A program made the position numbers and the translations under genes. 64,000 bases of DNA, from positions 1,012,007 through 1,076,006 of the forward strand of contig JAHBZE010000002.1 of NCBI GenBank assembly GCA_019635585.1, read 5' to 3'. The notes under the pieces are model-generated. The model was given only the letters and a program-made list of their open reading frames with translations. It ran no database searches and was not told where the DNA came from. Positions 1-64,000 of this stretch are shown here, one piece after another. Positions within the stretch are counted from its first letter, which is position 1, and each line of letters opens with the position of its first letter. The stretch is from Xanthobacteraceae bacterium (GTDB lineage Bacteria > Pseudomonadota > Alphaproteobacteria > Rhizobiales > Xanthobacteraceae).

Positions 1-23
1 GCGCGGGAATAGCAAATCCCTAA

Positions 24-133
24 CCTCTCCCCATCGGGGAGAGGTCGGCGCGAAGCGCCGGGTGAGGGGGATCTGTGCGCAACATTTTCCGCAGAACCCC
101 CTCACCCTAGCCCTCTCCCCCATGGGGAGAGGG
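24..133. repeat. Cluster of GC-rich REP-like stem-loops: two copies of CCTCTCCCC-N3-GGGGAGAGG, a CGGCGC-GAA-GCGCCG hairpin and GGGTGAGGGGG/CCCCCTCACCC arms
   Basis: Read directly. Perfect 9-10 bp stems at 24-44 and 111-133, a 6 bp stem at 46-60, and 11 bp arms at 60-70/97-107. Non-coding, just upstream of the ATG at 154. Confidence 0.7.
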
Positions 134-153
134 AATAAAAGCGAGGCTCATCC

Positions 154-2217
154 ATGAACCTCGGCGTCGCATTTGAGCCGCTGATTTCGCTGCCGTTGCT
201 CGCGGCCGCCGCTGTGATTGCCGTGCTGGTCGCGGGGCTGTTGTTTTTTTCGCGCTCGCGTGGCGCCGCGCTGCGCACGCTTGCGCTCGCGCTCGGCGTG
301 ATCGCACTCGCCAACCCATCGCTTACCAAAGAAGACCGCGATCCACTGACTTCGGTGGTCGCCGTCGTGCTCGACCGAAGCGCGAGCCAGCGCTTTGGCG
401 ACCGCACCGAAGCCACCAACAAGGCAGCGGAGATTATCAAAGAACGTCTCGGCGCGATTCCGAATCTCGAAGTCCGCATCGTCGATGGCGGCGCGGATGG
501 GGAAGGCGACGGGACCAAGCTGTTCGCGGCGCTGAGTGCAACGCTCTCCGATGTGCCGCCCGAGCGCATCGCGGGCGCGATTATGATTACCGACGGCCGC
601 GTGCATGACGTGCCGCTGCCGCAGCATCTTGGTTTCGACGCGCCGGTGCACGCGCTGATTACCGGCAAGGAAAACGAGCGCGACCGCCGCGTCGCGCTGA
701 CCTCCACGCCGCGTTTTGGCATCGTCGGCCAGCGCCAGACCGTAAGCTTCCGCGTTTCCGACGAAGGCATTCCGGGTGGCGCGCGCGTGAGCGTCGTCAT
801 CCGCCGCGACGGCAATATGGTCGCGAACATGGTGGTGACCGCGGGCGTCGAGGAAAAAGTCCAGATCGAAATCACGCACGCCGGTGCCAACATCGTCGAG
901 ATCGAGGCCGCGCCGCTCGAAGGCGAACTGACGCTGCTCAATAACCGCGCCGCGCTCACCATCGACGGCGTGCGCGAAAAGCTACGCGTGCTGCTCGTCT
1001 CCGGCGAGCCGCATTCGGGCGAACGCACCTGGCGCAATCTTTTGAAATCCGACGCCAACGTCGATCTCGTGCACTTCACGATTCTCCGTCCGCCGGAGAA
1101 GCAGGACGGGACGCCGATTAACGAGCTTTCGCTGATCGCGTTTCCGACCCGCGAGCTGTTCCAGCAGAAGATCCGGGAATTCCAGCTCATCATCTTCGAC
1201 CGCTACGCCCAGCAGGGCGTGCTGCCGCTGATCTATTTCGACAACATCGTCGAATACGTCCGCGCGGGCGGCGCGCTTTTGATCGCGGCCGGTCCGGATT
1301 ACGCCGGACACAACTCGGTCTGGCGCACGCCGCTGGAAGCGATCTTGCCCGCCACACCGACCGGCAACATCACCGAGATCGGCTATCGCGCGCTCTTGAC
1401 CGACGCCGGCAAGCGCCATCCGGTAACGCGCAACCTGCCCGGCTCGGAAACCTCTCCGCCACAATGGAGCCGCTTCTTCCGCGTGATCGACTCGCAAACA
1501 GTGAACAACAGCACCGCGCTGATGAACGGCCCGAACAACCAGCCGCTCCTCGTGCTTGCGCGGCAGAACGAAGGGCGCATCGCGCTTCTGCTTTCCGACC
1601 AGATCTGGCTCTGGGCGCGCGGCTATGAGGGCGGCGGTCCGCATCTCGATCTGCTGCGCCGCCTTTCGCACTGGCTGATGAAGGAGCCTGAACTCGAGGA
1701 GGAGCGCCTCGTCATGAGCGCGCGCGGCGGCGAAATCCTGATCGAGCGCCGCACCATGAGCGACAAGGTGGAGCCCGTGACCGTGACCCAGCCGTCCGGC
1801 GGCACGCAAATCCTCAATCTCGCGCAGGCCGAGCCCGGCACCTTCCGCGCGACCGTGAAAGCCGCCGAACTCGGCTTATGGCGCGCGACCGACGGCAAAT
1901 TGAACGCGCTGATCAATCTCGGGCCGCTCAATCCGCGCGAATATCTCGAAGTGACGAGCACGCGCGACGTGATGCTGCCGCTCGTAAACGGCACGCGCGG
2001 CGGCGTCCTGCGGCTTGCCGATCTCTCCGGCGGTGCGCCGCGCATCGTGCAGATCCGCTCCGCCGAACGTTTCGCGGGGCCGGACTGGATCGGCCTCAAA
2101 CAGCGCGACGCAAGCGTAGTGCGCGGGCTCGGCCTGTTTCCGCTTTTCGCGGGCCTTTCCGGCTTGCTGATTTTGATGGCAGGCATCGCCGCCGCTTGGG
2201 CCCGCGAAGGCAGGTAA
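154..2217 (+). CDS. Conserved membrane-anchored protein of unknown function; family usually found at the end of MoxR/DUF58/vWA Bat-like clusters
   Basis: 687 aa ORF with ATG start and strong GC3 bias. N-terminal TM helix (LISLPLLAAAAVIAVLVAGLLFF) and C-terminal TM helix (LFPLFAGLSGLLILMAGIAAAW). Family assignment is from memory of rhizobial homologues only. Confidence 0.7.
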   Translation: MNLGVAFEPLISLPLLAAAAVIAVLVAGLLFFSRSRGAALRTLALALGVIALANPSLTKEDRDPLTSVVAVVLDRSASQRFGDRTEATNKAAEIIKERLGAIPNLEVRIVDGGADGEGDGTKLFAALSATLSDVPPERIAGAIMITDGRVHDVPLPQHLGFDAPVHALITGKENERDRRVALTSTPRFGIVGQRQTVSFRVSDEGIPGGARVSVVIRRDGNMVANMVVTAGVEEKVQIEITHAGANIVEIEAAPLEGELTLLNNRAALTIDGVREKLRVLLVSGEPHSGERTWRNLLKSDANVDLVHFTILRPPEKQDGTPINELSLIAFPTRELFQQKIREFQLIIFDRYAQQGVLPLIYFDNIVEYVRAGGALLIAAGPDYAGHNSVWRTPLEAILPATPTGNITEIGYRALLTDAGKRHPVTRNLPGSETSPPQWSRFFRVIDSQTVNNSTALMNGPNNQPLLVLARQNEGRIALLLSDQIWLWARGYEGGGPHLDLLRRLSHWLMKEPELEEERLVMSARGGEILIERRTMSDKVEPVTVTQPSGGTQILNLAQAEPGTFRATVKAAELGLWRATDGKLNALINLGPLNPREYLEVTSTRDVMLPLVNGTRGGVLRLADLSGGAPRIVQIRSAERFAGPDWIGLKQRDASVVRGLGLFPLFAGLSGLLILMAGIAAAWAREGR

Positions 2218-2272
2218 ATCAGGCCGCCCGCGGCGATTGATTTGAACCGGACGGCGTCGTAGGAACGCCGCC

Positions 2273-3031
2273 ATGCTCGGTTACATTGATTATCTGTTCT
2301 TCCGCCTGCGCCACTGGCTGAAGCGCGGAAAGAACCCCATCCAGCACGAAATCGAAATCCGCCGGCTCTACAACAAGCGCGTCGGCTTGAAGAAGCTCGA
2401 GCATAGCGATCTTTACGACGTGATGTCGTACAAAACGAACGGAAAGTTCGACTACGAACTCTACAAGACGATTCAGACCCTCGGAAACAAGGGCAAGATC
2501 GGCCGGGTTTTCGCGCAGGAAGACAACATTCGCTACCTGATCGCGAAACTGGAGAAATTGAACCCGGATATTTCTTTCGTTCTGTGTCACGGCACGCGCA
2601 ACGCGGCGGAACAGAAATTTTTCCAGAAATACCTTTCAAAACCCGCGACGATCCTCGGCACCGAAATTTCGGACAACGCGCACGAATTTCCGATGACGAT
2701 CGAGTGGGATTTTCACGAAACCAAGCCCGAGTGGATCGGCAAGACCGACGTGATCTATTCGAACAGTTGGGATCATTCCTACGATCCGGAAAAACTATTC
2801 CGCGCCTGGCTCTCCTGCCTGAGCGTGAACGGCGTCATGGCGCTCGAGTGGTCCCGCCAGCACGACAGTTCGCCAAAACTGCTCGATCCGCTTTCGATCA
2901 GCGTCGATAATCTGCTTCAGTTGCTGCGCTCGCTCGACGACAACGGCAAGTTTACCGTACTCGCGCCGGATACCGGAATGCCCGCGCGCGATTTGCAGCA
3001 AACCTTCGTACTGGTACAGCGCGTGGCCTAA
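2273..3031 (+). CDS. Putative Rossmann-fold SAM-dependent methyltransferase-like protein, tentative
   Basis: 252 aa ORF with ATG start. Motifs VLCHGTRNAAE ... GTEIS ... DVIYSNSWDH ... NGVMALEW resemble class I methyltransferase motifs I/II/post-I. Visibly lower GC and a K/N/E/Y/F-rich composition compared with its neighbours. Confidence 0.55.
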   Translation: MLGYIDYLFFRLRHWLKRGKNPIQHEIEIRRLYNKRVGLKKLEHSDLYDVMSYKTNGKFDYELYKTIQTLGNKGKIGRVFAQEDNIRYLIAKLEKLNPDISFVLCHGTRNAAEQKFFQKYLSKPATILGTEISDNAHEFPMTIEWDFHETKPEWIGKTDVIYSNSWDHSYDPEKLFRAWLSCLSVNGVMALEWSRQHDSSPKLLDPLSISVDNLLQLLRSLDDNGKFTVLAPDTGMPARDLQQTFVLVQRVA

Positions 3032-3078
3032 GGCATGATCCCGAAAAGTGGGAACCGGTTTTCGGACAAGATCATGCC
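3032..3078. repeat. Nested palindromic REP element (GGCATGATC CCGAAAA ... TTTTCGG ... GATCATGCC), probably a bidirectional terminator
   Basis: Starts immediately after the TAA at 3029-3031. 9 bp outer arms at 3032-3040/3070-3078 and inner arms CCGAAAA/TTTTCGG. Lies between convergent genes. I recognise this sequence type as a dispersed repeat in Bradyrhizobiaceae genomes. Confidence 0.7.
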
Positions 3079-3090
3079 TGGAGAAAGAAT

Positions 3091-3597
3091 CTACCGCCCA
3101 TAATCGCGGCGCACGTCGCCTTCGACGCCCTCGAATGCGCCGGGAGCCAGTTCCGCGATGAGCACCCGCTCGGGATCGACCGGCCCGGGAAGTTTCACGC
3201 GGCCCTGGGCGACCTTCTTGAATCCCATCCGGCTGTAATAAGGCTCGTCGCCGACCAGCAGAATCAGCTTCGCGCCGTCGTCCTTCGCCGCCTTCATCGA
3301 GGCATCCATCAGCGCGCGGCCCACGCCGCGGCTCCGGAACGGCGGCTCGACGGTCAGCGGTCCAAGCAGCAACGCTTTCGCGCCGCCGATCTTGATCGGT
3401 GTCAAGCGCACCGACCCCACGAGGAGAGTACCGATGCGGGCGGTATAGGAGAGTTCACGCCGGTGCAACACGCCCTCGCGCAGACGATAGGCCGAGCGCG
3501 CAAAGCGTCCCGGTCCGAAGGTCCGCTCCGAAAGTTTCTCGATCTGGGGATCGTCTTCCGGCGTTTCCGGTTGAATGTTGAGCGAGAGGTCGGCCAA
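3091..3597 (-). CDS. GNAT family N-acetyltransferase
   Basis: Acetyl-CoA motif RSRGVGRALMDASMKAAKDDGAKLILLVGDEPYYSRMGF. The longest ORF (to 3843) has an implausible N-terminus. I place the start at the TTG at 3597, giving (M)ADLSLNIQPETPEDD..., which is typical for this family. The start remains uncertain. Confidence 0.8.
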   Translation of the reverse strand: MADLSLNIQPETPEDDPQIEKLSERTFGPGRFARSAYRLREGVLHRRELSYTARIGTLLVGSVRLTPIKIGGAKALLLGPLTVEPPFRSRGVGRALMDASMKAAKDDGAKLILLVGDEPYYSRMGFKKVAQGRVKLPGPVDPERVLIAELAPGAFEGVEGDVRRDYGR

Positions 3598-3739
3598 GGC
3601 TGAAAAATCCGCTGAAAAATCGCGCGCGGAAATAACATGGCAGCCGATGCGGGTCCAATGACGGCAGGTTTGCAAATGTGTATTGCGCGGCTTGCTTCGC
3701 GAGGATTTCTCCCGACATTGCCCGGCAAGGAGAAAATGA

Positions 3740-4726
3740 ATGGGCCTTTTGGTAAACGGCGTCTGGCAGGACCAGTGGTACGACACGAAATCGACCGGCG
3801 GCCGCTTCGAGCGCACGGTGACGAATTTCCGCAACTGGATCACAGCCGACGGTGCCGCAGGACCCTCGGGAGAAGGCGGCTTCGCCGCCGAGCGCGGCCG
3901 CTATCACTTATATGTATCGCTCGCCTGCCCCTGGGCGCACCGCACGTTGATTTTTCGCAAGCTCAAGAAACTCGAAGACATTATTTCCGTCTCGGTCGTG
4001 CACCCGCTGATGCGCGAGGAAGGCTGGACCTTCGGCGAATATCCGGGCGCCACCGGCGACACGCTGCACGGCAAGAAGCGGCTCTACGAAGTCTATCTCG
4101 CGGCGAAGCCGGATTACTCGGGCCGTGTCACCGTACCCACGCTCTGGGACCGGAAGCGCAACACCATCGTGAACAACGAATCGGCGGAAATCATCCGCAT
4201 GTTCAACTCGGCCTTCGATGGTCTTACCGGCAATCGCGACGACTATTATCCGCAAGCGCTCCGCTCCGAAATCGATGCGATCAACGAGCCGGTCTATAAA
4301 TTCGTCAACAACGGCGTCTATCGCGCGGGCTTCGCAACCACGCAGGAAGCCTATGAAGAAGCCTTCAACGCGCTCTTCGCCGAGCTCGACGAAATCGAGA
4401 AGCGGCTTTCGCGCCAGCGTTATCTGGCCGGAGCAAAGCTGACCGAAGCCGACGTGCGGCTGTTCACGACGCTGGTCCGCTTCGACCCGGTTTATGTCGG
4501 CCACTTCAAATGCAACCTGCGCCGCATCGCGGATTATCCAAATTTGTCGAATTATTTGCGCGAGCTGTTCCAGATGCCCGCCTTCGGCGAGACCACGAAC
4601 TTCGATCATATCAAGACGCACTATTATGCGAGCCACCGCCAGATCAATCCGACCGGCATCGTTCCGCTCGGTCCGGAATTGAATCTCGACGCGCCGCACG
4701 ACCGGGCGAAATTCAAGAGCGCCTGA
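3740..4726 (+). CDS. yqjG: Glutathionyl-hydroquinone reductase (Xi-class GST, YqjG/ECM4 family)
   Basis: 328 aa. Has the CPWAHR active-site motif (YVSLACPWAHRTLIF) and the family-typical N-terminus GRFERTVTNFRNWIT. SD AAGGAGA lies upstream of the ATG. Confidence 0.9.
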   Translation: MGLLVNGVWQDQWYDTKSTGGRFERTVTNFRNWITADGAAGPSGEGGFAAERGRYHLYVSLACPWAHRTLIFRKLKKLEDIISVSVVHPLMREEGWTFGEYPGATGDTLHGKKRLYEVYLAAKPDYSGRVTVPTLWDRKRNTIVNNESAEIIRMFNSAFDGLTGNRDDYYPQALRSEIDAINEPVYKFVNNGVYRAGFATTQEAYEEAFNALFAELDEIEKRLSRQRYLAGAKLTEADVRLFTTLVRFDPVYVGHFKCNLRRIADYPNLSNYLRELFQMPAFGETTNFDHIKTHYYASHRQINPTGIVPLGPELNLDAPHDRAKFKSA

Positions 4727-5170
4727 TCACCATTGCTGCGAAGGCGGCGCGGCGCCCGCGATCTCGGCAAGGCGCCGCCGGGTCGATTGCGTGGTTTCTT
4801 CCGGCAGCGCGTCGAGCGGAAAGAATTTCGCCTCCTGAATTTCGAAGCTCGGCGGAAGCGGCCCGCCATATTCGAACTCGCGCACGACATAGACCGCGAC
4901 ATGGTCGCGCGAGGAGGCATTCATGTTCTGGAACAGCGCATGCAGTACGGGCGCGCCTAGCACGCGCACGTTCGCCTCTTCCATCAGTTCTTTCGCCAGC
5001 GCCTGCTCAAAAGTCTCGCCGGGCTCGACGCCGCCGCCCGGCAGGTGCCAGCCCTTCACGTAACCATGCCGCACCAGCATCACCTCGCCGTTGCGCAGCA
5101 CCGCGCCGCGCACGCCGAGCGTCATGCCGCGTTTCATGCGCCAGTAGAGATGAAGGAATCGGCGGATCAT
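4727..5170 (-). CDS. NUDIX hydrolase
   Basis: Nudix box GGGVEPGETFEQALAKELMEEANV; 147 aa. Confidence 0.9.
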   Translation of the reverse strand: MIRRFLHLYWRMKRGMTLGVRGAVLRNGEVMLVRHGYVKGWHLPGGGVEPGETFEQALAKELMEEANVRVLGAPVLHALFQNMNASSRDHVAVYVVREFEYGGPLPPSFEIQEAKFFPLDALPEETTQSTRRRLAEIAGAAPPSQQW

Positions 5171-5226
5171 GAAGTGCTTATAGCAAAGCCGTTTGCGCCG
5201 CGCGTATTCCCCGCTAGACAGGACCG

Positions 5227-6129
5227 ATGTTCGCCCTCGCTCATCTGTCCGACCCGCATCTCTCCCCGATGCCGCGCCCGAAGCTCATTGAGCTGATGGG
5301 CAAGCGCGCGGTCGGCTATTTCAACTGGCGCACGAACCGCGGCACGCACCACAGCCCGGATTACTTAAGCGCTCTGGCCGCCGACCTGAAAGCTCGCGGT
5401 TTCGATCACCTCGCCGTCACCGGCGATCTGGTGAACCTCGGCCTGCCCGATGAATACGGCCTTGCACGCCGCTTTCTCGAAAGTCTCGGACCCGGCGACC
5501 GCGTCTCCATGGTGCCGGGCAATCACGACGCCTATGTACGCGGCACGGCGCTCCTGCATCTCGACATGTGGAAAGAATATATCGCGGGCGACGAAATCGA
5601 ACCGCACGCGAATGTCGCCGGCGCACCGTTTCCCTATCTGCGCCGCCGCGGCAACCTCGCGATCATCGGCCTTTCGACCGCGATTCCGACCGCGCCGTTT
5701 CTTGCGACCGGCAAGCTCGGCAAGGCGCAACTTCAAGAACTCGAGCGTCTGTTAAAAATCACGAAAGACGAACGCCGATTCCGCGTCGTACTCATCCATC
5801 ATCCGCCGGCCGGGCGTCATTCACCGCATGAAGTGCTGACCGACGCGAAAGCCTTCTGCGCCGTGATTGCACGCGAAGGCGCGGAACTGGTGCTGCACGG
5901 CCACAAGCATAAGGCGATGCTGCAGAAGATCGAAGGCCCCGGCGGCAACGTGAATGTGATCGGCGTGCCGTCGGCTTCGAACCCCGGCGCGAATCCGGAG
6001 CGCGGCGGCGCGTACAATATCTATCGCATCGGCGGCGAGGCGGGCCGCTGGTCCTGCGAGATGGAAAGCTACGGCTTCACGCCGGGCGGCTCCGCCGTTG
6101 CGAAGCTCAGGAGCGCGAAGCTGCTCTGA
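5227..6129 (+). CDS. Metallophosphoesterase (calcineurin-like)
   Basis: Motifs HLSDPH, GDLVNLG, GNHD, IHHPP and HGHKH in canonical order. Confidence 0.85.
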   Translation: MFALAHLSDPHLSPMPRPKLIELMGKRAVGYFNWRTNRGTHHSPDYLSALAADLKARGFDHLAVTGDLVNLGLPDEYGLARRFLESLGPGDRVSMVPGNHDAYVRGTALLHLDMWKEYIAGDEIEPHANVAGAPFPYLRRRGNLAIIGLSTAIPTAPFLATGKLGKAQLQELERLLKITKDERRFRVVLIHHPPAGRHSPHEVLTDAKAFCAVIAREGAELVLHGHKHKAMLQKIEGPGGNVNVIGVPSASNPGANPERGGAYNIYRIGGEAGRWSCEMESYGFTPGGSAVAKLRSAKLL

Positions 6130-6669
6130 TTACGGATTGGTCGTGAACCACACCGCCGCAAACAGCGCGGCAGCACCGCAGAGCGCACCGAACAGAAACG
6201 CGAAGAACGTCTTCCAGCCGCTTTTCCGCGGTGCTTCTTCCGACGCTTCGGTCGTCGCCAGCGCCTGCTCGCGCGCCACCATCCTGCGCGCGACATAGCG
6301 CGTGATCGCTTCGCGCATCGCAGGCACCTCGGTGTTTTCCTCGAGCACGCGCCGTCCGTTCGCGGTGTCGGTCAAGAGCCGGTAGGTGCGCTTGTCGGGC
6401 CCCATCGCGACATGGGTGATCGCATCAATCCAGAGCCGCGGCTGCACGCCGCCGGAAACGCCGCGATCGAAATAATCGGTATGCCGCGCCGGAATTTCCT
6501 TGAACACCTTGTCGACGGCTTCGTTCAGGATTTCGAGCCGCGCCATTTCGGCGTCGCGCAACTCGATGATGACCGCCGAGCGCTCGGCCGCCTCGATCCG
6601 CGCATCATGGAGAGCCTGCTTCAACGGCGTCGCCGCCGGCGGCATGGCCGGAGTATTTTTGTCGCTCAC
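6130..6669 (-). CDS. Conserved hypothetical protein with a C-terminal TM helix (tail-anchored)
   Basis: 179 aa ORF with good GC3 bias and C-terminal TFFAFLFGALCGAAALFAAVWF. No recognisable catalytic motif. Confidence 0.65.
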   Translation of the reverse strand: MSDKNTPAMPPAATPLKQALHDARIEAAERSAVIIELRDAEMARLEILNEAVDKVFKEIPARHTDYFDRGVSGGVQPRLWIDAITHVAMGPDKRTYRLLTDTANGRRVLEENTEVPAMREAITRYVARRMVAREQALATTEASEEAPRKSGWKTFFAFLFGALCGAAALFAAVWFTTNP

Positions 6670-6727
6670 GCTTACTGTCCCTGTCCCAAGCGCCGCCGAG
6701 AAAGACTAGCGGCGCGGCTGCCCGATG

Positions 6728-7504
6728 TCACGCATAGGCGCGGCGATAGGGTTCCAGCCAGCCTAGCCCCTCGACGGTGCCGCCGCGCGGTCGATATTCG
6801 CAACCGATGAAGCCGTCATAGCTTGTGAAAGCGAGCGTGTTGAACACGGAAGCGAGGTTGACCTCGCCGCGATCCGGCTCGTCGCGCAACGGCACGCCCG
6901 CGACCTGCACATGCCCAATGCGGCGCGCGTGCTTCTCGATCCGCCGCGTCAGGTCGCCTTCCGTGATCTGCGTATGATAGACGTCGAATTGCAGCTTCAC
7001 ATTGTCGAGCCCGACCGCGTCGAGGATTTCGGCGGCCTGATCGGTCGTGCGGAGGAAATAATTCGGCCGGTCGCGCGCGTTCAGCGGCTCGATCGTGAGC
7101 GTGACGCCGACTTCCGCCGCCTCTGCTCCCGCGGCTTTCAGATTCGAAATGAAGGCTTCGGTATTGCGGAGATCACGCTTGGCGTCGCCCGCCATGACAT
7201 GCACCGTCGGCACCGACAGCGCCCGCGCGTAACTCAGCGCCAGATGAATCTTGCGAAAGAAGTCGTGCTCGCGCCCCGCAATCGCGCCACAGCCCGCGTC
7301 GCCCCCTTCCGGCGAGAACGGCGTATTGATGAGCACACATTCGAGCCGGCCAGCGTTGAGCCATTCTTTCAGATGCTCCACCGGCTCGGCATAGGGGTGC
7401 AGAAGCTCGACCGCCGAAAATCCGGCGTGATACGCAGCCGCAAAGCGGTCACGAAACGCATATTCCCCGAACAGCATGTTCAGGTTCGCCGCAAACCGAA
7501 ACAC
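6728..7504 (-). CDS. hyi: Hydroxypyruvate isomerase family protein (TIM-barrel xylose-isomerase-like)
   Basis: The GTG at 7504, preceded by GGGGGTGAG, gives (M)FRFAANLNMLFGEYAFRDRFAAA, the characteristic Hyi N-terminus. The longer ORF to 7579 starts at a TTG with a hydrophobic, non-homologous extension. Confidence 0.8.
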   Translation of the reverse strand: MFRFAANLNMLFGEYAFRDRFAAAYHAGFSAVELLHPYAEPVEHLKEWLNAGRLECVLINTPFSPEGGDAGCGAIAGREHDFFRKIHLALSYARALSVPTVHVMAGDAKRDLRNTEAFISNLKAAGAEAAEVGVTLTIEPLNARDRPNYFLRTTDQAAEILDAVGLDNVKLQFDVYHTQITEGDLTRRIEKHARRIGHVQVAGVPLRDEPDRGEVNLASVFNTLAFTSYDGFIGCEYRPRGGTVEGLGWLEPYRRAYA

Positions 7505-7641
7505 GTCACTCACCCCCGTACTGCCGCAATGGAAGCGAAGCCGGGGCAAAAGCGCAAGAGAGAACGAAAGAAAGAACAAACCGGATTCGCGGGCCGCCCG
7601 AAAAGCCGCTATGCCTCATTTGAATCAAAGACGAGTCTCGT

Positions 7642-8487
7642 GTGACGACTGCAATTCTCCTCGCGGTTCTGGGCGGCGCGCTCCTGCACGCAAGCTGGAA
7701 TGCCCTCATCAAATGGGAGCCCGACAAGCTTGCCGCCTCGGCTGCGGTCGCAATGGGCGCCGGACTGGTCGCAGTACCCGTCGCCGCACTCAGCCCGCTG
7801 CCGCTTCCGCCATCGTGGCCGATGATCGGCATTTCCGCGCTCATCCACGTCGTCTATTTCGCGCTGGTCGGCTATGTGCTCCGTCACGCCGATCTCGGCG
7901 TTGCCTATCCGCTGACGCGGGGCTCCGCGCCCGCCTTTACTGCAATTTTGGCCGCAGTCTGGCTCGGTGAACATCTTGCGCTCAACGGCTGGCTCGCTGT
8001 CGGCGCGATCGCAGCGGGCGTCATTACGCTTTCGGCGGACGCGCTCCTGCGCGGCGGGCTAACGGCACGGGCGGCAATGTTGTCCTTCACGAACGCCGCG
8101 GTCGTCGTCGCCTATACGCTGATCGACGGGGTCGGCGCACGGCTCTCGGGCAACGCGGCCTCATACGTGTCGTGGATGATGATGGCGACCGCTGCCCTCA
8201 TCGCGGTGATTGTCTGGGTTTTTTATCGCGACAAGGCGCGCACGCAGGAGCGAAGCTTCTGGATACGCGGGCTGATCGGCGGCGCGCTGAGCATCGGTGG
8301 CTTCGGCATCGCGCTCTGGGCTATGACCAAGGCGCCGATCGGTCTCGTCGCGGCGCTGCGCGAAACCTCGGTACTGTTCGCAGCGATCTTGGGAGCGCTG
8401 ATTTTTGACGAGCGTTTCGGCCCCAAACGCTGGGCCGCGCTCATTCTGATTGTCGTGGGGATCGGATTGTTGCGCTGGCCCTTCTAG
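7642..8487 (+). CDS. EamA/DMT family transporter
   Basis: 281 aa, about 10 TM helices, HASWNALIK motif. Paralogous in pattern to the gene at 52718-53557. Confidence 0.85.
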   Translation: MTTAILLAVLGGALLHASWNALIKWEPDKLAASAAVAMGAGLVAVPVAALSPLPLPPSWPMIGISALIHVVYFALVGYVLRHADLGVAYPLTRGSAPAFTAILAAVWLGEHLALNGWLAVGAIAAGVITLSADALLRGGLTARAAMLSFTNAAVVVAYTLIDGVGARLSGNAASYVSWMMMATAALIAVIVWVFYRDKARTQERSFWIRGLIGGALSIGGFGIALWAMTKAPIGLVAALRETSVLFAAILGALIFDERFGPKRWAALILIVVGIGLLRWPF

Positions 8488-8503
8488 AAAAAGGCCTCGC
8501 GAA

Positions 8504-8779
8504 TTACATCCGGTATTGCTGAATGCGCGTGGTGCGCAGGCCGGCAAGGCCGTGCTTGTCGATCGACGCCTGCCAGTTCAGGAATTCTTCCACCGTAAGC
8601 GTGTAACGTGCGCAGGCTTCTTCGAGCGAGAGCAGGCCGCCGCGCACAGCCGCGACGACTTCCGCTTTGCGGCGAATGACCCAACGGCGCGTCGACGGCG
8701 GCGGAAGATCCGCGATCGTCAGTGGGCTGCCGTCCGGCCCGATCACATATTTCACTCTCGGGCGATGCGCTTCGGTCAT
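8504..8779 (-). CDS. sciP: CtrA inhibitor SciP (DUF1153 helix-turn-helix protein)
   Basis: Trimmed to the ATG at 8779. MTEAHRPRVKYVIGPDGSPLTIADLPPPSTRRWVIRRKAEVVAAVRGGLLSLEEACARYTLTVEEF matches the SciP family pattern as I recall it. Sits next to flagellar genes, as in Caulobacter. Confidence 0.85.
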   Translation of the reverse strand: MTEAHRPRVKYVIGPDGSPLTIADLPPPSTRRWVIRRKAEVVAAVRGGLLSLEEACARYTLTVEEFLNWQASIDKHGLAGLRTTRIQQYRM

Positions 8780-8932
8780 TACAAACTCACTCAACACAAC
8801 TCGTAATGACGGAAACACTAGTGTCGAGCGATGAACATTTCCCTAAGTGTTTCTTTCCAAAAGGTTATTGGCTCCGCTCACATTTGCCGGAGCGGGAACA
8901 TGCGAGAAATGCCCGTAAAATAAGGGTTTTCG

Positions 8933-9616
8933 CTATTCGGTGGTGGTCGTGGCCGAGGCGCGTTGTACCGCTTTGACCTTGTCGAGCGTGAGCAACGCGG
9001 TGCCGACCATGAGAAGCGGCTCGCTGCCCGAGAGATCGACCGCGTCGACGACGCCCGAGAACTGGGTCGAGATGGTGACACCGGCGCCCGTCGCATCCTT
9101 GGCGTTGATCTTGATGGTGTATTGGCCTTCCGGCGCCGTGGTGCCGTCCGACTTCTTGCCGTCCCAGGTGAAGCTCGAGGTGCCCGCTTCCATCGTCTCC
9201 TCCTTGGTGAAGACGACGTTGCCGGTGGAGTCGGTGATGTTGATGGTGGCCGAAGCCGCGCGCGGCGCGGTGACGTACCAGGTGGCAACGCCCGACTTCA
9301 GCGCGCTGGTCGCGCCATCGGCGGTAATCGTCGCGCCGACATAGTTCATGGCGGTCGAAAGCTGGCTCGACTGGTTGAGCTTCACCAGGGCTTCCAGCGA
9401 GTCGTTGGTGCGGAGTTGCTGCTCGACGCCCGCGAACTGCACGAGTTGCTGGGTGAACTGGTTCGTGTCCAGCGGATCGAGCGGGTTCTGGTTCTTGAGC
9501 TGCGTGGTCAAGAGTTGCAGGAAGGTGTCGAAGTTGCTCGCGATGGTCGAGCGCGTGGTCGCGCTCGCGGCCGAGGCCGCCGTGTTCGTGGTTTGCGTTG
9601 CCGAAGTGACTGCCAT
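8933..9616 (-). CDS. flgD: Flagellar hook capping/assembly protein FlgD
   Basis: N-terminal motif FDTFLQLLTTQLKNQNPLDPLDTNQFTQQLVQFAGVEQ plus a FlgD Ig-like C-terminal region. Confidence 0.93.
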   Translation of the reverse strand: MAVTSATQTTNTAASAASATTRSTIASNFDTFLQLLTTQLKNQNPLDPLDTNQFTQQLVQFAGVEQQLRTNDSLEALVKLNQSSQLSTAMNYVGATITADGATSALKSGVATWYVTAPRAASATINITDSTGNVVFTKEETMEAGTSSFTWDGKKSDGTTAPEGQYTIKINAKDATGAGVTISTQFSGVVDAVDLSGSEPLLMVGTALLTLDKVKAVQRASATTTTE

Positions 9617-9625
9617 GACGCGCCT

Positions 9626-11062
9626 CTAGATCCTGATGTCCACGCCGCCGCGCAGTTGTGCCGCAAGCGAAGCGTTGCCCGCCGTGATTTCGGTCATCGC
9701 CTCGGTATCGGTCTGTACGAGTTCGGACCGCCCACGCATGTCCGGCGCATGGCTCTGCTGGCCCTGTTGGGTTTGCGTGTCCTGCCGCAGCGAAAATTCG
9801 AGTCCGCCCGCGTCGGTCTTGAGCCCCGCGTTTTGCAGCGCCTTTTCGAGACCGCGCGCATCGCGCTGGAGGAGATCGAGCGTTTCCGAACGTTCGACGA
9901 TCAGCTTGGTCGTGGTGTTGCCCTTGTGGTCGATCTCGAGCCGCACATCGATGCGGCCGAGTTCCGGCGGATCGAGGCGGATGTCGAAGCGGCGCTCGCC
10001 CTTGCTGGCGCGGGTCGCGATTTCGACCGCGAGCGATTCCAGCGGCACGTTGCGCGCGGTATCGGCGGCCTGTTGCGTCTGCACCGAAATGGGTGCGGCC
10101 ACCTGCGTCGTAAGCGCGAAGTTCGGCGCAACTGCGTTCGAGGAAATAAGCGGCTTTTGCGTATCGGGTGCGGCATCGACCCCGTCATGCGCGGCGGCAA
10201 ACTGGTTGTGCTTACTGAGCGCTGCGGTCAGCATTTCCAGCGGCGCCGGACCATGCACGGCCGCTGTCGCCGCAAGATTCGTGGAAGCCGCCGCCTGTGT
10301 CTGCGGCTGACCCTGGACTTGCGACGTGACCTCCAGGTGCGCCGCCGTCTTCAGCGGTTTCAGCAAAGACGAAATCGTCTCGGTCGCGGTTTTCGCGGGC
10401 TGCACTTCCGGCGCGGCTTCCGCCTGTACCGAAGCTGCGAACGCTTCGACCTGTCCTTTGACCGCCGCCGTATTCTGCGCGGTTTGCGCGGGCTGCTTTT
10501 CGGCTTCCGCCGCATCGGCAAGCGCCGCTGCAAGCGCAGCTTCGCCGTCGGCCACGGGGGCCTGGGCGTCGGCTGCCGGAGTGCCGGAAGCCGTGGCATC
10601 GGTCTCGGCACTGGCCGGAGTCGTCGCCGCAGCCGCTGCCTGCGGCTGCGTTTCGTTCAACGCGAGCAACAGCGCGTCGGCTGTCGTGCTGTTGTCCGCA
10701 TCCGTATCGGTGTCGGCATCCTCGCTCTCGTCGTCGGAAGCCGTCTGTTTTACCGGCGTGGAGGTTTCGGTTTGCGTCTTGGCTTCGGGCTTGTCGGCGT
10801 GCTTCGCGTGGCGCTTCGCCTGCCGCTCGTCACCGGCTTCCGACTTCGGCTGCTTCGCCGGCGCGTCGTCGCGCCGCTCGGCGGCCTTCGGCGCGTCCGG
10901 TGCCGCTACCGCATTCGCATTGTTGCTATTGGAATTGCCGCTGCTTACCGCGTTGAGCAGCAGCGAAAACGGATCGTCCCCTTCCGCGTCCGGCGCATTG
11001 TTCTGCGCGGGCGCAAGGTTCGTCCGGAAATCGGCGGAAGCAACGGCGGAAACGCTGGTCAC
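9626..11062 (-). CDS. fliK: Flagellar hook-length control protein FliK
   Basis: C-terminal FliK domain (RLDPPELGRIDVRLEIDHKGNTTTKLIVERSETLDLLQRDARGLEKALQNAGL) and a long Ala/Thr/Asp/Gln-rich central ruler region. Start placed at the GTG at 11062 (SD GAGGTG) because the TTG at 11119 lies inside a sigma-54 promoter match. Confidence 0.85.
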   Translation of the reverse strand: MTSVSAVASADFRTNLAPAQNNAPDAEGDDPFSLLLNAVSSGNSNSNNANAVAAPDAPKAAERRDDAPAKQPKSEAGDERQAKRHAKHADKPEAKTQTETSTPVKQTASDDESEDADTDTDADNSTTADALLLALNETQPQAAAAATTPASAETDATASGTPAADAQAPVADGEAALAAALADAAEAEKQPAQTAQNTAAVKGQVEAFAASVQAEAAPEVQPAKTATETISSLLKPLKTAAHLEVTSQVQGQPQTQAAASTNLAATAAVHGPAPLEMLTAALSKHNQFAAAHDGVDAAPDTQKPLISSNAVAPNFALTTQVAAPISVQTQQAADTARNVPLESLAVEIATRASKGERRFDIRLDPPELGRIDVRLEIDHKGNTTTKLIVERSETLDLLQRDARGLEKALQNAGLKTDAGGLEFSLRQDTQTQQGQQSHAPDMRGRSELVQTDTEAMTEITAGNASLAAQLRGGVDIRI

Positions 11063-11102
11063 GAAGCACCTCGGAAGGAACGGATGGATCCGCCCTGTTC
11101 TC

Positions 11103-11118
11103 AGCAAGCCGCGGGCCA
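11103..11118 (-). promoter_or_regulatory. Sigma-54 (-24/-12) promoter candidate for fliK-flgD
   Basis: The minus strand reads TGGCCC-GCGGC-TTGCT against the consensus TGGCAC-N5-TTGCW, with correct GG/GC spacing. It lies about 40 nt upstream of the GTG at 11062. Confidence 0.65.
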
Positions 11119-11201
11119 ATCCGCTCGAGAATAAAATGCCCGAAAATCAGCACTTTTCGCCTGCAGGAACGGCGCCATAGACCGGCAGAAACCGCACACC
11201 C

Positions 11202-11215
11202 GGCAGACTTTGCCG
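11202..11215. promoter_or_regulatory. Enhancer-like dyad GGCAG-ACT-TTGCC(G), a possible FlbD/ftr-type site
   Basis: Imperfect inverted repeat about 85-110 bp upstream of the sigma-54 promoter. A second CCGGCAGA half-site sits at 11182-11189. It has the same GGCA-N4-TTGCCG format as the site at 24809-24822. Confidence 0.4.
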
Positions 11216-11255
11216 CCTCTTTCATTGAGAAATCAGCATCCCTATAACCCGCGCC

Positions 11256-12461
11256 ATGACAGCCAGCGCCATGACCCCGGACTTCCAGATCGAAGGCGAT
11301 CCGAAGACGACCCGCATCGTGGTTGCGATGTCGGGCGGCGTGGATTCGTCGGTCGCGGCGGCACTCGCCAAGCGCGCGGGCTATGATGTCGTCGGCGTGA
11401 CCTTGCAGCTCTACAATCACGGCGAAGCGGTTCAGAAGAAGGGCGCCTGCTGCGCCGGCTCCGACATCCACGACGCCCGCACGGTCGCGGCCAAGATTGG
11501 CATTCCGCATTTTGTCTTGGACTACGAAGAGCGCTTCCGCGCGCAGGTGATCGAGCCCTTCGCGGATTCTTACGCGCGTGGCGAAACGCCGGTGCCCTGC
11601 ATTTCGTGCAACCAGACCGTCAAGTTCAAGGATTTGCTTTCGACTGCAAAGGATCTCGGCGGCGCGGCCCTCGTCACCGGCCACTACATCGAAAGCCGTA
11701 GCACCGGAAATCACCGCGCGATGTATCGCGCGCACGACGCGGAGCGCGACCAGAGTTACTTCCTCTATGCGACCACGCAGGAGCAGCTCGACTATCTGCG
11801 CTTTCCGCTCGGCGGATTGGCAAAGCCCGCCGTGCGCGCGATCGCGGAAGAGCTTGGCCTCATCGTCGCGAACAAGCCGGACAGCCAGGACATCTGCTTC
11901 GTGCCTTCGGGCCGCTACACCACGATCATCGACCGGCTGAAGCCGGACGCCGCCGAAGCCGGCGAGATCGTGCATCTCGACGGCCGCGTGCTCGGCAAGC
12001 ACGCCGGCATCATTCATTATACCGTGGGCCAGCGCCGCGGCCTGAACATCGCCGAAGGCGAGCCGCTTTACGTGATCCGGCTCGACGCGAAGACGCGGCG
12101 CGTGATCGTCGGCCCGCGCGAGGAGTTACTGGTCGGTCGCGCGATGCTGCGCGACATCAACTGGCTCGGCGATATTTCCTTGCAGGAAATGGCGGCAGCA
12201 GGAACGCCGGTCTATGCGCGCGTGCGCTCGACACGCGCGCCGGTTGCCGCGGCGTTGCATTGCGACGGCAACGGGGTTTTCATCGACTTCGCCGAAGGTG
12301 AAGAAGGCGTCGCGCCCGGTCAGGCTTGTGTGCTTTATGAGGGCAGCGGCGATCGTTCCCGTGTATTGGGCGGCGGCGTGATTACGTCCACCTTGCCGAT
12401 GCGCCAAAGGCGGGAGAAAATGGCGGCGGCTTTGAAACCGGAAGCCGCGTTGGTGGTTTGA
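11256..12461 (+). CDS. mnmA: tRNA 2-thiouridine(34) synthase MnmA
   Basis: PP-loop [14 protein letters not shown], catalytic Cys context [10 protein letters not shown], and DSQDICFV. Confidence 0.95.
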
Positions 12462-12480
12462 GCGTCTCGAAGGGGCGTCA

Positions 12481-13185
12481 ATGAAGACCGAATTGGCCGG
12501 AAACGGCAAAGCGGGCCAGAGCCTGGACCGCGAGACCATCGAAAAAGCCTATGCCCGCTGGGCGCCCGTTTACGACCTCGTCTTCGGTCCGCTTCTCGAC
12601 ATGGGCCGCCGCACCGCGACCAATGCCGCGACCCGCATCGGCGGGCGCATTCTGAATGTCGGCGTCGGCACCGGCCTCGAGCTTCCCTATTTCGACAAAT
12701 CGCACGAAGTCGTCGGCGTCGATATTTCCGAGCCGATGCTGCGCAAGGCGCAGGAGCGCATCGAGCGCGAGAAACTTCTCAACGTGAAAGGTCTCTGCGT
12801 CATGGACGGCGCGAACTTGGCCTTCGCCGACGGTTCCTTCGACTGCGTGGTCGCGCAATTCGTCATCACCACGGTGCCGCAGCCGGAAAAGACGCTCGAC
12901 GAATTCGCGCGCGTGCTCAAACCCGGCGGCGAAATCGTGCTCGTGAACCACATCGGCGCCGAACGCGGCCTGCGCGCGAGCTTCGAGCGCTGGTTCTCCC
13001 AGCATGCGCGCAAGCTCGGCTGGTCGCCGGAATTCCCCTTCAAGCGGATTTCGGACTGGGCGGAAAAGAACGGCAGCGTCCGTCTCGTCGAGCGCCGCAC
13101 GGTGCCGCCGTTCGGCGTTTTTACGCTGATGCGCTTCTCCCGCGACGACGCGGCAAGCGCTGCTCCGGCCGCCGCAACGGCCTGA
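12481..13185 (+). CDS. Class I SAM-dependent methyltransferase (UbiE/PmtA-like; possibly phospholipid N-methyltransferase)
   Basis: Motif I ILNVGVGTGLEL, post-I VVGVDISEPML, motif III LKPGGEIVLVNH. The PmtA suggestion is from resemblance to Rhodobacter-type PmtA and is unverified. Confidence 0.8.
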   Translation: MKTELAGNGKAGQSLDRETIEKAYARWAPVYDLVFGPLLDMGRRTATNAATRIGGRILNVGVGTGLELPYFDKSHEVVGVDISEPMLRKAQERIEREKLLNVKGLCVMDGANLAFADGSFDCVVAQFVITTVPQPEKTLDEFARVLKPGGEIVLVNHIGAERGLRASFERWFSQHARKLGWSPEFPFKRISDWAEKNGSVRLVERRTVPPFGVFTLMRFSRDDAASAAPAAATA

Positions 13186-13265
13186 CCCTTCCATCCTTGA
13201 CAGCGACGGCCTTGGGTTTCATATCCCGGCCCTCTCGCACGGTAGCTTTGCCGCGACGGAACAGG

Positions 13266-13342
13266 CGGCGGGGTAGCTCAGCTGGTTAGAGCACGGGAAT
13301 CATAATCCTGGGGTCGGGGGTTCGAGTCCCTCCCCCGCTACC
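13266..13342 (+). tRNA. tRNA-Met (anticodon CAU; elongator-like, tRNA-Ile2 not excluded)
   Basis: Manual cloverleaf: GGCGGGG UA GCUC AGCUGGUUA GAGC A CGGGA AUCAUAA UCCUG GGGUC GGGGG UUCGAGU CCCUC CCCCGCU A CCA. CCA is encoded. As read, position 1:72 is a G-U pair. Confidence 0.9.
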
Positions 13343-13368
13343 AAAAATTTTCTTCGCGCTTCGCAATC

Positions 13369-13394
13369 GAAAAAGCCATCGCGCCGCGGGATGG
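13369..13394 (-). terminator. Rho-independent terminator after the transglycosylase gene
   Basis: The minus strand reads GCCATC-CCGCGGCGC-GATGGC followed by TTTTT. Confidence 0.6.
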
Positions 13395-13404
13395 CGGATG
13401 GAAG

Positions 13405-14637
13405 TTAGCGCAGCCGCCGAAGCCTACGCACGAGTTCTTCGGTCGGATAACCATCCGCCGGCAGGCCGACCTTGACCTGCGCCTGTTGCACCGCCTTGCG
13501 CGACGACGCGCCGAGTTTGCCGTCGATGCCGCCGACGTCATAGCCCGCTTTCGCAAGCAGCGTCTGCAATTCGCGGGTCTGCTCCATCGTGAACGTGTCG
13601 GGTGTGCCATTGCCCTTGCGCAGCGGCGGCGCGCCCGCGATGCGCGTCGCGAGATAGGCCGCAGTCGTCGAGTAGATCAGCGAATTGTTCCACTCGGTAT
13701 AAACGCGGAAGTTCGGATACACGAGAAACGCGGGGCCGAGACGGCCCATCGGCAGGAGTAGCGAAGCCTTCGGCGCATTTTCCGGGAGCGGCTTGCCGTT
13801 TGCGAGCGTCACACCCCATTGCGCCCATTGCGAATGCGGATGTTCGATGTCGAGGCTCGCCTGGCTCCAATCCATCCGTTCCGGCACGCGCACTTCCAGC
13901 ATCCACGGCTCGCCGCGCCGCCAGCCGATCTTCTGGATGTAATGCGCGGTGGTGGCGAGCACGTCCGGCACGCTGCGCAACAGATCGACCTTCCCGTTGC
14001 CATCGAAGTCCACGCCGTAGTCGAAATAATGCGACGGCAGGAATTGCGTCTGCCCGAGTTCGCCGGCCCAGGAGCCGATCATGTTGTCGGGCGTCAGATC
14101 GCCGCGCTGGACGATTCTCAAAGCGGCGATCAGTTCCTTGCGGAAGCGCTCGCTGCGGCGGCAGTCATAGGCGAGCGAAGCCAGCGAACGCAGCACCTCG
14201 AACTTGCCGATGCCCGCGCCAAAATCGCTCTCCAGTGCCCAGAACGCGGTGATCACCGGCGCCGGCACGCCGTATTGCTGTTCGATCTTCTCGAAGATGT
14301 CGGCGTATTTCTTGATGAGCTGCTGCCCGCGCGGCGCGCGGCCCGAGCCCGCCATACGGTTCGAAAATTCGAGAAACGCCTGGCTGAAAACGCGCTGGCC
14401 GCGATCGATGCCGATGATTTTCCGGTCGAGCACGAGCAGATGCTCAGTGCGGGCGAGCGTACGCGGCGTGATGCCTTGCTCGAGCGCATCCTTTTTAAAG
14501 CCGGCAAGCCACTTCTCGAAACTTTCGGTGTTGCGGCAATTCGGCGCCGCTTGCGCATACGCCGAAGTTACATTCGCAACCATCATGCCGGCGGCGATAA
14601 CGCCCGCATAAATACCAACCCGCATCGTCCTCACCAT
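13405..14637 (-). CDS. Lytic murein transglycosylase (MltB/SltB family) with a C-terminal peptidoglycan-binding domain
   Basis: Signal peptide, MltB-type motifs (ESDFG, GQTQFLPS, YNSLIYSTT..) and a PG_binding_1-like C-terminus (LQTLLAKAGYDVGGIDGKLG). An alternative start exists at the ATG at 14625. Confidence 0.9.
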   Translation of the reverse strand: MVRTMRVGIYAGVIAAGMMVANVTSAYAQAAPNCRNTESFEKWLAGFKKDALEQGITPRTLARTEHLLVLDRKIIGIDRGQRVFSQAFLEFSNRMAGSGRAPRGQQLIKKYADIFEKIEQQYGVPAPVITAFWALESDFGAGIGKFEVLRSLASLAYDCRRSERFRKELIAALRIVQRGDLTPDNMIGSWAGELGQTQFLPSHYFDYGVDFDGNGKVDLLRSVPDVLATTAHYIQKIGWRRGEPWMLEVRVPERMDWSQASLDIEHPHSQWAQWGVTLANGKPLPENAPKASLLLPMGRLGPAFLVYPNFRVYTEWNNSLIYSTTAAYLATRIAGAPPLRKGNGTPDTFTMEQTRELQTLLAKAGYDVGGIDGKLGASSRKAVQQAQVKVGLPADGYPTEELVRRLRRLR

Positions 14638-14799
14638 TCAAGAAAAACCCGCCCTCGTTCCATCCCTTAGCCGCCGGACCGTGTCCTCTGCAATGGTAGG
14701 GAGGCAGACGAATTCTTGCGAATTTTTACCGGCTGACGGAGTATTCGCGGCAATTCCAAACAGCGGCCGGAAAGGCCGCGACCCCGGGAGAATACGTCC

Positions 14800-15975
14800 A
14801 TGCTTCGCAAATCGTTTTTGGCCGCGCTTGCGGCAACCGCGCTCGCGGTCGGCACCCTGCCAGCCGCCGCGCAGGAAACCGTGAAAATCGGCATCATCAC
14901 GCCGCTCACCGGCCCGTTCGCTTCGACCGGCAAGCAGCACGAAACCGCTGCACGGCTTTATATGCAGCAACACGGCACCACCGTAGCCGGCAAGAAAATC
15001 GAGCTCATCATTCGCGACGACGCCGGGCGCGCGGAAAACACCGCCCGCATCGCCAGCGAGTTGATCCAGAACGACAAGGTAAGCTTCATCGCCGGCTTCG
15101 GCCTGACGCCGCTTGCGATGGCGACCGCGCCGATCGCGACCAACGCGAAGGTGCCGATGATCGTGATGATGGCCGGCACCTCGATTATCACCGAGCGCTC
15201 GCCGTACATCGTGCGTACGAGCTTCACGCTAGGACAGTCCGCGGTCATTATCGCCGACTGGGCCGCGAAGAATAAAGTCAAAAAGGTCGTGACCCTTGTT
15301 ACCGACTACGCGCCGGGCCACGACGCCGAAAAATCCTTCGTCGATCAGTTCAAGTCCAAGGGCGGAGAGATCGTGGAAAGCATTCGCGTGCCGATTCAGA
15401 ATCCCGACTACGCGCCATTCCTCCAGCGCGTGCTCGATGCGAAGCCCGACGCGCTTTACGTCTTCGTGCCGTCGGGTCAGGGCTCGATCCTGATGAAGCA
15501 ATATGTCGAGCGCGGTCTCGACAAATCGGGCATTCGCCTGATCGGCACCGGCGACATCACCGACGACGACATTCTGAACGGTTTCGGCGATGCCGCGATC
15601 GGCGTGATTACCGCGCACATGTATTCGACCGCGCATCCGTCGGCGATGAACAAGGAATATGTCGCCGCCTTCAAGAAGTTGAACCCGAGCCTGCGGCCGA
15701 ACTTCGCGTCGGTCGGCGCCTATGACGGCATGCATCTGATCTACGAGGCGCTGAAGAAGACCAACGGCAAGACGGACGGCGACGCGCTGATCGCCGCGAT
15801 GAAGGGCCTGAAGTGGGAAAGCCCGCGCGGACCGATCTCGATCGATCCGGAGACGCGGGACATCGTCCAGACCATCTACATCCGCAAGGTCGAGAAGAAA
15901 GACGGCGAACTCTATAACGTCGAGTTCGAGAGCTTCCCCGATGTGAAGGATCCGGTGAAGGCGGCGAAGAAGTAA
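14800..15975 (+). CDS. ABC transporter substrate-binding protein (LivK/branched-chain amino-acid type)
   Basis: Signal peptide ending AAAQE, type I periplasmic binding fold pattern (VKIGIITPLTGPFAS), followed by LivHMGF-type genes. Confidence 0.9.
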   Translation: MLRKSFLAALAATALAVGTLPAAAQETVKIGIITPLTGPFASTGKQHETAARLYMQQHGTTVAGKKIELIIRDDAGRAENTARIASELIQNDKVSFIAGFGLTPLAMATAPIATNAKVPMIVMMAGTSIITERSPYIVRTSFTLGQSAVIIADWAAKNKVKKVVTLVTDYAPGHDAEKSFVDQFKSKGGEIVESIRVPIQNPDYAPFLQRVLDAKPDALYVFVPSGQGSILMKQYVERGLDKSGIRLIGTGDITDDDILNGFGDAAIGVITAHMYSTAHPSAMNKEYVAAFKKLNPSLRPNFASVGAYDGMHLIYEALKKTNGKTDGDALIAAMKGLKWESPRGPISIDPETRDIVQTIYIRKVEKKDGELYNVEFESFPDVKDPVKAAKK

Positions 15976-16046
15976 ACCGCAAGCAGGCAGATGAAATTCG
16001 GCCTCGCCGCCAAACCGGCGGCGGGGCCGATTGCTAGAGTAGAGTC

Positions 16047-16907
16047 ATGCTGACCATCCTGTTCGACGGCATCGCCTACGGCATGCTCCTGTTCGTGATT
16101 TCCTGCGGGCTCGCGGTCACGCTGGGACTGATGAACTTCGTCAATCTCGCACACGGCGCCTTCGCCATGCTCGGCGGCTACTGCGCTTATGTGCTCGTGA
16201 ATTTCTACGGCGTGCCGTTTTTCGCGAGCCTGCCGGTCGCTTTCCTGTTCGCAGCCATGATCGGCCTTGTCGCCGAACGCTCGCTCTACGTTCACTTCTA
16301 CAACCGCAGCCATCTCGAACAGGTACTGTTCACGATCGGCCTTGTCTTCATGACCTCCGCGCTGGTCGACTATTTTCTCGGCTCGCAGCAGCGCTTCATC
16401 AACCTGCCATCCTATTTGCAAGGCCGCTTCGATTTCTTCGGTGTCGGTATCGGCAAATACCGGCTCTTGATCATTCTCGTCTGCGCCCTGATCGTGATCG
16501 TGCTGCAACTGATCCTAGGCCACACACGTTTCGGGAGCCGCCTCCGCGCCGCGGTCGACGATCAGCGCGTCGCGCGCGGCTTGGGTATCAACGTCAACCG
16601 CGTATTTGCGCTGACCTTCGCCGCCGGCTGCGGACTTGCGGGTCTGGGCGGCGCGCTTGGCGCGGAAATCCTTTCGCTTGAACCTCATTTCCCGCTGAAA
16701 TTCATGATCTACTTTCTGATCGTGGTTTCGGTCGGCGGCACCTCGAGCATCACCGGACCTTTTCTTGCGTCTATCTTGCTAGGAATCGGAGACGTAGCCG
16801 GGAAATATTACGCGCCCCGCTTCGGCGGCTTCGTCATCTACACCATCATGATCGTCGTGCTGGTCCTGCGCCCGCAGGGGCTGTTCACGCGCGGCACTTC
16901 GAAATAG
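16047..16907 (+). CDS. Branched-chain amino-acid ABC transporter permease (LivH type)
   Basis: 286 aa polytopic protein; LivH-like N-terminus LFDGIAYGMLLFVISCGLAVTLGLMNFVNLAHGAF. Confidence 0.9.
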   Translation: MLTILFDGIAYGMLLFVISCGLAVTLGLMNFVNLAHGAFAMLGGYCAYVLVNFYGVPFFASLPVAFLFAAMIGLVAERSLYVHFYNRSHLEQVLFTIGLVFMTSALVDYFLGSQQRFINLPSYLQGRFDFFGVGIGKYRLLIILVCALIVIVLQLILGHTRFGSRLRAAVDDQRVARGLGINVNRVFALTFAAGCGLAGLGGALGAEILSLEPHFPLKFMIYFLIVVSVGGTSSITGPFLASILLGIGDVAGKYYAPRFGGFVIYTIMIVVLVLRPQGLFTRGTSK

Positions 16908-16911
16908 CGCA

Positions 16912-17916
16912 ATGAGCACCGCGGACACATTCCGGCAAGCCGACGCGGCGCTGAAGAAGAAGCGCGCGTGGCATTGGCTCGAGTATGTCTTCTGGCTCGC
17001 GGTCGCAGCGACCGTGTTTCTGTTTCCCTCGCAACATACGCTGCTCACGCAGATCGCGATCTGGTCGCTGTTTGCACTCTCGCTCGATCTTTTGCTCGGT
17101 TACGCCGGTATCGTTTCGCTTGGCCATGCCGCCTATTTCGGTTTCGGCGCTTATGTCGCGGCGCTTTTCGCGATCAACTTCACCGGCGAACCGCTGACGG
17201 TATTGCTCGTCGCCGGCATCGCTGCCGGGCTGCTCGGGCTCGTCACGAGTCTCTTGGTATTGCGCGGCAGCGACCTGACGCGGCTCATGGTGACGCTCGG
17301 CATCGCGCTGGTAATGTACGAGCTCGCGAACCAGATGTCCTGGCTCACCGGCGGCGCGGACGGCCTGACCGGCATGCCGGTAAATCCCGTCTTCGGCGTA
17401 TTCCCGATCTCGTTCCGCCCGACCAACTCATACATTTATGTGTTGTGCGTGCTGTTCGTCCTGTTCGTCGTTGCGCGGCGCATCGTGCACTCGCCGTTCG
17501 GTTATTCGCTGCGCGCGATCAAGGGCAATCCGCTGCGCGCATCCTCGATCGGCATTTCGACTAACCGGCGGCTGATCGCAGTCTATGCGCTCGGCGCGGC
17601 CTACGCCGGCGTCGCGGGCGCGCTGCTCGCGCAGACCACGCCGGTGGTGTCGCTGACCTACATCGACTTCCAGCGCTCGGCGGATGTGCTCTTGATGCTC
17701 ATCATCGGCGGCACCGGCTATCTATACGGCGGCATCGTCGGCAGCGCGCTATTTCTGATCGCGCAAAAATTCATCGGCAACGTCACGCCGCAATACTGGG
17801 AATTCTGGATCGGCTTCGCCCTCGTCGTGATTGCGCTGTTTGCGCGCGACCGTGGCGTATTCAGCATCATCGAGCGCGTTGCGAACGCACTTCGCAAGGA
17901 AAAGGCGAAGCCATGA
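16912..17916 (+). CDS. Branched-chain amino-acid ABC transporter permease (LivM type)
   Basis: 334 aa polytopic protein with the motif LLGYAGIVSLGHAAYFGFGAY. Overlaps the next gene by ATGA. Confidence 0.9.
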   Translation: MSTADTFRQADAALKKKRAWHWLEYVFWLAVAATVFLFPSQHTLLTQIAIWSLFALSLDLLLGYAGIVSLGHAAYFGFGAYVAALFAINFTGEPLTVLLVAGIAAGLLGLVTSLLVLRGSDLTRLMVTLGIALVMYELANQMSWLTGGADGLTGMPVNPVFGVFPISFRPTNSYIYVLCVLFVLFVVARRIVHSPFGYSLRAIKGNPLRASSIGISTNRRLIAVYALGAAYAGVAGALLAQTTPVVSLTYIDFQRSADVLLMLIIGGTGYLYGGIVGSALFLIAQKFIGNVTPQYWEFWIGFALVVIALFARDRGVFSIIERVANALRKEKAKP

Positions 17917-18662
17917 ACGCGCTCGAAACCGTCGATCTCGAGAAGCGCTTCGGTGGCATCGTGCCGACCAATAGCGTAAGCCTGCGAGTGCGCGAAGGCG
18001 CGCGCCACGCGCTGATCGGCCCGAACGGTGCCGGCAAGACCACGCTCATCAATTTGTTGACCGGCGTGCTGCGGCCGAGCAAGGGCAAGGTGAAGCTCGG
18101 CGGCGGCGACATCACGAACCTGAAGCCGCACCAGCGCGTCGCGCGTGGCATCACCCGCACTTTCCAGATCAATCAGCTCTTTGCCGATCTCTCGCCGCTC
18201 GAATCCATCGCGCTCGTGATCGGCGAGCGCGAAAAGCAGGGCGCGCGCTTCTGGCGCGCTTTCGGCGGCGACGAGGCAATCGCGCGCGAAGCAGCAAGCC
18301 TCGCGCAACAATTCGGGCTTGCCGACGTGATCGGCGAACGCACGTCTTCCCTTCCCTATGGCAAGCAGCGCCAGCTCGAAATCGCACTCGCGATAGCGGG
18401 CAAGCCGCGCGTATTGCTGCTCGATGAGCCCGCGGCTGGCGTGCCGGAAGCCGAGCGTCATGAAATTCTCGAAACCGTCGCCGCGTTGCCGAAAGACGTC
18501 ACCGTGCTTCTGATCGAGCACGACATGGATATCGTATTCGGTTTCGCCGACCGCATCTCGGTGCTGGTCGAAGGAAAACTGTTGGTCGAAGGCGACCCGA
18601 AGGAAATCCAGAACGACCCGCGCGTGCGCGCGGTCTATCTCGGCGAGGGCGCCGGTGACTGA
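17913..18662 (+). CDS. ABC transporter ATP-binding protein (LivG type)
   Basis: Walker [10 protein letters not shown], signature LPYGKQRQLE, Walker B LLLDEP. Confidence 0.92.
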   Translation: MNALETVDLEKRFGGIVPTNSVSLRVREGARHALIGPNGAGKTTLINLLTGVLRPSKGKVKLGGGDITNLKPHQRVARGITRTFQINQLFADLSPLESIALVIGEREKQGARFWRAFGGDEAIAREAASLAQQFGLADVIGERTSSLPYGKQRQLEIALAIAGKPRVLLLDEPAAGVPEAERHEILETVAALPKDVTVLLIEHDMDIVFGFADRISVLVEGKLLVEGDPKEIQNDPRVRAVYLGEGAGD

Positions 18663-19374
18663 AATCCTCCGCATCGAAAATCTGCGCGCGGGATACGGCG
18701 AAGCGGTCGTGCTGCCCGATCTTTCGCTAAGCCTCGAACAGGGCCAGTCGCTCGCGCTGCTCGGCCGCAACGGCATGGGCAAGACCACGCTCGTCAACTC
18801 GATCATCGGCGTCACGCGCCGCTTTAGCGGCAGGATTGTGCTCGCCGGCCGCGACATCACAGCGCTTCGCCCCGATCAGCGTGCGCTGGCCGGCGTCGGC
18901 TGGGTCCCGCAGGAACGCAACATCTTCAAGTCGCTGACGGTTACCGAAAATCTTACCGCGGTCGCAACACCTGGAAATTGGACCGTCGATCGCGTGTTCG
19001 GCATGTTTCCGCGTCTCGCCGAGCGCCGCTTCAATCTCGGCAACCAGCTTTCCGGCGGCGAACAGCAGATGCTGGCGGTCGGCCGCGCGCTGGTCCTGAA
19101 CCCGAAGCTGCTTCTGCTCGACGAACCGCTTGAGGGTCTCGCCCCGATCATTGTCGACGAACTGCTCGCCGCACTCCGCCGGATCATTTCCGAGGAGAAG
19201 CTGTCCGCGATTCTGGTCGAGCAGAACGCCCAGAAGATCCTCGGCGTCACCGACCGCGCGGTGATTCTCGAGCGCGGCATGGTCGTTCATGCCGCCAAAA
19301 GCGCCGACCTCCGCCGCCAGCCCGAAATCCTCGAAAGCTATCTCGGAGTGAACAAGGCGAGAGCCGCGCACTAG
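18655..19374 (+). CDS. ABC transporter ATP-binding protein (LivF type)
   Basis: Walker A GRNGMGKTT, signature LSGGEQQML, Walker B LLLDEP. Confidence 0.92.
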   Translation: MTEILRIENLRAGYGEAVVLPDLSLSLEQGQSLALLGRNGMGKTTLVNSIIGVTRRFSGRIVLAGRDITALRPDQRALAGVGWVPQERNIFKSLTVTENLTAVATPGNWTVDRVFGMFPRLAERRFNLGNQLSGGEQQMLAVGRALVLNPKLLLLDEPLEGLAPIIVDELLAALRRIISEEKLSAILVEQNAQKILGVTDRAVILERGMVVHAAKSADLRRQPEILESYLGVNKARAAH

Positions 19375-19405
19375 CGCTTGGCTGAAATCTCGAAGAAATC
19401 AGCAT

Positions 19406-19431
19406 AAAAAGGTACTAAAATACCTTTTTTT
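19406..19431 (+). terminator. Rho-independent terminator after the Liv-type operon
   Basis: AAAAAGGTA-CTAAAA-TACCTTTTTTT: AT-rich stem with a U-run. Confidence 0.7.
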
Positions 19432-19494
19432 GGCGGTCGCCCGCTTCTCCTTGCGCCGCTATCGCTTAGCGCAAAGCGCTGGAATTTGAAGGCG

Positions 19495-19502
19495 TTAACC
19501 AT
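19495..19502 (+). promoter_or_regulatory. CtrA 8-mer motif TTAACCAT upstream of fliF
   Basis: Exact TTAACCAT 78 nt upstream of the fliF start, followed by a near repeat AAACCAT at 19507-19513. Confidence 0.55.
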
Positions 19503-19572
19503 TTGGAAACCATGAACAGGGAAATTTCTGCCTAGTGACCCCCGCCCTTGGGGGTGGCTGGGGAGAGTTTTC

Positions 19573-21255
19573 TTGAACGGCATTGTCGAATTCGTCCGTA
19601 CCCTGGGCGCGGCCCGGCTTGCCGCCATGGGCGCGGTAGCCGCGGCCCTGATCTTCTTCTTTCTGTTCATCATCGCGCGGGTCACCACGCCGGCGATGGC
19701 GCCGCTGTTCACCGAACTCTCGCTCGACGATTCGGGCCGTATCGTCCGCGAACTGGAAACCCAAGGCATCCAGTACGAGATCAAGCACGACGGCGCGACC
19801 ATCATGGTCCCGAAGGACAAGATCGCCCGCACCCGCATGCGCCTTGCCGAAACCGGCCTGCCGCGCGGCGGCAATGTCGGCTACGAAATCTTCGACCGTA
19901 CCGACACGCTCGGCACCACCTCGTTCGTGCAGAACGTCAATCGCGTCCGCGCGCTGGAAGGCGAGCTCGCCCGCACCATCCGCTCCATAGACCGCATTGC
20001 CGCCGCGCGCGTGCATCTCGTGATTCCCGAGCGTCAGCTCTTCTCGCGCGACCAGCAAGAGCCCTCCGCCTCCATCGTCTTGCAGGTGCGCGGCTCGCTG
20101 GAAATGTCGCAGGTCCGCGCGATCCGACACCTCGTCGCCTCCGCCGTGCGCGGGCTGAAGACCGAGCGCATCTCCATCGTGGACGAGCGCGGCCAGCTGC
20201 TCGCCGACGGCTCCAGTGAGACCACGTCCGGCATTACCGGCATGGAAGAGCGCAATGCCGCGTTCGAGCGCAAAATGAAGGAGCAGATCGAAGCGATCGT
20301 GACGAGCGTGGTCGGCGCGAACCGTGCGCGTGTCACCGTTTCTGCCGAGTTGGACTATACCCGCATACAGCAGACCTCCGACAGCTTCGATCCCGAAAGC
20401 CGCGTAGTGCGCTCGACCCAGACCCGCGAAGAGCAATCCACTACCGCGAACTCCCAGAACAACGATGGTGTCACTGTCGCCAACGAAATCCCCGGCAATA
20501 ATCAGCCGCGCAATCCGCAGCAACAGCAACCGCAGCAGCCGCGCGACAATGCGCGCAAGACCGAGGAAGTCGTCAATTACGAGATCACCCGCACCACCCG
20601 CACCGAGACGCTCGAACCCGGCCGCGTAAAACGTATCTCCGTCGCCGTGCTGGTCGACGGCAACTACACCAAGGGCAACAATAACGAAGTCGCTTACGCC
20701 CCGCGCAGCAAGGAAGAACTCGACCGCATCACGGCGCTGGTGCGCTCCGCAATCGGCTTCAACGAGAAGCGTGGCGACATGATCGAGGTCGTGAACTTGC
20801 GCTTCGCTGAACCCACCGTGATTCCGCCGGCGAGCGCCGATACCGGGTTCCTCTCGATGCTGCGCTTCACCACCGACGACATCATGCGTTTCGTCGAGAT
20901 CGGCGTGATGATGATCCTCGGCCTTCTGGTGCTTCTGTTCGTGGTCCGCCCGCTCGTGCGCCGCGTGATCACGCCTGAAGAAAATGCGACCGGCGCGCTT
21001 GCACCGGCCGCCGCGAATGTACCTGCGCTTGCGCCGCCCGGCGGACAGCACCAGGCTGTGGCGCCGCCGCTCGCGCCGGCAGCGCCTTCGCCGCGCGCCG
21101 AATCCGATCATCCCGCCGCGCGCCTGATCGAATCCGCGCAGATCCAGGGCGAAGCGCATCAGAAGTCGATGCAGAAGGTCGGTGAGCTCGTGCAGAACAA
21201 TCCGCAGGAGACCGTTTCCGTGCTTCGTCAGTGGATGAACGAGCGCACGGCCTGA
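19573..21255 (+). CDS. fliF: Flagellar M-ring protein FliF
   Basis: 560 aa. TTG start preceded by GGGGAGAG. Has FliF N-terminal TM and YscJ/FliF domain motifs (GIQYEIKHDGATIMVP, RMRLAETGLP) and a C-terminal TM. Confidence 0.95.
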   Translation: MNGIVEFVRTLGAARLAAMGAVAAALIFFFLFIIARVTTPAMAPLFTELSLDDSGRIVRELETQGIQYEIKHDGATIMVPKDKIARTRMRLAETGLPRGGNVGYEIFDRTDTLGTTSFVQNVNRVRALEGELARTIRSIDRIAAARVHLVIPERQLFSRDQQEPSASIVLQVRGSLEMSQVRAIRHLVASAVRGLKTERISIVDERGQLLADGSSETTSGITGMEERNAAFERKMKEQIEAIVTSVVGANRARVTVSAELDYTRIQQTSDSFDPESRVVRSTQTREEQSTTANSQNNDGVTVANEIPGNNQPRNPQQQQPQQPRDNARKTEEVVNYEITRTTRTETLEPGRVKRISVAVLVDGNYTKGNNNEVAYAPRSKEELDRITALVRSAIGFNEKRGDMIEVVNLRFAEPTVIPPASADTGFLSMLRFTTDDIMRFVEIGVMMILGLLVLLFVVRPLVRRVITPEENATGALAPAAANVPALAPPGGQHQAVAPPLAPAAPSPRAESDHPAARLIESAQIQGEAHQKSMQKVGELVQNNPQETVSVLRQWMNERTA

Positions 21256-21263
21256 TCTGAACC

Positions 21264-22325
21264 ATGAACGCTCCCGCCGCCATAACCTCCAGCAAGCCGA
21301 AAAAGCCGGCGCCCGTGCATAACGGCAAGGCGCTCACCGGCGTCGAGCGAGCGGGCATCCTGATGCTCTCGCTCGGCCAGGAGCACGGCGAGGAAGTCTG
21401 GAAGCTCTTGGACGAAGACGAAATCCGCGAACTTTCCATCGCGATCGCCCGTCTCGGCGTAATCGACTCGAACATCGTCGATTCCCTGCTCGTCGATTTC
21501 GTCGGCCAGCTTTCCGGCAACGGCGGCTTGCTCGGCAACACGACCGCGACCGAGCGGCTCCTGAACCAGTTTCTCCCCTCCGACCGCGTCAACGCGATCA
21601 TGGAAGAAATCCGCGGCCCCGCCGGCCGCAATATGTGGGAGAAGCTCTCCAACGTTCAGGAAGACGTGCTCGCGAACTACCTCAAGAACGAATATCCGCA
21701 GACCATCGCAGTGGTGCTTTCGAAGATCCGCTCCGAACAGGCGGCGCGCGTGCTCGCGATTCTGCCCGAGCCGGTCGCACTCGACGTCATCAATCGCCTG
21801 ATCAAAATGGAGTCGGTGCAGAAAGACGTACTCGAGCGCGTCGAACAAACGTTGCGCTCCGAATTCATGTCCACGCTTTCGCAAACCTCGAAGCGCGATC
21901 CCTACCAGCCGATCGCGGAAATTTTCAACTTCTTCGACCGCCAGACGGAATCGCGCTTCTTCGCGGCAATGGAAACCACGCAGAAGGAATCCGCCGAGCG
22001 CATCAAGACCTTGATGTTCACCTTCGACGACCTCGTGAAGCTCGATGGCGGCGCGATCCAGACGCTCTTGCGCAAGTTCGACAAGGGCAAGCTCACGATT
22101 GCGCTGAAAGGCGCGACCGAAACCGTCCGCGAATACTTCCTGAAAAACATGTCGCAGCGCGCCGCCAAGATGATGGTCGACGATCTGCAGAACATGGGCC
22201 CGGTACGGCTGCGCGAAGTCGACGAAGCGCAGGCGGCGATGATCGCGACCGCCAAGGACCTCGCCGACAAGGGCGAGATCATGATCGTCAAAAGCGGCAA
22301 CTCCGACGACGAGTTGGTGTACTGA
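21264..22325 (+). CDS. fliG: Flagellar motor switch protein FliG
   Basis: Full-length FliG pattern (GVERAGILMLSLGQEHGEEVWKLLDEDEIRELS ... MFTFDDL ...). Confidence 0.97.
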   Translation: MNAPAAITSSKPKKPAPVHNGKALTGVERAGILMLSLGQEHGEEVWKLLDEDEIRELSIAIARLGVIDSNIVDSLLVDFVGQLSGNGGLLGNTTATERLLNQFLPSDRVNAIMEEIRGPAGRNMWEKLSNVQEDVLANYLKNEYPQTIAVVLSKIRSEQAARVLAILPEPVALDVINRLIKMESVQKDVLERVEQTLRSEFMSTLSQTSKRDPYQPIAEIFNFFDRQTESRFFAAMETTQKESAERIKTLMFTFDDLVKLDGGAIQTLLRKFDKGKLTIALKGATETVREYFLKNMSQRAAKMMVDDLQNMGPVRLREVDEAQAAMIATAKDLADKGEIMIVKSGNSDDELVY

Positions 22326-22963
22326 TGAGCGCAACCAGCACCAAGTCGCCCGCCAAATATCTGTTCGACGTCGAATTCGGCGGCAACAGCCGCTTCGGCG
22401 ATCTTTCCGGCAACGCACGCGCGGCGATCGCGGACGCGGAGAAAATCGCCTTCCGGAACGGTTTCGAGGCCGCGAAGAAGGAAGGCGAACAGAAATGCGC
22501 GGCACAACTCGAACGCGTCGCCGCCGAGATGCATCTTGCGGTCGCAAAGCTCGCCGCGATCGAAACGAGGTTGGAACGCGAAGCGATCGATGTCGCAAGC
22601 GCAATTGCGCACCAACTCGCCCCCGCACTCATCGCACGCCAGCCGCTCGCCGAAATCGAAGCGCTGGTCCTCGACGTGCTCTCTCATGTGCGGGCCGCGC
22701 CCCATGTCGCGGTGCGGATTTCGCCGGAGATGACGGAAGAGGCTGGCGCACGCCTGAAGAAGATCGCCGAGGAGCGCGGTTTTGCGAACAAGCTCGTTAT
22801 TCTTCCAGATCCTGCGATCGCAAGCGGCAACTGCTTGATCGAATGGGCTGACGGCGGCGTTTGCCGCGACGCTGAAGCGATCAAGAGCCGCATTCAGCAA
22901 GCGATTCAGAATTATCTCGGGGCGCCCGCAGGCACGCCCGAAATGCCGGAGAACCAGTCATGA
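22325..22963 (+). CDS. fliH: Flagellar assembly protein FliH (FlbE-like)
   Basis: 212 aa from the ATG at 22325 (TGATG overlap with fliG). Position between fliG and fliN matches the Caulobacter fliF operon. Coiled-coil N-terminal half plus a FliH-like C-terminal half. The longer ORF from 21635 is an out-of-frame overlap with fliG. Confidence 0.8.
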   Translation: MSATSTKSPAKYLFDVEFGGNSRFGDLSGNARAAIADAEKIAFRNGFEAAKKEGEQKCAAQLERVAAEMHLAVAKLAAIETRLEREAIDVASAIAHQLAPALIARQPLAEIEALVLDVLSHVRAAPHVAVRISPEMTEEAGARLKKIAEERGFANKLVILPDPAIASGNCLIEWADGGVCRDAEAIKSRIQQAIQNYLGAPAGTPEMPENQS

Positions 22964-23313
22964 GCGACGACAACAAACCGCCGCTGCCGAATCTCGAAGC
23001 AGACGTCGATCTGATCAATCCGGCAGCGCCGCCGACCGCGCCGGATGCGGATCATTCGGTGAAGAATGCTGGCGACCTCGAAGCGGTGTTCGACGTGCCG
23101 GTGCATGTATCCGCCGTGCTCGGACGCACGCGCATGGATGTCGGCGATCTTTTAAAGATCGGACCGGGCACCATGCTCGAGCTCGACCGCAAGGTCGGCG
23201 AAGCCATCGATATTTTCGTGAACAACCGTCTGGTCGCGCGCGGAGAAGTCGTGCTGGTGGAAGACCGCCTCGGCGTGACCATGACGGAAATCATCAAAGC
23301 CGACCGGAACTAA
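22960..23313 (+). CDS. fliN: Flagellar motor switch protein FliN
   Basis: SpoA domain VPVHVSAVLGRTRMDVGDLLKIGPGTMLELDRKVGEAIDIFVNNRLVARGEVV. ATGA overlap with fliH. Confidence 0.95.
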   Translation: MSDDNKPPLPNLEADVDLINPAAPPTAPDADHSVKNAGDLEAVFDVPVHVSAVLGRTRMDVGDLLKIGPGTMLELDRKVGEAIDIFVNNRLVARGEVVLVEDRLGVTMTEIIKADRN

Positions 23314-23333
23314 CGGGCGGACGGAGCATACCC

Positions 23334-24698
23334 ATGCGGCTACTCATCATCGGCACCCTCAAAGGCCAGCTCTCGACGGCGACCAAGATCGCAATCGACC
23401 GTGGCGCGAGCGTCACCCACGCGGTCGACAACGAACAGGGCCTGAAAGTACTGCGCTCACGCGGCGCCGATCTCATCATGGCCGATGTCACGCTCGACAT
23501 TCGCGAACTCGTTTCGAAAATCGCCGACGAACGCATGCATGCGCCGGTCGTCGCCTGCGGCGTCGAAAACGATGCGCGCGCGGCGGTCGATGCAATCCAT
23601 GCCGGCGCGAAGGAATACATCCCGCTGCCGCCGGACCCGGAACTGATCGCGGCGGTACTTGCCGCCGTCGCCGACGACGGCCGCGACTTCGTGTTCCGCG
23701 ACGAGGCCATGGCGCGCGTCGTGCGGCTCGCAGCGCAAGTGGCAGGCTCGGAAGCATCGATCCTGATTACCGGCGAAAGCGGAACGGGCAAGGAAATGCT
23801 CGCGCGCTTCGTGCATGTGAAAAGCCAGCGCGCCTCGAAAGTCTTCGTTTCGGTGAACTGCGCTGCGATCCCAGAAAACCTGCTCGAATCCGAGCTGTTC
23901 GGCCATGAGAAGGGTGCCTTTACCGGCGCGATCGCGCGGCGCATCGGCAAGTTCGAGGAAGCGAACGGCGGCACGCTGTTGCTCGACGAGATTTCAGAAA
24001 TGGACGTTCGCCTCCAGGCGAAATTACTTCGCGCGATTCAGGAACGCGTGATCGACCGCGTCGGCGGCACGCGCCCCGTTCCGGTCGACATCCGCATCAT
24101 CGCGACCTCGAACCGCAACTTGGCTGAAGAAGTCCGCGCCGGCCGTTTCCGCGAGGATCTGCTCTACCGCCTCAACGTCGTGAATCTGCAGATCCCGCCG
24201 TTGCGCGAGCGCCCGCAGGACGTGCTCGAACTGGCCGATCACTTCATCGCGCATTATGCCGATGTGAACGGCGTGGCTCCGAAGCCGCTCTCGCAGGAAG
24301 CCAAGCGCGAACTCCTGCGCAACCGCTGGCCCGGCAACGTGCGAGAAATGGAAAACACGATCCACCGCGCGGTGTTGCTCGCCACGGGCGACGAGATCGG
24401 CGTCGATGCGATCCGCCTTCCCGACGGCACCTCGCTTACGAACGCGCCTAGCGGCCCGGTCGCGCATGCGCAGCAGGTCTCCGACCAGTTGGCGGCCTCG
24501 CTGGTCGGCCGCACGGTCGCGGATGTCGAGCGCGATCTCATTCTTTCGACGCTGAAGCACTGCCTCGGCAACCGCACCCACGCGGCGAATGTGCTTGGCA
24601 TCTCGATTCGCACGCTCCGGAACAAGCTCAACGAGTATTCGGCGGAAGGTCTCGAAATACCCGCACCTGCCTCGGGCGTCGCCGCCGGCGCCGCGTAA
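23334..24698 (+). CDS. flbD: Sigma-54-dependent transcriptional regulator FlbD (NtrC family)
   Basis: Receiver-like N-terminus, AAA+ core (GESGTGKE, GAFTGA, ESELFGHEKGAFTG) and a C-terminal Fis HTH. Last gene of a fliF-fliG-fliH-fliN-flbD arrangement, as in Caulobacter. Confidence 0.9.
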   Translation: MRLLIIGTLKGQLSTATKIAIDRGASVTHAVDNEQGLKVLRSRGADLIMADVTLDIRELVSKIADERMHAPVVACGVENDARAAVDAIHAGAKEYIPLPPDPELIAAVLAAVADDGRDFVFRDEAMARVVRLAAQVAGSEASILITGESGTGKEMLARFVHVKSQRASKVFVSVNCAAIPENLLESELFGHEKGAFTGAIARRIGKFEEANGGTLLLDEISEMDVRLQAKLLRAIQERVIDRVGGTRPVPVDIRIIATSNRNLAEEVRAGRFREDLLYRLNVVNLQIPPLRERPQDVLELADHFIAHYADVNGVAPKPLSQEAKRELLRNRWPGNVREMENTIHRAVLLATGDEIGVDAIRLPDGTSLTNAPSGPVAHAQQVSDQLAASLVGRTVADVERDLILSTLKHCLGNRTHAANVLGISIRTLRNKLNEYSAEGLEIPAPASGVAAGAA

Positions 24699-24737
24699 AG
24701 TTTACGACCCCCACCAAGCGACCAAGCCAAAGAGATA

Positions 24738-24762
24738 GGCCGGACAGAAGTCCGGCCTTTTT
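24738..24762 (+). terminator. Rho-independent terminator after flbD
   Basis: GGCCGGAC-AGAA-GTCCGGCC followed by TTTTT. Confidence 0.85.
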
Positions 24763-24783
24763 CATTTGAGCCGTTAACGCCCG

Positions 24784-24802
24784 TTAACCCTTCGCTAACC
24801 AT
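24784..24802 (+). promoter_or_regulatory. CtrA-box-like site TTAA-N7-CTAACCAT upstream of flhA
   Basis: TTAACCCTTCGCTAACCAT has correct N7 spacing and one mismatch in the second half, which also resembles the TTAACCAT 8-mer. An extra TTAAC lies at 24774-24778. The site is 57-75 nt upstream of the flhA ATG. Confidence 0.5.
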
Positions 24803-24808
24803 AAGGCA

Positions 24809-24822
24809 GGCAAAAATTGCCG
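24809..24822. promoter_or_regulatory. Palindrome GGCAA-AAA-TTGCC(G), a possible FlbD/ftr-type operator
   Basis: Perfect 5+5 dyad between the CtrA-like box and the flhA start. Same GGCA-N4-TTGCCG format as the site at 11202-11215. Confidence 0.4.
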
Positions 24823-24858
24823 GGGGAGCGCGCCCTGCCCGGGGCGCGGAGAGAAAAG

Positions 24859-26970
24859 ATGTCCGACACAACCGCAGGCGTCAGTTACAAGCCAAAAATG
24901 CCCACGATGGGCGAGCTCGGCGCGCTACTCCGGCGCGGCGACCTGATGTTGGCCATCGCCGTCCTTGGCATCCTGGTCGTCCTGATCATGCCGCTGCCGC
25001 CGATGGTCCTCGACCTTCTGCTGGCGCTCTCGATCATCCTCTCGGTACTGATTCTTATGACGGCGCTCTTTATTCAGGGGCCGCTGGAATTTTCTGCCTT
25101 TCCGACCGTGCTCCTGATGGCGACGATGCTCAGGCTCTCGCTGAACCTCGCCTCGACGCGGCTTATTCTCACCCACGGCCATCAGGGCACTTCCGCCGCC
25201 GGCCACGTCATCGAAGCCTTCGGCAACTTCGTGATGGGCGGCAACTTCGTGATCGGCATCATCGTGTTCGCGATCCTTGTGATCGTGAACTTTGTCGTCA
25301 TCACCAAGGGCTCGGGCCGCATCGCGGAAGTCGCGGCCCGTTTTACCTTGGACGCCATGCCCGGCAAGCAGATGGCGATCGACGCCGATCTTTCCGCCGG
25401 ACTGATCGACGAGAACGAAGCTCGCAAACGGCGCAAGAACCTCGAGGACGAAAGCGCCTTCTACGGCGCGATGGACGGTGCCTCGAAATTCGTGCGCGGC
25501 GACGCGATCGCGGGTCTCCTGATTGTCTTCATCAACATCATCGGCGGCATCGTCATTGGCATGGCACAGCAGGGACTGACGTTCTCGAAGGCGGGCGCGG
25601 TCTATACGCTGCTCACCGTCGGCGACGGTCTGGTCACGCAGATTCCCGCACTGATCGTTTCGACCGCCGCGGGCCTGCTCGTCTCGAAAGCGGGCGTTTC
25701 GGGCGCCGCCGACAAGGCGTTGCTGAAGCAGTTGTCGAACTATCCAAAAGCGCTGGGTATGTCGGCAGGGGTCATGATTGTGCTTTCCACGCTGCCCGGT
25801 GTGCCGATGCTGCCGTTTCTGGCTCTCGGTACGGGAGCGGCAACGCTCGCCTTCGTTAGCACCCGTCAGAACAAGGCGGCGGCGGCCGCAGAAGCCGCGA
25901 AAGCCTCGGCGAAGGAACCGAGCCTGCCGCAGGAAGAGCCGATCGCGAATGCGCTGAAAATCGACGATCTCAAGATTGAAATCGGTTACGCGCTCTTGCC
26001 GCTCGTCAACGCACCCGACGGTTCGGATCGCCTCACCGAGCAGATCAAGGCGCTCCGGCGCCAGATCGCAAGCGAAATGGGCTTCGTTATGCCCTCGGTC
26101 CGCATCATCGACAACGTGCAGATGGAATCGAACGCTTACACGATCAAACTGAAAGAGGTCGATGCAGGTTCCGGCAAGGTGCATCCGGGCAGCCACATGG
26201 TTATGGATCCGGCGGGCGGTCAGGTGAACCTCGCCGGTCACCACACCACCGAGCCGACCTTCGGCCTGCCCGCAACCTGGGTGGACGAATCCTTGCGGGA
26301 GGAAGCGAGCCTGCGCGGCTACACCGTGGTCGATGCCGCGACCGTCATGTCGACGCATCTCGCCGAGGTGCTGAAAGCCAACATGGCGGACCTGCTTTCC
26401 TATGCGGAAGTGCAGAAACTCCTGAAAGAGCTGCCGAAGGAACAGAGCGAACTCTTGAAGGATATCGTGCCGAGCCAGATTTCGGCTTCAGGAATCCAGC
26501 GCGTGCTCCAGTTGCTCCTCTCCGAACGCGTCTCGATCCGCGACCTCGGCACAATTCTGGAAGGCATCGCCGAAGCCGTGCCGCACACCCGCAACGCTTC
26601 GCAGATCGTCGAGCAGGTGCGCGTGCGCCTTGCCCGCCAGCTTTGCGCCCAGCACGTGTCGCCGAACGGCTATCTGCCGCTCATTTCGCTTTCGCCGAAG
26701 TGGGAACAGGTTTTCGCGGAATCGATCGTGGGCACCGGCGACGACAAGTCGCTTGCCATGCAGCCGTCGAAGCTGACCGAGTTCGTCACTGAAGTGCGCG
26801 AGCGCTTCGAGCATGCCGCGCGCATGAACGAAGCACCCGTGTTGCTCACCTCCGCGACGGCACGCCCCTTCGTGCGGCAGATCGTGGATCGCTTCCGTCC
26901 ACAGACCTCGGTGATGTCACAGGCCGAGATTCATCCGCGGGTCCGGCTGAAGACTGTCGGCAGCGTATAA
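24859..26970 (+). CDS. flhA: Flagellar biosynthesis (type III export) protein FlhA
   Basis: Trimmed to the ATG at 24859 (SD GGAGAG). Canonical FlhA TM region (FPTVLLMATMLRLSLNLASTRLIL, VIGIIVFAILVIVNFVVITKGSGRIAEVAARFTLDAMPGKQMAIDADL) and cytoplasmic domain. Confidence 0.97.
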   Translation: MSDTTAGVSYKPKMPTMGELGALLRRGDLMLAIAVLGILVVLIMPLPPMVLDLLLALSIILSVLILMTALFIQGPLEFSAFPTVLLMATMLRLSLNLASTRLILTHGHQGTSAAGHVIEAFGNFVMGGNFVIGIIVFAILVIVNFVVITKGSGRIAEVAARFTLDAMPGKQMAIDADLSAGLIDENEARKRRKNLEDESAFYGAMDGASKFVRGDAIAGLLIVFINIIGGIVIGMAQQGLTFSKAGAVYTLLTVGDGLVTQIPALIVSTAAGLLVSKAGVSGAADKALLKQLSNYPKALGMSAGVMIVLSTLPGVPMLPFLALGTGAATLAFVSTRQNKAAAAAEAAKASAKEPSLPQEEPIANALKIDDLKIEIGYALLPLVNAPDGSDRLTEQIKALRRQIASEMGFVMPSVRIIDNVQMESNAYTIKLKEVDAGSGKVHPGSHMVMDPAGGQVNLAGHHTTEPTFGLPATWVDESLREEASLRGYTVVDAATVMSTHLAEVLKANMADLLSYAEVQKLLKELPKEQSELLKDIVPSQISASGIQRVLQLLLSERVSIRDLGTILEGIAEAVPHTRNASQIVEQVRVRLARQLCAQHVSPNGYLPLISLSPKWEQVFAESIVGTGDDKSLAMQPSKLTEFVTEVRERFEHAARMNEAPVLLTSATARPFVRQIVDRFRPQTSVMSQAEIHPRVRLKTVGSV

Positions 26971-26977
26971 AAGTTTA

Positions 26978-27006
26978 GGCCGCCGTAGCGCGACGCTGCG
27001 GCGGCC
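26978..27006. terminator. Long GC hairpin between convergent flhA and fliJ (bidirectional terminator candidate)
   Basis: GGCCGCCGTAGCG-CGA-CGCTGCGGCGGCC, about a 13 bp stem. No strong U-run. Confidence 0.6.
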
Positions 27007-27028
27007 CAATCTCTTCAATAAAACGAAC

Positions 27029-27436
27029 TTAGACGCGGATGCGCTGTGCGCCGATGCGGTCCATTTCCGCCTGCTCGCGGGCGGCTTCGATGCCGCGGCC
27101 ACGCATTGCGTCGCGCTCTTCCAGAATCTCGACCTTCTTCAATTCCTCGAAGGCGTCGGCGAGCTGCGCCCGGGCGTCCTCAAGCTGACCGTGAAGTTCC
27201 TGCGCGGAACGCTTCAGGTTATCCCGGCGCTGGATCGCGGCCTTGGCATAAGTCGGATAGGCGAAGTGCCCGGGGTCGTTGATGCCGGCGCGGTCCTGCT
27301 CGACCGTGATTTCACGTTCGAGATCGTTGGCCATGCGCTCGAATTCGGCGACCATCGCCTCGATCTGGGCGACCTGTCGACGCTTCTCGTCTACCTGAAA
27401 GCGCTTCAGGCGAATGAGGGTTTCACGCGATTTCAT
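27029..27436 (-). CDS. fliJ: Flagellar export chaperone FliJ
   Basis: 135 aa all-helical protein directly downstream of fliI. N-terminus MKSRETLIRLKRFQVDEKRRQV is typical of alphaproteobacterial FliJ. Confidence 0.8.
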   Translation of the reverse strand: MKSRETLIRLKRFQVDEKRRQVAQIEAMVAEFERMANDLEREITVEQDRAGINDPGHFAYPTYAKAAIQRRDNLKRSAQELHGQLEDARAQLADAFEELKKVEILEERDAMRGRGIEAAREQAEMDRIGAQRIRV

Positions 27437-27460
27437 CCCGGCGATACTCCACGCGACCGG

Positions 27461-28786
27461 TTAGGACTCAGTTACTGGACCCGCTACAATTTGAGCGAGT
27501 GCGCGGTAACCATCGCCGAGATTCGTTTTTTCTTCCTTACCTTGGGACAGAAAAGCTTCCAGCGCCGGCTGGAGCCTGATCGCCTCGTCGACCTCGGGCG
27601 AGGACCCCTGCCGGTAGGCCCCTAACCGGATCAGTTCCTCCATGTCGCCGTAGGTGGCGAGTACCTGCTTGGCTTTCACCACTGCCGGATAGAACTCGGG
27701 GTCGGAGGATTTGGGCATGGTTCGGGACACCGACTTCAACACGTTAATCGCCGGGTAACGTCCACGCTCCGCGATCGCCCGCTCCATGACGATGTGCCCG
27801 TCGAGGATGCCGCGAACCGCATCCGCGACCGGCTCGTTATGGTCGTCGCCATCGACCAGCACCGTGAACAACGCCGTTATCGTGCCCTTGTCTGGTCCTG
27901 GCCCGGCGCGCTCGAGCAACCGCGGCAGTTCGGAGAAGACCGTCGGCGTATAGCCCTTGGCGGTCGGCGGTTCGCCGCCCGCGAGCCCGATCTCGCGCTG
28001 GGCCATGGCGAAGCGCGTGACGGAGTCCATCAGAAGGAGAACGTCCTTGCCCTCGTCCCGAAAATATTCGGCGATGGCCATGGTGAGCAACGCCGCCTGC
28101 CGGCGCATTAACGCCGGCTCGTCGGAGGTTGCGACCACCACCACGGAGCGTGCGAGACCCGCTTCGCCGAGGTCGTCCTGCAGGAATTCCTGCACCTCGC
28201 GGCCGCGCTCGCCGACGAGCCCGATCACCGCGACATCGCAAGCGGTGTAGCGAGCTAACATCGACAAGAGCACCGACTTGCCGACGCCCGAGCCCGCGAA
28301 GATGCCGAGCCGCTGGCCTTTGCAGGTGGTGGCGAAGGTGTTGAGCGCCCGCACCCCAAGATCGAGCGGGCTGCCGACCCGCTTTCTCGTATGCGCAGCC
28401 GGCGGCGGCGCGCGGAAGGGATAAGGCGATGACCCCGGCTTGATCGGCCCCTTGCCGTCGATCGGCTGGCCATGCGCGTTCACGACCCGGCCGAGCCAGG
28501 CGGAAGAGGGCCGCACCGCCGCGCCTGCCTGCGAAACGATGGCCCGGCAGCCGCGCCGCACGCCCTCGACCGCGGCGAACGGCATGACGACCGCGTTATC
28601 CCCTGCGAAGCCGATCACCTCGCAGGGCACGCCGCCGTTAACCCCTGTTTCGATCGTTAATCGCGCGCCCACGGGCATCGCATGAACGGGTCCCGCGACC
28701 TCGATCATGAGGCCCCGAACCGCCGCAACACGCCCATAATTCAGGGTCCCGTCGAGTTCTTCGATCTGCTCTGCGAGTGCCTTCAT
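27461..28786 (-). CDS. fliI: Flagellum-specific ATPase FliI
   Basis: Walker A GSGVGKS, Walker [11 protein letters not shown]1-ATPase-like fold pattern; 441 aa. Confidence 0.97.
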
Positions 28787-29020
28787 GGAGAATCACCGCT
28801 TAACGGGCCAAGTCCTTCTTTACCCTATCTTTACCGGCTTCGTTAATGATCGGGTCATGCCTTGGATCGAAGGGCACGCAGGATGCGGGCTTAATTCAAG
28901 GGAGTCGCTTGGTCTGGCTTCTTGAAGTCGTACTTTAACCAGCCGGCCTGAGAAAAATCACGGAACGCCAGCATCTTACGGCGATTCGCGAATATTTTCA
29001 CGGGCTGCGCTTGTGGGACA

Positions 29021-29041
29021 GATTCCGAATCTGTTAACCAT
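29021..29041 (+). promoter_or_regulatory. ctrA upstream control element: GATTC and GAATC (GANTC) sites next to a CtrA 8-mer TTAACCAT
   Basis: GATTCCGAATCTGTTAACCAT read directly. TTAACCAT occupies 29034-29041, 113 nt upstream of the ctrA ATG. Confidence 0.55.
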
Positions 29042-29146
29042 TTGCTGGTTAGCGTCGCAGTCGAGAAATGAGTCAGTCCAGGCACGCAGGCGGGGCGAGT
29101 CTGGAGTGAGATTTGTCCCCCAAAGAGGCCTGGATAGGGGATTGGC

Positions 29147-29866
<720 letters not shown>

Positions 29867-29887
29867 CTTCCCTCGCATACACAATTC

Positions 29888-29915
29888 AAAACCCCGGCCT
29901 GAGGCCGGGGTTTTT
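29888..29915. terminator. Bidirectional rho-independent terminator (ctrA / ABC-2 permease)
   Basis: AAAACCCCGGCC-TGA-GGCCGGGGTTTTT. Confidence 0.88.
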
Positions 29916-29951
29916 GTTTTGGGCGACATGAATAACGATGCGAAAGCGTCG

Positions 29952-30713
29952 TCAATTCTTCAAGCGATACCCGGTCCTGAAGATCCACCAGATAATGCCA
30001 AGGCAAGCGACGAGGAACACCAGCGTCATTGCGATGCTTACGCTTACGTTCACGTCTGCCACCTCGTAGAAGCTCCAGCGGAAGCCCGAGATCAGATAGA
30101 CGATCGGGTTCACGAAGGTCACGACCTGCCAGAACGGCGGCAACACGCTCACCGAATAGAACGCGCCGCCGAGGAAGGTCAGCGGCGTGATGATGAGCAA
30201 CGGCACGATTTGCAGCTTCTCGAAACCGTCGGCCCAGATGCCGATGATGAAGCCCAAGAGACTGAAAGTCACCGCCGTCAGCACCAGAAACGAAATCATC
30301 CACACCGGATGCGCGATCTTGACCGGCACGAACAGCCACGAGGTCGCAAGAATAATGAGGCCGAGGATGATCGACTTGGTCGCGGCCGCACCCACGTAGC
30401 CGATCACGATCTCGATGAAGGAAATCGGCGCCGAGAGAAGCTCGTAGATCGTGCCGGTGAATTTCGGAAAATAGATGCCGAACGATGCATTCATTACGCT
30501 CTGCATCAGAAGCGTCAGCATGATGAGTCCGGGCACGATGAAGGAGCCGTAATCGACGCCTTCCATCGTGGTGATGCGCGAGCCGATCGCTGCCCCGAAC
30601 ACCACGAAATAGAGCGAGGTCGAGATCACCGGCGCGAGAATGCTCTGCATCAGCGTACGCGCGGTGCGCGCCATTTCGAAGCGGTAGATCGCGTGAATCG
30701 CGCGCCAGTTCAT
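29952..30713 (-). CDS. ABC-2 type transporter permease
   Basis: 253 aa, 6 TM helices, ABC-2 family pattern. Overlaps the upstream ATPase gene by 4 nt. Confidence 0.9.
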
Positions 30714-31654
30714 TTCGCGCCTCCGTTCCGATCTTGATGCACGAGGCCCACAAAAATCTCCTCGAGCGAGCTTTGCGTCGTGGAAAGATCGCGGAAGCGG
30801 ATGCCGGCTTCGTTGAGCGACGCGAGCAGCCGCGTGATGCCGGTGCGCTCGGCCTGCGTGTCATAAGTATAGGTAAGCTCGTCGCCATCCTTCGAGAGCG
30901 AAAGCTGCGAAACGCCGAACAGGTTCGCGGGCAGCGCGGCCAATTTCTCCTGAAGCTGGAGCGTAAGCCGCTTCTGGCCGAGTTTGCGCATCAGCTCTTT
31001 CTTCTCTTCGACCAGAATGATCTCGCCCTTGGAAATGACGCCGATGCGGTCGGCCATGTCCTCGGCTTCCTCGATGTAATGCGTGGTCAGGATGATGGTG
31101 ACGCCGGCGGCGCGGAGATCTCGCACCACCTGCCACATGTCCTTGCGCAATTCGACATCGACACCCGCGGTCGGCTCGTCGAGGAACAGAATTTTCGGCT
31201 CATGCGAAAGCGCTTTCGCGATCAACACGCGCCGCTTCATGCCGCCCGAGAGCGTCATGATCTTGTTGTCTTTCTTGTCCCAGAGCGAAAGGTCTTTGAG
31301 AATTTTTTCGATATAGGCCGGGTTCTTCGGCTTGCCGAACAGCCCGCGGCTGAAGGAAACGGTGGCCCAGACCGACTCGAAGGCGTCGGTGGTCAGTTCC
31401 TGCGGCACCAGCCCGATCAGTTCGCGCGCGGCACGAAAGTCCGTGACATTATCGTGACCGTCCACCGTGACCGTGCCGGCTGAAGCCGTGACCGTGCCGC
31501 AGACAACTCCGATCAGTGTGGTTTTGCCCGCGCCATTGGGGCCGAGCAGCGCGAAGATTTCGCCGCGGCGGATGCCGAGATTGATGTTTTTCAGCGCGGG
31601 GAAGCCGGTCGCATAGGTCTTGGACAGGCCGGAAATTGTAATAATGTCATGCAT
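30710..31654 (-). CDS. ABC transporter ATP-binding protein (ABC-2 exporter partner)
   Basis: Trimmed to the ATG at 31654 ([14 protein letters not shown]...). Walker [10 protein letters not shown], signature LSGGMKRR, Walker [10 protein letters not shown]. Confidence 0.92.
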
Positions 31655-31784
31655 CGGCGGGCCTCTTACTACGGTTCGGCCCGATCCTCCAGAACCTGTG
31701 AGCAACGCGGGTTTGCTCTGGCCGCAGATTGGCCGCAATGCAATTCCTCACTCTCCCGCCCACCGACACCCAAGGATTCCATTC

Positions 31785-32303
31785 ATGCAGATGCTCATTC
31801 GCGCGGCGGCAATTGCCCTCGCCGCCTTTGCCTTCACGGCCGCGCCCGCGGCGGCGCAGAACGCCCCGCAGGAACTCAAGCAGATCAAGCTCACCGAAAA
31901 GCAGGTGCAGAGCTATATCGACGCCCAAGCCGACATCAACGCGGTGACCGCCAAGATCAAAGGCGACAAGCCCGATCCGAAGCTGCTCGGCGAGCTTGAG
32001 GCCGCCGCGAAAAAGCATGGCTTCGCCAACCTCCAGGAACTCGACGAAGTCGCCGCCAATGTGAACCTCGTGTTCTCCGGCTTCGACCCGAAGACCAAGG
32101 AATTTTCGCAGCCACCGGTCGCGCTCAAGAAAGAAATTGAGGCGGTCAACGCCGACAAGTCGATTCCGGAAAAAGAGAAGAAGGAAATCCTGGGCGAACT
32201 GAACCAGGCGCTGAAATTTGCAAAAGACGTTCAGTATCCCGAGAACATCGAGCTCGTGAAGAAGTATTACGGCAAGATCGAAGCGACCATGCCGAAAGGC
32301 TGA
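31785..32303 (+). CDS. Secreted Lys/Glu-rich helical protein of unknown function
   Basis: The ATG at 31785 gives the signal peptide MQMLIRAAAIALAAFAFTAAPAAAQ; about 172 aa. A terminator follows. Confidence 0.65.
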   Translation: MQMLIRAAAIALAAFAFTAAPAAAQNAPQELKQIKLTEKQVQSYIDAQADINAVTAKIKGDKPDPKLLGELEAAAKKHGFANLQELDEVAANVNLVFSGFDPKTKEFSQPPVALKKEIEAVNADKSIPEKEKKEILGELNQALKFAKDVQYPENIELVKKYYGKIEATMPKG

Positions 32304-32324
32304 ACGCTCACCTTCAGGAAAACG

Positions 32325-32352
32325 AAAAGGCCGCCCCCGGGCGGCCTTTTTT
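32325..32352. terminator. Bidirectional rho-independent terminator
   Basis: AAAAGGCCGCC-CCCG-GGCGGCCTTTTTT between convergent genes. Confidence 0.85.
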
Positions 32353-32373
32353 GTTTCGGGAAGCGCCGCGAAA

Positions 32374-33228
32374 TCACGCGCGCATCGCAAAGGCCGGCTT
32401 CGGCTCGGGTTTCTTTTCGACCGAGTGGACATAAAGCCCGCGCTTGTCCGGCATCGGCATGAAGAGATTGGTGAAGCCTACCACGGTTTCGGCCGCGCCG
32501 AGCAACAGATGCCCGTCGCGCACCAGCGAACGCGCGATCCGCGTAAGCACATCCTGCTTCGTTTTCGAATCGAAATAGATCAGCACGTTGCGGCAGAAGA
32601 TGACATCGAACATGCCGAGCATCGCGAAATCGTCGAGCAGATTGTGCTGGCGATACTGCACCATGTCGCGCAATTCCTGCGCGATGCGCCACTGGTCGCC
32701 GTCTTGCTTGAAATATTTCAGCAAGAGTTGAATCGGTAGCCCGCGCTGCACCTCGAATTGCGTGTAGAGACCGGCCTTCGCCTTCTCGAGCACGTCGGCC
32801 GAAATGTCGGTGGCGACGATTTCGATCTTCCAGCCAGCGAACTCCTGCTCCACCTGCTTGAACATCATCGCGAGCGAGTAAGGCTCCTGGCCGGTCGAGG
32901 CCGCCGCGCACCAGATGCGAATCCGCTTGGTCGCGGCGCGCAACTTCTGCATCTGCGGCAGCACCGTATCCTGAAAGCGCTCGAACGGCGTCTTGTCGCG
33001 GAAGAAGAAGCTCTCGTTGATCGTCATCGCCTCGGTGACGCGCTGGCGCAGCGGTTCCTCGGCGAACTGCTTAAGCTTCGCAACAAGATCGCCGATGGAG
33101 CCGCAATTATTCTGGCGTGCGACCGGGAGCAGACGGCTCTCGATCAGATACTGCTTGTCACCCGCGAGATGCAGGCCCGAGCGCTCGTTCAAGAGTTTGC
33201 TTAGGTACGCATAATCCTGCGGCGTCAC
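32374..33228 (-). CDS. cheR: Chemotaxis protein methyltransferase CheR
   Basis: CheR N-terminal helical domain plus SAM domain (IRIWCAAASTGQEPYSLAM, FDVIFCRNVLIYF). Confidence 0.95.
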   Translation of the reverse strand: MTPQDYAYLSKLLNERSGLHLAGDKQYLIESRLLPVARQNNCGSIGDLVAKLKQFAEEPLRQRVTEAMTINESFFFRDKTPFERFQDTVLPQMQKLRAATKRIRIWCAAASTGQEPYSLAMMFKQVEQEFAGWKIEIVATDISADVLEKAKAGLYTQFEVQRGLPIQLLLKYFKQDGDQWRIAQELRDMVQYRQHNLLDDFAMLGMFDVIFCRNVLIYFDSKTKQDVLTRIARSLVRDGHLLLGAAETVVGFTNLFMPMPDKRGLYVHSVEKKPEPKPAFAMRA

Positions 33229-34349
33229 GAGAAATCTCCTGAAACGATGCGGACGGCCTTGGGGCCGATCTCATGGATAGGCAATACGGCGGCACACGCG
33301 CCGGCTTGCGCGGCGGATCCTGGCATGCCCCAGATCACGCTGGTGGCTTCGTCTTGCGCGATCACGTTGCCGCCGTTGTCGGCGATCGCGAGCGACCCCT
33401 TCTTGCCGTCGGAGCCCATGCCGGTCAGCACGATGCAGAGCGCACGACCGTCGAGCGCATTCGACGCGGACAGAAACAGCGCGTCCACCGCGGGCTTGCA
33501 GAAATGAATCGGCGCGGAATCGTCGATCACGACCTCGATACCGTCGTCGCGCTTGATCAGCGCAAGATGCTTGCCGCCGGGTGCGACATAGATCATTCCG
33601 GCTTTCAACGGCTCGCCGTTGATCGCCTCGCGCGCGGGCTTGCCGGCGAGACGGCCGAGATGTTCGGCAAGCGTTGCCGTGAAGATCGGCGGCATGTGCT
33701 GCACGATCAGCACGGGCACGCGATCGATGACGGGCACGAGTCCCTTCACCAGTACCTGCAGCGCCTGCGGCCCGCCTGTGGAGGAGCCGACCAAGATCGC
33801 CTTCGGCATGATCCTGGAAAACGGGCGCAGCGTGATGTCGTTCGCCAGCGCCTGGTGCGTCAGCGGCATCGCACGGATTTCGCGCCGCGCCAACGGCGTT
33901 GCGGAAAACCGGCGGCCACCGAGCTGGCGAATCTTGTCGATCAGCGTACGGCGGAATTCTTCCGATCCGGCCCCGTTGCCGATCTCGGGTTTCGGCACGC
34001 AATCGGTCGCGCCCATCGAGAGCGCTTTCAGCGTGATTTCCGCGCCGCGCTTTGTAAGCGTCGACGCCATGATCACGGGCAGCCGCGGCCGCCTGATCAG
34101 GAGTTCCTTCAGCGTCGCGATGCCATCGAGTTCCGGCATCTCGATGTCGAGCACGACGACATCGGGATTCGCAATATCGAATTGCTCGAGCGCTTCGCGC
34201 CCATTCTTGCAGACACGCACCACCTGCATGTCGGGCTCAAGTCCGATCCAGCGCGAGACGAGACCGCGCACGACGACCGCGTCGTCGACGATCATCACGC
34301 GTGCGGGTAACGCGTTCTTCGCAAGCGGAAGGGGGCGGGGCTGCACCAT
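33225..34349 (-). CDS. cheB: Protein-glutamate methylesterase/response regulator CheB
   Basis: Receiver (VMIVDDAVVVR ... VLDIEMPELDG) plus esterase domain (GSSTGGPQAL, VQHMPP, TGMGSDG). Confidence 0.95.
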   Translation of the reverse strand: MVQPRPLPLAKNALPARVMIVDDAVVVRGLVSRWIGLEPDMQVVRVCKNGREALEQFDIANPDVVVLDIEMPELDGIATLKELLIRRPRLPVIMASTLTKRGAEITLKALSMGATDCVPKPEIGNGAGSEEFRRTLIDKIRQLGGRRFSATPLARREIRAMPLTHQALANDITLRPFSRIMPKAILVGSSTGGPQALQVLVKGLVPVIDRVPVLIVQHMPPIFTATLAEHLGRLAGKPAREAINGEPLKAGMIYVAPGGKHLALIKRDDGIEVVIDDSAPIHFCKPAVDALFLSASNALDGRALCIVLTGMGSDGKKGSLAIADNGGNVIAQDEATSVIWGMPGSAAQAGACAAVLPIHEIGPKAVRIVSGDFS

Positions 34350-34390
34350 CTGGAAGCGGACGCCGGACTAGCCGCCGCCCGTCATTCGGC

Positions 34391-34756
34391 TCAGATCAGG
34401 CCGACTTCCTGAAACTTCGCTTCGACGATTTCCTTGTCGAAGGGCTTCATGATGTATTCGTCCGCGCCGGCATGCATCGCACGCGCGATATGGGCGAGAT
34501 CGTTCTCGGTCGTGCAAAACACGACTTTCGGCTTGTCGCCCGCCGGCATCGAACGAAGCGCACGCAGGAAGTCGAAGCCGTCCATGACCGGCATGTTCCA
34601 ATCGAGCAGGATCGCTTCCGGCATGTCCTTGGCGCAGGCATCAAGCGCCTGGCGGCCGTCAGAGGCCTCCAGAACCGTGAAGCCGAAGTTTTCCAGAATC
34701 CGCCGCGCGACTTTGCGGATGACGCCGGAGTCGTCAACGATGAGACAGCGTTTCAT
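34391..34756 (-). CDS. cheY: Single-domain response regulator CheY
   Basis: Trimmed to the ATG at 34756: MKRCLIVDDSGVIRK ... LLDWNMPVMDG ... KPF; 121 aa. Confidence 0.9.
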   Translation of the reverse strand: MKRCLIVDDSGVIRKVARRILENFGFTVLEASDGRQALDACAKDMPEAILLDWNMPVMDGFDFLRALRSMPAGDKPKVVFCTTENDLAHIARAMHAGADEYIMKPFDKEIVEAKFQEVGLI

Positions 34757-34779
34757 TTTTCCAGTTCCTTCTACAACAT

Positions 34780-35238
34780 TCACGCGGCGAGCGTGTCTTT
34801 CCTGAAATCGAGAATCTTGTCGACGTCGAGCACCACCATCAGACGATCCTCGAGCCGATAGATGCCGGAACAGATCGCCGCCCAATTCTTCTGCAGATTG
34901 ATGGGCGCGGCATCGAGCGCAGCAGACGAAAGTTTGAGCACCTCGCCCATCGAGTCGACGAGCAGGCCATAAGCCTCGCCGTCATGATCGATGCCGATCG
35001 CCATCCGCTTCTCGGCGGCCTCGCGCGGCGGCAGGCCAAGTCGCTTGCGCATGTCGAGCGCTGTTACAACACGGCCGCGCAGGTTCAGCACGCCGGAGAT
35101 TTCGGATGGCGCCAACGGCACGCGGGTGACGCGCTCGGCTTCGAATACGTCATGCACGCGCGTGATCGGAATTCCGAACAGCTGGTCGGCGATCCACGCG
35201 GTCACGAATTCGGTTTCGGTCGCGTCAGCTTTGCTCAT
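34780..35238 (-). CDS. cheW: Chemotaxis coupling protein CheW
   Basis: Trimmed to the ATG at 35238 (ATGA overlap with the cheA stop). CheW motif GVLNLRGRVVTALDMRKRLG. Confidence 0.92.
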   Translation of the reverse strand: MSKADATETEFVTAWIADQLFGIPITRVHDVFEAERVTRVPLAPSEISGVLNLRGRVVTALDMRKRLGLPPREAAEKRMAIGIDHDGEAYGLLVDSMGEVLKLSSAALDAAPINLQKNWAAICSGIYRLEDRLMVVLDVDKILDFRKDTLAA

Positions 35239-37850
35239 GCGGCCTCCTGCAATTCGACCGCCGCGTTCTTCAGCGCCTGCAGCAGTCCGCGCCGGTCGAA
35301 CTTTGCGACGTAGCCGTACATACCCGCGCTCTCGCATTTCGATGCGACCGCGGGCGATAGCGTCGAGGTGAGCGCAATCACCGGCAGATGCGAGAAGTTT
35401 GCATTCGCGCGCAGCGCTTCGGTGAAGGCGAAGCCGTCGATCTCCGGCATCTCGATGTCGGTCACGACGGCGTCGAAACTCGCGCCGCGATCGAGCGCCA
35501 CGAGTGCTTCCTTCGCCCCGGAAAGCGCGGTGACGTCATAGCCCGCAGCCTGCAGCACCGGCGCCAGCATGTTGCGGAAGAACGCGGAGTCGTCGACGAA
35601 AAGAAGTTTCTTCTTTTCGCGCGCGTGACCCTGCCTTCCGTGGAACCAATCAGAGAAGCCGAGCGGCAGGAAATGCGCGACGTCGATGATCTCGGTCGCC
35701 TGATCGCGGATGATCGCGGAGCCGAGTACGCCCGGTGTGTCGCTCGCGACCTTGATTTCGAGCCGGTCCTCGACGATGTCCACGATCTCGTCGACGATGA
35801 GACCGACCGAACGGCCGCCGTCGGTGAAAACAAGAAGCGGCTGCGTGCCGTCTTCGGCGAGCTTCGCGTTTTCGTCGGCCGGGATCAGCGGCATCAAGCC
35901 GCCGCGATACTGCACCATCGGCCGGCCGCTGGATCGCTCGATCTTCCTGGCGTCGATCTCTTCTAGCCTCGTCACCAGCGAGAGCGGCACCGCCTTGAGC
36001 GTGCCGGAGCCGGAGCGGAACATCAGCATCGAAACCGTCTTCAGCGCTTCTTCCTGCGGCAACGCTTCGCCCTTGGCCGCGAAGTCGTCGATGGTGCGTT
36101 CCTCGCGGGACGCGCCGATCGATTCCGCGATCCCGTTCGGATCGAGAATCATGATCACCGAGCCGTCGCCGAGAATGGTGTTGCCGCCGAGAATCTTGAT
36201 GTCGCGCAGGCTGGCAGCGACCGGTTTCACGACGATCTCTTCGGTGTGCATCACGTCGTCGACCACGATGCCGAACAGGCTCGCGCCGACCTGCATGACG
36301 ATCACGAAGGCGTCGCCGTTCGCCTCGGGCTGTTTGGGCAGTTTCAGGAGTTGCGTCAGCGACAACAGCGGCAAGAGCTTGTCGCGCAACCGCAACACCA
36401 GCGCGCCATTGATTTCCTCGACGAGATTTGCGTTCGAACCCCGATGGACGAGTTCGACCACGGCGACCTGCGGAATCGCGTAGCGCTCGCCGCCGGCCTC
36501 CACGATCAGCGCCGGCACAATCGCGAGCGTCAGCGGAATCTTGATCGAGAAAGTCGAGCCGCGCCCCGGCGTCGACTTCAGATCGATGGTGCCGCCGATC
36601 TGATCGATGTTGGTCTTGACCACGTCCATGCCGACGCCGCGACCGGACACGCTCGTTACTTTCTCCGCGGTCGAGAAGCCCGGCGCGAAAATCAGTTTAT
36701 GAAGTTGCGCTTCGCTCGGATGGTCTTCGTCGGAAATCAATCCGACTTCGATCGCCCGCCTACGGATTTTCGAGAGGTTCAAGCCGCGCCCGTCGTCGGC
36801 GATCTCGATCACAATCTGGCCGCTGGCCTGATAGGCGGAAAGGCGGATCGTGCCTTTCGCGGGCTTGCCGGCCTTGCGCCGCTCCTCGGTCGTTTCGAGC
36901 CCGTGGTCCGCGGAGTTTCGCACCATGTGGGTGAGCGGATCGCGGATGATATCGAGCACCTGGCGGTCGAGTTCGGTCTCGGCGCCGTGCATTTCGAGTT
37001 CGATTTCCTTGCCGAGTTCCTGGCCAAGATCGCGCACGATGCGCGGCAGCTTCGCCCAGGCGTTGCCGATCGGCTGCATGCGGGTCTTCATGACCCCTTC
37101 CTGCAACTCGGCGGTCACGTTCGATAGCCGCTGCAGCGGCACCTTGAATTCGCTTTCCGAATGGCGGCGGACGATTTCGAGGAGCTGGTTGCGCGTCAGC
37201 ACCAGTTCCGAAACCATCGTCATCAGCCGCTCGACGGTATCGACCGAAACGCGCAGCGTCTGGTTACCGGCGGGCGCCGTATCGGGATGACGACGCTCGC
37301 CCACGCGGCGATCGTCGCCGCGCTTTTCCTGTTTCTTGTCCTGCGGCCCCGGCGTATCGCGGAATGCGCGCTCGAGATCGTCGAGCGAAACTTCGCCCGG
37401 GCGCAGCGGGCGCTCCAGCACCTGCGGGCTCAGCGTGCCGATGGTGATTTCTTCCGCAGCCGGAGCGGGCGCGCCGCCGTCGAGCGCCATCTGTTCGAGC
37501 TGCACGATCAGGTCGCCGTCGGAGCCGGCAGGCTCAGCAGCGGTCGCCTCCAATTCGGCGAGAATAGATTTGAGCCGGTCGATGGTGACCAGCACAAGCG
37601 ACACGGCATCGGCCGTCACCGGCGCGCCGTCGCGGAATTTGCCCATCACGGTTTCGGCGGCATGCGCAAGCGCTTCGAGCCGCGGCAGGCCGATGAAGCC
37701 GCAGGTACCTTTGATGGTGTGAACGAGCCGAAAGATGCGGCCGAGAATGTCCGCGTTGTTCGGCTCCTGCTCGAAACGGATAAGCTCGTTGTCGACGACA
37801 TCGAGGCTCTCGTTTGTCTCGGTCAGAAATTCCCGAAGCAGGTCTTCCAT
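35235..37850 (-). CDS. cheA: Hybrid chemotaxis histidine kinase CheA with a C-terminal receiver domain
   Basis: Hpt (RLVHTIKGTCGF), dimerisation and HATPase domains (GRGVGMDVV), a CheW-like domain, and a C-terminal REC (LLFVDDSAFFRNML ... VVTDIEMPEIDG ... YVAKF). Confidence 0.95.
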   Translation of the reverse strand: MEDLLREFLTETNESLDVVDNELIRFEQEPNNADILGRIFRLVHTIKGTCGFIGLPRLEALAHAAETVMGKFRDGAPVTADAVSLVLVTIDRLKSILAELEATAAEPAGSDGDLIVQLEQMALDGGAPAPAAEEITIGTLSPQVLERPLRPGEVSLDDLERAFRDTPGPQDKKQEKRGDDRRVGERRHPDTAPAGNQTLRVSVDTVERLMTMVSELVLTRNQLLEIVRRHSESEFKVPLQRLSNVTAELQEGVMKTRMQPIGNAWAKLPRIVRDLGQELGKEIELEMHGAETELDRQVLDIIRDPLTHMVRNSADHGLETTEERRKAGKPAKGTIRLSAYQASGQIVIEIADDGRGLNLSKIRRRAIEVGLISDEDHPSEAQLHKLIFAPGFSTAEKVTSVSGRGVGMDVVKTNIDQIGGTIDLKSTPGRGSTFSIKIPLTLAIVPALIVEAGGERYAIPQVAVVELVHRGSNANLVEEINGALVLRLRDKLLPLLSLTQLLKLPKQPEANGDAFVIVMQVGASLFGIVVDDVMHTEEIVVKPVAASLRDIKILGGNTILGDGSVIMILDPNGIAESIGASREERTIDDFAAKGEALPQEEALKTVSMLMFRSGSGTLKAVPLSLVTRLEEIDARKIERSSGRPMVQYRGGLMPLIPADENAKLAEDGTQPLLVFTDGGRSVGLIVDEIVDIVEDRLEIKVASDTPGVLGSAIIRDQATEIIDVAHFLPLGFSDWFHGRQGHAREKKKLLFVDDSAFFRNMLAPVLQAAGYDVTALSGAKEALVALDRGASFDAVVTDIEMPEIDGFAFTEALRANANFSHLPVIALTSTLSPAVASKCESAGMYGYVAKFDRRGLLQALKNAAVELQEAA

Positions 37851-38004
37851 GGCGGCCGCGCATATCCCAAAGGCGGGCCAGGGCCTTGGGATCGGCCCGG
37901 TCCGCGATGTGGCGCCAGTATCGATTCGGGAGGGTTAAGATTGATTAAAACGAACGCCCTTCGGCGCTAACCCGATACCGTCGTAGTTCCCTGATTTTGC
38001 TGGC

Positions 38005-38637
38005 TTATTGCGCGGTCAGCGTCGCGCCGGTCGCGTCGGCGGCGAGCGTCAGCTTCATGCCCTGCTCGCGCGCGAGCACGCCCGTATAAAAGGGCTGGAT
38101 GGTCTGCGCCGTGAGCGCCTCGGCCGGGGTCCCGGCGAGCAGACCTTCGGTCGAAGGATGCATCCGGACCCGCTCCGCCTCGACCTTCACCGTGAAGCCC
38201 ATGGTTTCGCCCGTGCCGATCGGATCGACTTTCATGGTGCCGCCACGCGAAACAGCGCTGGCCGCGATCAGCATCATGTTCAGGAGCAGTTTCACCCGGT
38301 TCTTCGCAAGCAGCGTCTTCGGGATCGAAAACTCTACCTTGATCTCCGGCTCGAACAATTGCCGGCCGAGATCGCCGGCGTCGCCCACATCGACCTGCGC
38401 CGTGGGCGAGCCCGACGAGCCGAAGGCGATCCGCGCGTATTTCAGCTTCGCGGTCGCCTGCACCGCGCTATGCTGGATCAGCTTCATCGCCTCTTCGCGC
38501 GACTCCGGCTTCTGGTCCATTTCCAGAAGCTGAAACCCGTTTTCCATCGCCGCCACCGGATTGATGACGTCGTGACAGACCTTCGAGCAAAGCATCGCCG
38601 AGAGGTCGAGGGCGGAAAGTTCGATCGGAGCGCTCAT
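38005..38637 (-). CDS. chpT: Histidine phosphotransferase ChpT
   Basis: 210 aa. N-terminal LSAMLCSKVCHDVINPVAAMENGFQLLE is the ChpT/DUF2328 H-box pattern. Has a degenerate kinase-like C-terminus. Confidence 0.85.
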   Translation of the reverse strand: MSAPIELSALDLSAMLCSKVCHDVINPVAAMENGFQLLEMDQKPESREEAMKLIQHSAVQATAKLKYARIAFGSSGSPTAQVDVGDAGDLGRQLFEPEIKVEFSIPKTLLAKNRVKLLLNMMLIAASAVSRGGTMKVDPIGTGETMGFTVKVEAERVRMHPSTEGLLAGTPAEALTAQTIQPFYTGVLAREQGMKLTLAADATGATLTAQ

Positions 38638-38717
38638 GGCACCAAGCCCTATGTGATTCGGAGCGCTTTGGTCGAGCGGCTACCTCGTGATAATCCAGCC
38701 ACCACAGGATCCCCGCC

Positions 38718-39515
38718 GTGAATCGCGCCGAACGCTCCAGAATACTCAACGGAATGATCGAGGCCGCGGCCGAAGCCGGCACCAAAATCCGTGAAATGGC
38801 GGCGACCGGCGTCGTCGCCCGCTCCAAGCCCGACTCCAGTCCCGTGACCGACGCCGACGAGGCTGCGGAAGCGATCATCGAGCGGCATCTCGATACGCTG
38901 CTGCCAGGCGTGCCGATGATCGGCGAGGAAGCGGTCGCGGGCGGCGCGAAGACGAAAACCGGCAGCACCTTCTTCCTGGTCGATCCGATCGATGGCACCC
39001 GCGACTTCATTGCCAAGCGCGAGGGCTACACCGTCAACATCGCGCTGCTGCTCGAAGGCACGCCCGCGCTCGGCGTGATCTATGCGCCCGCGCTCGGCGA
39101 GCTTTATGCGGGCGGCGCGGACGGCGCGTTCCGCTGGCCGCTCGTTCCCGGCATCCGCGTCGAGAACGTGCCTGAAGAAAGAATTCAGGTGCGGAAGCCG
39201 CCGAAGAATATCGTCGCCTGCGTCAGCCATTCGCATCTCGATGCGGCGACCACCGGCTGGCTCAAGAAGCGCGCGATCTCGGAAACCGTGAAGATCGGCT
39301 CCTCGATCAAATTCTGCCGGGTCGCCGAAGGAAAAGCGGATGTCTATCCGCGGCTCGCGCCGGTGAGCGAATGGGATATCGCGGCCGGCCACGCGATCCT
39401 GATGGCAGCGGGCGGCTCGGTGAAGGCGCCGGACGGCGCGCCGCTGCATTACGGCAAGCGCAAGGAAGGCTACGAAGTGGAAAGCTTCATCGCTTCCGGC
39501 GGCGCGCAGTTTTAG
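38718..39515 (+). CDS. cysQ: 3'(2'),5'-bisphosphate nucleotidase CysQ (inositol monophosphatase family)
   Basis: Motifs PVTDADEAAE, FLVDPIDGTRDF and WDIAAGHAIL. GTG start. Confidence 0.88.
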   Translation: MNRAERSRILNGMIEAAAEAGTKIREMAATGVVARSKPDSSPVTDADEAAEAIIERHLDTLLPGVPMIGEEAVAGGAKTKTGSTFFLVDPIDGTRDFIAKREGYTVNIALLLEGTPALGVIYAPALGELYAGGADGAFRWPLVPGIRVENVPEERIQVRKPPKNIVACVSHSHLDAATTGWLKKRAISETVKIGSSIKFCRVAEGKADVYPRLAPVSEWDIAAGHAILMAAGGSVKAPDGAPLHYGKRKEGYEVESFIASGGAQF

Positions 39516-39988
39516 GGAACGAGCTTCTTCTGGATTTCGGGCCAGCCGTTCGCAGCGGCTTCCAGCAGGCTTTCCGGATTGGCGAGAAACTTCGCGACGT
39601 TCTCCTCACGCGCGAACAGAAAAAGTTTCTGCGCGTGAACTGCGAAGTAAGCTGGGTTGCCTTCGAGCGGAATGCCCTCGCCTACTGCAAGCGGATCGTA
39701 GCCGCCAAATTCGGGGACGAAGGTTTCCGGCGCGCGCATGAAAGCAGCGCGGTTCGCCTCCGAGCGGAAGCGCCAGGTCAGCCCGGCGAAGGTGAATTCA
39801 TAATCGGGCCTGCCCGGCCGCGCCGATTTGTCGATGAAATAGGAGACCGGGTCGTAACCGAACAGCGCTACCCCGTTCAGCGGGTCGCTTACGATCCGCT
39901 CGCTGGTCGCAGCCTTCGCGGCGAAGGCGATGCAGGTCGTGACGAACCAGACCGCCAGCAATCCGGCCAAAATGCGCCTCGGGATCAT
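39512..39988 (-). CDS. Periplasmic YHS-domain protein
   Basis: Signal/TM N-terminus. Two YHS-like segments (ALFGYDPVSYF ... FEFTFAGLTWRFRSEANRAAF ... GGYDPLAV). Confidence 0.75.
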   Translation of the reverse strand: MIPRRILAGLLAVWFVTTCIAFAAKAATSERIVSDPLNGVALFGYDPVSYFIDKSARPGRPDYEFTFAGLTWRFRSEANRAAFMRAPETFVPEFGGYDPLAVGEGIPLEGNPAYFAVHAQKLFLFAREENVAKFLANPESLLEAAANGWPEIQKKLVP

Positions 39989-40154
39989 TCACGCTTTCCT
40001 AATGGGCGCGGGAAGATCAAGATTCCCGCCGCCGGGCTTTGATTCGCGACCATAGGGCCCGCCGGTATGCGTCGGGTTAAGGCCGCCGTCCGGGCCTGAA
40101 AAGGGCGCAATTCCGCAGCCATCTGCCCGCGCGTTTTCTTCGCCGGAGAGACCC

Positions 40155-40709
40155 ATGACGTTTCGCGCGATTTTTCTTGCCGTAGCCGCCTTCTTCGCCC
40201 TGCTGCCCACGGCGCAGGCGCAACAGCAGCATTACTCCAACAACGAAATCGTTGACGCGGGCCACCGCTTCTTCGGCACCACCTCGCGCGAACTTGCGCT
40301 GCTCGTCGAGCGTGCGACCAAGCGCTGGGGCCAACCGAACGGCTACATCCTCGGCGAGGAAGGCAGCGGCGCGATCACCGTCGGCCTCCGCTACGGCGAA
40401 GGCACGCTCTATACCCGCAACGCCGGCGACCGCCGCGTCTATTGGCAGGGTCCGTCGATCGGCTTCGATGTCGGCGGCGAAGGCACGCGTGTCATGATGC
40501 TGGTCTACAACCTCCCCTCGCTGGAATCGCTGTTCAACCGCTATGTCGGCATCTCCGGCTCAGCCTATTTTATCGGCGGCTTCGGCATGACCGCCGTGAC
40601 CTGGGACCGTGTCGTGATCGTTCCGATCCGCACCGGCGTCGGGCTGCGCCTCGGCGCGAATGTCGGCTACCTGAAATTCACGCCGACCTCGACCTGGAAC
40701 CCGTTCTAG
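40155..40709 (+). CDS. DUF1134 family periplasmic protein (EipA-like)
   Basis: Signal peptide ending AQAQQ. GYILGEEGSGAITVGLRYGEGTLY ... GPSIGFDVGG ... GSAYFIGGFGM pattern matches DUF1134, the family of Brucella EipA, as I recall it. Confidence 0.8.
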   Translation: MTFRAIFLAVAAFFALLPTAQAQQQHYSNNEIVDAGHRFFGTTSRELALLVERATKRWGQPNGYILGEEGSGAITVGLRYGEGTLYTRNAGDRRVYWQGPSIGFDVGGEGTRVMMLVYNLPSLESLFNRYVGISGSAYFIGGFGMTAVTWDRVVIVPIRTGVGLRLGANVGYLKFTPTSTWNPF

Positions 40710-40857
40710 GCCGAATTTCCGCGCCAGAATTTAATCTTAAAATGCCACGGCGCATCGGCGCCGTGGCGCAACGGCCTGCCTTCGACTAAGCTGGCGGCAC
40801 GGTTGAAGTTTGCGTGGGGTCGGCGTTGCAGTTTTTCCGTCATAACGGGAGCCGGGC

Positions 40858-42231
40858 ATGATCGAAGCGATCATGTTCTTCGCGCTCGGCTTCCTCGGCG
40901 CCACCCTGATCGCGCTGATTACGCTCTCTGCGGTCTGGCACCGCGCGGTGCGGCTGACCACCAAACGCATAGAAGGCGCGATTCCGGTCTCGATGACCGA
41001 AATACAAGCCGACAAGGATCAGCTCCGCGCCGAGTTCGCAATGTCGACGCGCCGCCTCGAGAACAGCGTCGAGCAACTCAAGCTGAAGACCTCCGAGCAG
41101 TTGGCCGAGATCGGCCGCAAGGGTGAAGCGGTGCGGCTGCTAAAGAACGAAGTCGAAGCCAAGACCGCGCGCATTACCGCGCTCGAAGCCCAGGAGCGCA
41201 CGCTGCGCGGCAAGCTCAATTCCACCGAAGAAGAACTCTCCGCCAAGACCCGGCAGTTGCAAGATGCCGAAGCGAGTCTCGCCGCCAAGGAAAAGGAACT
41301 GCGCGACGCAAGCCGCAAGGTAAGTTCGATCGAGACCGAGTCCGACAGCCAGAAAGTCGAAATCGCGGCGCTCGAAACCCAGCGCGACGCGATGACGTAC
41401 CGGATCGAGAATCTCGAACGCGAAATCGCGGCAGGCGAGCAGCGCCTTGCCGGCGAACGCGAAGCAGCACTCGCGGCGAAAGATGCGCTCACCCACGAGC
41501 AGAATAACATCGAAGATTTCCGGAACCGCCTCAGGGAGATGGAAACTTTATTTTCTAACGAGCGGCGCGAAACTGAAGCGCTGGTCGCGACCATCGAAGA
41601 AATGAAATCCGAATCCAAACGCGCGGAAGACCTGGCGAACCGCCGCGAGGAAGAATTGCAGCAACGAATAGCCGACCGCGAGCGGGAGCTCGCGGCGCAC
41701 CTCTCCAGGCGCGAAGGCGAATTGCTCGCCGCCTCGCAGGAGCGCGAGGGCGCACTGGAGGCGAAGATTTCCGCCGCCGAGGAAAAGCTCGCCGCAGCCA
41801 ACGATCAGATCGAACGCGGCCGCGCGAACGCGCAGGCGCTGCACGATGAAGTACAGCACAAGACCGAGGCATTCCAGGCGACCATCGAGATTCTCAAATC
41901 CGAAAAAAGCCAGCTCGAAGGCTCGCTTGCGCAGTTGCGCGAGGAGCGCGACCGGGTCGCCACTGAAGCCGCCTCGCTTCGTACACAGGCCGAAAAATCC
42001 TGGGCCGAAGAGCGCATGGAAAGCGCGCTTCTGCGCGAACGGATCAACGACGTCGCGGCGGAAGTCGCACGGCTTGCCATCAATCTCGAAGGCGCGGATT
42101 CGCCGATCGACCGGATCCTCGCCGCGGACAGCCAACCGAACGGCCACCAGAACGGCGCGCCTTCCGCGAACGGCGAAGCCCGGCTTTCGCTCGCGCAACG
42201 TATCCGCAATCTGCAAAGCCGCCCGCGCTAA
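40858..42231 (+). CDS. Membrane-anchored coiled-coil protein of unknown function
   Basis: One N-terminal TM (MFFALGFLGATLIALITLSAVW), then about 400 aa of E/A/L/R/Q/K-rich heptad-like sequence. Confidence 0.7.
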   Translation: MIEAIMFFALGFLGATLIALITLSAVWHRAVRLTTKRIEGAIPVSMTEIQADKDQLRAEFAMSTRRLENSVEQLKLKTSEQLAEIGRKGEAVRLLKNEVEAKTARITALEAQERTLRGKLNSTEEELSAKTRQLQDAEASLAAKEKELRDASRKVSSIETESDSQKVEIAALETQRDAMTYRIENLEREIAAGEQRLAGEREAALAAKDALTHEQNNIEDFRNRLREMETLFSNERRETEALVATIEEMKSESKRAEDLANRREEELQQRIADRERELAAHLSRREGELLAASQEREGALEAKISAAEEKLAAANDQIERGRANAQALHDEVQHKTEAFQATIEILKSEKSQLEGSLAQLREERDRVATEAASLRTQAEKSWAEERMESALLRERINDVAAEVARLAINLEGADSPIDRILAADSQPNGHQNGAPSANGEARLSLAQRIRNLQSRPR

Positions 42232-42399
42232 CGCTCCGCTTGGCCTTCCCGGCCATTTCCGCGTAAAGTTCATCCGTCGCTGATTGCGGCCCGCCGGAGA
42301 AGGCGGCCCTTCGCCCCTTCGTGCTTGATGAAGCTCGAAGCCGTGGCGCTTCCACAGAAATCGATACGGGCACGAAATGTGCCCTCTGGAGGACTTGTC

Positions 42400-43206
42400 A
42401 TGAAGCGACGGCTTCTGATTGGCGTTACGCTTTCCGCGTTCGCGCTTACCTTTACATTTCCCGCGACAGCCCCGGTAAAGGCGCAGGATACCAATCCCAT
42501 TGTCGTCTTCGCCGCCGCCAGCCTGAAAAATGCGCTCGACGAATTCGCCGGCGAATGGTCGAAGGGCAACAAAACCGAAGTGAAGGTCAGCTACGCGGCG
42601 AGTTCGGCGCTTGCCAAGCAGATCGAGAACGCTGCACCCGCAGACATCTTTATTTCCGCCGACCTGAAATGGATGGACTACATCGAGCAGAAGAAACTTG
42701 TGCGCGCGGGCACGCGCCAGAACCTTCTCGGCAATACGCTGGTGCTGATTGCGCGCAAGGATGGAAAGTTCAAGGACATCAAGATCGGACCGAACTTCGA
42801 CCTTGCAAGCATGCTCGGCAATGAACGGCTTTCGGTCGCTGCGGTCGATTCGGTTCCTGCCGGCCGCTACGCCAAGGCAGCACTTGAAAAACTCGGCATC
42901 TGGAAATCGGTGGAAGGCAAGCTCGCGCAGGCCGAAAACGTGCGCGTGGCGCTGGCCTATGTCGCGCGTGGCGAGGCGCCGCTCGGCATTGTCTATGGCA
43001 CCGACGCCGCATCGGACGCGAACGTGATCGTCGCAGGCACGTTCCCAGACGGCTCCTATCCGCCGATCGTCTATCCGGTCGCGCAACTCGAAAGCTCGAA
43101 GAACCCGAAAGTTACGGATTTCCTGAAATCGCTGAGTTCGCCCGCGGCGCAGGCGATCTTCAAGAAGCACGGCTTCTCCGTGCTTGCCGCGGCCAAGACG
43201 AACTGA
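42400..43206 (+). CDS. modA: Molybdate ABC transporter substrate-binding protein ModA
   Basis: Trimmed to the ATG at 42400 (SD GGAGGA). Signal peptide, VFAAASLKNALDE and ISADLKWMD motifs. Confidence 0.9.
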   Translation: MKRRLLIGVTLSAFALTFTFPATAPVKAQDTNPIVVFAAASLKNALDEFAGEWSKGNKTEVKVSYAASSALAKQIENAAPADIFISADLKWMDYIEQKKLVRAGTRQNLLGNTLVLIARKDGKFKDIKIGPNFDLASMLGNERLSVAAVDSVPAGRYAKAALEKLGIWKSVEGKLAQAENVRVALAYVARGEAPLGIVYGTDAASDANVIVAGTFPDGSYPPIVYPVAQLESSKNPKVTDFLKSLSSPAAQAIFKKHGFSVLAAAKTN

Positions 43207-43898
43207 TGTTAGATTTTTCCGCGGAAGAACTCGACGCGATTCGCCTCAGCTTGTGGGTCGCGTCGATAGGCATTGCTGCAAGCCTGCCTTTCGGGCTGCT
43301 GATTGCCTATGTGCTCGCGCGCAAAAACTTTCCCGGCAAGCTCCTGCTCGACGGCCTCGTGCACATGCCGCTGGTGCTGCCGCCGGTTGTCACCGGCTAC
43401 ATCCTGCTGCTCCTGTTCGGACGCAAGGGACCGGTCGGCGCGTTCCTGGAACAGACGTTCGGCATCGTGTTCTCGTTCCGCTGGACCGGAGCGGCGCTCG
43501 CCGCCGCCGTGATGGGTTTTCCGCTGATGGTGCGCGCAATCCGCCTTTCGCTGGAAAGCACCGACCGTCGCTTGGAGGACGCCTCGCGCACACTCGGCGC
43601 GAACGGGCTCACGACATTCTTTTTCATAACGTTGCCGCTTGCGCTTCCCGGCATCATCGCCGGTCTCGTGCTCGCATTTGCCAAAGCGCTCGGCGAATTC
43701 GGCGCAACGATCACGTTCGTCTCCAACATTCCCGGCGAAACCCGCACGCTGCCGACCGCGATCTACACCTTCACGCAAGTGCCGGGCGGCGATGCGGGCG
43801 CGTTCCGCCTCGCTGCGGTCGCCGTGGTGATCGCGCTGGCCGCGCTTGTCTTGTCCGAACTGCTCGCGCGGCGTACCGCCGCAAGGATCGACGGCTGA
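43206..43898 (+). CDS. modB: Molybdate ABC transporter permease ModB
   Basis: 230 aa with the EAA-loop motif LEDASRTLGANGLTTFFFITLPLALPG. Confidence 0.93.
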   Translation: MLDFSAEELDAIRLSLWVASIGIAASLPFGLLIAYVLARKNFPGKLLLDGLVHMPLVLPPVVTGYILLLLFGRKGPVGAFLEQTFGIVFSFRWTGAALAAAVMGFPLMVRAIRLSLESTDRRLEDASRTLGANGLTTFFFITLPLALPGIIAGLVLAFAKALGEFGATITFVSNIPGETRTLPTAIYTFTQVPGGDAGAFRLAAVAVVIALAALVLSELLARRTAARIDG

Positions 43899-43899
43899 C

Positions 43900-44547
43900 A
43901 TGTTCGATGTTTCGATTGCCGCGACGCTCGGCGAATTCAACCTCGACGCTTCCTTCAGAAGTGAAAGCATGGTGACCGCGCTTTCCGGCCCCTCGGGTTC
44001 CGGCAAGTCGAGCATCGTCGCGGCGATCGCGGGTCTATTGAAGCCCGCGCGCGGCAGAATCGCGGTGGGTGGCCGCGTGCTGTTTGACAGCGAAGCGCGC
44101 ATAGATATTCCCGCGCAGAAGCGCGGCATGCGCGTCGTGTTTCAGGAAAGCCGCCTCTTTCCGCACTTTACCGTCGCGCAGAACCTGATGTTTGGGCGCT
44201 GGCTGGCCGGCAAAAAACGCGACCGGCAATTCGACGAGGTGGTGACGCTGCTCGGCATCGAACCGCTGCTCGCGCGCCGCCCGCGCAAATTATCCGGCGG
44301 CGAGCGCCAGCGCGTCGCGATCGGCCGCGCGCTGCTTGCGGAGCCGAAGGCGCTCCTGCTCGACGAACCGCTCGCCTCGCTCGACGCGGGGCGGAAGGAA
44401 GAGATCATCCCCTATCTCACCCGGCTGGTCGCAAACGTGAAAATTCCGGTGCTTTACGTCAGCCATGCCCGCGACGAGATCGAACGGCTGGCGCAGACCA
44501 TCGTGAAGATAGACGGCGGACAGGTAACCGAAGTAGAGCGGCGCTGA
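43900..44547 (+). CDS. modC: Molybdate ABC transporter ATP-binding protein ModC (short form)
   Basis: Trimmed to the ATG at 43900. Walker A GPSGSGKSS, signature LSGGERQRV, Walker B LLLDEP. About 215 aa, so it lacks the C-terminal Mop/TOBE domain. Confidence 0.9.
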   Translation: MFDVSIAATLGEFNLDASFRSESMVTALSGPSGSGKSSIVAAIAGLLKPARGRIAVGGRVLFDSEARIDIPAQKRGMRVVFQESRLFPHFTVAQNLMFGRWLAGKKRDRQFDEVVTLLGIEPLLARRPRKLSGGERQRVAIGRALLAEPKALLLDEPLASLDAGRKEEIIPYLTRLVANVKIPVLYVSHARDEIERLAQTIVKIDGGQVTEVERR

Positions 44548-44555
44548 GAGCAGCC

Positions 44556-44667
44556 GTCGTCCCCGCGAAAGCTGGGATCCATAACCGCGGCTGCAAGTTG
44601 TTTTTACGAGCGCTCGAAATATTCCACGAGCACAGGGATTATGGATTTCCGCCTTCGCGGGAATGAC
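44556..44667. repeat. Inverted pair of REP elements (GTCATTCCCGCGAAGGCGGAAATCCATAA type), MITE/BIME-like
   Basis: The left arm 44556-44584 and the reverse complement of the right arm 44639-44667 match at 23 of 29 positions. About 54 bp spacer. Intergenic between convergent modC and the oxidoreductase gene. Confidence 0.7.
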
Positions 44668-44669
44668 CC

Positions 44670-45689
44670 CTATGCAATTTTCACCAAAAGTTTCCCGAAG
44701 TTCTTGCCCTTGAGCATACCCATGAATGCCTCCGGCGCATTCTCGAGGCCATTCACGACATCCTCGCGATACTTGATCCGCCCCTCGCGCAGCCACTGGC
44801 CGGCCTCGCGATAGAAGTCCGGTGCCTGCGCCGCGAAGTCCCACACGATAAAGCCGCGCAAGGTCAGTCGGCGGCGCAAGATCGCACCCATTAGCATGCC
44901 GGTGCGGTCCGGACCCGGCGGCAGCGCGGTGTCGTTATAATGCGCGACTATCCCGCAAACGGGAACACGCGCGAAGTCGTTGAGCAGCGGAAAGACCGCG
45001 TCCCAGACCTTGCCGCCGACATTCTCGAAGTAAACGTCGATGCCCTTGGGACATGCGGCAGCAAGCTGCTTCGCCATCTCCGGATCGCGATGGTCGATAC
45101 AGGCGTCGAAGCCGAGCTCATCGACGACGTATTTGCACTTGTCTGCCCCGCCCGCGATGCCGACCGCGCGGCAGCCCTTGAGCTTGGCGTATTGCCCGAC
45201 GAAGGAGCCGACCGGACCCGAGGCGGCTGCGACCGCGACCGTCTCGCCTTCTTTCGGCATGCCGATATTGCGCATGCCGAGATAGGCGGTCATGCCGGGC
45301 ATTCCGAGCACGCCGAGCGCGGTCTGTACCGGCGCCTGTTTCGGATCGAGCTTACGCAAATCCGAACCGTTCGAGACCGCGTAGTCCATCCAGCCGGTAT
45401 AAGAGAGCACAATGTCGCCCGGCACATATTCGGGACGATTGGATTTGACGACCTCGCTGACCGTGCCAGCCACCATCGGCTCGCCGACTTCCACCGGCTT
45501 GGCATAAGACTTCGCCGCGCTCATGCGCCCGCGCATATAGGGATCGAGCGACATCCAGAGATTACGAAGCAGTACCTCGCCGTCTTTGGGCGTTGGAATT
45601 GCTGCCGTTTCCAGCCGGAAATGCTCAGGTCTCGGCTCGCCTTCGGGACGCGAGGCAAGGACGATACGGCGGTTTTCTTGCGCGGACAT
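44670..45689 (-). CDS. NADP-dependent oxidoreductase (MDR superfamily, YncB/CurA-like)
   Basis: 339 aa with the nucleotide-binding motif AAASGPVGSFVGQYAKLKGC. Confidence 0.9.
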   Translation of the reverse strand: MSAQENRRIVLASRPEGEPRPEHFRLETAAIPTPKDGEVLLRNLWMSLDPYMRGRMSAAKSYAKPVEVGEPMVAGTVSEVVKSNRPEYVPGDIVLSYTGWMDYAVSNGSDLRKLDPKQAPVQTALGVLGMPGMTAYLGMRNIGMPKEGETVAVAAASGPVGSFVGQYAKLKGCRAVGIAGGADKCKYVVDELGFDACIDHRDPEMAKQLAAACPKGIDVYFENVGGKVWDAVFPLLNDFARVPVCGIVAHYNDTALPPGPDRTGMLMGAILRRRLTLRGFIVWDFAAQAPDFYREAGQWLREGRIKYREDVVNGLENAPEAFMGMLKGKNFGKLLVKIA

Positions 45690-45801
45690 GGATACGGCGA
45701 AGCTCCCTGCGAACTGTTTTTATGGTGAGGCGGCAAGTATGCGTCAGGCCTATCGCAATGCCAAACGCCGTCACCGACTTGGGGAAGCCGCCATTTCGCC
45801 A

Positions 45802-45830
45802 TTGACGAAAAAATCGCCGCGGCAGCTAAT
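45802..45830 (+). promoter_or_regulatory. Sigma-70-like promoter candidate (TTGACG-N17-GCTAAT)
   Basis: Hexamers with 17 nt spacing, about 40 nt upstream of the ATG at 45871. Confidence 0.4.
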
Positions 45831-45870
45831 GTCCGCTATCCGATTTGCGGCAAACACGAGGGGAACGGAT

Positions 45871-46116
45871 ATGGCGAAGAAGAAGCGTAAGAAGGCGAAA
45901 GCCAAAGCAAAAAAGAAAAAGACCAAAGCAAAGGCGAAGAAGAAAAAGGCGAAGCGCAAGAAGGGCCGCCGCACGACGATGTACAGCTCCAAGGGCAAGA
46001 AGCTCTATGCTGTCCGTTCGGCGGATGGAAAATTCAAGGACATCCAGACCTACAAGCGCGCCCACACCATGGACATGAAGCGGCATTCGAAGGCTGAAGA
46101 CACGCCGGCTTCCTGA
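45871..46116 (+). CDS. Small lysine-rich (histone H1-like tail) protein
   Basis: 81 aa. SD GAGGGGA 7 nt upstream of the ATG, and a strong terminator 21 nt after the stop. N-terminal 32 residues are almost only K/A/R (MAKKKRKKAKAKAKKKKTKAKAKKKKAKRKKG), followed by a non-repetitive 45 aa C-terminal part with normal GC3 bias. Confidence 0.7.
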   Translation: MAKKKRKKAKAKAKKKKTKAKAKKKKAKRKKGRRTTMYSSKGKKLYAVRSADGKFKDIQTYKRAHTMDMKRHSKAEDTPAS

Positions 46117-46137
46117 AACCGCGCCTGCCAATTTGCG

Positions 46138-46165
46138 AAAACGCTGGCCTTACGGCCAGCGTTTT
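46138..46165. terminator. Bidirectional rho-independent terminator
   Basis: AAAACGCTGGCC-TTAC-GGCCAGCGTTTT: 12 bp stem with A/T runs on both sides, between convergent genes. Confidence 0.88.
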
Positions 46166-46180
46166 CCATTTTAAGGACGC

Positions 46181-46567
46181 TCAAATACCCGACAGCTTGT
46201 AGGCCGTCCCATAGCGCCCGAAGTCGTGCGACTTGATGTTGTTGCGGAGACTTCCCTCGTATTGCTGGAGCGGATCCACCACCGTGACCTTCACGACGGC
46301 CGTATCGCCGGGCTTTACGATGCCGGCATGGACCACGGCGACCGAAAGCATCGAGTCGCCGGTATAGATGTCGGTGCCCCAGACCTGCCCCTCGGTCTCG
46401 CCCTTGATGCGGAAGTAATAATTCGCGCCGATGTCCTGCCCGAGTTCGATCATATTGACCGGGGCTTCCGCCGCCAGAAACCCCTGATCCAGAAGCGCGC
46501 GAAGCTGTTTCGGCGAAAGCTCGCCGCGCCGGTCGAAGTAGTTCACCAGTTCCTGCACGACTTTCAT
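46181..46567 (-). CDS. Cytosolic LCCL-domain protein
   Basis: 128 aa, no signal peptide. GTDIYTGDSMLSVAVVHAGIVKPGDTAVVKVTVVDPLQQYEGSLRNNIKSHDFG fits the LCCL pattern (G.D.YT.DS.I..AA.HAG ... Y.GS..NG..S) but lacks the cysteines. ATGA overlap with the upstream gene. Confidence 0.7.
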   Translation of the reverse strand: MKVVQELVNYFDRRGELSPKQLRALLDQGFLAAEAPVNMIELGQDIGANYYFRIKGETEGQVWGTDIYTGDSMLSVAVVHAGIVKPGDTAVVKVTVVDPLQQYEGSLRNNIKSHDFGRYGTAYKLSGI

Positions 46568-47820
46568 GCGCGGCCTCCCTGCATGCGGATCACGTGCCCA
46601 TAGGGCGGATTAAAACTTGCGTAGGCGCCGGGCGTGATGACCCAGAGCACGTCGTAGGGCATCTCCTCGGGCGGGAACGCGATGTCGCCATCAGTGATCA
46701 CGAGCGCCGCGGTCACCCGCGCATCGTCCGCGAGCCCGCGCATCGCGGGCGTGAGATCGCTGCCGCCGAAGCCGCTGATCTGGTAATCGGCAAGCGCTTC
46801 CGGCGAGAGCATTTCGTCGCCCGTCACCGCGGCGTCGCATTGCACGAGCCGGATTTCGTCGATCGAAAGCTGCTCACAGAAATCCGCGATCGCGCCCAGT
46901 GCCGGCGAAATCTCGTCGGTCATGGAACCCGAGGTATCGAGCACGACGTTCAGCATCCAGGATTCGCGCTTGCGGCCCGCGAGCACGATGTCGCTGCTCG
47001 TGAGTTCGCGCCGCGAAGGCCGGATATAGGTCCGCTCGCCGGGCGCAACCGACTCGATCCACTTCTGCATCGCGGCTTCCCACGGAGTCTTGTACATGCC
47101 GCGCAGCGCCATCACGGTCTGGGTTACTTCGCCGGCTTCGACGCCGCGCCCCTTCATCGCGCCCATCGCCTTGCCAAGCGCGAGCGCTCTCGCAGCCGCC
47201 GCGCGCATCTGTTTCGCCTGCTCCGCCTGCCCGTTCTGGCACTCGGGAAACAGTTCGCGCTCCTTCGCCTCGTCCATGACATCGCCCGCGTCTTCGGCGC
47301 TCTGGCTGCCGCCTTGGCCCGACTTGTTCAGCGCGCCGCGCGCGGAGATCGCCTGCCCATCCCAGACCTGCGTCTTCGACTGCATCTGCTCGCCGTTCTT
47401 GCGCATTTCCAGCACGATCTGTTCGGCGGATTTCTCCTTCGCGCCCGGCATGTCGAGCCCGCCAGCGGGGACGTGGCTGAAACCGAGTTCGGCGCGCAGG
47501 ATGTCGTTGATGATGTAGTCGTGCGCGTAGTTGAACTCGAGCCGGCCCGAACCTTTCGCGCGGTCGTGCGTGCGCAGCGCAAGGTGGAGCAACTCGTGCG
47601 CGAGCACGAAGATCAGTTCGTTCTCTTTCAGCTTCGCGACGAACTGCCGATTCGCGACCATGCGGCCCGAAGCGAACACTCCCATGGTCGGCACGCGGTC
47701 GTCGATCGAGCAGCGCACGGCAGCGGCCAGCCCCGCGAGATGCGGCATCGGCACCGTCACCATGCGAAGCCCGCGCTCGATGCGCGCGAGCGTCTGCGCG
47801 GAGGAAGGAACCGGCTTCAT
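46564..47820 (-). CDS. HExxH metallopeptidase-like / vWA-like (MIDAS) two-domain protein (DUF2201-type)
   Basis: Trimmed to the ATG at 47820 (ATGA overlap with the AAA+ stop). N-terminal LAHELLHLALRTH motif and C-terminal VVLDTSGSM (DxSxS MIDAS). The 631 aa longest ORF is an out-of-frame overlap with the upstream gene. Confidence 0.8.
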   Translation of the reverse strand: MKPVPSSAQTLARIERGLRMVTVPMPHLAGLAAAVRCSIDDRVPTMGVFASGRMVANRQFVAKLKENELIFVLAHELLHLALRTHDRAKGSGRLEFNYAHDYIINDILRAELGFSHVPAGGLDMPGAKEKSAEQIVLEMRKNGEQMQSKTQVWDGQAISARGALNKSGQGGSQSAEDAGDVMDEAKERELFPECQNGQAEQAKQMRAAAARALALGKAMGAMKGRGVEAGEVTQTVMALRGMYKTPWEAAMQKWIESVAPGERTYIRPSRRELTSSDIVLAGRKRESWMLNVVLDTSGSMTDEISPALGAIADFCEQLSIDEIRLVQCDAAVTGDEMLSPEALADYQISGFGGSDLTPAMRGLADDARVTAALVITDGDIAFPPEEMPYDVLWVITPGAYASFNPPYGHVIRMQGGRA

Positions 47821-48851
47821 ATCGCCGTGACTTCTTTCAGCAACTTCAGCATCGACTTGTCGGCGCCGAGCGCGCCCCACTGATCGACCAGTTCGGTGAG
47901 CAGCGTAAGCTGGCTTTCTGCGGGTAAGCTGCCGAGGAAGCGGTTCACGATTTTCGGCTTCAGGTGCGAAAGCTTTCCTTCGCGCACGTTCTGCCGGATG
48001 CAGTTGAGGATGAACCAGCGCGCGGCATCGGTCTTGGGAAGCAGGTCCGGCGCCTCGATATATTCGTCGATCGGCCGCATCTTGCCGATCGCTTCTTCCG
48101 CGAGCGCGCAGTACACGGCGGCATCTTCCGCCGACAAGCGGCCGAAGGCGAGCGCGCGCCGCGTCTCGTTCGTCAGAATGCCCGCGGCTCCCGCCATATC
48201 GAGCGCCTGCGCGAGCAGCGTCCATGCGCGCGGCGTCGAGAACGGCACCGGCTCGGGCGGCACCGGCCGCATCAAGGCGTCGGGCATGTATGAAATGAAG
48301 GCCCGCACATCTTCGCGGATCGAATTCTTCGCGGCCCAGGCGAGCCACTCGCCGGCATCGACCCGCAGATGCAGGATCGTGACACGGTTCACGAGCGCGG
48401 AACTCATGGCGCGAACCAGCGCGCGATCCTGCATGCGGTTGCCGGCCGCGACTACCCATGTGCCTTTGGGAAGCGCGTGTTCGCCAAGCCGGCGCTCCAG
48501 GAGCAGCGAATAAAACGCCTTCTGCACGTCAGGTGCGCAGGCCGGAAGCTCGTCGAGAAAGAGACAGAACGGCTCGGGATTTTCAGGAAGTAGCACGCGC
48601 GGCGGGCAGAACACCGAACGCTCGCCAATGATGCGCGGGATGCCGGAGACGTCTTCCGGCGCGATTTGCGTGCCCAGGAGCGAGCGGCAGGGCAGCTTCG
48701 CTTCGGCTGCCGCCTGATAGATCATCTCGGACTTGCCGACGCCCGGCGGCGACAGCAGGAGAAAGCTCTGCTCTCCCGCCATGCATTGCACGAGCTTCTT
48801 GGCCTGCTGCAGCGTGATCGTCTCTTCGCGCGGATTGACGGCGACGTTCAT
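47817..48851 (-). CDS. MoxR-like AAA+ ATPase
   Basis: Walker A LLLSPPGVGKSEM, Walker B FCLFLDELPAC, sensor-1 VVAAGNR, plus a helical C-terminal extension; 344 aa. Confidence 0.88.
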   Translation of the reverse strand: MNVAVNPREETITLQQAKKLVQCMAGEQSFLLLSPPGVGKSEMIYQAAAEAKLPCRSLLGTQIAPEDVSGIPRIIGERSVFCPPRVLLPENPEPFCLFLDELPACAPDVQKAFYSLLLERRLGEHALPKGTWVVAAGNRMQDRALVRAMSSALVNRVTILHLRVDAGEWLAWAAKNSIREDVRAFISYMPDALMRPVPPEPVPFSTPRAWTLLAQALDMAGAAGILTNETRRALAFGRLSAEDAAVYCALAEEAIGKMRPIDEYIEAPDLLPKTDAARWFILNCIRQNVREGKLSHLKPKIVNRFLGSLPAESQLTLLTELVDQWGALGADKSMLKLLKEVTAI

Positions 48852-49001
48852 GGCTTGCGCTCTCCCCGCCCGGAATCGGGCGATTTCGCCACTTAGGGAG
48901 AGCTTTGCGGCAGCGCTAGTGTGTAGGCCGAAGATTCAGGCGCAGGTTGTGGCTCATAAGTAGAGAATTTTTGCACACAACCGGGCGCTGCGGGACTGGC
49001 G

Positions 49002-50123
49002 CTACTTCCGCTCGGACGACCACGGGAAGTTCACGTAGCGCTCGCGCGTGTCGAAACAGATGTTGCCGTACATCTTGAGATAAACGTCGCGGCGCTTCGG
49101 ATCTGCAAACACCGCGCCCGGATTTTCGAAGTCGGCTTCGTATTGTGCGATGTTCGCCTGCGTCAGCAGGCTCGGCAGGATATCCATTGCCTGCGGCACG
49201 CTCTTTCCTTCAAGCCAGTCGGCCGCAAACTGCCCGAGCGCATAGCCGAACACGGGCGAGGACAGGCTGACACTCGCCTTGTACGGGCTCGTACCCGACT
49301 TGATCTCGGCCACCGCTTCCGGCTCGCCGTCGATGCCGCCGAGAAATTGATCGGGCCGCGCCTTCTTCGCCTCTCGCAGCGCCTGCAGCGCGCCGAGCAC
49401 AACGGTATCCGCGCCAAGCACGACATCAACCTCCGGATGCGCGATCAGAATGGTGCGCATCATGTTAAGGCCGCCCTCTTTGTTGACCGTCAGCGGCGAG
49501 ATGTCGGCGACGATGGTAACGCCCGGAATGTTCTGCAACACGTCGCGCATGGCTGCAAAGCGCGGCGAAAGGAACTGCAAACTGTCATGGGTGAGCAGAA
49601 CCACCTTCGCTTTGCCGTTGAGCCGGTCGCGAATATAAGTCGCTGCAGCCTCCGCAAGCACCTTGCCGGTCAGATATTGCGGGGCGTTGAGCAGCGTTAT
49701 CGCCGGCGGCGGCACGACGGTGCCGACATAAGCGCCGGACCAGATCACCTGCTGGAGAAACGGCGCAAGCGACGGCGGGTGCACGGGTGCTGCGACCACC
49801 GCACCGATCTTGTCTGCAAACTGTGCCTGCACCTGCTGGATCATGAGCTTGGGATCGTTGTTGGCGAGCACGATCCGGAATTCGAGTCCGCGATCTTTCG
49901 CGGCCGATGATAATCCGCGCGCCACGCCCTGCATAAACTGGCGTTCGTTGTCCTGCGCAAAGGTGAGGATTTTTTGCAACCCGGTCGGCGCATTGCATGA
50001 CGGCGCGGACGGATTGAACGGCGGCAGCACGACGGGAGTCGTTATACCCTGCGGTCCGTCCTGCGCGATGACCGCACTGGAGAACAGAGCGCTGCATAAA
50101 AGCGCCGCGAGCGTGCAACGCAT
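49002..50123 (-). CDS. Orphan periplasmic binding protein (sugar-binding, type I PBP fold)
   Basis: Signal peptide MRCTLAALLCSALFSSAVIAQ and an LacI/RbsB-type PBP pattern. SD GAAGGAGG lies inside the end of the kinase gene. No ABC permease or ATPase is nearby. Confidence 0.85.
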   Translation of the reverse strand: MRCTLAALLCSALFSSAVIAQDGPQGITTPVVLPPFNPSAPSCNAPTGLQKILTFAQDNERQFMQGVARGLSSAAKDRGLEFRIVLANNDPKLMIQQVQAQFADKIGAVVAAPVHPPSLAPFLQQVIWSGAYVGTVVPPPAITLLNAPQYLTGKVLAEAAATYIRDRLNGKAKVVLLTHDSLQFLSPRFAAMRDVLQNIPGVTIVADISPLTVNKEGGLNMMRTILIAHPEVDVVLGADTVVLGALQALREAKKARPDQFLGGIDGEPEAVAEIKSGTSPYKASVSLSSPVFGYALGQFAADWLEGKSVPQAMDILPSLLTQANIAQYEADFENPGAVFADPKRRDVYLKMYGNICFDTRERYVNFPWSSERK

Positions 50124-50124
50124 G

Positions 50125-51468
50125 CTAAGCAGCCTCCTTCAATGGAAATACCATGCGCGCAGCCGTTCCCGGAGTACGTTTCAGATATTCGATCTTCGCT
50201 TCCATGTTCGACGCCATCGCATGCACGATGCGCGTGCCGAGCCCCGTGCCTTTCACCGAAACATCTTCCGTCCTGCCAATCCCGTCGTCTTCCACGACCA
50301 GTTCGGCGCTTCCGTCGTGCAGGTTTACAAGTTTCACCCGGACTTCGCCGTTGCCGTCGGGATAGGCGTATTTGAAGGCGTTCGTGACGAGTTCAGTAAC
50401 GGCGACGCCGAGGTTGATGCTCCGGTCGGTCGGCATCTTGAGGGGCTCGATGGAATAGCGCAGCGAAGCGCCGCGTCCTTCGTTCTTCAGCGTCACTGCG
50501 AGTTGGTCGAGCACGGCCGCAAGATACTCGTCGAGTTCGACCACCCGCACGTCCTTCGACGTATAAAGCCGCTTATGGACCGACGCGATCGCATAAATAC
50601 GCGCCTGCGTTTCGGAAAGCGCATCTTTCGCCGCCGGATCGCCGAGCGCCTTCGCTTGCAGTTGCACCATCGAATTCACCATCGCGAGACTGTTCGCAAC
50701 GCGATGATTGACTTCCTGCACCAGCATTTCGGCGCGGTCTCGTGCACGCGCGAGATCGGCGGTGCGAAGCTTCACGCGTTCTTCAAGACTGGCATTGAGC
50801 GCATGAACTTCGTCGCGAGCCTGCGCAACCTCCCGGGCATATTGCATGGTCACGATCGTGACGCCGCCGACTACGAGCACGATAATGAGACCTCCCAGAA
50901 TCGTTACCCAGCGAAGCCAGTTGGCATTCGCGCGCTGCTCGCCCACCGCCGCCGTTAGGCGATCGTCTGTACGGCGAATGATGCCGGATAAAAAGAGATT
51001 GGCCTCATCCATCAGCGCCTTCCCGCGATTGGTCTGCAGCGCCGCGAATGCATCCTTTTCCCGAAGCGCCGACTTGAGGGCGATGGTCTCATCCATTTCC
51101 GCAAGCTTCTGACCAATGATAATTTCGAGCCGCTCGAGCAGGACAGTGAACGTGCCGTCCCCCGCGAGCAACCGCTTCAGCGCGACGAACTGGCGCTTCG
51201 TTTGCGCTTTCGCGGTGTCGTAGGGCGCTAGATAAATTTCGTTGCCGGTGACGATGTAACCGCGCTGGCTCGATTCCGCCGTCTGCAACGCGGCGCGCAG
51301 TTCGACCGCCGCGCTGCGCATTTCCCGCGCCTCGATGACTTCATCGAAAGAATATTGGGCGCGTTCGCCGAGCCAAATGGTCGTAGCGACGATGCCGAGA
51401 AGTGTCAGAAACCCGACACCCAGAAGCAGGATCGTCGAACGAACTACAAAGCGACTGGAAATCGGCAT
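50125..51468 (-). CDS. Sensor histidine kinase: TM - CHASE3-like periplasmic domain - TM - HisKA_2/HWE-type kinase
   Basis: H-box EVNHRVANSLAMVNSMVQLQ, N-box ELVTNAFKYAYP and G-box DDGIG ... GTGLGTRIV. The N-terminal periplasmic helical region resembles CHASE3. Start is either the ATG at 51468 or the TTG at 51507. Confidence 0.88.
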   Translation of the reverse strand: MPISSRFVVRSTILLLGVGFLTLLGIVATTIWLGERAQYSFDEVIEAREMRSAAVELRAALQTAESSQRGYIVTGNEIYLAPYDTAKAQTKRQFVALKRLLAGDGTFTVLLERLEIIIGQKLAEMDETIALKSALREKDAFAALQTNRGKALMDEANLFLSGIIRRTDDRLTAAVGEQRANANWLRWVTILGGLIIVLVVGGVTIVTMQYAREVAQARDEVHALNASLEERVKLRTADLARARDRAEMLVQEVNHRVANSLAMVNSMVQLQAKALGDPAAKDALSETQARIYAIASVHKRLYTSKDVRVVELDEYLAAVLDQLAVTLKNEGRGASLRYSIEPLKMPTDRSINLGVAVTELVTNAFKYAYPDGNGEVRVKLVNLHDGSAELVVEDDGIGRTEDVSVKGTGLGTRIVHAMASNMEAKIEYLKRTPGTAARMVFPLKEAA

Positions 51469-51721
51469 ACGGATAAAGGCGATGCCCGATAAGCGCCTCG
51501 CGTACAAGCGCTCAATGACCGGGAGACCCTTGCCGGTTCATTTTGCCGGCTGATGCGCTTTTTACGTACCAAAAAGCCTCTAATTTCTGCTCGCAAATGC
51601 AGCAAAGGACGCCGGGTAGCAAACCCTCGCAAGCCGTGACAGGCTCCCGGCGCATAACGAGAAGCCGCCAAGGCCGTTGGGAGATTTCATAAGGGAAGAT
51701 TTTTAGTCAGGAGGAAACGCC

Positions 51722-52507
51722 ATGACTCCAACCCGACGCGATCTATTCAAGTCAGCCGCGGTTGCGGGCGCCGGTATAGCGCTCGCGGGCACGACGCCCG
51801 CGGCAGCGCAGGTTAAATCGCCGTTCGAAGTGAAAGGCACCTATATACCGATCGTCGGCACCAGCGAGCAGTTTCAGGTTCGCCGGATTTATTGCATCGG
51901 CCGCAATTACGCGGCGCATTCGCGCGAAATGGGCTCGGACCCGAACCGCGAGCCGCCGTTCTTCTTTCAGAAGCCGACCGACGCGATCCAGAACGTCGCG
52001 TTGAACACCGTCGCCGACCATCCTTATCCGTCGCTGACCAAGAACTATCACTATGAAGTGGAACTGGTCGCCGCACTGAAATCGGGCGGTACCAACATCC
52101 CGGCCGAGAAGGCGCTCGATCATGTTTACGGCTACGCCGTCGGCCTCGACATGACGCGGCGCGACTTGCAGCGCAAACTCGGCGACGAAAAGAAGCCGTG
52201 GGAAATCGGCAAGAGTTTCGATCACTCCGCGCCGATTGGTCCGATCCACCGGGTCGAACAGGTAGGCCACTTCGAGAAAGGCGCGATTTCGCTCGCGGTG
52301 AACGGTACCGTGAAGCAGAATTCGAATCTCTCGAACATGATCTGGTCGGTCGCCGAGCAGATCGCGCAGTTGTCCACCGCCTTCGAACTTGCCGCCGGCG
52401 ACATCATCTATTCCGGCACGCCGGAAAATGTCGGCCCGGTGGTCAAGGGCGACGTGATTTTGTGCAAGATCGAGCGCCTGCCGGATATGTCGGTGAAGAT
52501 CGTCTGA
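51722..52507 (+). CDS. Fumarylacetoacetate hydrolase (FAH) family protein with a twin-arginine signal peptide
   Basis: Tat motif TRRDLFKSAAVAGAGIALAGTTPAAAQ, then an FAH fold pattern (IYCIGRNYAAHSREMG ... YEVELV ... GYAVGLDMTRRDLQ ... GDIIYSGTPENVG). Confidence 0.88.
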   Translation: MTPTRRDLFKSAAVAGAGIALAGTTPAAAQVKSPFEVKGTYIPIVGTSEQFQVRRIYCIGRNYAAHSREMGSDPNREPPFFFQKPTDAIQNVALNTVADHPYPSLTKNYHYEVELVAALKSGGTNIPAEKALDHVYGYAVGLDMTRRDLQRKLGDEKKPWEIGKSFDHSAPIGPIHRVEQVGHFEKGAISLAVNGTVKQNSNLSNMIWSVAEQIAQLSTAFELAAGDIIYSGTPENVGPVVKGDVILCKIERLPDMSVKIV

Positions 52508-52520
52508 CGCCGAAAACTGA

Positions 52521-52560
52521 AAAAAGCCGCGCCGCGCCGGAAAGCGCCGCGCGGCTTTTT
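52521..52560 (+). terminator. Rho-independent terminator after the FAH gene
   Basis: AAAAAGCCGCGC ... GCGCGGCTTTTT: GC stem with a U-run. Confidence 0.75.
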
Positions 52561-52584
52561 ACTTGCAACTGATATTTGCGGAGA

Positions 52585-52659
52585 TGGCGCTCCCTACGGG
52601 AATCGAACCCGTGTTTCAGCCTTGAGAGGGCCGCGTCCTAACCGCTAGACGAAGGGAGC
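52585..52659 (-). tRNA. tRNA-Glu (anticodon CUC)
   Basis: The reverse complement GCTCCCTTCGTCTAGCGGTTAGGACGCGGCCCTCTCAAGGCTGAAACACGGGTTCGATTCCCGTAGGGAGCGCCA folds as a cloverleaf and is closely similar to bacterial tRNA-Glu. Confidence 0.92.
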
Positions 52660-52717
52660 GTTCGGGGCGTTCATAGCAGCGGCGGGGCGGCGCGGGCAAG
52701 CGGTGGGGAAATCGCCG

Positions 52718-53557
52718 CTAAATCCGCATCAACACGATGCCGGCGAGAATAAGCGCGGCGGCAGACCAGCGCTGCGCGCTCGCCTTCTCGCCGAGCAGAA
52801 ACACCGCGATCAGCATGGCGAACAGAACGCTCGTCTCGCGCAGTGCGGCGACCAGCGCGATCGGAGCTAACGTGAAAGCCCAGATCGCGATCCAGTAGGA
52901 GCCGAGCGACAAAGCCCCCGCAGCAAAACCGCTGCCGATATTGCCGCGCGCGGCTCCGAACAACCCGCGCCCGCGAACGGCGAGCGCGTAAAGCGTCATC
53001 AGCAACCCGTCGAACACGAACATCCAGAGCGTGAAGCCCGATGCCGTGCCGGAGAGCCGCGCGCCGACGCCGTCGGCGAGCGTATAGCTCGCGGTAAACA
53101 CCGCCGTGCCGAGCGCGTAGAGCAACGCCTTCTTGGGCATCGCTTGCGCCGCACCGAATTTCGACGACATCAGCATCACGCCGAGCGCGATCGCACCGAC
53201 CGCCGCGAATTTCGTCGCCGTCATCCCTTCGCCGAGTGCAAATACGCCGACCAGCGCCACGATCAGCGGCGCCGAGCCGCGCGCAAGCGGATAGACTTGG
53301 CTCATGTCGCCGTGCTCATAGGCGCGGATCAGGAAGATCTTGTAGCCGCTATGCAAAAACGCGGAGCCGGCGATCCACGGCCAGCTCGCGGCGAGCGGCG
53401 TTGCGAACAGCGGCAACAGCGCTAGCGAGATCAGACCCTGCACGAGCGCGAGCATGAAGATCGAGGTAGTGCGGTCGAGACCGGTCTTGACGAGCGCGTT
53501 CCAGCCCGCGTGCATCGCGGCTCCCGCGAGCACGGCGAAGAATACCACGACGTCCAT
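52718..53557 (-). CDS. EamA/DMT family transporter
   Basis: 279 aa, 10 TM helices, HAGWNALVK motif. Paralogue pattern with 7642-8487. Confidence 0.85.
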   Translation of the reverse strand: MDVVVFFAVLAGAAMHAGWNALVKTGLDRTTSIFMLALVQGLISLALLPLFATPLAASWPWIAGSAFLHSGYKIFLIRAYEHGDMSQVYPLARGSAPLIVALVGVFALGEGMTATKFAAVGAIALGVMLMSSKFGAAQAMPKKALLYALGTAVFTASYTLADGVGARLSGTASGFTLWMFVFDGLLMTLYALAVRGRGLFGAARGNIGSGFAAGALSLGSYWIAIWAFTLAPIALVAALRETSVLFAMLIAVFLLGEKASAQRWSAAALILAGIVLMRI

Positions 53558-53560
53558 GCG

Positions 53561-53923
53561 TTATTGCGGCTCGAGCCGCAGCGTGCCGCGCAGTTGCAGG
53601 GTTGAAAGGTCGAACACGCGAACCTCGGTCCTGCCCTCATGTTCGATCGTGACGACGATGCGCCCGTCGCTTACCGCGGTCGAAATGACGCGCGCGCCCT
53701 TCGGCAACGCATTGGTGATTGCCGGGATCGGAGCCGCCTGCGGTGCCGTCACCGGATTGGAGAGCCGATAGCCGATCACCGCGAAGATCGCGAGAAAGCC
53801 GCCGATCATCAGGATCGACGAAAACACTGCCATGCGCTTCAGCTTGCGGACCATGGCTTCCTGCTGCGGATCGAGCGGGACTTCGGTATCCTGCGCGGGA
53901 AGATTCTTTTTCTTGGCAGCCAT
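53561..53923 (-). CDS. Small single-pass membrane protein of unknown function
   Basis: 120 aa. TM segment MAVFSSILMIGGFLAIFAVIGY followed by a beta-rich C-terminal domain. Its ATG overlaps the divergent rluD ATG. Confidence 0.6.
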   Translation of the reverse strand: MAAKKKNLPAQDTEVPLDPQQEAMVRKLKRMAVFSSILMIGGFLAIFAVIGYRLSNPVTAPQAAPIPAITNALPKGARVISTAVSDGRIVVTIEHEGRTEVRVFDLSTLQLRGTLRLEPQ

Positions 53924-54923
53924 GACGAAAGATACCGGTCAGCGTTTCGAGATTTCCGCAAGCGCGGAGGATAAAGGCGCACGCCTCGACCGTTTTCTCG
54001 CGGGGAAAATCGGCGAACTCAGCCGCACGCGGCTAAAGGCGCTGATCCTCGAAGGCGAAGTCGAAGTGAGCGGCCGGACAGTAAGAGACCCCGAATTCAG
54101 GGTCAACGCGGGCGACGCGGTCACAGTTTCGATTCCCGAAGCCGAGCCCGCGAAGCCGGCGGCCGAGAAAATCCCGCTCGACATCGTCTATGAAGACAAG
54201 GACGTGATCGTGATCGACAAGCCTGCCGGGCTGGTGGTGCATCCCGCCGCCGGCAACCGCACCGGCACGCTCGTCAACGCGCTGATCGCGCATTGCGGCG
54301 CGTCGCTTTCCGGCATCGGCGGCGAGAAACGTCCCGGCATCGTGCATCGGCTCGACAAGGATACAAGCGGGCTGCTTGTCGTCGCGAAGAACGATCAGGC
54401 GCACCGCTCGCTCTCGGAACAGTTCGCCGATCACGGCCGCACCAACGAACTCTCGCGCGGCTACATTGCGTTTGCCTGGGGCGTACCGAAGCCCGAGCGC
54501 GGCACGATCGACGCGCCGATCACGCGCGACCCGCGCTCACGCGTGAAGATGGCGGTGAAGAAGGGCGGCAAGGAAGCGATCACGCATTACGAAGTCTTGC
54601 GGAAATATCCCGGCAGCGACGGCAAGCCGGTCGCTTCGATGATCGAATGCGAACTGGAGACCGGCCGCACCCACCAGATCCGCGTGCATCTCGCCAAAGC
54701 CGGCCATCCGCTCCTCGGCGACAGCGTCTATGGCGCGGGATTCCAGTCGAAGGCGGCACTTCTGCCGCAGAAGGCGCAGGCCGCGCTCAAAAGCCTGAAC
54801 CGGCAGGCGCTTCACGCCTACCGCCTCGCCTTTTCACATCCGCGCACGGGCAAATTGCTGTCTTTTGAAAGTAAGTTGCCGAAAGAGCTGGCCGCGCTGG
54901 AGAAATCTTTCAAGAAAGCCTGA
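53922..54923 (+). CDS. rluD: RluA-family 23S rRNA pseudouridine synthase (RluD type)
   Basis: Trimmed to the ATG at 53922. S4 domain (ARLDRFLAGKIGELSRTRLKALI) and catalytic HRLDKDTSGLLVVAKN. Confidence 0.88.
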   Translation: MTKDTGQRFEISASAEDKGARLDRFLAGKIGELSRTRLKALILEGEVEVSGRTVRDPEFRVNAGDAVTVSIPEAEPAKPAAEKIPLDIVYEDKDVIVIDKPAGLVVHPAAGNRTGTLVNALIAHCGASLSGIGGEKRPGIVHRLDKDTSGLLVVAKNDQAHRSLSEQFADHGRTNELSRGYIAFAWGVPKPERGTIDAPITRDPRSRVKMAVKKGGKEAITHYEVLRKYPGSDGKPVASMIECELETGRTHQIRVHLAKAGHPLLGDSVYGAGFQSKAALLPQKAQAALKSLNRQALHAYRLAFSHPRTGKLLSFESKLPKELAALEKSFKKA

Positions 54924-54978
54924 CAGAGCCGCTGCAAAGCTGCGGAAAGCCGGGTTAAAAAAATTTCATTTGCGGGAC

Positions 54979-55006
54979 CTTAAAGCCGCCAAGACGTTCC
55001 CTATAT
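54979..55006 (+). promoter_or_regulatory. Sigma-32-type promoter candidate upstream of rpoH (CTTAAA-N14-CCCTATAT)
   Basis: Compared with the heat-shock consensus CTTGAA-N13-15-CCCCATNT. Lies 78-105 nt upstream of the rpoH ATG. Confidence 0.5.
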
Positions 55007-55083
55007 GTGTCAGTTGCCGCTGGCTTATCTGAAGCAGCGGCGGGACGGCCCGCCGAAACGGGGGCCGAGAAAGAGGGACTTCA

Positions 55084-55989
55084 ATGGCCCGTACATTTAC
55101 CGGCAATCTCCCGGCGGTCGCCGAAGGCGGCCTGTCGCACTACCTCTCCGAAATCCGCAAATTCCCGATGCTCGAGCCGCAGCAGGAATACATGCTGGCG
55201 AAGCGCTGGCGCGAGCACGACGACCGCGACGCCGCGCATCAACTCGTTACCTCGCACCTTCGCCTCGTCGCGAAGATCGCGATGGGCTATCGCGGCTATG
55301 GCCTCCCCATCGGCGAGGTCATTTCCGAAGGCAATGTCGGCCTCATGCAGGCGGTGAAGCGGTTCGAGCCCGACAAGGGCTTCCGCCTCGCTACTTACGC
55401 TATGTGGTGGATCCGCGCCTCGATTCAAGAATACATCCTGCGTTCGTGGTCGCTCGTGAAGATGGGCACCACCGCCGCGCAGAAGCGTCTGTTCTTCAAC
55501 CTGCGCAAAACCAAGAGCCAGATTTCCGCGCTCGAAGAAGGCGAGTTGAAGCCGGAGCATGTGAAGCAGATCGCGACCAAGCTCGGCGTCACCGAGGACG
55601 AAGTGATTTCGATGAACCGCCGTCTCGGCGGCGACACTTCGCTGAACGCGCCAATCCGTACCGATTCGGAATCCGGCGAATGGCAGGACTGGCTGGTCGA
55701 CGAAAGCGATAGCCAGGAACAGAAGCTTGCGGAATACGAAGAGAAGTCGAACCGGCACGAGGCGCTCGAAGGCGCGCTCTCGGTGTTGAACGACCGCGAG
55801 CGCCGCATCTTCGAGGCGCGCCGTCTCGCTGACGATCCCGTCACGCTCGAGGAACTGGCTTCCGAGTTCGGCGTGTCGCGCGAGCGCGTCCGCCAGATCG
55901 AGGTCCGCGCCTTCGAGAAGGTGCAGAAGGCGGTGGTCGAGCGCATGCGCAAGATCGAGGCGCCGCAGGCCGCGCTTCCGGCGATGTAA
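55084..55989 (+). CDS. rpoH: RNA polymerase sigma-32 factor RpoH
   Basis: RpoH box QKRLFFNLRK and regions 2-4 (HLRLVAKIAMGYRGYGLPIGEVISEGNVGLMQAVKRFEP). Confidence 0.96.
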   Translation: MARTFTGNLPAVAEGGLSHYLSEIRKFPMLEPQQEYMLAKRWREHDDRDAAHQLVTSHLRLVAKIAMGYRGYGLPIGEVISEGNVGLMQAVKRFEPDKGFRLATYAMWWIRASIQEYILRSWSLVKMGTTAAQKRLFFNLRKTKSQISALEEGELKPEHVKQIATKLGVTEDEVISMNRRLGGDTSLNAPIRTDSESGEWQDWLVDESDSQEQKLAEYEEKSNRHEALEGALSVLNDRERRIFEARRLADDPVTLEELASEFGVSRERVRQIEVRAFEKVQKAVVERMRKIEAPQAALPAM

Positions 55990-56010
55990 CGCGAGACATT
56001 CGGACATAAT

Positions 56011-56039
56011 AAAAGGCCGGGCGAAAGCCCGGCCTTTTT
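56011..56039. terminator. Bidirectional rho-independent terminator
   Basis: AAAAGGCCGGGC-GAAA-GCCCGGCCTTTTT. Confidence 0.88.
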
Positions 56040-56059
56040 ACTTTTCTGCTTCAGCGGAA

Positions 56060-57397
56060 TTACTGGCTGCTCCAGGCCGCAAAGGCTTCTTCCATCACCT
56101 TCTGCCCGGCCGGCCCCTTTTCGAACGCGATCACCGCGCGCCGTCCATTGTTGTAGATGAAAGGAATATCCAGCCAGCTCAGCGACTTCATAAGCTGGAG
56201 ATTGCGGTCGCGGTCGGTTTCGGCCGCCGACAGGCCGATCAGGAAAAAGCCCTGCATCACGCGCGCGCTGACGCCGGCGAGCGGAATCCCTTGCGCGGCT
56301 TCGTTGTTCTTCATTCGCAGCACCGGCACCTGCGCGACACCGCCGAAGCTGTCGTTCCCGGTGAACTGGACCTCTATGTAATGCGTAGCCGGCAGCGAAG
56401 CGTCCGGATTGCGCCGGATGGTCACAACGACCTGCATCTTTCGGTCGGGAATATCGATGTCGACGCGGATACCGAGCTCGGGCGACTTGCCGGGACCGGG
56501 ATTCACCGTCTCGGTGCGCCAGCTCACGGTGCCGTTGATGGTCGTGAACTGCTGGCTGCCCGGATTTTCCTCAAACAGCATTGCCCGGTTCGAGCCGGCT
56601 GCCGGTTGCATGGTCTGCGGCGCGGGCGTCTGCTGGTTCTGCGGCTGCGGCAAACGATCGTTCGCCTTGTCCTGTGGCGTGGGCGCTTCTTCGTTGTTCT
56701 GCGCGGTCATCGTCGTGCCGCCGGCGATCAACGAAAGAATGCGTTCGCGATGCACGTAACCGACGACGCCCGCGAGCACGAGCAGCGCGGCAACGATGCC
56801 GAATACGATGAAGCGAGTGCGCGACGCGCGGCGCGCGTCGTTGCGCATGGCTTCCGCAGCACCCCTGCCCCGCAACGGGCGGGGCCTCTGTAACGGATCG
56901 GGCCGGCCATGCGGCGCGGGCGCGCGCGGATCGGGCCGTTCGTCAGGGCCGCGCGGTGCGCGCGGATCGCGCTGCAGGGGCGCCTCCGGCTCGAACGAAG
57001 GCTCGCTTTCGAAGTTCGCCTCGTCCTGCGGATGCGGAGCTGGAGCACCGCGAGGAGGCATCGGTGAAGGTGCGCTACGGGGCGGCTGAACCGGGCGTGG
57101 CGGTTGCACCGGACGCGGCGGCTGCTCGCCGCGCGGCGGCATTTCCGGGCGCGGGGCTCCGCGGGTGCGCGACGGGGCGGCGGGCGCGGCAGCGGCCTCG
57201 CCTTCGACTTTGCGGATCGCGTCTTCAAGCGCCAGGCGCTCGCGGGTGATGTCGGCTTCGGCAAGCGGCGGGTTCATGCCGCGAAGCTGATTGACCAGCG
57301 CGGTTCGCGCGCGGTCATAGACCGCACGGCGCGCTTCGCCCGTATTCGGGTCTAGCCCTGCAACTGCACGCGACAACAAAGGACGGTAATCGGTCAT
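56060..57397 (-). CDS. Conserved bitopic protein: cytoplasmic helical N-domain, Pro/Arg-rich linker, TM, periplasmic C-domain; unknown function
   Basis: 445 aa. N-terminus MTDYRPLLSRAVAGLDPNTGEARRAVYDRART, PPRPVQPPRPVQPPRS repeats, and TM FIVFGIVAALLVLAGVVGYV. Confidence 0.75.
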   Translation of the reverse strand: MTDYRPLLSRAVAGLDPNTGEARRAVYDRARTALVNQLRGMNPPLAEADITRERLALEDAIRKVEGEAAAAPAAPSRTRGAPRPEMPPRGEQPPRPVQPPRPVQPPRSAPSPMPPRGAPAPHPQDEANFESEPSFEPEAPLQRDPRAPRGPDERPDPRAPAPHGRPDPLQRPRPLRGRGAAEAMRNDARRASRTRFIVFGIVAALLVLAGVVGYVHRERILSLIAGGTTMTAQNNEEAPTPQDKANDRLPQPQNQQTPAPQTMQPAAGSNRAMLFEENPGSQQFTTINGTVSWRTETVNPGPGKSPELGIRVDIDIPDRKMQVVVTIRRNPDASLPATHYIEVQFTGNDSFGGVAQVPVLRMKNNEAAQGIPLAGVSARVMQGFFLIGLSAAETDRDRNLQLMKSLSWLDIPFIYNNGRRAVIAFEKGPAGQKVMEEAFAAWSSQ

Positions 57398-57439
57398 TGG
57401 CCCCGGTTATCTCAACGCATTACTCAAGAAATCGTTGCC

Positions 57440-58732
57440 TCACGATTCAAACGGATTTTGGACCAGAATCGTGTCTTCCCGTTCCGGACTGGTCGAAACC
57501 AGCGCCACCGGGCAGTCGATCAACTCTTCAATTCTCCGCACATATTTGACCGCCGCCGCTGGCAAATCCGCCCAGGAGCGCGCGCCGCGTGTCGACGACT
57601 GCCAGCCCTCGATTTCCTCGTAAACCGGCTCGACCTGCGCCTGCGCGCCCTGGCTCGCCGGCAAGTAATCCATATCGTGGCCCTTCAGTCGATAACCCAC
57701 GCAAACTTTCAGCGGATTGAGGCCGTCCAGCACGTCGAGCTTGGTGAGCGCAATGCCCTGAATACCTCCGGTTCGGACCGCCTGACGTACCAGCACGGCA
57801 TCGAACCAGCCGCAGCGGCGCGGGCGGCCGGTGACTGTACCGAACTCGTGGCCGCGTTCGCCAAGCCGCTTGCCGGTCTCGTCCTGCAACTCGGTCGGGA
57901 ACGGACCCTCGCCGACCCGCGTGGTGTAGGCCTTGGTGATGCCAAGCACGTAGCCGAGAGCGTTGGGACCGAGGCCGGAGCCGGTCGCCGCCTGCGCCGC
58001 GACCGTGTTCGACGAAGTCACGAAGGGATAGGTGCCGTGATCAACGTCGAGGAGCGCGCCTTGCGCACCTTCGAACAGGATGCGGTCGCCCCGGCGGCGG
58101 GACTCGTCGAGCAGGTACCAGACGCGATCCATGAACGGCAGCACGCGCGGCGCGACCGAAAGCAGTTCATCGCGCAACGCATCGCGCCCGACTTCGTCGA
58201 GTTTCAACCCGCGGCGGATCGCGTTGTGATGATCGAGCAGGCGGTCGAGTTTCGCATCGAGCGAAGCAGGCTCGGCCAAATCCATGAGCCGGATCGCGCG
58301 GCGGCCGACCTTGTCTTCGTAAGCCGGACCGATGCCGCGTTTCGTGGTGCCGATCTTCAATCCCGGCCCAGCGCCTTCGCGCAATCCGTCCAGCTCCCGG
58401 TGCAGCGAAAGAATTAGCGCGACGTTTTCCGCGATCTTCAGGTTCGTCGGCGAGATAGGAACGCCCTGCCCCGCGAGCCGGTCGATTTCGGAAACCAGCG
58501 CATGCGGATCGAGCACGACGCCGTTGCCGATGATTCCGAGCTTGTTCGGTCGTACGACGCCAGACGGCAGCAGCGATAACTTGTAGGTCTTGCCGCCGAT
58601 CACGAGCGTATGGCCGGCATTGTGTCCGCCCTGGAAACGGACCACGACGTCGGCCTGCTCGGAAAGCCAGTCGACGATCTTGCCTTTGCCCTCGTCGCCC
58701 CATTGCGAGCCGACGACCACTACGTTCGACAC
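57440..58732 (-). CDS. purA: Adenylosuccinate synthase PurA
   Basis: The GTG at 58732 gives (M)[23 protein letters not shown], the canonical PurA N-terminus. The longer ORF extension is non-homologous. Confidence 0.97.
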
Positions 58733-58946
58733 CGATTTTGCTCCAAGGCCGCTCAACAGAAACCCCGGCACAGAGATGGCCGGGGTGTGCGCAAGTTCGT
58801 AGCCAATCGGCCCGGTCGAGGCAAGAAAAACGGGCTTTCGGCGTCCACAACGCCTGTTTTGCCCGGGGAATTGCGCGCGATTGCAAGGATTTCGGCCTTG
58901 CAGGTTCCCCTGCGGCATCCGATCTCACCCGCGAGGAAAGGCAACC

Positions 58947-59798
58947 ATGAACAAACTTCCTGACGAATTTACGTTGGGCCCTGCCGCGCTGCGCGTCTCC
59001 GACGCGGATCGAGCACTAGACTTTTACGTAAACAAGGTTGGGCTTGAGCTTCTGAGGCGCAACGAAACCACCGCCACGCTCGGCGCTGGGGGCAAAGAGC
59101 TTCTCCGCCTCTATTTCAGCCCCGGAATCGCGCCGCGCGATTACCGCGAGACCGGCCTCTATCACATCGCGATCCTGCTGCCTGACCGGGCTTCGCTCGG
59201 TGCTGCGATCGCGCGCCTTGCCGCGAACGACGTGAAGCTCGGCGCCGCGGACCATCTCGTCTCCGAAGCGATCTATCTCTGGGACCCCGACAACAATGGC
59301 ATCGAAATTTATCGCGACCGCCCGCGCGAGGAATGGGAGTGGCGTGGCGATCAGGTACATATGGCAAACCGCCCGCTCGATTTTCGTGGACTGCTCGCCG
59401 AACCCGAAGTCGAAACGCTTGCCGCGAAGCCGATGAAGGCGGGCACGCGCATCGGCCACGTTCATCTCGAGGTCGACGATCTCGAGAAGGCGAAAAAATT
59501 CTATGGCGAGGTGATCGGCTTCGCGCCGACCGCAACACTGCCCGGAGCGCAGTTTCTTTCCGCGGGAGGCTATCACCATCATCTCGGCACGAACGTTTGG
59601 GAGAGCCGCAACGGACCAAAGCCTTCGCCCGATACCGCGGGCATTTCGCTGATGACGTTCGAATTGCCGGATGCGGAATCGATCGCGGCGCTGAAGGCGC
59701 GGCTCGAAGGCGCGGATATTCCGACCACGGCGCAGGCAAGCGGCTTCGATTTCACCGATCCCTGGCTGACGCCAATCTCGGTGCGGCAGCGCGCCTAA
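58947..59798 (+). CDS. VOC/glyoxalase family protein (two-domain, extradiol dioxygenase-like)
   Basis: Trimmed to the ATG at 58947 (SD GAGGAAAGG). Two VOC modules (ALRVSDADRALDFY..., IGHVHLEVDDLEKAKKFY...). Confidence 0.85.
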   Translation: MNKLPDEFTLGPAALRVSDADRALDFYVNKVGLELLRRNETTATLGAGGKELLRLYFSPGIAPRDYRETGLYHIAILLPDRASLGAAIARLAANDVKLGAADHLVSEAIYLWDPDNNGIEIYRDRPREEWEWRGDQVHMANRPLDFRGLLAEPEVETLAAKPMKAGTRIGHVHLEVDDLEKAKKFYGEVIGFAPTATLPGAQFLSAGGYHHHLGTNVWESRNGPKPSPDTAGISLMTFELPDAESIAALKARLEGADIPTTAQASGFDFTDPWLTPISVRQRA

Positions 59799-59880
59799 CC
59801 GCAGAGCGAAACGAAATCCGGACATTGTTGACTTGTGCTCCCGCGCCTCTAGCTTGCGGCGAAACCCGGGAGACCTTTCA

Positions 59881-60684
59881 ATGTTCGAAAATCTGTTCTC
59901 GCTGAAAGATCGTATCGCCGTCGTCACCGGCGGCTCTCGCGGCATCGGCAAGATGATCGCGAGCGGCTATCTCGCCTACGGCGCGTCGAAGGTTTACATC
60001 ACCGCGCGCAAGGCCGGGCCTTGCGAGGAAACCGCGAAAGAACTTTCCGCGAAATATCCCGGCCAGTGCATCGCGCTCCCGATCGATATGTCGACCGTCG
60101 AGGGCTGCAATACGCTCGCCGCCGAACTAATGAAGCGCGAGAGCAAGATCGACATTCTCGTGAACAACGCCGGCGCCGCCTGGGGCGCAGACTTCGACGA
60201 ATTTCCCGAAAGCGGCTGGGACAAGGTGATGGACCTGAACGTGAAGTCGCTATTCTTCTTCACGAAGGCGATGGCCAAACCCTTGCGCGCGGCGGCAACG
60301 AAAGAGCGCCCCGGCAAGGTCATCAACATCGCCTCCATCGACGGCCTCTCCGTCAATCCGCTCGAGACCTATCCCTATCAGGCGAGCAAGGCGGCGGTGA
60401 TCCATCTCACGCGGCGCATGGCCGCCAAGCTGATCAAGGACAACATCAACGTGACTGCGATCTGCCCCGGCGCGTTCGCTTCCGAGATGAACAAAGCCGC
60501 GCGCGATCACGGCAGCGAAGTCGCGAAGCGCATTCCTTCGCGACGCATCGGCACCGACGAGGACATGGCGGGCATTGCGATCTATCTCGCTTCGCGCGCC
60601 GGAGATTATGTCGTGGGCAATTCGATCGCGGTCGACGGCGGCATCGTCTATGCGAACGTAAGCCTGCCGGTCGCGGGCGAATAA
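59881..60684 (+). CDS. SDR family oxidoreductase
   Basis: Trimmed to the ATG at 59881. TGGSRGIG, NNAG and YxxxK (YQASKAAV) motifs. Confidence 0.9.
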   Translation: MFENLFSLKDRIAVVTGGSRGIGKMIASGYLAYGASKVYITARKAGPCEETAKELSAKYPGQCIALPIDMSTVEGCNTLAAELMKRESKIDILVNNAGAAWGADFDEFPESGWDKVMDLNVKSLFFFTKAMAKPLRAAATKERPGKVINIASIDGLSVNPLETYPYQASKAAVIHLTRRMAAKLIKDNINVTAICPGAFASEMNKAARDHGSEVAKRIPSRRIGTDEDMAGIAIYLASRAGDYVVGNSIAVDGGIVYANVSLPVAGE

Positions 60685-60720
60685 GCGCTATACGCATTCG
60701 GCATATCAGCGCGCGACGCG

Positions 60721-60772
60721 TTGACCGCGTCGACTCGCTTTCGTAAGAGCCGCTGTCACGACAGCGGCTCTT
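60721..60772 (+). promoter_or_regulatory. Duplicated leader, copy 1: TTGACC-N17-TAAGAG plus a 12 bp palindrome/hairpin abutting the start codon
   Basis: TTGACC at 60721-60726 and TAAGAG at 60744-60749. AAGAGCCGCTGT-CACG-ACAGCGGCTCTT spans 60745-60772. The ATG is at 60776 with no SD. Confidence 0.45.
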
Positions 60773-60775
60773 TCA

Positions 60776-61708
60776 ATGCAATCCCTCGTTCGCACGTTAC
60801 TCGGCCGCCTCTACGATTCCCCTTACCTGCTGCTGACGCTGACGGCGCTGTTCTGGGCAGGCAACGTAGTGCTCGGCCGCTACGCCGCCGGACACATTCC
60901 CCCGATTGCGATTACCTTTATCCGCTGGTCCGGTGCGTTCATTCTCCTGCTGCCGCTCGCGCTACCGCTTCTGCGCCGCGACTGGCCGGTGATCCGGCGG
61001 CATCTGCCGCTCCTGCTGGCGCTCACGCTGACCGGCATCACGATCAACAACACGCTTGCCTATTGGGGCCTGCAGCACACCGAAGCGATCAATGCGCTGC
61101 TGCTTTCGTCCGGTCATCCGTTGTTCGTGGCTTGCTGGAGTTTCGTCTTGTATCGCCAACGGCTGAGCCTGTGGCAGAGCATCGGCATCGTACTCTCTTT
61201 CCTCGGCGTGCTGACGATCCTTACGCGCGGCGACCTGCGGGTCATACTCGACGTCCGCTTCAACGCCGGCGACCTGATCTTCTTCATGTCCCAGGTCGTC
61301 TATTCGTTCTACGCGACGCTCGTGAAAAGCCGCCCGAACATCCATCCGGTTTCGTTCCTCGCTTTCATGACGGGGTTGGGAACGATCATGCTTTCGCCGG
61401 TCTTCGCCGCGGATATCGCGGCGGGTGCGAAACTGATTCCGGATTTGAAGACGGTGCTCGTTCTCGCCTACATCATCGTGTTTCCGTCGCTGATCGCCTA
61501 TCTGTTCAATAACAGAGGAATCGAGCTGATCGGCCCCAACCGCGCGGCACCCTTCTACCAACTGATCCCGATTTTCGGCTCGGCCATGGCGATCATTTTC
61601 CTCGGCGAGCGCCCGGCGTTGTTTCACGCGATCGGCTATACGCTCGTACTGACGGGAATTTTGATCGGCACGCGCGACCGCCGGCGCGATGCGATGCCTG
61701 CCGAATAA
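60776..61708 (+). CDS. EamA/DMT family transporter (tandem paralogue 1)
   Basis: 310 aa, 10 TM helices. About 60% identity by eye to the next gene. Confidence 0.88.
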   Translation: MQSLVRTLLGRLYDSPYLLLTLTALFWAGNVVLGRYAAGHIPPIAITFIRWSGAFILLLPLALPLLRRDWPVIRRHLPLLLALTLTGITINNTLAYWGLQHTEAINALLLSSGHPLFVACWSFVLYRQRLSLWQSIGIVLSFLGVLTILTRGDLRVILDVRFNAGDLIFFMSQVVYSFYATLVKSRPNIHPVSFLAFMTGLGTIMLSPVFAADIAAGAKLIPDLKTVLVLAYIIVFPSLIAYLFNNRGIELIGPNRAAPFYQLIPIFGSAMAIIFLGERPALFHAIGYTLVLTGILIGTRDRRRDAMPAE

Positions 61709-61758
61709 GCCATCCGGCGGCATACGCCGTTCGCATGGCACTCTGCGTGCGCCGTGCG

Positions 61759-61813
61759 TTGACCGGCTAGCCGCGCTTTCGTAAGAGCGCCTTCCCGATC
61801 GAAGGCGGCTCTT
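61759..61813 (+). promoter_or_regulatory. Duplicated leader, copy 2: TTGACC-N17-TAAGAG plus a hairpin with a different stem interior
   Basis: TTGACC at 61759-61764 and TAAGAG at 61782-61787. The AGAGC-GCCTTC ... GAAGGC-GGCTCT stem ends 4-6 nt before the ATG at 61817. Confidence 0.45.
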
Positions 61814-61816
61814 TCT

Positions 61817-62722
61817 ATGCAATCTTTCGTACGCAATTTTTTCAGCCGCCCCTATTTGCTGCTGACGCTGACGTCGCTGTTCTGGGCGGGCAACATCGTG
61901 CTCGGCCGCTATGCTGCGGGGCATGTGCCGCCGCTCGCGCTTTCCTTCGTCCGCTGGTGCGGCGCATTTCTGATTCTGGTCGGCTTCGCCTGGCCGCTCC
62001 TGCAGCGCGACTGGAGCAAGATCCGCGCGCATCTCGGCGTCATGCTGATGCTGACGCTCTCCGGCATCACCGTTTACAACTGGCTCGCCTACTCGGCCCT
62101 GCAATACACCCAGGCGCTGAATGCGCTCTTGATCGCCTCCATGCAGCCGCTGCTCGTCGCATGCTGGAGCATGATCTTGTACCGCGAGCGGCTGACGAAA
62201 TGGCAGGCCTTGGGCGTGACCCTATCTTTGCTCGGTGTGCTGGTCGTGATTGCGCGCGGCGATCTTACGATTTTGAAGGATGTTCGCTTCAACTACGGCG
62301 ATCTCGCGTTCTTCGTCGCGCAGATCATTTACGCGTTCTATTCGACGCTCTTGAAAAGCAAGCCCAACATTCACCCGGTGTCGTTTCTCGCCTTCACGAT
62401 GGGCGTGGGGGCGCTGATGCTTTCGCCCGCTTTCGTCTATGCGTGGCCGGAATCGAGTTTCCCGCTCGACTGGAAGTCGGCGGCGATCCTGGGCTACATC
62501 ACGCTATTCCCCTCGCTGGTCGCTTATCTATTCTTCAATCGCGGTGTCGAACTGGTCGGACCGAACCGCGCCGCACCCTTCTATCACCTGATCCCGGTGT
62601 TCGGCTCCGCGCTCGCGATCGTGTTTCTCGGCGAGCGGCCCGCGCTGTTTCACGCCATTGGCTACGCGCTCGTGCTTTGCGGAATTTACATCGGTACGCG
62701 CGGGCAAACGAAAAATGCGTAA
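61817..62722 (+). CDS. EamA/DMT family transporter (tandem paralogue 2)
   Basis: 301 aa. Shares MQS.VR...YLLLTLT.LFWAGN.VLGRYAAGH.PP and the C-terminal FLGERPALFHAIGY.LVL.GI.IGTR with the preceding gene. Confidence 0.88.
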   Translation: MQSFVRNFFSRPYLLLTLTSLFWAGNIVLGRYAAGHVPPLALSFVRWCGAFLILVGFAWPLLQRDWSKIRAHLGVMLMLTLSGITVYNWLAYSALQYTQALNALLIASMQPLLVACWSMILYRERLTKWQALGVTLSLLGVLVVIARGDLTILKDVRFNYGDLAFFVAQIIYAFYSTLLKSKPNIHPVSFLAFTMGVGALMLSPAFVYAWPESSFPLDWKSAAILGYITLFPSLVAYLFFNRGVELVGPNRAAPFYHLIPVFGSALAIVFLGERPALFHAIGYALVLCGIYIGTRGQTKNA

Positions 62723-62727
62723 GAAAA

Positions 62728-62755
62728 ACACCCGGCGGGTGGCCGGGTGTTTGTT
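62728..62755. terminator. Terminator hairpin between DMT paralogue 2 and serA
   Basis: ACACCCGGC-GGGTG-GCCGGGTGT followed by TTGTT. Confidence 0.7.
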
Positions 62756-62772
62756 CGTCCAATCGCCGCCGA

Positions 62773-64000
62773 TCAGAACCGCAGCGGTTTCACGCGCTGC
62801 ACCAGCGGCAACTGAGTGATCTTCTTCAAGACTTCCGCGGGTGCAACGCTGTCGATATGCACGAGCGCAATCGCGTCGCCGCCCGGCTTGGTACGGCCGA
62901 AATGCATGGTCGCGATGTTGATGCCGGCATCGCCCAGCGTGGACGCGAAGCGGCCGATGAAGCCCGGCTTGTCCTGATTGGTGACGTAGATCATCTGCTC
63001 GCCGAACTCGGCATCCATGCGGATGCCCTTGATGTTCACGATGCGCGGACGGCCATCGGCGTAAACGGTGCCGGAGATGTCGCGCGTCTGCGTCTCGGTG
63101 GTCACCGAAACGGTGATCAGGCTGTCATAGTCGCCGACCGCTTCGCGCGTCGTTTCCTCGACGATGATGCCGCGTTCTTTCGCGATCACCGGCGCAGACA
63201 CGACGTTGATGTCCTGCAGGTTCGGCCGCAACAGTCCCGCGATCGCCGCCGAGGTCATGGCCTTGATCTTCATGCCGGAAACCGCGCCCGCATACGTGAT
63301 CTGCACCTTCTTGATGCCGGTTTCGGTGAGCTGGCCCGCGAACGAGCCGAGCTTGTCGGCAAGCTCGATATAGGGGCGCAGCTTCGGCGCTTCTTCCGCC
63401 GAGATCGACGGGAAGTTGACGGCGTTCGAGATCGCGCCACGGATGAGATAGTCCGACATCTGCTCGGCGACCTGCAACGCGACATTCTCCTGCGCTTCCG
63501 AAGTGGAGGCGCCGAGATGCGGCGTGCAGACCACGTTCGGATGACCGAACAACGCATTTTCGGTGGCGGGTTCTACCGTGAACACGTCGAAGCCTGCGCC
63601 CGCGACCTGGCCGCTATCGAGTGCGGCGGCAAGCGCCTTTTCGTCGACGAGACCACCGCGCGCACAATTGATGATGCGGACGCCCTTCTTTGTCTTCGCG
63701 AGCGCGGCCGCGTCGAGAATGTTGCGGGTCTTGTCGGTCAGCGGCGTATGGAAGGTGATGAAGTCGGCGCGCGCGAGCAGATCTTCGTATTCGACCTTCT
63801 CGACGCCGAGATCAATCGCGCGTTCCGGCGACAGGAACGGATCGAACGCGATGACTTTCATCCGAAGGCCAATGGCTCGGTCGGCAACGATGGAGCCGAT
63901 ATTGCCGCAACCGATAATGCCGAGCGTCTTGTTGGTGATTTCGACGCCGTTGAAGCGGTTCTTTTCCCACTTGCCGGCCTGTGTCGAAGCATCTGCCGCC
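62773..64000 (-). CDS. serA: D-3-phosphoglycerate dehydrogenase SerA (5' end outside the window)
   Basis: The reading frame stays open to the window edge. It encodes GKWEKNRFNGVEITNKTLGIIGCGNIGSIVADRAIGLRMKVIAFDPF ..., the catalytic CTPHLGAST, and a C-terminal ACT domain. Confidence 0.93.
   Translation of the reverse strand, partial: AADASTQAGKWEKNRFNGVEITNKTLGIIGCGNIGSIVADRAIGLRMKVIAFDPFLSPERAIDLGVEKVEYEDLLARADFITFHTPLTDKTRNILDAAALAKTKKGVRIINCARGGLVDEKALAAALDSGQVAGAGFDVFTVEPATENALFGHPNVVCTPHLGASTSEAQENVALQVAEQMSDYLIRGAISNAVNFPSISAEEAPKLRPYIELADKLGSFAGQLTETGIKKVQITYAGAVSGMKIKAMTSAAIAGLLRPNLQDINVVSAPVIAKERGIIVEETTREAVGDYDSLITVSVTTETQTRDISGTVYADGRPRIVNIKGIRMDAEFGEQMIYVTNQDKPGFIGRFASTLGDAGINIATMHFGRTKPGGDAIALVHIDSVAPAEVLKKITQLPLVQRVKPLRF

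Follow-up and report, generated by a model that had tools for sequence, protein, structure and literature searches.

A conserved three-gene module of a MoxR-like AAA+ ATPase, a predicted zinc peptidase-vWA protein and a cytosolic LCCL protein in Proteobacteria

Results

Organization of the locus

The window analysed comprises 64,000 nt from a Xanthobacteraceae bacterium (GCA_019635585.1, contig JAHBZE010000002.1, positions 1,012,007-1,076,006, forward strand). The locus is formed by three minus-strand genes (g1, g2 and g3), whose features are collected in Table 1. A preliminary description of this DNA had read the three genes as joined by ATGA overlaps, and both overlaps are exact in the sequence. 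All parts of that description that lend themselves to checking were borne out. The ORF listing leaves the g2 frame open upstream to 48459; this longer g2 was rejected as a high-GC artefact since the orthologues begin at the overlap ATG.

Table 1. Features of the three-gene locus, in positions of the window
Feature	Positions	Strand	Basis or remark
g1, divergent MoxR-like AAA+ ATPase, 344 aa, MBX3521390.1 ('AAA family ATPase')	47817-48851	-	Pfam AAA_5
Walker A SPPGVGKSE, aa 34-42	48726-48752	-	P36, G37, G39, K40, S41 invariant, 26 diverse orthologues
Walker B FLDELP, aa 98-103	48543-48560	-	F98-P103 invariant, 26 diverse orthologues
Sensor-1 region AAGN, aa 135-138	48438-48449	-	followed by conserved R139, D142, R143 and N155-R156
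ATGA, g1 stop/g2 start	47817-47820	-	read from sequence
g2, DUF2201_N zinc peptidase (predicted) fused to DUF2201 vWA/MIDAS, 418 aa, MBX3521389.1 ('hypothetical protein')	46564-47820	-	Pfam, Foldseek
Zinc site HELLHLALRTH (HELLH, aa 75-79)	47566-47598	-	H75, E76, H79, H85 invariant, 51 sequences
Second invariant peptidase block, FNYAHDYIINDI, aa 96-107	47500-47535	-	conservation profile, invariant columns
g2 central region, about aa 130-285	46966-47433	-	conservation profile, pLDDT
g2 vWA domain, aa 289-413	46582-46956	-	pLDDT 78-92
MIDAS D295-x-S297-x-S299 (DTSGS, aa 295-299)	46924-46938	-	invariant in 51 sequences
MIDAS GFGGSD loop	46753-46773	-	MIDAS residues invariant
MIDAS T376-D377	46684-46698	-	MIDAS residues invariant
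ATGA, g2 stop/g3 start	46564-46567	-	read from sequence
g3, single-domain LCCL protein, 128 aa, MBX3521388.1 ('hypothetical protein')	46181-46567	-	Pfam LCCL, AF2 model
g3 N-terminal helical hairpin, family-specific	46481-46567	-	helices 2-13 and 19-27 (AF2 model)
g3 LCCL domain, aa 35-128	46184-46465	-	generic core WGTDxYTxDSxxxxAAVHAG at 46322-46381
Promoter-like element	48891-48919	-	-35 CTAGCG (48914-48919), spacer 16 nt, -10 CCTAAGT (48891-48897)
Shine-Dalgarno GGGGAGAG	48860-48867	-	8 nt from g1 ATG; read from sequence
Hairpin AAAACGCTGGCC-GTAA-GGCCAGCGTTTT, probable terminator	46138-46165	.	perfect 12-bp stem, AAAACGCUGGCC/GGCCAGCGUUUU; convergent genes either side

The gap of 150 bp noted earlier upstream of g1 lies at 48852-49001 and contains the promoter-like element. 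In 19 alphaproteobacterial loci with differing surroundings the motif CT(A/G)GCG-N16-CCTA(G/C)AT was found again at -65 to -86 of the g1 start; a sigma-70 consensus scanner missed the element, which may nevertheless act as a promoter. Downstream, the 66-nt region around the hairpin previously proposed as a terminator has a folding energy of -33.4 kcal/mol (z = -5.6 versus shuffles). A simple terminator scanner did not call this hairpin because its U-run is short (UUUUC); it is probably an intrinsic, bidirectional terminator.

The three proteins

The first protein, g1, scores 28.2 bits against Pfam AAA_5 (cut-off 22) and falls below threshold for the bpMoxR and AAA_3 profiles, being weakly MoxR-like by profile. 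It matches PHROG 1297 'ATPase' (E 2e-57) and shares 48% identity over 215 aa with a plasmid protein named MoxR family ATPase by PGAP; a sequence search with it yields no solved MoxR structure. Over 73 loci its identity is 72-99%. The three motifs that had been picked out earlier are all present, and AAGN, R139, D142, R143 and N155-R156 would, as in AAA+ proteins generally, be sensor or arginine finger elements. Judged from these motifs, g1 has a full set of residues for binding and hydrolysing ATP.

The second protein, g2, had been described as a zinc-peptidase signature followed by a vWA domain, and both halves were recovered by Pfam (PF13203, DUF2201_N, E 3e-20; PF09967, DUF2201, E 1.8e-15) and by fold. 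It also matches PHROG 1314 (E 1e-54). The peptidase scores on M48 and M56 profiles, the Peptidase_M48 match (21 bits) being barely over the 20.3-bit cut-off, and in Foldseek the model of this N-terminal domain finds selecase, a minimal metallopeptidase (4qhi, E 7e-3, TMt 0.59). From its spacing, H85 is the putative third zinc ligand. Sequence and length vary at residues 146-184, which are modelled with low confidence, and a conserved basic/aromatic block (YxTPW...PGERT...RR) spans residues 243-285. The whole model is of low confidence (pLDDT 64), with values below 50 at residues 90-140, 146-184, 222-243 and 262-284. Foldseek hits for the vWA model include the MIDAS domains of MDN1/Rea1 (E 1.5e-5), NorD in NorQD (9qhg_G) and integrin I domains. 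By its residues g2 is an intact HExxH(x5)H zinc peptidase of predicted activity, joined by a variable, low-confidence linker to an intact MIDAS vWA domain.

The third protein, g3, is predicted to be cytosolic, having no hydrophobic N-terminus, signal peptide or TM segment, and contains no cysteine. The LCCL core claimed for it was recovered by Pfam (LCCL E 8e-13; Rxt3 E 4e-10). AAA_5, DUF2201_N, DUF2201 and LCCL, all among the profiles named for checking in the preliminary description, each scored above Pfam thresholds. The AF2 model (pLDDT 86, pTM 0.81) finds its best Foldseek match in the cochlin LCCL domain 1jbi (E 6.6e-6, TMt 0.80, rmsd 2.4 A), with Rxt3 from SIN3L/Rpd3L complexes coming next; by sequence g3 lies closer to nuclear Rxt3 (8i03_I, E 3.6e-6) than to cochlin (18% identity). 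The hairpin carries the near-invariant MKVVQELVxYFDRRGxL (80 orthologues) and has no counterpart among 538 LCCL repeats of other bacterial proteins. On the other hand W63, G64, T65, Y68, D71, S72, A77, A78, V79, H80, A81 and G82 are common to these 538 repeats, which suggests that a generic LCCL function is kept in g3. As far as can be read from the sequence, what is unusual about g3 is its cytosolic single-domain form with a family-specific hairpin and not the missing cysteines, since their lack is general for bacterial LCCL repeats.

Conservation and distribution

The order of the three genes is identical in 84 of the 84 related loci fetched from Alpha- and Betaproteobacteria, in 8 of which the contig stops before g1 and in a few more within it. 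The arrangement is therefore far beyond chance, and the neighbourhood comparison suggested at the outset gave exactly three conserved genes. The 4-bp overlap is retained at 60 of the 71 g1-g2 junctions and at 59 of the 82 g2-g3 junctions, the rest of the latter being mostly 2-17 nt apart. No flanking gene is conserved with the trio and any one flanking family is found in 12 of about 80 loci at most; from its gene content the trio appears as a self-contained module. A scan of 185,579 species genomes gave 207 tblastn-confirmed matches of sporadic distribution. Conservation of the trio extends to at least 80 species, and probably to about 200, among Proteobacteria of soil and sludge.

Homologues of g1 and g2 occur in phages and plasmids, as would be expected of a decaying prophage or plasmid remnant without function. 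Such an origin is very improbable and effectively refuted by the conservation data: the frames are intact, the lengths fixed (g3 is exactly 128 aa in 82/84 orthologues), the catalytic and MIDAS residues without variation among 51-80 orthologues (66-80 for the catalytic motifs overall, 26 diverse ones for the g1 motifs), the overlaps kept across two bacterial classes and the GC content that of the surroundings.

Relation to mobile-element pairs

The g1/g2-type pair is widespread on mobile elements, including phage N4 (gp24/gp25), jumbo phages, conjugative plasmids and the Synechocystis plasmid pSYSA, where it lies amid toxin-antitoxin genes. The N4 gp24/gp25-type pair (PHROG 1297 and PHROG 1314) shares with the trio the families and their order, an AAA_5 ATPase and then a DUF2201_N-DUF2201 protein, whereas identity is about 22-32%, the phage and plasmid versions lack LCCL and the trio is chromosomal. 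No LCCL gene was found beside these phage and plasmid pairs, and the small ORFs next to them bear no relation to g3. The LCCL gene is accordingly a third component confined to this lineage and, the pair being common without it, g3 an added specificity component and not a part of the motor.

In N4-like phages gp24 and gp25 belong to the core set of 14 genes, where the former is entered as 'unknown' and the latter as 'vWFA' (PMC4193335). The jumbo-phage 'MoxR AAA+ / metallopeptidase-vWA' pair was noted bioinformatically by Iyer et al. 2021, who propose assembly and proteolytic processing for it (PMC7824862). The AAA+/peptidase-vWA pair is already known, and what is new is limited to the third gene with its LCCL domain and to the trio as a chromosomal unit. 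Neither an experimental account of a MoxR, peptidase-vWA and LCCL trio nor a paper combining LCCL and MoxR was found in the literature searched, and no characterised orthologous system was found. In that literature DUF2201 appears in a domain table and otherwise in papers that are unrelated to judge by their titles and abstracts, and the trio is not described. An ATP motor, a zinc protease with a metal-dependent docking domain and a small LCCL protein are found together without description in the literature searched despite wide conservation.

Relation to MoxR-vWA systems

The trio is a MoxR-vWA-type system. Like CbbQ/CbbO, NorQ/NorD, CoxD/CoxE and RavA/ViaA it combines an AAA+ motor with a vWA/MIDAS adaptor, the MIDAS being intact in g2, and the vWA model matches NorD of the NorQD complexes 9qhg and 9qhe. 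It differs from these pairs in the N-terminal zinc peptidase of g2, the LCCL subunit, the lack of an adjacent client gene and the sequence of g1, for which no close relation to solved MoxR proteins is detectable. By comparison with these four pairs, the trio could be a maturation or assembly chaperone for a client encoded elsewhere (such as a metalloenzyme or an envelope complex), where g3 would serve as the adaptor that binds the client, and trimming of the client would fall to the peptidase. This is the established role of characterised MoxR-vWA pairs, and it agrees with the chaperone/co-chaperone role in Kaur et al. 2020 (PMC7159879), with the role proposed for the phage pair (PMC7824862) and with the modelled NorD likeness of g2. 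It is nevertheless quite unlikely: characterised MoxR-vWA chaperones adjoin their clients, whereas no conserved client gene adjoins the trio in about 80 loci, and an accessory module fits better with the sporadic spread, varying flanks and mobile-element relatives.

The MoxR-vWA ternary systems of Kaur, Burroughs, Iyer and Aravind 2020 (PMC7159879) also comprise MoxR, vWA and a conserved third protein, and a peptidase may be fused to the vWA protein, a metallopeptidase being a rare case. Their third component is VMAP, iSTAND, FtsH or a beta-propeller instead of LCCL, and their effector position is C-terminal whereas the peptidase of g2 precedes the vWA domain. The trio, moreover, shows no effector diversification, g1 is sub-threshold for bpMoxR, and neither LCCL nor DUF2201 is mentioned in that work.

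As to biological role, a conflict or stress module derived from the mobile-element pair (defence, abortive-infection switch or addiction-like), in which proteolysis would set in once LCCL senses a signal, also seems unlikely, if a little less so than the chaperone. The relatives of g1 and g2 as N4-like core genes, on conjugative plasmids and in pSYSA point to it, as do the few cases of LCCL fused to a TIR or caspase domain and the ECF-type promoter motif GTCAAC-N16/17-CGTT in 13 betaproteobacterial loci. The patchy presence in two classes, with g1 identity of 72-80% between alpha- and betaproteobacterial loci and variable flanks, suggests horizontal transfer. Against it, no PADLOC model was matched, IetA/IteA matches were insignificant and none of the four ternary systems of Kaur et al. 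was matched (PMC7159879). Ordinary metabolic genes and no defence islands flank the trio in the window and at the L001 locus, and the trio was not found in 2.9 million viral contigs. The three proteins are under strong purifying selection without a hypervariable sensor; g3 is strongly conserved and not diversifying, which counts against an invader-sensing role.

The MIDAS of Rea1/MDN1 grips a small UBL domain (Ytm1/Rsa4/NLE1) via an acidic residue while an AAA_5-family motor pulls. The best structural matches of the g2 vWA domain are in these proteins (8ql1, 6qt8, 6qtb), and both systems have an AAA_5 motor; Rea1/MDN1, however, is a eukaryotic single-chain giant without peptidase and its ligand has the UBL and not the LCCL fold. 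By its model, the g2 vWA domain appears closest to those MIDAS domains by which an AAA+ motor takes hold of a protein ligand (MDN1/Rea1-UBL, NorD-NorQD).

LCCL domains in other proteins

Bacterial LCCL representatives include a BlaR1-type M56 zinc peptidase in 24/150 and a Ser/Thr kinase in 9/150, which suggests that LCCL is an input domain for proteolytic or signalling output. These fusions share the generic LCCL core with g3, and the M56 ones contain a gluzincin-type HExxH peptidase; they are membrane-bound with tandem extracytoplasmic repeats, whereas g3 is a single cytosolic LCCL on a separate polypeptide, accompanied by AAA+ and vWA. Cochlin comprises an LCCL and two vWFA domains, and zinc metalloprotease cleavage frees the LCCL (PMC7526977). 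Cochlin and vitrin (akhirin) resemble the trio in that LCCL and vWA act together and LCCL is released by a zinc metalloprotease (PMC7526977), but cochlin is a single extracellular polypeptide with disulfide bonds, cleaved by an unrelated protease (ADAMTS-4). Separate domain fusions tie LCCL to both halves of g2, to the M56 peptidase in bacteria and to vWFA in cochlin (PMC7526977).

Activation of LCCL by metalloprotease cleavage in cochlin (aggrecanase, PMC7526977) and in akhirin (PMC12839204) brings in a further reading, where g3 is a substrate or pro-protein: the motor would unfold or extract the hairpin, g2 would cleave it and the free LCCL would be the active product. The two-part build of g3, the predicted intact peptidase of g2 and a co-expression that would be stoichiometric from the ATGA overlaps are in keeping with it. 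Yet no variable linker separates the hairpin from the adjoining LCCL domain, and no other part of g3 is as conserved as the hairpin, which is odd for a disposable propeptide; the pTM suggests a single compact unit in the model, no cleavage-site motif is definable, and no activity is known for an LCCL domain free in the cytosol. We regard this reading as rather improbable.

Proposed mechanism

Tentatively, at somewhat less than an even chance, we favour the trio as an ATP-powered, MIDAS-targeted zinc protease, a single cytosolic machine whose dedicated LCCL subunit is held at the MIDAS as sensor or targeting partner. By comparison with MoxR-vWA pairs (CbbQ/CbbO, NorQ/NorD) and the Rea1/MDN1 MIDAS-UBL contact, g1 would assemble into a hexameric ring. 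As in pairs of the same type, g2 would dock onto this ring with its MIDAS metal gripping an acidic residue of the partner, and ATP hydrolysis would remodel the gripped partner and license cleavage by the tethered peptidase. The partner may be g3, docking via its invariant hairpin, where the candidate for the residue held by the MIDAS is D12, within the YFDRRG turn, or else E6, and its generic LCCL surface may bind a ligand or client and gate the protease. This logic would parallel BlaR1-type proteins in which LCCL repeats take the place of the sensor domain of the membrane zinc protease. In favour of this reading are the invariant catalytic and MIDAS residues, the constant gene order with kept overlaps and differing flanks, the likeness of the g2 vWA domain to ligand-gripping MIDAS domains, the LCCL fusions to peptidase and vWFA domains, and the hairpin that g3 adds to a generic LCCL core. 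Against it count the low confidence of the g2 model, the weak MoxR likeness of g1 by profile and the fact that enzyme-substrate and toxin-antitoxin pairs, too, are commonly coupled in translation. The sensing role for a cytosolic g3 is an analogy, since to our knowledge LCCL has no established biochemical activity and the bacterial repeats other than g3 are mostly extracytoplasmic. More generally, g3 may serve an ATP-gated protease as its substrate, adaptor or effector, and its sensor/adaptor and substrate/pro-protein roles are both compatible with these data. The biological output of the trio could be stress proteolysis or a function in inter-genome conflict.

Organization of the operon

The trio comprises three minus-strand genes from a Xanthobacteraceae metagenome-assembled genome, coding for an AAA+ ATPase (g1), a zinc peptidase-vWA protein (g2) and a small LCCL protein (g3). 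The preliminary description had presented them as a translationally coupled operon, and the ATGA start/stop overlaps on which it relied were found exactly where it had placed them, together with every motif it had quoted for g1 and g2. A listing of open reading frames prolongs the g2 frame to 48459; this extension is considered a high-GC artefact because the orthologues begin at the overlap ATG. The limits of the operon hold as well, with a gap of 150 bp upstream and, downstream, a hairpin with a perfect 12-bp stem located between convergent genes. The 66-nt region around this hairpin has a folding energy of -33.4 kcal/mol (z = -5.6). A sigma-70/terminator consensus scanner made no call for the hairpin, which was missed because its U-run is short, nor for the conserved motif upstream of g1.

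There is no recognisable island around the trio: its GC content is that of the surroundings, and no tRNA gene was identified within 3 kb. Rfam gave no match, either for the window's operon region or for the conserved 5' UTR of L016, one of the related loci compared. The gene convergent with g3 codes for an 81-aa protein whose N-terminal half is nearly pure Lys/Ala (MAKKKRKKAKAKAKKKKTKAKAKKKKAKRKKGRR...) and whose C-terminal 45 aa are conserved. It adjoins the trio only in close relatives of the window (L002-L017) and is found elsewhere in L065, so it is placed outside the module.

Features of the operon, its upstream region and related loci
Feature	Location	Strand	Description
g1	window 47817-48851	-	344 aa; MBX3521390.1, annotated 'AAA family ATPase'
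g2	window 46564-47820	-	418 aa; MBX3521389.1, annotated 'hypothetical protein'
g3	window 46181-46567	-	128 aa; MBX3521388.1, annotated 'hypothetical protein'
g1 Walker A	aa 34-42		SPPGVGKSE
g1 Walker B	aa 98-103		FLDELP
g1 sensor-1	aa 135-138		AAGN
g2 zinc motif	aa 75-79		HELLH
g2 MIDAS motif start	aa 295-299		DTSGS
Downstream hairpin	window 46138-46165
Lysine-rich protein	window 45871-46116	+	81 aa
Variant alphaproteobacterial motif	window 48891-48919		CTAGCG-N16-CCTAAGT
Inverted repeat	window 48945-48982	-	GGTTGTG-N24-CACAACC
GTCAAC-N16/17-CGTT carriers	L034, L036, L037, L042, L044, L046, L047, L049, L050, L052, L057, L058, L074		otherwise divergent upstream sequence
5' UTR hairpin	L016 about 3640-3690; equivalents in L001, L013, L018-L020, L024, L027, L029, L045, L048, L056		GUUCCUGGUGAGGGA ... 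UCUUCACCCAGGAGC
pSYSA pair	L099, record 26352-28630		MoxR-like / DUF2201
gp25-like protein labelled 'HNH endonuclease'	L085 3884-5116		DUF2201_N/DUF2201

Conservation and distribution

A pattern scan with one genome per species yielded 207 tblastn-confirmed matches to g3 relatives, from which 80 loci were taken; four more came from exact-protein look-ups, for a total of 84. Conservation of the neighbourhood, a check put forward in the preliminary description, turned out to be complete, with the same gene order in 84 of 84 loci: g2 immediately precedes g3 in all of them, and g1 precedes g2 in every locus whose contig extends far enough. The 4-bp overlap is kept at 60 of 71 g1-g2 junctions and at 59 of 82 g2-g3 junctions. 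The g3 protein has exactly 128 aa in 82 of the 84 orthologues, and the lowest identities to the window proteins are about 72% for g1, 56% for g2 and 53% for g3.

The alphaproteobacterial carriers are Xanthobacteraceae, Pseudorhodoplanes, Bosea, Phreatobacter, Pseudochelatococcus and Devosia, the betaproteobacterial ones are Burkholderiales and Casimicrobiaceae, and one carrier bin is labelled Acidobacteria. Culturable carriers include Bosea caraganae, Bosea sp. MMO-172, Pseudochelatococcus contaminans and Pseudorhodoplanes sinuspersici. No fourth conserved gene was identified: even the most frequent flanking family reaches at most 12 of about 80 loci, and unrelated ordinary genes surround both the trio of the window and that of Pseudorhodoplanes sinuspersici. 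Given the constant gene order and the lack of a common flanking gene, the unit is therefore exactly three genes; the same conservation combined with differing flanks indicates that it is probably horizontally mobile. Among 2.9 million viral contigs scanned with the g3 and g1 profiles, two and six distant matches were obtained, respectively, and no trio.

The ATPase and the peptidase-vWA protein

The Pfam assignments suggested in the preliminary description (AAA_5, DUF2201_N, DUF2201 and LCCL) were all recovered above threshold. Membership in the MoxR-type AAA+ group, which belongs to the helix-2-insert clade, was defined by an AAA_5 or AAA_3 match above the curated Pfam threshold, and g1 scores 28.2 bits on AAA_5 (cut-off 22 bits), with no match to AAA_3 and matches below threshold to bpMoxR and Mg_chelatase. 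Its plasmid relatives, 33-48% identical and named 'MoxR family ATPase' by PGAP, reach 17.9-19.3 bits on AAA_3 (cut-off 27); one actinobacterial plasmid protein with this name, which scores on AAA_5, bpMoxR and AAA_3, is 48% identical to g1 over 215 residues. The match of g1 to the phage family PHROG 1297 is strong (E 2e-57), and its neighbour, overlapping by 4 bp, is a vWA partner gene, g2, carrying the vWA/MIDAS domain. Judged by its sequence, g1 is thus a divergent MoxR-like AAA+ ATPase. GVGKS, LFLDE and AAGN are present and invariant among the orthologues, and the Walker A, Walker B and sensor-1 residues of the ATPase site are intact. PDB sequence and profile searches with g1 returned only non-specific AAA+ matches (E about 0.01-0.06) and no close solved structure.

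The g2 protein contains, from N to C terminus, DUF2201_N (PF13203; aa 23-288, 73.4 bits, cut-off 23.2, E 3e-20) and DUF2201 (PF09967; aa 291-413, 57.5 bits, cut-off 26.4, E 1.8e-15), with weaker matches to Peptidase_M48 and M56 and an E value of 1e-54 against PHROG 1314. It combines an HExxH zinc motif with a complete MIDAS (DxSxS...T...D), and residues H75, E76, H79, H85, D295, S297, S299, T376 and D377 do not vary among 51 sequences; judged by these residues, both the zinc-peptidase and the MIDAS sites are intact. The AlphaFold model is poor overall (pLDDT 64) and good for the C-terminal domain, which matches the MIDAS domains of MDN1/Rea1, NorD in NorQD complexes and integrin I domains. The modelled N-terminal part matches the minimal metallopeptidase selecase. 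A PDB sequence search with g2 was uninformative.

In RefSeq and PHROG 1314, the gp25-like DUF2201_N/DUF2201 proteins of N4-like phages, which are homologues of g2, carry the label 'HNH endonuclease'. This identity was rejected for these homologues, and no Pfam HNH family was found in g2 or in the gp25-like protein of Roseovarius phage 1. In the gp25-like proteins of N4-like phages Pfam identifies metallopeptidase and vWA-like domains only, and the label is apparently a misannotation that has spread between records.

The LCCL protein

The only Pfam matches of g3 are LCCL (PF03815; aa 58-118, 48.8 bits, cut-off 22.6, E 8e-13) and Rxt3 (E 4e-10). In the AF2 model (pLDDT 86, pTM 0.81), residues 2-27 form a helical hairpin, after which comes an LCCL-like domain. 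Its best structural match is the LCCL domain of cochlin (1jbi; TMt 0.80, rmsd 2.4 A, 101 columns) and the second is Rxt3 in SIN3L/Rpd3L complexes, which is also the closest solved protein by sequence (8i03_I, 8ga8_K and 8hpo_J; E 3.6e-6). Rxt3 is a subunit of the yeast Rpd3L/SIN3L histone-deacetylase complexes and contains an LCCL-type domain; no mention of Rxt3 together with LCCL was found in the literature searched. The LCCL fold is also present in cochlin, which is mutated in DFNA9 deafness, in the LAP proteins of Plasmodium and in Limulus factor C.

As had been noticed from the sequence, g3 lacks cysteines and a signal peptide; it has no TM segment either. The two disulfides and the extracellular location of animal LCCL domains are therefore absent from g3. 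Since the consensus of 538 bacterial LCCL repeats is likewise devoid of cysteines, these traits mark the animal subgroup only. The generic LCCL core is kept in g3 (W63, G64, T65, Y68, D71, S72, A77-G82, G105 and R108). The invariant N-terminal hairpin has no counterpart in the 538 other LCCL repeats. Used alone (42 aa) as a query for other cargo domains, it retrieved one fragment, in a search that did not recover the known g3 family itself.

An exhaustive g3 search resulted in 3,300 cluster representatives, of which the best 150 (P0121-P0270) were inspected. Almost all of these 150 are multi-repeat LCCL proteins, with up to 11 repeats, and most have a signal peptide or TM segments, being mostly secreted or membrane-anchored. 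Fusions to a BlaR1-type M56 zinc peptidase were identified in 24 of the 150 and fusions to a Ser/Thr kinase in nine, often accompanied by PSCyt2 (DUF1549) and SBP_bac_10 (DUF1559); the LCCL repeats of these proteins apparently act as a sensor domain. Rare partners in 61 scanned proteins were OmpA, Ig-like domains, chitinase, TIR and caspase, and no vWA domain was fused to LCCL in this set. Nothing relevant on the comparative genomics of bacterial LCCL was found in the literature searched.

Related pairs and catalogued systems

The trio belongs to the MoxR-vWA family, whose general logic is already understood. N4-like phages carry homologues of its first two genes, gp24/gp25, which are middle genes among the 14 core genes of that group and are described as 'unknown' and 'vWFA' (PMC4193335). 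The first two genes of the trio are also homologous to the MoxR and metallopeptidase-vWA pair of jumbo phages, proposed by Iyer et al. to participate in virion assembly and proteolytic processing (PMC7824862), the sole statement on a peptidase-vWA pair in the literature searched. Plasmid-borne pairs were identified in Burkholderia (beside type IV secretion genes), Simplicispira, Streptomyces, Nostoc, Miltoncostaea and Synechocystis (pSYSA). The g1/g2 pair is thus already known, though unstudied. None of the phage or plasmid pairs examined is accompanied by an LCCL gene. Behind the pairs of Nostoc, Synechocystis, Simplicispira and the Roseovarius phage lie small ORFs that show no LCCL match and form no common family, and an hhalign comparison between the g3 family and the small ORF that comes after the Miltoncostaea pair found them unrelated (probability 0.2%). 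The two-gene module is widespread, and the LCCL gene is an addition to it that is specific to this lineage.

The closest outgroups are on plasmids of Nostoc, Streptomyces and Miltoncostaea (L097, L098 and L086), with g1 42-48% identical. Their peptidase-vWA proteins (576-609 aa) are extended at the N terminus by about 180-225 aa without Pfam match, a region that could be a fused counterpart of the third component. In pSYSA of Synechocystis sp. PCC 6803 the two genes overlap, and their neighbours are toxin-antitoxin genes (DUF433/PIN, HepT, DUF1778/GNAT) and a DUF262 gene; this pair offers the two-gene version in a genetically tractable model organism.

A biological role in conflict or stress, as a module that stems from mobile elements, is one we regard as unlikely; it would agree with g3 acting either as a partner or as a substrate. 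No defence-system model matches any protein of the trio. PADLOC-DB 2.0 and NCBIfam gave no significant family or defence-system match for the three proteins; the only defence matches, neither of them significant, were IetA (E 0.088) and IteA (E 0.28) for g1, with none for g2 and g3. The trio fits none of the four MoxR-vWA ternary systems of Kaur et al. (2020), in which VMAP, iSTAND, FtsH or a beta-propeller serves as third component, whereas g3 matches only LCCL and Rxt3 (PMC7159879). In those systems the vWA domain is followed on its C-terminal side by variable effector domains that diversify between relatives; in the trio, the vWA domain itself is C-terminal and the g2 architecture is fixed in 82 of 82 orthologues. 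No mention of LCCL together with MoxR was found in the literature searched, and in the portions of it available DUF2201 occurs in a domain table, the other mentions looking unrelated.

Proposed mechanism and significance

The trio is well defined, conserved and tractable; its mechanism and role are what we infer. The mechanism is drawn from general knowledge of CbbQO, NorQD and Rea1-MIDAS-UBL and from the fold matches of g2. By analogy with those systems, g1 would form a ring on which g2 docks, the MIDAS of g2 would grip an acidic residue of a partner, and ATP-driven remodelling of this partner would permit cleavage by the tethered g2 peptidase. The firm basis for this scheme is formed by the intact sites, the LCCL fold with its special hairpin, and the strict linkage and coupling of the three genes. 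We tentatively place g3 as the partner held by the MIDAS, possibly a sensing or targeting subunit, with D12 (in the invariant YFDRRG turn) or E6 as the candidate ligand.

Cochlin comprises an LCCL domain and two vWFA domains, and cleavage by a zinc metalloprotease frees its LCCL domain (PMC7526977). Because of cochlin and the M56-LCCL fusions, each half of g2 has a counterpart that is joined to or acts on LCCL elsewhere, and these separate links lend indirect support, by analogy, to a direct g2-g3 partnership. With the same proteins, g3 might itself be a pro-protein processed by g2, which seems doubtful to us. Still less probable is that the trio serves as a maturation chaperone for a client encoded at an unlinked site. 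A more far-reaching reading, in which the cytosolic LCCL protein is a true ligand sensor gating an AAA+-powered, MIDAS-coupled zinc protease, is considered improbable.

To our knowledge the LCCL fold has no defined molecular activity, and we know of no system in which coupling of a protease to a MoxR-vWA motor has been shown. These two problems and the role of the N4-type pair meet in the trio. Here one small, soluble protein with an LCCL fold is tied genetically to a motor-protease, and a reconstitution would need no more than three proteins. If g3 is a MIDAS ligand or gate, the result would extend to LCCL biology and to the phage and plasmid pairs. Were the ligand-sensor reading true, it would reveal signal-activated proteolytic switches of a class not recognised before in bacteria, assign the LCCL fold its first biochemical function, explain the role of the N4 gp24/gp25-type pair on phages and plasmids, and constitute a prokaryotic counterpart of the LCCL, vWA and metalloprotease logic of cochlin-type innate immunity.

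Putative regulatory elements upstream of g1

Thirteen betaproteobacterial loci share the element (T)GTCAAC-N16/17-(G)CGTT, located 62-98 nt before the g1 start. By its AAC/CGT signature we take it to be an ECF-type promoter. A tblastn search of the flanks with an approximate E. coli RpoE sequence, a query of limited sensitivity, found no gene for an ECF sigma factor. A different motif, CT(A/G)GCG-N16-CCTA(G/C)AT, is matched in 19 alphaproteobacterial loci, and a one-base variant is present in the window and in three near-identical loci.

In the Pseudorhodoplanes-type subgroup, the 5' UTR carries a conserved hairpin in which the Shine-Dalgarno sequence of g1 is paired. This hairpin has 15 pairs, with invariant stems and a loop variable in sequence and length, and in L016 it reaches -28 kcal/mol (z = -4.2); neither covariation nor an Rfam match was found for it. 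It may be a translational riboregulator. The window has no such Shine-Dalgarno-sequestering structure. Just upstream of the putative -35 element of the window there is an inverted repeat with an A-rich centre, conserved in the nearest relatives (L005-L017), which could be a regulator-binding site or the transcript end of the upstream sugar-binding-protein gene.
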